DNA of 39,022 bases from Octopus sinensis (lineage: Eukaryota): assembly GCF_006345805.1 (NCBI RefSeq), contig NW_021835719.1:1-39022 (forward strand), written 5' to 3'. Of the stretch, positions 1-39,022 are shown one piece after another. The notes beneath the pieces are model-generated. The model was not told where the DNA came from. It searched no databases and saw nothing but the letters and a program-made list of their open reading frames with translations. Made by a program: the position numbers and the translations under genes. The first letter of the stretch is position 1; each line of letters opens with the position of its first letter.

Positions 1-565
1 TATATGTACAGTAGACATGACGACAGTCTATCACTATGTGTATGTGTGTATGTATTTATTAGTGTGTGTGGTGTGTGTGTGCGTGTTGTAAAACTGACAG
101 TAGTGTATTGGTATTATGTGTGTTTGAGTGCATATATATATATATATAATATATATATATATCTGTCTGTATGTGTGTGTATATATATGTGTGTGAGTAT
201 ATATATATATATCTGTCTGTATGTGTGTGTATATATGGTGTGGTGAGTATATATATATATATAATCTGTCTTGTATTGTGTGTATATATGTGTGTGAGTA
301 TATATATATATATCTGTCTGTATGTGTGTGTATATGTGTGGGAGTATATATATATATATATCTGTCTGTATGTGTGTGTATATATGTGTGTGAGTATATA
401 TATATATATATGTACACATGTGTCTGTATTTATGTATATATGTGTGTGAGCGTACGTTATATATATATATATATATATATATGTGTGGATGTGTATATAT
501 ATATATATGTCTGTATGCATATGTGTGCATTTATGTGTGTGTATGTGTGTATATATGTGTGTGAG

Positions 566-596
<31 letters not shown>

Positions 597-848
597 GTGT
601 CTGTATTTGTGTATATATGTGTGTGTGAGCGTATGTATATATATATATATATATGTATGTGTGTATATGTGTATATATATATGTGTGTGTGTCTGTATGT
701 GTATGTGTGCATTTGTGTGTGTATGTGTGTATATATGTATATGAGTATATGTACAAGTATGCATGTATATGTGTGGGTACTGTGTGAGTGTATGTGTGTA
801 TGTAATATATGTGGGGGTGATATATATGTATGTATATGAGTGTGGTGG

Positions 849-915
<67 letters not shown>

Positions 916-960
916 ATGTGTGTGTGTGTGTGTGGGGTGTGTGGGTGTGTGTGTGTGTGT
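1..960. repeat. Compound (TA)n/(TG)n microsatellite with local higher-order duplications
   Basis: Dinucleotide runs throughout. The motif GTGAGT(AT)nCTGTCTGTATGTGTGTG recurs at 160-400, and TGTACACATGTGTCTGTATTT occurs near 411 and 587. Confidence 0.9.
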
Positions 961-1180
961 GTTTAGACCATCCAGTATTAGTTTTAAGGTTAAATATGTG
1001 TGGTTACTGCCCCGACTTTCATTTTAGGTTAACAACTGTTCTTGTTGTTGTTCTTTTTCTTTGTTATTATTATTTTAATTGCTGTTTAACTCGTCCCTGA
1101 CTCACTCCCACTCCCCACCACCATCACCTCATCACCACCGCCACCACCATCCTCATCACCACCACCACCACCATGGGGTC

Positions 1181-1385
1181 ATTCAGAGTTTACAGACGCA
1201 GGTCTTCTGAAGCCGGATGCCCTTCCAGTCACCAACTCACACCTGTTTTCCAAGGGAGGGGTAATATTTCCTCCACGACCAGACATGTTTTTGTGGAAGA
1301 CTGGAAACGAACGAAACCGCCTGTATGACGGTGACGCTCGTTTACAGCTATTACATGACATCGAGACTAGGAGACACCACAAGCA
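1181..1385 (-). mobile_element. Fragment of a dispersed retroposon related to the RTE-type 3' tails
   Basis: Minus strand contains GGAAGGGCATCCGGC, matching the GGAAGGGCATCCAGC motif of the RTE tails in this window. Family assignment is inference. Confidence 0.45.
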
Positions 1386-1396
1386 TTCACAAGTCT

Positions 1397-1444
1397 ATAT
1401 ACATACACATTCATACACATACACTCACACACACACATATATAT

Positions 1445-1475
<31 letters not shown>

Positions 1476-1743
1476 CATATATACATACATATATATATAT
1501 ACATATATATATATACATACATATATACATACATATATACATACATATATACATACATATATACCTATATATATATATATATATATACATATATACATAC
1601 ATATATACATACATACATATACATACATATATATATATGTATGCATGTATATATACACATATATATATATGTGAATACATAGATATATAAAAATGCATAT
1701 AATTATATGCATGTATAATATATACACACACACACACATCAAC

Positions 1744-1775
<32 letters not shown>

Positions 1776-1782
1776 GTGTGTG

Positions 1783-1826
<44 letters not shown>
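1397..1826. repeat. (TA)n/(CA)n/(TACA)n microsatellite tract
   Basis: Directly visible simple repeats. Confidence 0.9.
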
Positions 1827-1827
<1 letters not shown>

Positions 1828-2178
1828 CGTGACGTATTTTTGCCATTTCAATATGGCTACCCCTAAGGGTGGATGCTACTGTAGTTTTTAGCCCCAGGAG
1901 GACACACTCCTCCAGCTGGCCATAGACACACTTCTGTGTCCTGTCAGTATTTGCAAAGGGAAGTCATCCTTCCCCGTCTTCAACTTATGATACACAAGGA
2001 CTCGAGTTTCGAGGTATTGACCTCTCGTCAAGCGTGTGACAATCATAGTTGTCGCCGAGAATTAGATTTCCTTCACAAATACTATACTTTTTCCAGCGTC
2101 CACTGTCGCTGATGTTGAAAAAGTGAAATCAAACAATGATAAATATCAATGTGATATATATATTATATATATATATAT

Positions 2179-2209
<31 letters not shown>

Positions 2210-2655
2210 ATACATTTATGTATATAGACGTGTGTGTGGATATATATGTATGTGTATATATATATATATATACATATATGTATGTACATGTATATATATA
2301 TATATATCCATATGTATACATACTGTGACCAACTTATACAATATACACATTATACACAACATCATGCACAAAAACATCAACTTAAACACAACAAAAACGC
2401 GCCCCCCCCCCCCCCGCTCCAGCATAGAACAGTTTCTGTGAAGCTTCCAGAATCTTCTGTTAATGACCACTAAATCATATTGTTTATATACAAAACCTTG
2501 TTTGTTGACATTTCCCCATTCCCCTCCCTTTCGCCCTACCCCTCTCTCTCCCATCTTTTGTTTATGTATGTGTGTATAAATTTTCTGTGTCTACATATGA
2601 ATGGATGTAGACATGTATATATATATATATACATGTATATATATATATATATATA

Positions 2656-3126
2656 GGCGTAGGAGTGGCTGCGTGGTAAGTAGCTTGCTAACCAACCACA
2701 TGGTCCAGGGTTCAGTCCCCACTGCATGGCAACCTTGGGCAAGTGTCTTCTACTATAGCCTCGGGCCGAGCAACGCCTTGTGAGTGGATTTGGTAGACGG
2801 AACCTGAAAGAAGCCCGTCGTATATTATATATATATAATATATATATACAAAATTAGAGAATGGAGAGACATACTACCATATATTATATATATATGTGTG
2901 TGTGTGTGTGGTGTATATGTGTTTGTGTGTCTGTGTTTATCCCCCTTAGCATTGCTTGACAACCGATGCTGGTGTGTTTATGTCCCCGTAACTTAGCAGT
3001 TCGGCAAAAGAGACCGATAGAATAAGTACTGGGCTTACAAAAGAATAAGTCCCGGGGTCGAGTTGCTCGATTAAAGGCGGTGCTCCAGCATGGCCACAGT
3101 CAATGACTGAAACAAGTAAAAGAGTA
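2656..3126 (+). mobile_element. tRNA-headed SINE family A, full length, with internal microsatellite
   Basis: A-box-like TGGCTGCGTGG and B-box-like GGTTCAGTCCC, followed by (TA)n/(TG)n and a 3' half ending GACTGAAACAAGTAAAAGAGTA. Homologous copies at 28831-29190, 36972-37332 and 37456-37869. Confidence 0.9.
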
Positions 3127-3194
3127 TATATATATATATATATAATATATATATATGTATATATAGATATATAATATTATATATTATATATATA

Positions 3195-3242
<48 letters not shown>

Positions 3243-3280
3243 GAGAGAGAGGAGAGAGAAAGGCATACACACACATATAG

Positions 3281-3313
<33 letters not shown>

Positions 3314-3822
3314 TAGTTTGTAGTGATTTAGATTAAAACCTATTCATTCCATCTTCTCGTAATTCTTTTGTATGAATTCTGAAGATATTAATGGATTTCC
3401 TCACACATAACCAGTGAAACTAGAATACCTACTGCATGATAACATATGGTAACCGATCCCTGCAGAAGAGCTTTGCCAAGCATGCTACAAGGTCATTATT
3501 ACCCATATGAATATAAATACATATATTTATTTATAGATTCATTTAATTTTTGGCGTCTCCTCCCTTTGCTTTCCTCTCCTCTTCCATCCACGAAATCTTA
3601 ATTCTCCAAGCGATACGACAAATACAAATTCTACAAGACAGAGCTCCAGCATGGCCAAAATAAGTAGCAGAAAAAAATACACACACACACACACATACAC
3701 ACAAACACAGACACACACACACACAAACACACATGCACACACACTTACACTCACATACATACACAAACACATACACTCACAAATACACACACACACACAC
3801 ACAATATAAAATTAGACACATA

Positions 3823-3948
3823 GGCACAGGAGTGGCTGTGTGGTAAGTAGCTTGCTTACCAACCACATGGTTCCGGGTTCAGTCCCATTGCGTGGCATCT
3901 TGGGCAAGTGTCTTCTGCTATAGCCCCGGGCCGACCGGGCCGACCAAT
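3823..3948 (+). mobile_element. SINE family A, 5' part only
   Basis: Matches the head of 2656-3126 and ends after a 9-bp GGGCCGACC duplication. Confidence 0.85.
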
Positions 3949-4283
3949 TTGTCTCTGGATTCTTAAAAGTCACCAGCAACAGACAGACAGAGAGCAGACA
4001 TCACTGGAATGTTCTTTAATTCCAACACGGTTCTCCTTTGATAGAATCCGGTGAGAAATCCTTTTCTATCTTCCATGTTTTAGACTAATGCTTTCACACA
4101 GACACACCATGCTTTCATTCCGCTCGCGACTTCTTTACCGTTCCCAAAGACAGTCTTTTAAGAAATTCCGTTTGAAGGACACCTACCGTTTCTCTGTCAC
4201 TCGAAGGATTTCGTTTGTCTGCAAATAAATGATGGACAACCAGATGACACACAGACAAGGCTATAACTTTTGGTAATCTTCTG

Positions 4284-4315
<32 letters not shown>

Positions 4316-4341
4316 GCATATGTATGTAGTTTTGTATCATG

Positions 4342-4375
<34 letters not shown>

Positions 4376-4442
4376 GTGTATGCATGAAATTTTGTATGTG
4401 TGTATATATATATATATATATGTGTGTATGAATATATAAGCA

Positions 4443-4826
4443 TACTAGCAGTATCGCCCGGCGTTGCTCAGGTTTGTAAGGGAAATAACTATAAAGCATT
4501 TTTAGAGAGTTATAGCCAAAAAATAGCAAAAAAATGGAAAAAAAATGATGGTAAATTTTTTTTGTGAGAGTTAAAAAAGGTGGAGTTGCGTCCCCTAACG
4601 GTCTGGGTTTCTGATTCTCGACCCCATGTCGAATTTAATCGATTTTTTCAGAACTGGGGGAACTTTTCAAAATTTTCGCTGCGTTAGTTTTGAATTATGA
4701 CATTGGGCTATGTGGTGTGTCAAGTTTCATCAGAATCGGTTGAAAGCCGTAGTCAGAGTGAGGGTACGAGAAAACAGACACACAGAAACACGCACAGACA
4801 AACTGCCGTTTAATATAGAGAGAGAT
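4443..4826 (+). mobile_element. Non-autonomous Helitron-like element (Lep1/HINE-type ends)
   Basis: 5' TACTAGCAGTATCGCCCGGCGTTGC and 3' AAGTTTCATCAGAATCGGTT...CAGACA...TAATATAGAGAGAGAT resemble, from memory, the ends of non-autonomous Helitron-like elements. No TSD; inserted at an A|T-type site. Confidence 0.5.
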
Positions 4827-5487
4827 GAATGTATGTCTAATTTTATATTGTGTGTGTGTATAGATATATATATGCTTGTATATATATGCATATGTATGTA
4901 GTTTGGTATTATGTATATATATATATATATAATATATATACAATATATATACATATATATATACATATATATATACATATATATATACAATATATATATA
5001 TTATATATATATATATATATATAACATATATATACATATTATATATATACTATATATATATATAATATATATACATATATATATATATACATATTATATA
5101 CATATATAATATATATATATAATATATTATATATATATATATGCGTATGCATGTAATTTTGTATGTGTAATATATATATTTGTGTGTATGAATATATATG
5201 CATGTGAGTGTATGTGTCTAATTTTATATTGTGTATGTATATATATATATATATATGTGTGTGTGTGGGTGTATGTGTTTGTGTGTGTATGTGAGTGTAA
5301 GTGAGTGTCTTTGTGTGTGTGCCTGTGTTTATGTGTGTTTGTGTATATGTGTGTGTGTGCGTGTGTGTGTGTGTGCATGTGTCTTTTTTTCTGCTACTCA
5401 TTTTGGCCATGCTGGAGCACTGCCTTTAATCAAACGAATTAACCCCAGGACTTATTCCTATTAAGCCTGGGGGCGGGGGGGGGCTGG

Positions 5488-5702
5488 CATTTGTATGTGT
5501 CTCTGTTTGCCCCCCCACAAAAAAAAACAATGCTTGACAACCGGTGTTGGTGTGTTTCCATCCCTGTAACTTAGCTGTTTAGCAAAAGAACAAGTACTAG
5601 GCTTGCGAAAAATAAGTCCTGGGCTCGATTTGTTCAATTAAACTCCTCTGAGGCGATGCTCCAGCATGGCCGTGGTCCAATGACCTAAACCCAGTAAAAA
5701 GG
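5488..5702 (+). mobile_element. SINE family A, 3' half; an opposite-strand 3' fragment lies at 5405-5458
   Basis: TGCTTGACAACCGGTGTTGGTGTGTTT...GCTCCAGCATGGCC matches 2918-3126. Confidence 0.8.
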
Positions 5703-6157
5703 AAAGACATATGTAGTCATAAATGCACAACTGACTGCAGAGATCCGCACACTACTGCGACAGCAATCACCTAACGAAGTCAACTACTCCCTAATTAGGG
5801 TAATTAAACAGTACATTAATTATTCCTATATTCATTTCACTTCCCAAGCATTAATTATTGAAATACTGAATTCCTCTTCCCCTGGTTGTTGTTTTCAAAA
5901 AAAACAATTTCAAACTAATTTTATTCATTGCTCGTTAAGATGGCTATGACGGATAAATACAAGAAGCTTAATTGAGAGATTAAACTACGAGTAATTACCG
6001 CTACCAAGCAAAAAGCCAAGCATTAACAAATTACTAGGATTTTGCTTAAATTCTGTCCTCGGTGACAGAAATCTATCTCTAAAATTACGCACTGAAAATT
6101 TATTAGTCCAACCAGTTGCCCTAAATGCATTGCCTACTTAAAAATGAGTGCATCTAG

Positions 6158-6555
6158 GGCAGTTTTTTCTAGCGGTGTCATATGAAATTGTCACCCATAA
6201 TTATAACCCTAGTATCGATCTATTGCATTTCAATCTGTTTTAGGGTTAGGATTGTATATGGGGGGAAGGTATCTTTTTTTCTTCACAAATGTAAATAAAC
6301 CCAATCTGTTTCTTAAACGAGGGACATATTCGTACGGCACAGAATGTTTTGTACCTCAATGGACGTCATTGATTAGTTGAAATTGCAGAAATTGAAAAAA
6401 AACAACAACAAATATCTTACAAACTATAGAATTTTCTCAATAAAGCCAAGAGAAAAAGATGTTTCATAAACACATTCTACCAGTATACGAAGTTTAAAAG
6501 TGTTTAGTTACGTGGAAATTATTTTAAAAAGCTGCTGTTCAAACCAAAAAGATCC
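6158..6555 (+). mobile_element. Dispersed non-autonomous element family E, copy 1 (class uncertain)
   Basis: Colinear with 30702-31094 from GGCAGTTTTTTCTAGCGG to AAAGATCC, with an internal TTAGGGTTAGG. A partial 3' copy lies at ~6812-6887. Confidence 0.75.
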
Positions 6556-6577
6556 ATATATATATATATATATATAT

Positions 6578-6718
6578 CATCATCATCATCGTTTAACGTC
6601 CGTTCTCCATGCTAGCATGGGTTGGACGGTTCGACCGGGGTCTAGGAAGCCAGGAGGCTGCACCAGGCTCCAGTCTGATTGGCAGTGTTTCTACAGCTGG
6701 ATGTCCTTCCTAACGCCA
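6578..6718 (-). mobile_element. 5'-truncated RTE-type 3' tail with (GAT)n end
   Basis: Reverse complement of the end of the RTE copy at 10982-12073; (TA)n on both sides. Confidence 0.85.
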
Positions 6719-7284
6719 ATATATATATATACAAGGTTGGCCAAAAGTCACCCGACAGTAAAGAAAATTCCATAAACACTGTGTATTGACTCGAATGGGA
6801 AAATATGTCGCTCAGTATACAAAGTTTAAAAGTGCTTAGTTACCTAGAAATTATGTTAAAAACTGGTGTTCAAACCGCAAAGATCTCATCTAGGTTTTTG
6901 GAGGTGTTTATGAGGTGATATCCATATGTAGCCAGAAACGTTTCTGTGTGGGGCAAGGCCATTGAATTTCAGGCTTCTGCCACTAGAAGCCACTTGATGC
7001 GATACTCAGGCATCAGTCAGCCAACCGGCATCTTTGAGTGTCGTCCTATTACCTTGTGGTGCATCTTTGTTTTGCGGGGCTTCTCCCCTGTTCATCAAGT
7101 TTTGCAATGGCTGAAATGAAGGAGCAGCGTGTTTCCATCAAATTCTGTTTTCTGCTGGAGAAAATGGCAACCGAAACAGCTGTCATGCTCCAAACAGCTT
7201 ACAAGGACACTGCCATGATGCCATGAGCAAAACACAAGTTCCTGAGTGGATTTCATGCTTTTCGAACGGTCCCTTGTCACTTAA

Positions 7285-8268
7285 CCCCTTACCCAACAAT
7301 TATTTTGAAAATAAATGTATTTTTTCAGACATATTTTTTAATTGTTTTATTTTACTATGTTTTGAATGGTGATTTCGAGGTATATTTCAAACCTATTTAT
7401 TATGAATTTTAATTCAATAATGTGGAGGCGCAATGGCCCAGTGGTTAGGGCAGCGGACTCGCGGTCATAGGATCGCGGTTTCGATTCCCAGACCGGGCGT
7501 TGTGAGTGTTTATTGAGCGAAAACACCTAAAGCTCCACGAGGCTCCGGCAGGGGATTGTGGTGATCCCTGCTGTCTCTTTCACACACACAACTTTCTCTC
7601 ACTCTTACTTCCTGTTTCTGTTGTACCTGTATTTCAAGGGGCCGGCCTTGTCACTCTCTGTGTCACGCTGAATATCCCCGAGAACTACGTTAAGGGTACA
7701 CGTGTCTGTGGAGTGCTCAGCCACTTACACGTTAATTTCACGAGCAGGCTGTTACGTTGATTCGGATCAACTGGAACCCTCATCGTCGTAACCGACGGAG
7801 TGCTTCCAAATTCAATAATATTGATTTTAAATTACCGCTTTGGGCATATTACTTTTACAAAAAATCATCAGATGTATCCACCCTCCAAGAGAAGCTTCAT
7901 AATCGCTATCATCATCAGAGCTCGACATGGTGGGGTTATAATATAAAGGTATAAAAAAAAACAACGTAAAAACAAAGTGAATACTTCCATTCATAAAATG
8001 TGCCTTCCAACCCTTCGACTGTCTCCAGGTGACTAAATCATACTCGGTCTTCAATGCCTTACTCAAGCAAAAGGTGGCAGAAATCGCCACTGCCAGACGT
8101 ATAAAGTGAGCGAATATACTAGTATATGTCAAAAAAGAGTTTATAATAGACAAAGGAACTCGTTTGCTGTCAATTTTGGCGAGTCTATCTTTTGACGAGT
8201 TAACTCGCCAGAGATAGAAAAAAACGATTTCGGTCAAACGCATATATTCGTTTCTGCCGGGTAAGGGG
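7285..8268 (-). mobile_element. Non-autonomous piggyBac-type element
   Basis: TTAA at 7281-7284 and 8269-8272. Terminal inverted repeats CCCCTTACCC / GGGTAAGGGG (10 bp perfect, ~15 bp with transitions). Removing it rejoins the mariner coding sequence. Confidence 0.88.
7422..7808 (+). mobile_element. tRNA-headed SINE family B, full length, with 11-bp TSD
   Basis: A box TGGCCCAGTGG and B-box-like GGTTTCGATTCCC. TSD AATTCAATAAT at 7411-7421 and 7809-7819. Near-identical copy at 36533-36917. Confidence 0.92.
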
Positions 8269-8746
8269 TTAAGGACCAAACCTCATTCAGGGCAGCCATC
8301 GAGCTCCCTAATGAATGAAAACATCATGAAAATTCATGAACTGATTTTGGGAGACAGGTCACCGAACAATTGACCAAACTTGTTGATATGACGGGTGAGT
8401 CCTTGAGCTCCCGTCAACGGATCTTGAGCAAGGAATTGCAAATGAGAAGTGTTGCAGCCAAATTTATGCTTCACTTGCTCACAGAAGATCAAAAGCAGTC
8501 ATGGTTGAATGCATTTCGTGAACTGAAAGAGCAGCTGGAAGTCAATCGCTATCTTTTATCGAAGGTCACCAATAGTGACAAAAGCAGGTGCTACAGAATT
8601 TGCAGATGTGGAAGAGGTGAAGAAAAATATGATGGATTCTTCAAGAGGCATCACTTTGCCAGTGTTCCAGAACTGCTTTGAATAGAGGAAAACGCGTCTG
8701 GATTAATGCTTTGCTTCAAATGGGGATACTTTGAAGGTGATAAAAC

Positions 8747-8880
8747 AATAATAATAATAATAATTTATTCTTTTTATTGGCCACAAGGGCTGACACACAT
8801 GATTAGAAAACATAAAGGGACAAAACAGGACGAAAAGTTACAAAGGGTTTTGTCCGTTTGTGAAAAAAATTGTGTAAAAA
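8747..8880 (-). mobile_element. 3' end of a retroposon with an (ATT)n tail
   Basis: Minus strand ends AGCCCTTGTGGCCAATAAAAAGAATAA-(ATT)n, resembling the family C end AGCCCCTTGTGGGCAATAAAGAAAT. Confidence 0.5.
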
Positions 8881-8887
8881 CAGTTTA

Positions 8888-9508
8888 GTCCTGGCTAAGA
8901 AGGAATATATTCACAGACATGACAGAGTTGGAACCTACATACACTGGAAGCTATGCCAACATTATGGAATAACAACAGAAAAAAGATGGTTTAGGCACAC
9001 ACCAGAAAAGGTCACAGAAAATGAGAAAGCAACCATACTCTGGGATATGCCGATACACACAGATAGAGAAATTAAGGCCAACAGACCAGATATAGTTGTC
9101 AGAGATCATGAAGAAAAAAATGCTTTCTCTAATGATGTATCAATACCGGCTGATGACGACGTGTCTCTAAAAGAAATGGAGAAACTCTCAAAATACAAAG
9201 ACCTGGAAATAGAGGTAACTAGAATGTGGAATCTGAAAACAGAAACAATTCCTATCATAGTAGGTGCATTAAGTATAATAAAAAAAAACATTCAGACAAA
9301 TACATAACAAAAACACCAGGACTTACAAACACATATAACATACAGAACATTGCACTACTAGGCACTGCACACATCCTACGCAGAACACTTTCCATACAAT
9401 AACCATCAGAGCATCACAAACAAATCCAGCACATACCACAAACCCAAGGCACACAGAGCTGCGCTCGGTAGTGAAGTGAAAGTATGCTATAAAAATAAAA
9501 AACTACTG
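8888..9508 (+). mobile_element. 5'-truncated R4/Dong-clade non-LTR retrotransposon (restriction-like endonuclease domain plus 3' UTR)
   Basis: LAKKEYIHRHDRVG...ENEKATILWDMPIHTDREIKANRPDIVV...DVSIP...KEMEKLSKYKDLEIEVTRMW...IPIIVGAL, then after a frameshift IALLGTAHILRRTLSIQ-stop (9400-9402). This carries the RHD and PD-(D/E)xK hallmarks of RLE elements. Confidence 0.88.
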
Positions 9509-9516
9509 AATAATAC

Positions 9517-9558
<42 letters not shown>

Positions 9559-9574
9559 TAATAAAAATAATAAT
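9509..9574. repeat. (TAA)n microsatellite
   Basis: Directly visible. Confidence 0.95.
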
Positions 9575-9775
9575 CCTTTTTACAAGGCCTGAAAATTTGG
9601 GGGGAGGGGGAAGTCGATTAGATCGACCTCAGTACGCAACTGGTACTTAATTTATTGACCCCCGAAAGGATGAAAGGCAAAGCCAACCTTGGTGGAATTT
9701 GAACTCAGAACATGAAGACTGACGAATTGCTATTTAGCATTTTATTCGGCACAGCAATAATGTTGCCATCTCACT
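9575..9775 (-). mobile_element. tRNA-headed SINE family C, diverged
   Basis: Minus strand contains GAGTTCAAATTCC...GCCTTTCATCCTTTCGGGGTCAATAAATTAAGTACCAGTT, as in 29214-29398 and 34349-34573. Confidence 0.8.
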
Positions 9776-10094
9776 CTCTCTACGTAAGTTAAGGGTGGCC
9801 TCAAGACTGGAAGATGCTTCCTGGGGTACGTAAAAACACTGACATTTGAACGAGGAGAAGGAATTCTGTGATCTGATGAGAATAAAGCAGAAGATTCTTC
9901 AGTCTTTGACGCCTTTTCACCATTTTTGGTTTTCGTTTTAGATTTTTATTCCTGACAAAAGGAAAAAGGAATTAATTTGGCGAATGTCAGCTTTTGGAGG
10001 ATGAAGAACCGGGTTTGATGTGAGGACGGAGAAGGACTTTGATGACAAACACCATGACACTACTCCACCCCCAATATGCAGGGGGTGGGGTAAG

Positions 10095-10812
10095 TGTGTG
10101 TACATGTGTGTGTGTGTGTGTCTGTGTGTTAGCTCATGTGCATGTGTGTGGATGTGTACCAGTGTGTATGTGTGTATGTGTGTGTGTGCACGTGTGTATC
10201 TATGTGTGTGTGTGTGTAAAATAGTGCATGTGTGTGTATGTATGTGTGTCTGTCTGTTACTTTATGTGTGTTTGTGTGTGTGTTTATGTATGCATATGTG
10301 TGTGTATGTGTCAGCACATGTGTGTGGGTGTGTGCCAGTGTGTGTATGCATGTCAGTGCGTGTGGTGTGTGCATGTATGTGTCAGCACGTGTGTATGTAT
10401 GTGTGTGTGTAAAATAGTGGATGTGTGTGTCTGTGTGTTAGTTTGTGTGTTACTTTGTGTGTGTGTGTCAGCATGTATGTGTACGTGCGTGTGCTTGTGT
10501 GTTTGTATGTGTGTGTATGTGTAACATGTGTGTATGTGTGTGTGTGTGTATGCGTGCGTAAATGCATACATGTGTAAGCTTGTGAATATGAATCTGTGTG
10601 TGTGTGTTTATGTTTGTATGTGTGCATGTATAAAAGTTTGTATGTGTATGTGTATTGGTGTCTGTGGGTCTGCAAGTGTGTGACTATGTGTGTGTGTATG
10701 TGTATATTTATGTAAGACAATGTGTGTGTGTGTGTGTGTTCAGTATTGATATGTATATGTGAGTTTGTGGAGAAAGTAGGCGTTACAGTGTATGTGTGTG
10801 TGTGTATGCATA

Positions 10813-10850
<38 letters not shown>

Positions 10851-10980
10851 AAGAGAGAGAGAGAGAGAGAGAGAGAGATACATTGCGCATGCACATACAC
10901 TTGTGTAAATATACATACATACATACATACATATATACACATATTAATATATATTAATATATATATATATGTATATATAT
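10095..10980. repeat. Degenerate (TG)n, (TA)n and (GA)n tract
   Basis: Directly visible. TGTGTAAAATAGTG occurs near 10212 and 10405 (~190-bp local duplication). Confidence 0.9.
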
Positions 10981-10981
10981 A

Positions 10982-12073
10982 TTTGGGCAAAATTCAGAGA
11001 GCTCTTACCTCTGCTGGTGACAAAAGGCCTCTCGCACAGAGTGAAAGGCAGACTGTATGATGCGTGTGTACGAACAGCCATGCTACATGGCAGTGAAACA
11101 TGGGCCGTGACTGCTGAGGATATGAGTAAGCTCGCAAGAAATGAAGCCAGTATGCTCCGATGGATGTGTAAATGCCGGTACTCACACTCGGCAGAGTGTA
11201 AGTACCTTGAGAGAAAAGCTGGACCTAAGAAGCATCAGTTGGTGTGTGCAAGAGAGACGATTGCGCTGGTATGGTCATGTGGCGAGAATGGATGAAGATA
11301 GTTGTGTGAAAAAGTGCCACACCCTAGCGGTTGAGGGAACCTGTGGAAGAGGCAGACCCAGGAAAACCTGGGACGAGGTGGTGAAGCACGACCTTCGAAC
11401 TTTAGGTCTCACTGAGGAAATGACTAGAGACCGAGTCCTCTGGAAGTATGCTGTGCGCGAGAAGACCCGGCAGGACAAGTGAGTCCACAACCCGTGGCCT
11501 TCTACTTGGGATGGATCCACCTACGTATGCATACCTTCCCTTCTTGGGACACAAAACTCTACTTGTCAAGACCTGTTGAGGCAAGTGAGGATCAGAATCG
11601 AAATCAATCAATGGAAATTGCAGATGTGTTACCAGTGCCGGTGGCATGTCGAAACTCTACTTGTGAAGACCCGTTGAGGCAAGTGAGGATCAGAATGGAA
11701 ATCGCTCAATGAAATTGCAGATGTGGTTACCAGTGCCGGTGGCATGTAAGAGAACCTTCCGTTTCGCGACCATTGCCAGCACGCCCCGTTTCGTGTCCGT
11801 TGCTAGCCTCGCCTGGCCCTTGTGCCGGTGGCACATAAAATGCACCATCCGTTCGTGGCTGTTTGCCAGCTCTGTCTGGCACCTGTGCGGGTGGCACGTA
11901 AAAAGCACCCACTACACTCACGGAGTGGTTGGCGTTAGGAGGGCATCCAGCCGTAGAAACAAACTGCCAGATTTGACTGGGCCTGATGAAGCCTTCTGGC
12001 TTCACAGACCCCAGTAGAACCGTCCAACCCATGCTAGCATGGAAAACGGACGCTAAACGACGATGATGATGAT
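10982..12073 (+). mobile_element. 5'-truncated RTE-clade LINE: ORF2 C-terminus, long 3' UTR and (GAT)n tail
   Basis: WAKFRELLPLL...KGRLYDACVRTAMLHGSETW...RRLRWYGHVARM...GRGRPRKTW...RDRVLWK, with one frameshift near 11170 and a stop at 11480-11482. The UTR has a 98-bp direct duplication (11554 and 11652). Flanked by (TA)n. Confidence 0.92.
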
Positions 12074-12312
12074 ATATGTATGTATATGTATGTATGTATA
12101 TATATATACATACCTGTGGATATAACTATACGCACACACACATTATATATAAATATGCATATATATATATATATATATACATACATATGCATATATATAT
12201 ACGTTATATGTTGCAATATGTGTGTATATATACATATGTATGTGTGTATGGATATATATATATGTATGTTTATGTGTATATATGTATACATATATGTGTG
12301 TGTGTATATAAA

Positions 12313-12363
<51 letters not shown>

Positions 12364-12368
12364 CATTG

Positions 12369-12406
<38 letters not shown>

Positions 12407-12763
12407 GTGTGTGTGTATGTATGTCTGTATCTGCATGGAGGTACTGTTTTGATGAGACAGAAGAGGGAGATATAATGGATGGAGAGAGGGTCGGGGTGGC
12501 TGGGCGGAGTGGAGGGTGTGCAGTTGATTTGTGGGGTAGAAAGGGTGGATTGTGAGGGTAGGAGTTTGGACATGTCTCATAAATTTCGCATGGAATATTC
12601 CGGAGAAACTAGAAAACATAAACAATAGACACACACACATATAAACACACATATAAACACATACTGAACACTATATATATACATACATACAAATATATAC
12701 ACTTTACATACCTATATATAACATATATATTATATATATAATATATATATATATAAATACACA

Positions 12764-12809
<46 letters not shown>

Positions 12810-13647
12810 CACACACAAACACATATATATCACTTACATTATACACACAAATTTCTTTCCACACATACATTGTTTTTCTTATGCCAATTATATTAATATA
12901 AATCATATAAATTATATATACCTAATTTCAAGTGTGTATATATGCGTGTATATATATATGTGTTTGTGTGTGTATAAACACAAATATATTTATATATATG
13001 TGTGTGTGAGTGCGTGTGTATATGTGTGTCTGCATATCTATATATGTATGTATATATATATGCACACATATATATACATATCTTTTTAATTTTATATACA
13101 CCTTCAATATTGATATAAAGTATGAATATGCATTTCCATAAAAATATATATAATTTTTCATAAGTATATGTTTGTGTGTGTATATATATAATTACATGTT
13201 CATCTATACATTTCTACACACACACACATACATGTGTGTATATATATATATATGTGCACATACATACACATACATATATATATGTATGTATATATATGCA
13301 AGTATATGTGTCTACATATATGTTTGTGTGTGTGTCTATATATATACTATATATACACATACACATGTATTCATACATGCATATACACAAATATAGGAAG
13401 ATATAAAGATACATACAAATACATGCACATTTACACACACACACACACATATAAATACAGACGCATATATTTCTATACTCACAAACACATGCACATATAT
13501 ACAACATACATACACACACACACATATATACATACATACACATATATACATACATATACATACATACATATATATACATATACATATATATATATATATA
13601 CATACATACATATATATATATATATACATACATACATATACATACAC

Positions 13648-13678
<31 letters not shown>

Positions 13679-13907
13679 CATACATACATATACATACATA
13701 CATACACATACATACCTACACATCATACATACACATACATACATATACATACATACATACACATAATACATACCATACATACATACATACATATACATAT
13801 ATATATATAATATATATATATATATTATATATACATACATATATAACATACATATATATACATACATATACATACATACATATACATACATACATACATA
13901 TATATAT
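12074..13907. repeat. (TA)n/(CA)n/(TACA)n/(GA)n microsatellite-dominated region
   Basis: Directly visible, with short unique interruptions. Confidence 0.85.
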
Positions 13908-14170
13908 CATCATCATCATCATCATCGTTTAACGTCCGCTTTCCGCGCTAGCACGGGTTGGACGGTTTGAACCGGGTCTGGGAGCCAGGGGCCGCACCAG
14001 GCTCCAGTCTGAATCTGGCAGAGTTTCTACGGCTGGATGCCCTTCCTAACGCCACCACTCCGTGAGTGGATTGGGTGCTTTTTACGTGCCACCTGCACAG
14101 GGCCGGAGGGTCCGGCATCGTCACGATCGGTTCGAGCATTTTAACGTGTCGCGGCACATGGGCAACGAGG
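13908..14170 (-). mobile_element. RTE-type 3' tail with (GAT)n end, forming the 3' end of the array-bearing composite
   Basis: GGTGGCACGTAAAAAGCACCC...GGCGTTAGGAAGGGCATCCAGCCGTAGAAAC...GGACGTTAAAC(GAT)n, homologous to 11890-12073. Confidence 0.88.
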
Positions 14171-14966
14171 TCCGGGGTACTTTGGGATCCAGGGTACTTT
14201 GGGGATCCGGGGTACTTAGAATGATAGGGGTATGTGGAATTGCTGCAGAAAGCAGCCCGGGTCTTTGTAGTCACAGCATTTCATCACTGAGTAACGTAAT
14301 TAGGTAGAGGAAAGAAATACAGATATTCTAGAGTTGAGTTGGGAGGGGGAGGCCAGTTGAGGCGGGTAATATAGGAGGGCAACCAGTGGGGAAGGTTGGG
14401 GTAAGGAGGACGATGGCAGGAAGGGTTGGTGTAGGTTCCTAAGAAATAAAGACATTCGTTATCGTCACTGAGTAACGTTATTAGGTAGAGGAAAGAATAC
14501 AGATATTCGAGAGTTGAGTTGGGAGAGGGGGGGTCCAGTTGAGGCGGGTAATATAGGGGAGCAACCAGTGGGGAAGGTTGGGGTAAGGAGGAACGATGGC
14601 AGGAAGGGTTGGTGTAGGTTCCTAAGAAATAAAAAACAAGGATATTACGAGGCGGGAGGGTGCTAAAGGGGATAGTCGGAATGAGGCAGTGTCAGGAGGA
14701 AGCATAAGATCGGTGGCAGTTGATGAGCTATGGCGCTAGCAGCTTGTCTTTTACAGTGAAAGCATATGAGGAGAAGGGGTAGTGGGGGGAGGGGAGGGAG
14801 TAGAGCGTACCCGTGTAGATGAGTAAGGCGTATCCGGTGTAGATGGTGAGGACAAGGTATACTGGTATTGGTGGTGGGAGGTGAGGAACAGTGTTCACCG
14901 GTATTGGTGGTGGGGGTGAGAACAGTGTTCATCGGTATTGGTGTGGTGGGGTGTGGGGGCGTGGCC
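14171..14966 (-). other. G-rich (plus strand) body joining the RTE tail to the tandem array, with internal tandem repeats
   Basis: 3 x ~18 bp (14171-14218), 2 x 181 bp (starts at 14284 and 14465) and 3 x ~31 bp (14865-14945). No microsatellite or TSD breaks it from the tail or the array. Confidence 0.65.
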
Positions 14967-17900
14967 ACCGCCAATGGCTGAGATGAGAGAATGGGGAAGA
15001 GATGGGAAGAGATAGGATTACGGCTAGGTGGCGTTGGGTAGCCTGGCCTAAGGTTAAATTTTGTAGAGAGAGAGATAGAACGATAAATCAAGTTATGGCG
15101 AAGGCTTGAAAGTAGCCTAAAAGGTTAAATTTTCGTAACAATGTATGAAGAAAGTAGTACAACGAATAAATAGTAAGATAAATTTTTAAGAACTTGCTGC
15201 GGACATCGAACGGGAGTTGAAATTGAATTGGGAATTTAAATTATAGAATCGTAATGGTGAGAGGAGGAAAAAAGACCGCCAATGGCTGAAAGATGAGAAG
15301 AGATGGGAAGAGATGGGAAGAGATAGGATTACGGCTTGAGGTAGCCTGGCCTAAGGTTAAATTTTGTAGAGAGAGAGATAGAACGATAAATCAAGTTATG
15401 GCGAAGGCTTGAAAGTAGCCTAAAAAGGTTAAATTTTCGTAACAATGTATGAAGAAACGTAGTAACAACGAATAAAATAGTAAGATAAATTTTTAAGAAC
15501 TTGCTGCGGACATCGAACGGGAGTTGAAATTGAATTGGGAATTTAAATTATAGAATCGTAATGGTGAGAGGAGGAAAAAAGACCGCCAATGGCTGAAAGA
15601 TGAGAAGAGATGGGAAGAGATGGGAAGAGATAGGATTACGGCTTGAGGTAGCCTGCCTAAGGTTAAATTTTGTAGAGAGAGAGATAGAACGATAAATCAA
15701 GTTATGGCGAAGGCTTGAAAGTAGCCTAAAAGGTTAAATTTTCGTAACAATGTATGAAGAAACGTAGTAACAACGAATAAAATAGTAAGATAATTTTTAA
15801 GAACTTGCTGCGGACATCGAACGGGAGTTGAAATTGAATTGGGAATTTAAATATAGAATCGTAATGGTGAGAGGAGGAAAAAAGACCGCCAATGGCTGAA
15901 AGATGGAAGAGATGGGAAGAGATAGGATTACGGCTTGAGGTAGCCTGGCCTAAGGTTAAATTTTGTAGAGAGAGAGATAGAACGATAAATCAAGTTATGG
16001 CGAAGGCTTGAAAGTAGCCTAAAAGGTTAATTTTTCGTAACAATGTATGAAGAAACGTAGTAACAACGAATAAAATAGTAAGATAAATTTTTTAAGAACT
16101 TGCTGCGGACATCGAACGGGAGTTGAAATTGAATTGGGAATTTAAATTATAGAATCGTAATGGTGAGAGGAGGAAAAAGACCGCCAATGGCTGAAAGATG
16201 AGAAGAGATGGGAAGAGATGGGAAGAGATAGGATTACGGCTTGAGGTAGCCTGGCCTAAGGTTAAATTTTGTAGAGAGAGATAGAACGATAAATCAAGTT
16301 ATGGCGAAGGCTTGAAAGTAGCCTAAAAGGTTAATTTTCGTAACAATGTATGAAGAAACGTAGTAACAACGAATAAAATAGTAAGATAAATTTTTAAGAA
16401 CTTGCTGCGGACATCGAACGGGAGTTGAAATTGAATTGGGAATTTAAATTATAGAATCGTAATGGTGAGAGGAGGAAAAAAACCGCCAATGGCTGAAAGA
16501 TGAGAAGAGATGGGAAGAGATGGAAGAGATAGGATTACGGCTTGAGGTAGCCTGGCCTAAGGTTAATTTTGTAGAGAGAGAGATAGAACGATAAATCAAG
16601 TTATGCGAAGGCTTGAAAGTAGCCTAAAAGGTTAAATTTTCGTAACAATGTATGAAGAAACGTAGTAACAACGAATAAAATAGTAAGATAAATTTTTTAA
16701 GAACTTGCTGCGGACATCGAACGGGAGTTGAAATTGAATTGGGAATTTAAATTATAGAATCGTAATGGTGAGAGGAGGAAAAAGACCGCCAATGGCTGAA
16801 AGATGGAAGAGATGGGAAGAGATAGGATTACGGCTTGAGGTAGCCTGGCCTAAGGTTAATTTTGTAGAGAGAGAGATAGAACGATAAATCAAGTTATGGC
16901 GAAGGCTTGAAAGTAGCCTAAAAGGTTAAATTTTCGTAACAATGTATGAAGAAACGTAGTAACAACGAATAAAATAGTAAGATAAATTTTTAAGAACTTG
17001 CTGCGGACATCGAACGGGAGTTGAAATTGAATTGGGAATTTAAATTATAGAATCGTAATGGTGAGAGGAGGAAAAAGACCGCCAATGGCTGAAAGATGAG
17101 AAGAGATGGGAAAGATGGGAAGAGATAGGATTACGGCTTGAGGTAGCCTGGCCTAAGGTTAAATTTTGTAGAGAGAGAGATAGAACGATAATCAAGTTAT
17201 GGCGAAGGCTTGAAAGTAGCCTAAAAGGTTAAATTTTCGTAACAATGTATGAAGAAACGTAGTAACAACGAATAAAATAGTAAGATAAATTTTTAAGAAC
17301 TTGCTGCGGACATCGAACGGGAGTTGAAATTGAATTGGGAATTTAAATTATAGAATCGTAATGGTGAGAGGAGGAAAAAGAAACCGCCAATGGCTGAAAG
17401 ATGAGAAGAGATGGGAAGAGATGGGAAGAGATAGGATTACGGCTTGAGGTAGCCTGGCCTAAGGTTAAATTTTGTAGAGAGGAGATAGAACGATAAATCA
17501 AGTTATGGCGAAGGCTTGAAAGTAGCCTAAAAGGTTAAATTTCGTAACAATGTATGAAGAAACGTAGTAACAACGAATAAAATAGTAAGATAAATTTTTA
17601 AGAACTTGCTGCGGACATCGAACGGGAGTTGAAATTGAATTGGGAATTTAAATTATAGAATCGTAATGGTGAGAGGAGGAAAAAAGACCCGCCAATGGCT
17701 GAAAGATGAGAAGAGATGGGAAGATTATGGATTACGGCTTGAGGTAGCCTGGCCTAAGGTTAAATTTTGTAGAGAGAGAGATAGAACGATAAATCAAGTT
17801 ATGGCGAAGGCTTGAAAGTAGCCTAAAAGGTTAAATTTTCGTAACAATGTATAAGAAGAACGTAGTAACAACGAATAAAATAGTAAGATAAATTTTTAAG

Positions 17901-20900
17901 AACTTGCTGCGGACATCGAACGGGAGTTGAAATTGAATTGGGAATTTAAATTATAGAATCGTAATGGTGAGAGGAGGAAAAAGACCGCCAATGGCTGAAA
18001 GATGAGAAGAGATGGGAAGAGATGGGAAGAGATAGGATTACGGCTTGAGGTAGCCTGGCCTAAGGTTAAATTTGTAGAGAGAGAGATAGAACGATAAATC
18101 AAGTTATGGCGAAGGCTTGAAAGTAGCCTAAAAGGTTAAATTTTCGTAACAATGTATGAAGAAACGTAGTAACAACGAATAAAATAGTAAGATAAATTTT
18201 TAAGAACTTGCTGCGGACATCGAACGGGAGTTGAAATTGAATTGGGAATTTAAATTATAGAATCGTAATGGTGAGAGGAGGAAAAAAGACCGCCAATGGC
18301 TGAAAGATGAGAAGAGATGGGAAGAGATGGGAAGAGATAGGATTACGGCTTGAGGTAGCCTGGCCTAAGGTTAAATTTTGTAGAGAGAGAGATAGAACGA
18401 TAAATCAAGTTATGGCGAAGGCTTGAAAGTAGCCTAAAAGGTTAAATTTTCGTAACAATGTATGAAGAAACGTAGTAACAACGAATAAAATAGTAAGATA
18501 AATTTTTAAGAACTTGCTGCGGACATCGAACGGGAGTTGAAATTGAATTGGGAATTTAAATTATAGAATCGTAATGGTGAGAGGAGGAAAAAAGACCGCC
18601 AATGGCTGAAGATGAGAAGAGATGGGAAGAGATAGGATTACGGCTTGAGGTAGCCTGGCCTAAGGTTAAATTTTGTAGAGAGAGAGATAGAACGATAAAT
18701 CAAGTTATGGCGAAGGCTTGAAAGTAGCCTAAAAGGTTAAATTTTCGTAACAATGTATGAAGAAACGTAGTAACAACGAATAAAATAGTAAGATAAATTT
18801 TTAAGAACTTGCTGCGGACATCGAACGGGAGTTGAAATTGAATTGGGAATTTAAATTATAGAATCGTAATGGTGAGAGGAGGAAAAAAGACCGCCAATGG
18901 CTGAAAGATGAGAAGATGGGAAGAGATGGGAAGAGATAGGATTACGGCTTGAGGTAGCCTGGCCTAAGGTTAAATTTTGTAGAGAGAGAGATAGAACGAT
19001 AAATCAAGTTATGGCGAAGGCTTGAAAGTAGCCTAAAAGGTTAAATTTTCGTAACAATGTATGAAGAAACGTAGTAACAACGAATAAAATAGTAAGATAA
19101 ATTTTTAAGAACTTGCTGCGGACATCGAACGGGAGTTGAAATTGAATTGGGAATTTAAATTATAGAATCGTAATGGTGAGAGGAGGAAAAAGACCGCCAA
19201 TGGCTGAAGATGAGAAGAGATGGGAAGAGATGGGAAGAGATAGGATTACGGCTTGAGGTAGCCTGGCCTAAGGTTAAATTTTGTAGAGAGAGAGATAGAA
19301 AGATAAATCAAGTTATGGCGAAGGCTTGAAAGTAGCCTAAAATTTAAATTTTCGTAACAATGTATGAAGAAACGTAGTAACAACGAATAAAATAGTAAGA
19401 TAAATTTTAAGAACTTGCTGCGGACATCGAACGGGAGTTGAAATTGAATTGGGAATTTAAATTATAGAATCGTAATGGTGAGAGGAGGAAAAAAGACCGC
19501 CAATGGCTGAAAGATGAGAGAGATGGGAAGAGATGGGAAGAGATAGGATTACGGCTTGAGGTAGCCTGGCCTAAGGTTAAATTTTGTAGAGAGAGAGATA
19601 GAACGATAAATCAAGTTATGGCGAAGGCTTGAAAGTAGCCTAAAAGGTTAAATTTTCGTAACAATGTATGAAGAAACGTAGTAACAACGAATAAAATAGT
19701 AAGATAAATTTTTAAGAACTTGCTGCGGACATCGAACGGGAGTTGAAATTGAATTGGGAATTTAAATTATAGAATCGTAATGGTGAGAGGAGGAAAAAAG
19801 ACCGCCAATGGCTGAAAGATGAGAAGAGATGGGAAAGATGGGAAGAGATAGGATTACGGCTTGAGGTAGCCTGGCCTAAGGTTAAATTTTAGAGAGAGAG
19901 ATAGAAGATAAATCAAGTTATGGCGAAGGCTTGAAAGTAGCCTAAAAGGTTAAATTTTCGTAACAATGTATGAAGAAAACGTAGTAACAACGAATAAAAT
20001 AGTAAATATAATTTTTAAGAACTTGCTGCGGACATCGAACGGGAGTTGAAATTGAATTGGGAATTTAAATTATAGAATCGTAATGGTGAGAGGAGGAAAA
20101 AGACCGCCAATGGCTGAAAGATGAGAAAGATGGGAAAGATGGGAAGAGATAGGATTACGGCTTGAGGTAGCCTGGCCTAAGGTAAATTTTGTAGAGAGAG
20201 AGATAGAACGATAAATCAAGTTATGGCGAAGGCTTGAAAGTAGCCTAAAAGGTTAAATTTTCGTAACAATGTATGAAGAAACGTAGTAACAACGAATAAA
20301 ATAGTAAGATAAATTTTTAAGAACTTGCTGCGGACATCGAACGGGAGTTGAAATTGAATTGGGAATTTAAATTATAGAATCGTAATGGTGAGAGGAGGAA
20401 AAAGACCGCCAATGGCTGAAAGATGAGAAGAGATGGGAAGAGATAGATTACGGCTTGAGGTAGCCTGGCCTAAGGTTAAATTTTGTAGAGAGAGAGATAG
20501 AACGATAAATCAAGTTATGGCGAAGGCTTGAAAGTAGCCTAAAAGGTTAAATTTTCGTAACAATGTATGAAGAAACGTAGTAACAACGAATAAAATAGTA
20601 AGATAAATTTTTAAGAACTTGCTGCGGACATCGAACGGGAGTTGAAATTGAATTGGGAATTTAAATTATAGAATCGTAATGGTGAGAGGAGGAAAAAAGA
20701 CCGCCAATGGCTGAAGATGAGAAGAGATGGGAGAGATGGGAAGAGATAGGATTACGGCTTGAGGTAGCCTGGCCTAAGGTTAAATTTTGTAGAGAGAGAG
20801 ATAGAAAGATAAATCAAGTTATGGCGAAGGCTTGAAAGTAGCCTAAAAGGTTAAATTTTCGTAACAATGTATGAAGAAACGTAGTAACAACGAATAAAAT

Positions 20901-23900
20901 AGTAAGATAAATTTTTAAGAACTTGCTGCGGACATCGAACGGAGTTGAAATTGAATTGGGAATTTAAATTATAGAATCGTAATGGTGAGAGGAGGAAAAA
21001 AGACCCGCCAATGGCTGAAAGATGAGAAGAGATGGGAAGAGATGGGAAGAGATAGGATTACGGCTTGAGGTAGCCTGGCCTAAGGTTAAATTTTGTAGAG
21101 AGAGAGATAGAACGATAAATCAAGTTATGGCGAAGGCTTGAAAGTAGCCTAAAAGGTTAAATTTTCGTAACAATGTATGAAGAAACGTAGTAACAACGAA
21201 TAAAATAGTAAGATAAATTTTTAAGAACTTGCTGCGGACATCGAACGGGAGTTGAAATTGAATTGGGAATTTAAATTATAGAATCGTAATGGTGAGAGGA
21301 GGAAAAAAGACCGCCAATGGCTGAAAGATGAGAAGAGATGGGAAGAGATAGGATTACGGCTTGAGGTAGCCTGGCCTAAGGTTAAATTTTGTAGAGAGAG
21401 AGATAGAACGATAAATCAAGTTATGGCGAAGGCTTGAAAGTAGCCTAAAAGGTTAAATTTTCGTAACAATGTATGAAGAAACGTAGTAACAACGAATAAA
21501 ATAGTAAGATAAATTTTTAAGAACTTGCTGCGGACATCGAACGGGAGTTGAAATTGAATTGGGAATTTAAATTATAGAATCGTAATGGTGAGAGGAGGAA
21601 AAAAGACCGCAATGGCTGAAAGATGAGAGAGATGGGAAGAGATGGGAAAGAGATAGGATTACGGCTTGAGGTAGCCTGGCCTAAGGTTAAATTTTGTAGA
21701 GAGAGAGATAGAACGATAAATCAAGTTATGGCGAAGGCTTGAAAGTAGCCTAAAAGGTTAAATTTTCGTAACAATGTATGAAGAAACGTAGTAACAACGA
21801 ATAAAATAGTAAGATAAATTTTTAAGAACTTGCTGCGGACATCGAACGGGAGTTGAAATTGAATTGGGAATTTAAATTATAGAATCGTAATGGTGAGAGG
21901 AGGAAAAAGACCGCCAATGGCTGAAAGATGGAAGAGATGGGAAGAGATGGGAAGAGATAGGATTACGGCTTGAGGTAGCCTGGCCTAAGGTTAAATTTTG
22001 TAGAGAGAGAGATAGAACGATAATCAAGTTATGGCGAAGGCTTGAAAGTAGCCTAAAAGGTTAAATTTTCGTAACAATGTATGAAGAAACGTAGTAACAA
22101 CGAATAAAATAGTAAGATAAATTTTTAAGAACTTGCTGCGGACATCGAACGGGAGTTGAAATTGAATTGGGAATTTAAATTATAGAATCGTAATGGTGAG
22201 AGGAGGAAAAAAGACCGCCAATGGCTGAAAGATGAGAAGAGATGGGAAGAGATAGGATTACGGCTTGAGGTAGCCTGGCCTAAGGTTAAATTTTGTAGAG
22301 AGAGAGATAGAACGATAAATCAAGTTATGGCGAAGGCTTGAAAGTAGCCTAAAAAGGTTAAATTTTCGTAACAATGTATGAAGAAACGTAGTAACAACGA
22401 ATAAAATAGTAAGATAAATTTTTTTAAGAACTTGCTGCGGACATCGAACGGGAGTTGAAATTGAATTGGGAATTTAAATTATAGAATCGTAATGGTGAGA
22501 GGAGAAAAAACCGCCAATGGCTGAAAGATGAAAGAGATGGGAAAGATGGGAAGAGATAGGATTACGGCTTGAGGTAGCCTGGCCTAAGGTTAAATTTTGT
22601 AGAGAGAGAGATAGAAAGATAAATCAAGTTATGGCGAAGGCTTGAAAGTAGCCTAAAAAGGTTAAATTTTCGTAACAATGTATGAAGAAACGTAGTAACA
22701 ACGAATAAAATAGTAATATAATTTTTAAGAACTTGCTGCGGACATCGAACGGGAGTTGAAATTGAATTGGGAATTTAAATTATAGAATCGTAATGGTGAG
22801 AGGAGGAAAAAAGACCGCCAATGGCTGAAAGATGAGAAGAGATGGGAAGAGATGGGAAGAGATAGGATTACGGCTTGAGGTAGCCTGGCCTAAGGTTAAA
22901 TTTTGTAGAGAGAGAGATAGAACGATAAATCAAGTTATGGCGAAGGCTTGAAAGTAGCCTAAAAGGTTAAATTTTCGTAACAATGTATGAAGAAACGTAG
23001 TAACAACGAATAAAATAGTAAGATAAATTTTTAAGAACTTGCTGCGGACATCGAACGGGAGTTGAAATTGAATTGGGAATTTAAATTATAGAATCGTAAT
23101 GGTGAGAGGAGGAAAAAAGACCGCCAATGGCTGAAAGATGAGAGAGATGGGAAGAGATGGGAAGAGATAGGATTACGGCTTGAGGTAGCCTGGCCTAAGG
23201 TTAAATTTTGTAGAGAGAGAGATAGAACGATAAATCAAGTTATGGCGAAGGCTTGAAAGTAGCCTAAAAGGTTAAATTTTCGTAACAATGTATGAAGAAA
23301 CGTAGTAACAACGAATAAAATAGTAAGATAAATTTTTAAGAACTTGCTGCGGACATCGAACGGGAGTTGAAATTGAATTGGGAATTTAAATTATAGAATC
23401 GTAATGGTGAGAGGAGAAAAAAGACCGCCAATGGCTGAAAGATGAGAAGAGATGGGAAGAGATGGGAAGAGATAGGATTACGGCTTGAGGTAGCCTGGCC
23501 TAAGGTTAAATTTTGTAGAGAGAGAGATAGAACGATAAATCAAGTTATGGCGAAGGCTTGAAAGTAGCCTAAAAGGTTAAATTTTCGTAACAATGTATGA
23601 AGAAACGTAGTAACAACGAATAAAATAGTAAGATAAATTTTTAAGAACTTGCTGCTGGGACATCGAACGGGAGTTGAAATTGAATTGGGAATTTAAATTA
23701 TAGAATCGTAATGGTGAGAGGAGGAAAAAGACCGCCAATGGCTGAAAGATGAGAAGAGATGGGAGAGATGGGAGAGATAGGATTACGGCTTGAGGTAGCC
23801 TGGCCTAAGGTTAAATTTTGTAGAGAGAGAGATAGAACGATAAATCAAGTTATGGCGAAGGCTTGAAAGTAGCCTAAAAGGTTAAATTTTCGTAACAATG

Positions 23901-24605
23901 TATGAAGAAACGTAGTAAAACAATAAAATAGTAAGATAATTTTTAAGAACTTGCTGCGGACATCGAACGGGAGTTGAAATTGAATTGGGAATTTAAATTA
24001 TAGAATCGTAATGGTGAGAGGAGGAAAAAAGACCGCCAATGGCTGAAAGATGAGAAGAGATGGGAAGAGATGGGAAAGATATAGGATTACGGCTTGAGGT
24101 AGCCTGGCCTAAGGTTAAATTTTGTAGAGAGAGAGATAGAACGATAAATCAAGTTATGGCGAAGCTTGAAAGTAGCCTAAAAGGTTAAATTTTCGTAACA
24201 ATGTATGAAGAAACGTAGTAACAACGAATAAAATAGTAAGATAAATTTTTAAGAACTTGCTGCGGACATCGAACGGGAGTTGAAATTGAATTGGGAATTT
24301 AAATTATAGAATCGTAATGGTGAGAGGAGGAAAAAAGACCGCCAATGGCTGAAAGATGAGAAGAGATGGGAAGAGATGGGAAGAGATAGGATTACGGCTT
24401 GAGGTAGCCTGGCCTAAGGTTAAATTTTGTAGAGAGAGAGATAGAACGATAAATCAAGTTATGGCGAAGGCTTGAAAGTAGCCTAAAAAGGTTAAATTTT
24501 CGTAACAATGTATGAAGAAACGTAGTAACAACGAATAAAATAGTAAGATAAATTTTTAAGAACTTGCTGCGGACATCGAACGGGAGTTGAAATTGAATTG
24601 GGAAT
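14967..24605. repeat. Tandem array (satellite) of ~32 monomers of 293-308 bp
   Basis: The anchor AATGGCTGA recurs at 14973, 15281, 15588, 15891, 16186 ... 24038, 24344. Differences are mainly 1-bp indels plus one or two copies of GAGATGGGAA. The plus strand is purine-rich. Confidence 0.98.
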
Positions 24606-24743
24606 ATATATATATATATACATACATATATACATACATATACATACATACATATACATACATACACACACACATATATATATATATTACACATACATAA
24701 TACATACATATACATCATACATATACATACATACACACCACAT

Positions 24744-24785
<42 letters not shown>

Positions 24786-25258
24786 TAATATATATATATA
24801 TACATACATATATACATACTATATAATATGATTATACACACACAGATAGACATTAGGTTGCAGTTGGAATGACTTAACCTCTGAAGATAAAGAAGAAAGA
24901 ATGGCCGCGAAACAGAAAGAACGGCAATGAAAAAGGATGGCTGTATTATCTACTGGGGCAATAAAGAAACTTACATTGAGACAAATGCACACACACACAC
25001 ACACACACACATGTATTATATAGTATGTATGTATATGTTTATAGGTGTGTGTGTATATGGTTGGGTCTAGGGCAGGTGGAGGTGTGTAGAATATGAGGCA
25101 ATTATGCATATAGGTGCAATGATGTGCATATGTTTAAGCATGCATCATTTGAATACATGCGTTCATATGTGCAGTCAGGCGTGTATATTTATGTATTGAC
25201 GCTGCCAATGCATTTAATCACATATAAAGCAACTAGGGTGTTGAAAGAAGAAAAAAAG

Positions 25259-25292
<34 letters not shown>

Positions 25293-25631
25293 CACACACG
25301 TATATATACACACACACACAAATATATATATAGAACACACACACACGTATATAATATACACACACACAACATATATATACACAACACACACAGAATATCA
25401 ACACACACATATGTATATATACAACACACACACACACAACATATATTATATATATAATACACATATAGATAATACACACACACACACACATATATATATA
25501 CACACACACATATATATATATATACACACAGACATATATATATATACACACACATATATATACACACACATATATATATACACACACACACATATATATA
25601 TACACACACACATATATATGTACACACACAC

Positions 25632-25662
<31 letters not shown>

Positions 25663-26192
25663 TATATATGTACACACACACACACATATATATATATACA
25701 AACACACACATATATATGGATATATCATGTACATATATATAAATATGTATGCAAGTGTGTGTGTATGTGTCTGTATATGAATGTGTGTGTATATACACAT
25801 ATTGTGTCTGTATGTGTATAGATGTCTGTATATCTGTGTTTGTGTATATAGTCATGTTTTTATATTATGTGTATGTATAATTATATATGTGTGTATATAT
25901 ATATAAATGTATGCATATTTTAGAATGAGTACCTGGGTACGATGCGTATGTACAATTATGTGAGTGTGTATACATCTGTTTATAATTATGCGTGTATGTA
26001 CACAAATGTATATAGGTGTGTATATATTTGCCTGTAGAATTATGTGTGTATGTATATGCACGTCTATATACGTCTGTATGTATATGTGAGTATATTTATG
26101 TGTATGTTTATTTATATGTTTGTATGTGTGCCCATATTTATGTGTGTGTGTGTGTGTTTCTAGGGTGTGTGTGTATGTATGTTTTGTTTGTG

Positions 26193-26223
<31 letters not shown>

Positions 26224-26296
26224 CTTATAGAAATTATCATATTGTCAAAAGAATTCCTTATGCTTCTTACTTCTATAGACTTGACAGTGCTGTATG

Positions 26297-26332
<36 letters not shown>

Positions 26333-26570
26333 GTGTGCATGTGTGTGTATGTATGTATGTGTGTATGTGTGTGTCTGTCTATGTGTATATATAGATATGT
26401 ATATATAAAATTTATGAAGTCTAAGGAAAAATTAATGCGAATGTACATGTATGTGTATAAGTATATACATAAATGTATATATGTACACATACATACATAT
26501 GTACACACACTCCTATGCATACAGAGCCTGCCATAGTTACATATACACACTCATATATATATTTCTATAT
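24606..26570. repeat. Microsatellite-dominated region with short unique islands (24830-25260)
   Basis: Directly visible (TA)n, (CA)n and (TG)n. Confidence 0.8.
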
Positions 26571-26770
26571 ATATACTTTATTTAAAAGCAACAGAAAATT
26601 CAACAAAACCTGTTACTCTGAGTTTCACGTTCCCGTTCGTCGGACAGGGGAAACTCAGAGTAACAGGTTTTGTTGAATTTCCTGCTGCTTTAAATAAAGC
26701 ATATTACTCTACCCCTGGTATTTGAGTACTCTTTTTTCCACCTTGTTTCACATTTATGTGTTTACTCCGG
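26571..26770. mobile_element. Penelope-like pseudo-LTR remnant with inverted partial duplication
   Basis: Perfect 31-bp inverted repeat (26596-26626 / 26650-26680), extending imperfectly to ~55 bp, enclosing part of a hammerhead motif. PLE assignment is inferred from the known PLE-hammerhead association. Confidence 0.6.
26609..26648 (-). ncRNA. Minimal type-I hammerhead ribozyme motif with variant core CCGACGA
   Basis: CCUGU-CCGACGA-ACG-GGAA-CGU-GAAA-CUC-A-GAG-UA-ACAGG: 5-bp stem I, 3-bp stem II, near-palindromic stem III, GUA cleavage triplet. Confidence 0.75.
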
Positions 26771-26830
<60 letters not shown>

Positions 26831-26889
26831 GATGGATGGATGGATAGATAGATAGATATACACACATATATAGTGGTAGCTGGAGCTGC

Positions 26890-27004
26890 ACAAAATTTTG
26901 TCAGTGAATTGGTCGTATTCAAAGTGAATTTAAACATTTAAGTGAATCTAACAGTTTTTGTATGTGTTTTTAAATGGCTTATAAACATCTTCCACACAGC
27001 AACT
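26890..27004 (+). repeat. Dispersed repeat family D (second copy at 29399-29490)
   Basis: Both copies share GTGAAT...AAC(A/G)GTTTTTG...TTAAATGGCTTA(T/C)AAACA(T/C)CTTCCAC. Confidence 0.6.
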
Positions 27005-27029
27005 GAATATATATATATATATATATAAT

Positions 27030-27335
27030 AAACATTGCCCTTTTCAAGCCTATTCAGGCTCATGGGCCCGGTTTCATGGTTTCTGTGGTGTATGTGTTCC
27101 CTAGCTGGACGGGACGCCAGTCCATCGCAGCGTTACTCAAGAAACAGGAAGAGTGAGTGAGAGAAAGATGGGATGAAAGAGTACAACAGGGGACACCACC
27201 ATCCCCTGCTGGAGTCTCATGGAGCTTTTAGATGTTTTCGTTCAATAAACACACACAACGCCCAGTCTGGGAATTGAAATCGCGATCCTCTGACCGCAAG
27301 TCCGCTGCCCTAACCACTGGGCCATTGCGCCTCCA
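27030..27335 (-). mobile_element. SINE with family B head and body but a different 3' module
   Basis: Matches 7422-7620 up to CTTCCTGTTTCT, then continues GCTGCGATGGACTGGCGTCCCGTCCAG... Confidence 0.85.
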
Positions 27336-27353
27336 CACACACAACACACACAC

Positions 27354-27403
<50 letters not shown>

Positions 27404-27450
27404 TACATATATATATATACATATATATATATACATATATATATATATAT

Positions 27451-27656
27451 GTGACCTCGTGTGTACAGTTGGCAATTTTTTTTCCCTCTGTCTTCCCTTC
27501 TCTGGATCTTTCCTTCTCCTATGTTTCCGAGGAAGAGCTCCGCTCGAAACGTTAAACCCTCCTTCTTTCCTTCTTTCCTGAGCGTCCAATAATACTATAT
27601 TTGTTCCACGTCCTCACGTTGTTGTGTTTTTTTTTGTGCTTTCATGTTTGGATTAA
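27451..27656 (+). mobile_element. Penelope-like pseudo-LTR remnant
   Basis: Pyrimidine-rich segment between (TA)n tracts carrying a minimal hammerhead motif. Class is inferred. Confidence 0.55.
27523..27557 (+). ncRNA. Minimal type-I hammerhead ribozyme motif with variant core CCGAGGA
   Basis: GUUU-CCGAGGA-A-GAGC-UCC-GCUC-GAAA-C-G-UU-AAAC: 4-bp stem I, 4-bp stem II, palindromic ACGU stem III, GUU triplet. Confidence 0.7.
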
Positions 27657-28437
27657 GTATACATATATATATTTATATACATATACATACATGCAGAGTA
27701 AGCATGATAAATTCTAGGCTTAGGAAAAAGTTTGTGCACTGTGTTAAAGTAATGACCCGAATAAACACACACACACCACAAAAATATATAAAAATGTATC
27801 ATTTCAACATGTCATACAAACTTTTTCCTCAACCTAGTATATAGACATATATGTAGATGGGTGGTTAGATAGTTAGATAGGCAGAAAGACAGACAGATAG
27901 GAGAGGTATATAGATAGAAAGATATATAGATATATAAATAGAGACGGAGAGGCTGTTATCCGCAATGTTATAAAAATGACGCCCAATGAAGAAATCTGAT
28001 GCCGTACAATATTGGCCAAAGTGTGGTCATTGGAGCGGTGTTGTTTGATGATGTCATCATGGTCAAATAACATAGACTGTCCTATGAAAGGCGATACTGG
28101 TCGGTCAGTTGTGGGACATGCGATAGGAGAGAACCAGAAGTGACCTGTTTGGCCGCTGGGCTTAATTGCTTATGGTGTGGTGGTGGTGGTGGTCGTGGTG
28201 GAGTTGTTGGCAGTAATGGTGGTTTTACTGCCAATGGTTTCATATTTTCATTTACATATATATGTGTGTGTGTGTGTGTGTGTGTATATATACATTTACA
28301 TATATACATACATACATATATATATATGCATACATGTATTTACATTATTTATATATATGCATAAATATATATCATATAATATATATTTATACTATATACA
28401 TATATATATATAGATAGATATGTATGTATGTATGTAT

Positions 28438-28581
28438 CATATCATCGTTTAACGTCCACTTACCATGCTGGCATGGGTTGGATGATTTGACTGAGGACTG
28501 GCGAGCCAGATGGCTGCACACCAGGCTTCAATCTTGATCTGGCAGAGTTTCTACAGCTGGATTCCCTTCCTAACGCCAGCC
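28438..28581 (-). mobile_element. 5'-truncated RTE-type 3' tail
   Basis: Homologous to 6578-6718 with an almost identical truncation point; TA-rich flanks. Confidence 0.8.
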
Positions 28582-28588
28582 ATGTATG

Positions 28589-28627
<39 letters not shown>

Positions 28628-28830
28628 CTCCTTCGGTAATTTGGTACGATCGTTTCATGCTACTTCATTTTATTAAACATTGTAAGTATTACATCGGTTT
28701 TAAAATGTTGAGCAATCCTCAGGCATTTATAGAAGTCTTCCATCAAACAGACAATACATATACTTACTTCCATTTCATTTGACAACATTATAAAGAGGGT
28801 AGATATAAAGACAGTGATGTTGATTTAATT

Positions 28831-29190
28831 TACACTTTTACTTGTTTCAGTCAATTGACTGCCGCCATGCTGGAGCACCGCCTTTAATCGAGCAACTCGA
28901 CCCCAGTACTTATTCTTTTGTAAGCCCAGTACTTATTCTATCGGTCTCTTTTGCCGAACCGCTAGTAACGGGGACATAAACACACCAGCATCGGTTGTCA
29001 AGCAATGCTAGGGGGACAAACAGACACACAAACACATACACACACACATATATATATGTACATATATACGACAGGCTTCTTTCAGTTTCCGTCTACCAAA
29101 TCCACTCACAAGACACTTGCCCAAGATGCCACGCAGTGGGACTGAACCCGGAACCATGTGGTTGGTAAGCAAGCTATTTACCACACAGCC
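28831..29190 (-). mobile_element. SINE family A with a ~30-bp internal deletion
   Basis: Reverse complement of 2656-3126. The junction TCACAAG|ACACTTGCCC lacks the GGCCCGGGGCTATAG segment. Confidence 0.88.
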
Positions 29191-29213
29191 AAATTTATTA
29201 TGATTGTTGCCAC

Positions 29214-29398
29214 TACGTTCTGAGTTCAAATTCCGCCGAGGTCGACTTTGCCTTTCATCCTTTCGGGGTCGATTAAATAAGTACCAGTTACGCACTGGGG
29301 TTGATATAATCGACTTAATCTGCTTGTATGTCCTTGTCTGTCCTCTCTGTGTTTAGCCCCTTGTGGGTAGTAAAGAAATTATCATTATTATTATTATT
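29214..29398 (+). mobile_element. SINE family C, 5'-truncated, with (ATT)n tail
   Basis: Homologous to 34349-34573. Confidence 0.85.
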
Positions 29399-30238
29399 AA
29401 ATGTTGAAGTGAATTGAACGGTTTTTGTGTTTCTTAAATGGCTTACAAACACCTTCCACGCTGCAATTGTTTTCGTTCCAGAACACAATCTCAGATCAGG
29501 TCACTTGCTAGGCAAGTACATCTCCATAATATTATTATTATATATTATATAAATATATTTGAGATAGGATTGTGACAGCTGGAACCTTTGGCTCAGATTT
29601 GATCTGGGGCTAAACACCACCACCACACCACCACCACCCTCATCATCATCGTCATCATCATCAACAACAACATCAACAACATCCATAGTAAAAACTGTTC
29701 CCTAAAATTTGGAAACACAAACAGGGAAAATAAACATTATTTCCACAGGGTGTTGGGGGATGAACGATAGGGGGTTGAGGGTACACACCTCACCCCAGGC
29801 CTACCCTGCCTGCCTCCGTGGGGTGGGGGTTTCTCCACACTTTTTTCCGAACCCACCCCCAGCCAACCCTGCAATGTATGCATCTTCAAACACCCCCGCC
29901 CTCACCCTCATCAGGTGGGGGTGGATGGAGCCACCCGTCGGGTGTCAGTCTGTCAGTCATAAGATATTACTGTACACACTTAGGGGTGTATATATAATGA
30001 GGCCTGGTATACGTCTGCTTTGATGTGTATATATATATCGTATATACATCAGCTTGTCATATACACATCCTTCACTCGCTTCTACACCTGCGAAATACAT
30101 TAAACGGAATACAAAGCCAACATCTTCAACAATAAGAGCAGTGCCACCCTTTTCCCCCACCCTGCAACAATATCAAATTGGCAAGAGGATATCAGCATGC
30201 TTGTGAGACCTGCTAGAAATAGCAACCAAATCACCCTC

Positions 30239-30576
30239 ATTCTCGCTCACAACATCATAAGCGGAAAGTGTAACCTCTCGAAAGAGCTGTTCTTCACTCC
30301 TGCTCCGGAGCGTCGGCTGCGGGGTCATTCCGAAAAGCTCTCTCTGCGACGATTTCATCTCAATCGAAGGAGAGGGGCTTTCTCCGTCCGGGTTGCGGAT
30401 CCGTGGAACAAGCTGCCGGACGAGATGGTGAAGATGCCGACGACCGCTCGGTTCAAAGTCTCCCTTGACCTCAAGTGGCCTGAACTCTTTACAAGAACAC
30501 CACCCTGTACTCAACTCCATGTCCCCCTACATGGCCTTGCTATTTGCTTTTGAGCCAAATTAACTAACTAACTAAC
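30239..30576 (+). mobile_element. 5'-truncated CR1-clade LINE 3' end with (TAAC)4 tail
   Basis: ILAHNIISG...FF...RRLRGHSEKL...RRGAFSVRVADPWNKLPDEMV...FKVSLD matches the CR1 ORF2 C-terminal pattern (RGH..KL, FS.RV..WN.LP, FK..LD). Confidence 0.88.
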
Positions 30577-30701
30577 AAATCACACCTTACTGTCTTATCT
30601 ATGTATATATGAATCTAGTCTTGCTTTCCAGCTTCCTGGGCTTCGTCAAACTATCCAACCAATGCCAGCATGGACAATGGAAGGGATATTTTCGGTTTGA
30701 C

Positions 30702-31094
30702 CGGCAGTTTTTTCTAGCGGGGTCATATGAACTTGTCACCCATGATTATGACCCTAGTATCGATCTATTGCATTTCAATCTGCTTTAGGGTTGGAGTTAG
30801 GGGTTGGGGAAAGGGTATCTTTTTTTCTTCAGAAATGTAAATAAACCCAATCTGTTTCTTAAACGAAGGACATATTCATATGGCACAGAATGTTTTCACC
30901 TCAATAGACGTCATTGATTGGTTGAAATTGCAGAAATTGAAGAAAAAAAAAACAAATATCTTACAAACTGCAGAATTTTCTCAAGAAAGCCAAGAGAAAA
31001 ATATGTTTTATAAACACATTTCTATCAGTATATGGAGTTTAAAAGTGTTAACTAGAAATTGTGTTAAAAACTGCCATTCAAACAGAAAAGATCC
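30702..31094 (+). mobile_element. Dispersed non-autonomous element family E, copy 2
   Basis: Colinear with 6158-6555. Confidence 0.75.
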
Positions 31095-31136
31095 AACGGA
31101 AGTTAAATGATGACAATGATGACGATATATATATGT

Positions 31137-31580
31137 CATCATCATCATCATCATCGTTTAACGTTCGTTCTCCATGCTAGCATGGGTTGGACAGTTCGAC
31201 CGGGGATCTGGGAAGCCAGAAGGCTGCACCAGGCTCCAGTCTTATCTGGCAATGTTTCTACAGCTGGATGCCCTTCCTAACGCCAACCACTCCGAGAGTG
31301 TAGTGGGTGATTTTATGTGCCACCGACACAGGTGCCAGACGAGGCTGGCGAACGGCCACGCTCGGATGGTGTTTTTTATGTGCCACCGACACAGGTGCCA
31401 GACGAGGCTGGCAGACAGCCACGCTCGGATGGTGTTTGTTACGTGCCCACAGCACGGAGGCCAGTCAATGCGGTACTGGTTACGGCCACGTTCGGATGGT
31501 TTTCTTATGTGCCACCGGCACTGGTACCACAAGGATACAAATTCCATTGATGTTCATCTATTTTGATTTGGTTTGATTTG
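31137..31580 (-). mobile_element. RTE-type 3' UTR fragment with ~58-bp internal tandem repeats
   Basis: TGTGCCACCGACACAGGTGCCAGACGAGGCTGGC is repeated (~31317 and ~31379). (GAT)n tail; homologous to 11690-12073. Confidence 0.85.
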
Positions 31581-32199
31581 ATCTTATATATGTATATATA
31601 TTTATAGATTTTATATATATGTATATATATTTATATAGATATAGATATGAATATATACATGTATATATTCTCACATATGACCATATCCAATCAAGCGTGA
31701 TTTTGAGGGAAAGTTTTAGCTGCTATTTCTTGCTTCCACATAGAAGTTTCCCTCTTCGGCTTCTGATGAAGCGAAGCATGGTATGCAACGCAACAAGGAC
31801 AGATGTCGGTTGCAGGCGGCGCCGGGGGGGGAAGGTTGGAAAGGAATAGGTGGTGGTGGTGGAGGTGGTGGGTAGGTTAGGAGGGTGGCGCACGTGGAAG
31901 GGGGAGAAGCGGGGGGGGGGTGAGAGCCAGGGTGTGGCCGGTGGGGGTAGGATATCCGATTCCATCACCGTTTGGATATTAATGTTTGCTCGGGAAGGGG
32001 TGGTGGGGCGGGGGGGGGACAGTGTCGATGTCGGTGATGACAATGATGATGATGATGATAATGATGATGATGATGATGAGGGGGGGATCATGTGCAAGGA
32101 GGAGCTGGGGTGGGGGGCGTGGGGTGTGGTGTGTGCTTAATGATAATTAACTTTATGACATTCTTCTTTGAGGAGACGTGTATAATGTTTGAAGTCAGT

Positions 32200-32217
32200 G
32201 TATGTGTGTGCACAGAG

Positions 32218-32271
<54 letters not shown>

Positions 32272-32337
32272 CACACATATATGCACACACAGTTCCCTTG
32301 AACATAACACTATATACACAAACACCCACACATGAAC

Positions 32338-32383
<46 letters not shown>

Positions 32384-32635
32384 ACATTATAATATATCTG
32401 TATGTGTGAGTGTTACATGTTTGTGAATAACAGATGTTAAACATAGTATATAAATTATATATGCATGTATACATATATATATACATATATATTACTATAT
32501 ATATATATATATATATATATTAATATATATATATATATATAACATGCACACTCACATATGTGTATATGTGTAAATATGTATGCACATATATATGTGTATA
32601 TGTGTGTGTATATAGATAGATACATATATATATAA

Positions 32636-32677
<42 letters not shown>

Positions 32678-32713
32678 TATACATATATATGTATGTATAT
32701 ATTCACATATATA

Positions 32714-32785
<72 letters not shown>

Positions 32786-33232
32786 TATGTGTGCACACAT
32801 AGATGTATATTAATGTTCGGAAGTGTGCACGCATGCAATGGTGTAGATGACATGACACGCGTGTGTGAGTGTATATATATGGCGAAAAAAAAACAATTGA
32901 TACGGCAGCAACTGGATATCAGAAACGTGGCAATGAAGGAGCAGGGGTGTATATAAGGAGGTATGACCTGGGTGGGGGTAGAATTACTGTACAAATAAAG
33001 ATGATTTATCGTATACAGTTATTGCTGCATGTTTATTCTATATGGATATATATATACACACAAAGGTGCATATATATATATATATATAAACACAAATATG
33101 CATATATATATAAATATATAATATATATACACACGGGTGTGTGTCTAATATATATGTGTCTGCATACACATAAATATATTCATAGATATACATATATGTT
33201 ATACACACATATATATATTTATATATGTATAT

Positions 33233-33273
<41 letters not shown>

Positions 33274-33700
33274 TAAACATATATATATTCATACACAAAC
33301 ACAACACACACATATATATATACATACACACAATATAAATGTATAAATATTTATATATATTTGTATAAGTGTATATTCCTATAGTAACATATGCAAAAAC
33401 ATATAGCTCCTTCTCTGTGTTTGTGTGTGTATATATATATATATATGTACTCACACACATACACAATTATATGTACTCACACACATACACAATTATATGT
33501 ACTCACACACATACACAATTATATGTACTCACACACATACACAATTATATGTACTCACACACGTGCCCATTTGCTTATGTTAGTAAAGACATAAACATAT
33601 AAATACATAAACATATATATATACACACACACACATGCACATGTATGTATATGTGTGGCTATGTGTGTGTGTCTATGAGTGTGTGTGTGTGTGTGTGTGT
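32200..33700. repeat. Microsatellite-dominated region, including a perfect 26-bp minisatellite at 33442-33561
   Basis: TATATGTACTCACACACATACACAAT x ~4.6, within (TA)n/(CA)n. Confidence 0.85.
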
Positions 33701-34207
33701 GTGTGCATACATCAGTAACGAAGAGTGTTGGGTTTCTTGCCACGCTTGTATCAAATTGCTGTTTCATAAAACTCTGGGCCCTTGAGTCCAGATGTAGTTT
33801 CAAAGCTATTAATAATACACACACACACACACACACGCTCATACACATGTACAGCCATATGTATACACACACATATATATACAGATGTAATTACATACAG
33901 ACATACCTTGTAATTACCCACCGAAAACTCATTAAAGTTGTTCAACCTTTTTTCCATCTTTGGAGAAATAATTAAAGTTGTCATATTTCTGTCTGCTACA
34001 AAGGTTTACATATATTATATCACACCTTGATACCTTGTGAACTGATATCCCTACTAGAAGGCCCCTGATAAACTGTTAAGGCCCCTAAATAAACTGTTAA
34101 CACATGTGCTATGTAAATTAGTAGGTCCAGTTCACTGTGGCTACTAATTTTGTTGTGTATATAGTAATATAGGCTGCTTGTCTCTTTAGGATTGGTCAAA
34201 TTGATTT

Positions 34208-34251
34208 AAACATCTCTGATGAGACCCCAATAATGTTCGAAAATTGGATGT
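34208..34251 (+). ncRNA. Degenerate hammerhead-like motif
   Basis: ACAUCU-CUGAUGA-GAC...GUUC-GAAA-AUU-GGAUGU. The core and stem I are recognisable, but stem II is mismatched and stem III and the cleavage site are imperfect. Confidence 0.35.
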
Positions 34252-34348
34252 GTTTGTTCATCATTACTCCAGGCTGTGGAGAAATAGTTACATTCACCCT
34301 TTTAGTCTGTCTCCTGCGTGGATTTACATATATTATATCTTGATACAA

Positions 34349-34573
34349 GGTGGCGAGCTGGCAGACACGTTTGCACACCAGGCGAAATGCTTAGTGGTAT
34401 TTCGTCCGCTCTTATGTTCTGAGTTCCGCCGAGGTCGACTTTGCCTTTCATCCTTTCGGGGTTGATAAATAAAGTACCAGTTTCGCACTGGGGTCGATGT
34501 AATCGACTTAATCCTTCTGTCTGTCCTTGTTTTTCCCCTCTATGTTTAGCCCCTTGTGGGCAATAAAGAAATA
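34349..34573 (+). mobile_element. SINE family C, full length, with 12-bp TSD
   Basis: TSD TATATCTTGATA at 34334-34345 and 34574-34585. Confidence 0.88.
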
Positions 34574-34643
34574 TATATCTTGATAACATTGTAGGCTGAC
34601 ATCTTCACTGACAGGCTTCTGATATTAATTAAACAGTTAACAC

Positions 34644-34874
34644 CTGTTGTTTGTTCCTTCTTGAGCCATGCCTGGCTCATAAGGGCCGGTTTCCCAGCTT
34701 AATTGGTAAATGGGTTCCCCACCTGGACTGGACGCCGGTCCATCGCAGGTGAGCTGCAAGATGCAGGAGGAAAGGGTGAGAGAAAGTTGTGGTGAAAGGG
34801 TTAGCAGAGGCTCACCATTACCTTCTGCTGGAGCCAAGTGGAACTTAGACGTTTCGCTCATAAACACAAACATC
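34644..34874 (-). mobile_element. Headless, diverged SINE with family B body and the alternative 3' module
   Basis: Minus strand ...CACCACAACTTTCTCTCAC...CCTGCGATGGACCGGCGTCCAGTCCAGG..., as in 27030-27335. Confidence 0.7.
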
Positions 34875-35519
34875 ACTAAATAGCCTACACATGCAGTGAC
34901 ACCTTGGGATTAAAAGAGCTACATTGTCTCTCTTGTTCACCAGGTACATTGTAGCAATCTCCTGTATAGCCTTCAAAGTGTGATGTGATGTAGTGGTGTA
35001 TGTATGTATGTTGTTATTCAGTTTTATTTCAATAGAGAAAGAACTGGTTTCTAACCTAGATCCAAGGTTTCTTACCTGGAAGTCCAACATCAACAAGAGG
35101 GTATTTTTGTATGTATGTATATGTGCAGATTTGTATGTTTTGCCTTATGTATATATTCTCATGCATATAGTTGCATATCTAGACATGCTCCTATATTTAT
35201 CTAAATGATAAACTTCTGGAAAGTCTTACAGATTTTTACAGTTCCATTGATGGATTTGATTTGTAGTCTTTGAATCAGCTTTCTCCTTTCTTGTTTTGAG
35301 AAGCCTAATTTCTCATGTATACCAAATACACACACACACACATGCTCTGGTAAGGTTTTCCCCGCTTTTTCCAAACTCACATTGATATAGACATGCATGT
35401 GTGTGTCTGTGTGTGTGTGTGTGTATGCATATGTATACACACACACACAAACACACATATCTTGTATTTTCTACTTGTGTCAGTCATTGGACAGAGTATA
35501 TATGAATATACATACATAC

Positions 35520-35553
<34 letters not shown>

Positions 35554-35569
35554 CATACAGATTTGCAGA

Positions 35570-35715
35570 ACATATATAGATGGACACATGGATAGATGAG
35601 CAATAGATACACACACAGATAGAGAGATAAAGAGATAGAGAGAGAGAAAGACTGATTAACTGACAGACAGATAGATAGATATATAGATAGATTGACCAAG
35701 AGACAGACAGACTGC

Positions 35716-35805
<90 letters not shown>

Positions 35806-36260
35806 GATAGATAGACATATAGATAGATGGATGGATAGATAGATAGATAGATAGATAGATAAACAGATAGATAGATAGATACATAGATAAATAGATTACA
35901 GGTAAATAGGTAGACAGAGAGATAGAAAGACAGACAGATAGATAGATTGACAGAGAGATGGACAGATAGGTAAAGTACATAGAGAGAGATGCATAGATAG
36001 ATAAACAGAGAGACAGATAGATTGATAGATAGACAGTGATATATAGATAGATACATAGATAAATAGATTACAGGTAAATAGGTAGACAGAGAGATAGAAA
36101 GACAGACAGATAGATAGATTGACAGAGAGATGGACAGATAGGTAAAGTACATAGAGAGAGATGCATAGATAGATAAACAGAGAGACAGATAGATTGATAT
36201 ATAGATAGATAGATAGATAAATAGATTACAGGTAAATAGTTAGACAGTCAGATAGACAGA
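35570..36260. repeat. (GATA)n/(GACA)n tract with a ~160-175-bp higher-order repeat
   Basis: ATAGATTACAGGTAAATAG recurs near 35891, 36064 and 36221. Confidence 0.9.
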
Positions 36261-36532
36261 CTGACAATCCAACTGAGTGTCTCATCTCCAAATAAGGCCA
36301 AACATTCAGGAATCCCTAATTTAATATGTGGCACCATTTTTTTTCAAGACTTTGAGATTAAAGGATTCTTATTGCATAATTTCTGTTAATTATCTCATGG
36401 AGAGTAAATTACAACAGCAAAATGTGTGTGTGTGTATGTGTGCTTGCGTGTGCATGCGCTTGTGTTTGTGGGTGTGTGTTTGTGCATAGCGTGCGTGCAT
36501 ACACGTGTGTGTATATGTATAGTTATATGTAT

Positions 36533-36917
36533 GGAGGCGCAATGGCCCACTGGTTAGGGCAGTGGACTCGCGGTCGTAGGATTGCGGTTTCGATTCCCAG
36601 ACCGGGCGTTGTGAGTGTTTATTGAGTGAAAACACCTAAAGCTCCACGAGGCTCCGGCAGGGGATGGTGGCGATACCTGCTGTACTCTTTCACCACAACT
36701 TTCTCTCACTCTTACTTCCTGTTTCTGTTGTACCTGTATTTCAAGGGGCCGGCCTTGTCACTCACTGTGTCACGCTGAATATCCCCGAGAACTACGTTAA
36801 GGGTACACGTGTCTGTGGAGTGCTCAGGCACTTGCACGTTAATTTCACGAGCAGGCTGTTCCGTTGATTCGGATCAACCGGAACCCTCATCGTCGTAACC
36901 GACGGAGTGCTTCCAAA
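36533..36917 (+). mobile_element. SINE family B, full length, with 12-bp TSD
   Basis: TSD AGTTATATGTAT at 36521-36532 and 36918-36929. Confidence 0.92.
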
Positions 36918-36971
36918 AGTTATATGTATACGTATTCTGTTACCGATTCCTACATACAGTTATTCAACTCT

Positions 36972-37332
36972 GGCCATGCTGGGGCACCGCCTTCAAGGGT
37001 TTTAGTCAAACAAATCGACCCCCAGGGCTTATTCTTTGTAAGTCTAGTACTTATTCTATCGGTCTTTCTTTTGCTGAACCACTAAGTTACGGGGATGTAA
37101 ACACACCAACATTGGTTTTCAAGTGATGTTGGGGGGACAAACGCAGACACACATATATATACATATATACAACGGTCTTCTTTCAGTTTCCGTCTACCAA
37201 ATCCCCTTACAAAGCTTTGGTCAGCCCCGGGCTATAGTAAAAGACACTTGCCCAAGGTACCATGCAGTGGGACTGAACCTTGAACCATGTGGTTGGTAAG
37301 CAAGCTACTTATCACACAGCCACTCCTGCACC
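36972..37332 (-). mobile_element. SINE family A
   Basis: Reverse complement of the family A sequence seen at 2656-3126. Confidence 0.88.
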
Positions 37333-37455
37333 TTATTATTAATATTAGGAAATCGATATCAGAAAACTCCTTAGAAAGATATAAAAGTATGAAAAATAAT
37401 TGTTGTATTAAAAATTTTAAATAAATAAATAAATATATATATATATATATATATA

Positions 37456-37869
37456 GGCGAGGAGAGGCTGTGTGGTAAGTAGCTGCTAACCAACCACATG
37501 GTTCCGGGTCAGTCCCACTGCGTGGTATCTTGGGCAAGTGTCTTCTGCTATAGCCCCGGGCCGACCAATGCCTTGTGAGTGGATTTGGTAAGACGGAAAA
37601 CTGAAAGAAGCCCGTCGTATATATGTATATATATAATATGTGTGTGTGTGTGCGTGTATGTTTGTGTGTCGTGTTTGTCCCCTAGCATTGCTTGACAACG
37701 ATGCTGGTGTGTTTACGTCCCCGTTACTTAGCGGTTCGGAAAAGAACAATAGAATAAGTACTGGCTTCAAAGAAGAAGAATAAGTCCCGGGGTCGATTGT
37801 TCGATTAAAGGCGGTGCTCCAGCATGGCCGCAGTCAAATGACTGAAACAAGTAAAAGAGTAAAAGAGTA
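37456..37869 (+). mobile_element. SINE family A, full length
   Basis: Head, internal microsatellite and 3' half all present. Confidence 0.9.
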
Positions 37870-37950
37870 TAGAAATATATGTAAATATGTATAAGTATAA
37901 ATATATATTGTATATGACAATTTAAAAGTTTTGAAACAAGTATTTAAAGC

Positions 37951-38040
37951 ATCTTACAATCGTTTCGCAGAAGTGTTGTCCCTATAATGAAATCCTGTAT
38001 TGAAAAGCATTTATAGACAACTCTTCTGCTCTTCAGAGAT
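37951..38040 (-). ncRNA. Type-I hammerhead ribozyme motif with canonical core and elongated stem II
   Basis: AUCU-CUGAAGA-GCAGAAG-A-GUUGUC-UAUAAAUG-(18 nt)-CAUUAUA-GG-GACAAC-A-CUUCUGC-GAAA-CGAUUG-UA-AGAU. Confidence 0.8.
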
Positions 38041-38057
38041 ATAAAATTTGAATTTTG

Positions 38058-38174
38058 TCTAATTTTAGAACAACATTGTAGAGTTGGTGTGAGAGGTTAG
38101 ATCAGGCCAGATTGAACATAAAACAGGGGTCGTATTTTGGCCGAATAATGGCAGTTTAAATGGTAAAGGATTAA
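38058..38174 (+). mobile_element. Probable right end of a TTAA-type MITE
   Basis: Ends TTTAAATGGTAAAGGA|TTAA and resembles an octopus repeat recalled from memory. No left end found. Confidence 0.3.
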
Positions 38175-38495
38175 AAGGATCTCCCTTAGACAAAACACTA
38201 CAGCTACAAACAACCATTAATAACACAAGCATACATTAAGATTGTGATATTGATAACAAACACATACACAAACACACACACACACACACACACACATGTA
38301 TAGAAGGGTATACGTCAGTGTGTGTGGGTGGCTGTAGTTAGCTATTAACAATATAAACAACAATTATTTGTCATAGACATGTGACAAATACACATATTAT
38401 ATACATACACACCCACAAATATATATACATACATACATGCATGTATATTTGTATGCATATTTATATATGTATAGTTGTATTTGTATATATATATA

Positions 38496-38527
<32 letters not shown>

Positions 38528-38621
38528 ATAAATGCATATATACACATATAAATATATACACACATAGCAAAATATATAAATGTATATATACATATGCGTA
38601 CATATTTATATATGTGTGTGC

Positions 38622-38652
<31 letters not shown>

Positions 38653-39022
38653 AATGCATATATACACATAAATATATACACACATAGCAAAATATATAAA
38701 TGTATATATACATATACGTAGATATTTATATATATATATAATATATATATATAATATATATATATATAATAATTTTATATATATATATATAATTTTTATA
38801 TATATATATATATATTATTATATATATACATCATCATCATTTATATGGACAAACACACACATATACATACATATTTATATATATATGTATACATATTTGT
38901 GTGTGTAATATATATATGATGTATGATTCTATGCTATGCATGTATGTATACACACAGGCATAATTCTTCACAAAAGGTCTACATAGAATCTAGAAATACA
39001 ATGACAGAATTGAATGTACCAA

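What the first reader, a model, noticed from the sequence alone, without database searches (positions are those of the whole stretch)
13908..24605. A satellite growing out of the 5' end of an RTE-tailed element: one 10.7-kb unit bracketed by (TA)n
Seen, minus strand 5'->3': (TA)n, then [A+B] x ~31, then A', a ~800-bp body, an RTE-type 3' tail, (GAT)n and (TA)n. A is ~260 bp and B is ~42 bp (CTTTTTTCCTCCTCTCACCATTACGATTCTATAATTTAAA). The last copy A' is diverged (GGCTAGGTGGCGTTGGGTAGCC versus GGCTTGAGGTAGCC on the plus strand) and runs without a break into the body. No tRNA head and no recognisable ORF. Inference: either a non-autonomous, Pol-III-headless passenger of RTE machinery whose 5' module is reiterated like a monomer promoter array, or a satellite caught at birth from an element's 5' end. 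This is the strongest candidate for an undescribed system in the window.
Basis: partly seen in the sequence, partly recalled or inferred. Interest (0 to 1): 0.8.

Follow-up and report, generated by a model that had tools for sequence, protein, structure and literature searches.

The report
Tandem array on an RTE-tailed retroelement
In an octopus-type genome, 32 near-identical 306-base repeats sit directly against a non-coding element that ends in the tail of an RTE jumping gene. It is probably a new example of the known way that mobile elements give rise to satellite DNA, but whether the whole block moves could not be tested.

Summary
On the minus strand, 13908-24605 reads: (AT/ACAT)n, a truncated monomer, 30 full 306-bp monomers, a diverged last monomer (A'), a 0.8-kb non-coding body, a 256-nt tail, (ATG)6, (AT/ACAT)n.

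The tail is a real LINE tail. It is shared with a 5'-truncated RTE-like LINE in the same window and with Octopus vulgaris copies, and it keeps the family's 3' hairpin through compensatory changes.

There is no tRNA or Rfam match, no ORF, no hammerhead core and no significant RNA fold. T-runs in every monomer would stop Pol III.

The split into A and B is only bookkeeping for a truncated end monomer. A 10-bp-deletion variant recurs every third monomer, which points to growth by unequal exchange in three-monomer blocks.

All five tail-bearing insertions in the window are bracketed by TA-type microsatellite, and none lies at the tail/body or body/array joins. This favours one insertion unit, 5'-truncated inside a monomer.

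No second copy of the body or monomer could be searched, because none of the collections I could search held more than traces of octopus sequence. Mobility of the composite and any promoter role therefore remain untested.

Satellites derived from transposable elements are well known, so this is a new variant of a known kind. Interest is moderate.

The parts
13487..13907 (.). Flanking compound microsatellite (ACAT/AT)n on the 3' side of the unit
   Evidence: TRF and sequence. It ends in ATATATAT directly before the (CAT)6.
13908..13925 (-). Terminal (ATG)6 microsatellite of the element, read as (CAT)6 on the + strand
   Evidence: Sequence. The same (ATG)n end is present in all tails that reach their 3' end, in the window and in O. 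vulgaris.
13926..14163 (-). RTE-type 3' tail. It includes two copies of the family's ~63-bp unit and the conserved hairpin at 13943-13956.
   Evidence: 80-88% identity to four other copies in the window, one of them the 3' end of a LINE with an RT C-terminus, and to O. vulgaris L004 and ENA L005. The hairpin pairing is kept by an AU->GC double change and a UA->UG change.
14164..14966 (-). Non-coding body, pyrimidine-rich on the sense strand, built of nested duplications (18, 182, 24 and 34 bp)
   Evidence: Unique in the window. Repeats from TRF. No Pfam domain and no protein relatives. The + strand purine fraction is 0.664 against a background of 0.514 +/- 0.045.
14967..15274 (-). A' (m01): the diverged monomer at the inner edge of the array
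   Evidence: 7 substitutions plus an 8-bp insert and other indels against the consensus.
15275..24605 (-). Monomers m02-m32 of the 306-bp repeat; m32 is truncated at about position 268
   Evidence: The 10-bp-deletion variant occurs in m04, 07, 10, 13, 19, 22 and 25, all 1 mod 3.
24606..24829 (.). Flanking compound microsatellite (AT)n(ACAT)n on the 5' side of the unit
   Evidence: TRF and sequence. It has the same motif mix as the other flank.
10985..12073 (+). Context: a 5'-truncated RTE-like LINE carrying the same tail, the candidate partner family
   Evidence: RT C-terminal ORFs at 10969-11482. The best named relative is an Octopus vulgaris protein at 81% identity. Tail homology spans 11816-12073. 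It is bracketed by TA/TATG microsatellite.

Best explanation
The block 13908-24605 is most likely one retroelement insertion on the minus strand of an octopod genome.

Its 3' end is a 256-nt tail borrowed from an RTE-like LINE. The tail has a conserved hairpin followed by (AUG)n, which is the kind of signal such LINE enzymes use to pick their template.

The enzyme would prime on a nick in an (AT) run of a compound microsatellite. It would then copy the RNA through a 0.8-kb non-coding body into a region of 306-bp repeats, and stop inside a monomer (5' truncation).

The repeat region must already have held at least two copies in the source, because the order is A-[B-A]n-B-A'. It was then expanded and homogenised by unequal exchange, in blocks of three monomers, probably mostly in place.

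So this is a tandem repeat carried by a transposable element and growing into a satellite-like array. It is not a SINE, not coding and not a ribozyme repeat. Any transcript through it must come from Pol II or from read-through.

Shown: the anatomy, the tail homology, the hairpin, the three-monomer periodicity and the bracket pattern. Inferred: that it is a single insertion, the reverse-transcription steps, and the timing of the expansion.
For: - Tail homology to a LINE 3' end in the same window and in O. vulgaris.
- Eight tails share the hairpin CCAUG-CUAG-CAUGG. This copy keeps the pairing through one double change and one G-U change, and the G-U pair works only on the minus, sense strand.
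- Of the 10 boundaries of the 5 tail-bearing insertions, 9 lie within 10 bp of an alternating purine-pyrimidine tract edge, and 8 lie within 3 bp. No such tract lies inside 13908-24605 or at 14163 or 14966.
- Both flanks are the same (ACAT)n(AT)n mix and would join seamlessly.
- m32 is truncated but not diverged, and no monomer relic lies beyond the microsatellite.
- Body and array share the same unusual strand bias, with purine fractions of 0.664 and 0.669.
- The short monomers recur at lag 3.
- Tandem duplication next to the tail is a trait of this family: 63-bp x3.4, 98-bp x2, and 67-bp x2.4 in O. vulgaris.
- The tail and the array are not CpG-depleted, with observed/expected of 1.0 and 1.36.
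Against: - No second copy of the body or monomer was found or could be searched, so linkage rests on a single locus.
- Monomer and body share no sequence similarity and no excess of shared 7-mers.
- Microsatellite covers 27% of the neighbourhood, so a bracket is less improbable here than elsewhere.
- In the O. vulgaris locus the three tails are not in TA tracts.
- At 10.7 kb the block is two to three times the length given for an octopus RTE in PMC9115989 (3.3-kb ORF plus ~600-nt UTRs), so most copies must have arisen after insertion.
- The many 1-bp indels between monomers look like long-read noise, so copy number and junctions need read support.
Confidence: 0.5

Rival explanations
1. Chance neighbours. 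A 1.06-kb RTE-tailed element (tail plus body) inserted at the very edge of an existing 306-bp satellite array. The array owes nothing to the element.
For: No similarity between monomer and body. A diverged edge monomer is what ordinary satellite arrays show. Microsatellite tracts are so dense, at 27% cover, that an array end next to one is not rare.
Against: The insertion would need its 5' end exactly at the first base of the array with no microsatellite left there, whereas all four other insertions keep TA tracts on both sides. The array would itself have to sit as an island inside one compound microsatellite. The matched purine bias of body and array would be coincidence.
Confidence: 0.25
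2. One-off retrocopy of a read-through transcript. Transcription began in a satellite array upstream of an RTE-tailed element at another locus, ran into the tail, and the whole RNA was copied here once. There is no family of such composites.
For: The structural evidence is the same as for a single insertion. No copy of the body was seen in the ~22 kb of other octopod DNA obtained.
Against: A 10.7-kb template is long for this machinery. The three-monomer periodicity and near-identity of copies fit local unequal exchange just as well. With one locus it cannot be told apart from the main explanation.
Confidence: 0.1
3. Assembly artefact. The array length, or one of its junctions, was produced by the assembler from noisy long reads.
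For: Small indels between monomers are frequent, about 4 per pair, and show no periodicity, as sequencing noise would.
Against: The 10-bp variant and the substitution variants are ordered (lag 3 and lag 9), which collapsed or invented repeats would not give. The junctions are clean.
Confidence: 0.07

Closest known systems
SINE-derived and LINE-derived satellites (e.g. SINE-derived satellites of squamate reptiles, PMC10702118; review PMC12692304)
   Same: A piece of a retroelement is repeated head to tail and behaves like a small satellite. Arrays are modest in size.
   Different: In those cases the monomer itself is recognisable SINE or LINE sequence. Here the monomer matches neither the tail nor the body, and the array is still attached to an element with an intact tail.
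SVA / LAVA composite retrotransposons of hominoids (from my own knowledge)
   Same: Non-autonomous, with no Pol III head. They are built of modules that include a variable tandem-repeat block, are moved by a LINE enzyme, and are often 5'-truncated.
   Different: SVA uses a poly(A) end and L1, its repeat units are 35-50 bp, and the repeat block is central. Here the end is a stringent RTE-type tail, units are 306 bp, and the block is at the 5' end. Dispersed copies were not shown.
Monomer arrays in the 5' UTR of mouse L1 (from my own knowledge)
   Same: Tandem monomers of about 200-300 bp at the 5' end, a diverged or partial inner monomer joined to non-repeated sequence, and truncation inside monomers.
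   Different: L1 monomers are proven promoters of an autonomous coding element. Here there is no ORF and no evidence of promoter activity.
Satellite-like arrays carried by Helentrons and other elements in bivalve molluscs (PMC7492417) and by the 3' UTRs of plant LTR retrotransposons (PMC7004042)
   Same: Short arrays inside a mobile element serve as seeds that spread and expand into satellites.
   Different: The carrier classes are different (rolling-circle DNA transposons and LTR elements), and the position in the element is different.
Metazoan retrozymes: tandem 150-300-bp repeats with hammerhead ribozymes (PMC7761336)
   Same: Monomer size, low G+C, and invertebrate host.
   Different: No hammerhead core (CUGANGA) in the consensus monomer, no Rfam ribozyme match, and no significant fold.

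Membership tests
LINE-dependent non-autonomous retroelement (RTE partner) | 3' tail homologous to the 3' end of a partner LINE | tested here: met
   256 nt at 80.5% identity to the tail of the LINE fragment at 11816-12073, and 80-83% to O. vulgaris copies.
LINE-dependent non-autonomous retroelement (RTE partner) | Same terminal microsatellite and conserved 3' hairpin as the partner | tested here: met
   (ATG)6 end. The hairpin is kept with one compensatory change and one wobble change.
LINE-dependent non-autonomous retroelement (RTE partner) | Partner LINE belongs to the RTE clade | tested here: inconclusive
   Only the last ~170 aa of the RT protein are present and Pfam finds nothing. The best named relative is an unnamed O. 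vulgaris protein. The RTE call rests on the C-terminal motif (RLRWYGHV...GRGRPRKTW) as I remember it, and on microsatellite ends being typical of RTE (PMC9115989).
LINE-dependent non-autonomous retroelement (RTE partner) | Several dispersed copies with target-site marks | not testable with these tools
   No octopus DNA in the searchable collections: the abundant tail 21-mer is absent from viral and genome contigs. The protein route was empty.
SINE | Pol III promoter head (tRNA, 5S or 7SL derived) | tested here: not met
   No tRNA, no Rfam match, and no A or B box in the sense monomer. T6 and T4 runs in every monomer would stop Pol III.
Satellite DNA | Head-to-tail monomers with high identity and higher-order periodicity | tested here: met
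   32 copies at 96% including indels, with few substitutions. A three-monomer pattern is present.
Satellite DNA | Many or long arrays making up a measurable share of the genome | not testable with these tools
   There is only one array in 39 kb, and none in the ~22 kb of other octopod DNA.
Monomeric promoter array (L1-like) | Monomers drive transcription in the sense of the element | not testable with these tools
   Only generic CCAAT and TATA-like words at chance frequency. No expression data are available.
Retrozyme / ribozyme-bearing tandem repeat | Self-cleaving ribozyme in each monomer | tested here: not met
   No Rfam ribozyme, no CUGANGA in the consensus, and fold z-scores of +0.28 and -0.78.
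SVA-like composite | Copies that differ in repeat number at different loci | not testable with these tools
   Same reason as for dispersed copies.

The most novel reading that the evidence does not exclude
Octopods carry a family of RTE-driven composite retroelements, analogous to SVA or to L1 with its monomers. Its 306-bp 5' monomers would act as a Pol II promoter array, vary in number between insertions, and seed satellite arrays wherever they land.
Probability: 0.15. Interest if true: 0.65.

Novelty: new variant of a known kind. Interest (0 to 1): 0.4.

Why it matters
If the array really belongs to the element, this locus shows an intermediate between an interspersed repeat and a satellite. 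An intact LINE-type tail is still attached, and the host group is one whose genomes expanded through LINEs and SINEs.

It would give a concrete case for asking how satellites are seeded and spread in cephalopods. It would also bear on how elements without a Pol III head get transcribed for RTE-mediated copying.

If the two are only neighbours, the locus is an ordinary small satellite next to an ordinary insertion.

Tried and rejected
Searches for other copies:
- Exact look-ups of window ORFs found nothing.
- A protein search with the ORF across the body/A' junction found nothing.
- A composite of all body and monomer pseudo-ORFs found nothing.
- A 22-mer from the monomer gave only chance 22-nt matches in metagenome and viral contigs.
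- A 24-mer from the monomer gave nothing in genome contigs.
- The abundant tail is also absent from the viral and genome contigs, so the viral and genome-contig negatives say nothing about copy number. The protein routes were probably too sparse in octopod sequence as well: the abundant RT C-terminus found only 9 proteins.
- A literature search for the actual sequence strings returned only unrelated primers.

Ideas rejected:
- Body and monomer are diverged relatives: the alignment score is below shuffles.
- The right-hand (AT)n grew out of the monomer's own AT-rich stretch: no remainder of the monomer lies beyond it.
- Hammerhead, HDV-like or other structured RNA in the monomer: no evidence.
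- Coding capacity: none.
- CCAAT and TATA-like words, and the lack of AATAAA on the sense strand, as evidence for a promoter: their counts are about what the base composition predicts.
Full report
**What is there**

TRF reports one array at 14967-24605, with period 305, 31.9 copies and 96% matches. Splitting at a conserved anchor gives 32 monomers with a 306-bp consensus.

Read on the minus strand, which is the sense of the tail, the order is:
- compound microsatellite
- a monomer lacking its first ~38-40 nt (m32)
- 30 full monomers
- an 803-bp body
- a 238-nt tail
- (ATG)6
- compound microsatellite

B is the part missing from the truncated end monomer.

Differences between monomers are mostly 1-bp indels with no periodicity, which looks like long-read noise. 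Substitutions are few.

A 10-bp deletion (one AGATGGGAAG unit fewer) occurs in m04, 07, 10, 13, 19, 22 and 25. All of these are 1 mod 3, which has a chance of about (1/3)^6. A second variant recurs at a spacing of 9. The array has therefore grown or been homogenised in three-monomer blocks, as satellites do.

**The genome**

The only named relative of the RT fragment in the window is an Octopus vulgaris protein at 81% identity. The tail is found at 80-87% identity in an O. vulgaris chromosome segment and in an ENA contig. The window is octopod.

It is far richer in microsatellite than the O. vulgaris segment: alternating purine-pyrimidine tracts cover 27% against 2.8%.

**The tail**

The first ~256 nt of the unit match four other places in the window. 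One of these is the 3' end of a 5'-truncated LINE at 10985-12073, whose RT C-terminal ORFs lie just upstream. The tail is therefore truly LINE-derived.

The clade call (RTE) rests on the C-terminal motif as I remember it. It also rests on microsatellite 3' ends being typical of RTE (PMC9115989). Pfam sees nothing in the short fragment.

Eight tails share a hairpin, CCAUG-CUAG-CAUGG, about 25 nt before the (AUG)n. The unit's tail differs at three stem positions and keeps every pair. One change is AU to GC on both sides, and one is UA to UG. The UG pair exists only in RNA of the minus strand.

The tail is not CpG-depleted (observed/expected 1.0). It looks like a working tail of a distinct subfamily, not a decayed fragment.

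**The body and the monomer**

Neither has an ORF with relatives, a Pfam domain, or a tRNA, 5S or 7SL head. There is no Rfam match, even at E<=5.

The monomer has no hammerhead core and no significant fold on either strand.

The sense strand of each monomer has a T6 run and two T4 runs, so Pol III could not cross the array.

Body and monomer are not alignable. They do share an unusual strand bias: purine fractions of 0.664 and 0.669 on the + strand, against a background of 0.514 +/- 0.045 and 0.479 for the tail.

The body is itself a stack of small tandem duplications. Other tail-bearing copies also carry tandem units next to the tail: 63 bp x3.4, 98 bp x2, and 67 bp x2.4 in O. vulgaris. Tandem duplication is a habit of this family.

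**Is it one unit?**

The strongest internal evidence is the bracket pattern. Each of the four other tail-bearing insertions is flanked directly, on both sides, by TA/TATG-type microsatellite.

Of the 10 boundaries of the five insertions, 9 lie within 10 bp of a tract edge and 8 within 3 bp. About 7% of positions lie that close to an edge. No tract lies anywhere inside 13908-24605, in particular not at the tail/body or body/array joins.

The two flanks carry the same (ACAT)n(AT)n mix and would join into one microsatellite. The outer monomer is cut at position ~268 yet is undiverged, and nothing beyond the microsatellite continues the monomer.

All of this is what a 5'-truncated, target-primed insertion into an (AT) run would leave. 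The order A-[B-A]n-B-A' cannot arise from a single copy by simple duplication without a further deletion. The source therefore probably already had at least two monomers.

**Limits**

- Microsatellite is so dense here that a bracket is not very rare.
- In the O. vulgaris segment, tails are not in TA tracts.
- At 10.7 kb the block is long for an RTE template, so most copies probably arose in place.
- Above all, I could not look at any other copy. Every route to other octopod DNA was empty. The control, the abundant tail, is also absent from the viral and genome contigs, so those negatives are uninformative.

**Verdict**

- Most likely (about 0.5): one RTE-tailed, headless, non-coding retroelement whose 5' repeat has expanded into a satellite-like array.
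- Rivals: chance adjacency of an insertion and an older array (0.25), a one-off retrocopy of a read-through transcript (0.1), and assembly error (0.07).
- The promoter-array idea is possible but has no evidence.

**Comparison with what is known**

Satellites arising from SINEs, LINEs, LTR elements and Helitrons are well documented (PMC12692304, PMC10702118, PMC7004042, PMC7492417). SVA and mouse L1 monomers are close analogues in layout.

The difference here is the combination of:
- a stringent RTE-type tail
- no Pol III head
- a 5' array of a monomer unrelated to the rest of the element
- a cephalopod host

That makes it a new variant of a known kind, of moderate interest until genome-wide copies are examined.

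Noticed in passing
window 10985-12073 (+): A 5'-truncated RTE-like LINE. The RT C-terminus is split by a frameshift (ORFs 10969-11295 and 11141-11482). A 98-bp x2 duplication lies in the 3' UTR (11554-11747), followed by the same tail and (GAT)n. TA/TATG microsatellite flanks both sides.
   Followed up: partly
window 31137-31575 (-): A tail-bearing element with a 63-bp unit repeated 3.4 times (31311-31529). The same unit is present twice in the finding's tail and 2.4 times in O. vulgaris L004 4175-4330. The repeat number next to the tail therefore varies between copies.
   Followed up: partly
window 6568-6718 and 28436-28578 (-): Two tail-only copies of about 143 bp begin at the same base (TGGCGTTAGG). 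This is either a discrete mini-element or a preferred stopping point for reverse transcription.
   Followed up: no
whole window; L004 for comparison: Alternating purine-pyrimidine microsatellite tracts cover 27% of the window outside the unit but only 2.8% of a 20-kb Octopus vulgaris segment. In this window every LINE-tail insertion sits exactly between such tracts.
   Followed up: partly
window 35617-36226 and 33442-33562: A very long (AGAT)n tract of about 152 units, and a perfect 26-bp x4.7 repeat.
   Followed up: no
window 6481-6560 and 6812-6892: An ~80-bp direct repeat at 88% identity lies on either side of the first tail-only copy.
   Followed up: no
window 8370-8681 and 8870-9307 (+): Two ORF remnants that look like transposon proteins from memory: a mariner-type N-terminus and the C-terminal part of a retroelement protein. 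Pfam finds nothing at E<=0.01.
   Followed up: no
window 14967-24605: About four 1-bp indels per monomer pair, without any periodicity, suggest uncorrected long-read errors in the assembly. True monomer identity is probably above 99%.
   Followed up: partly
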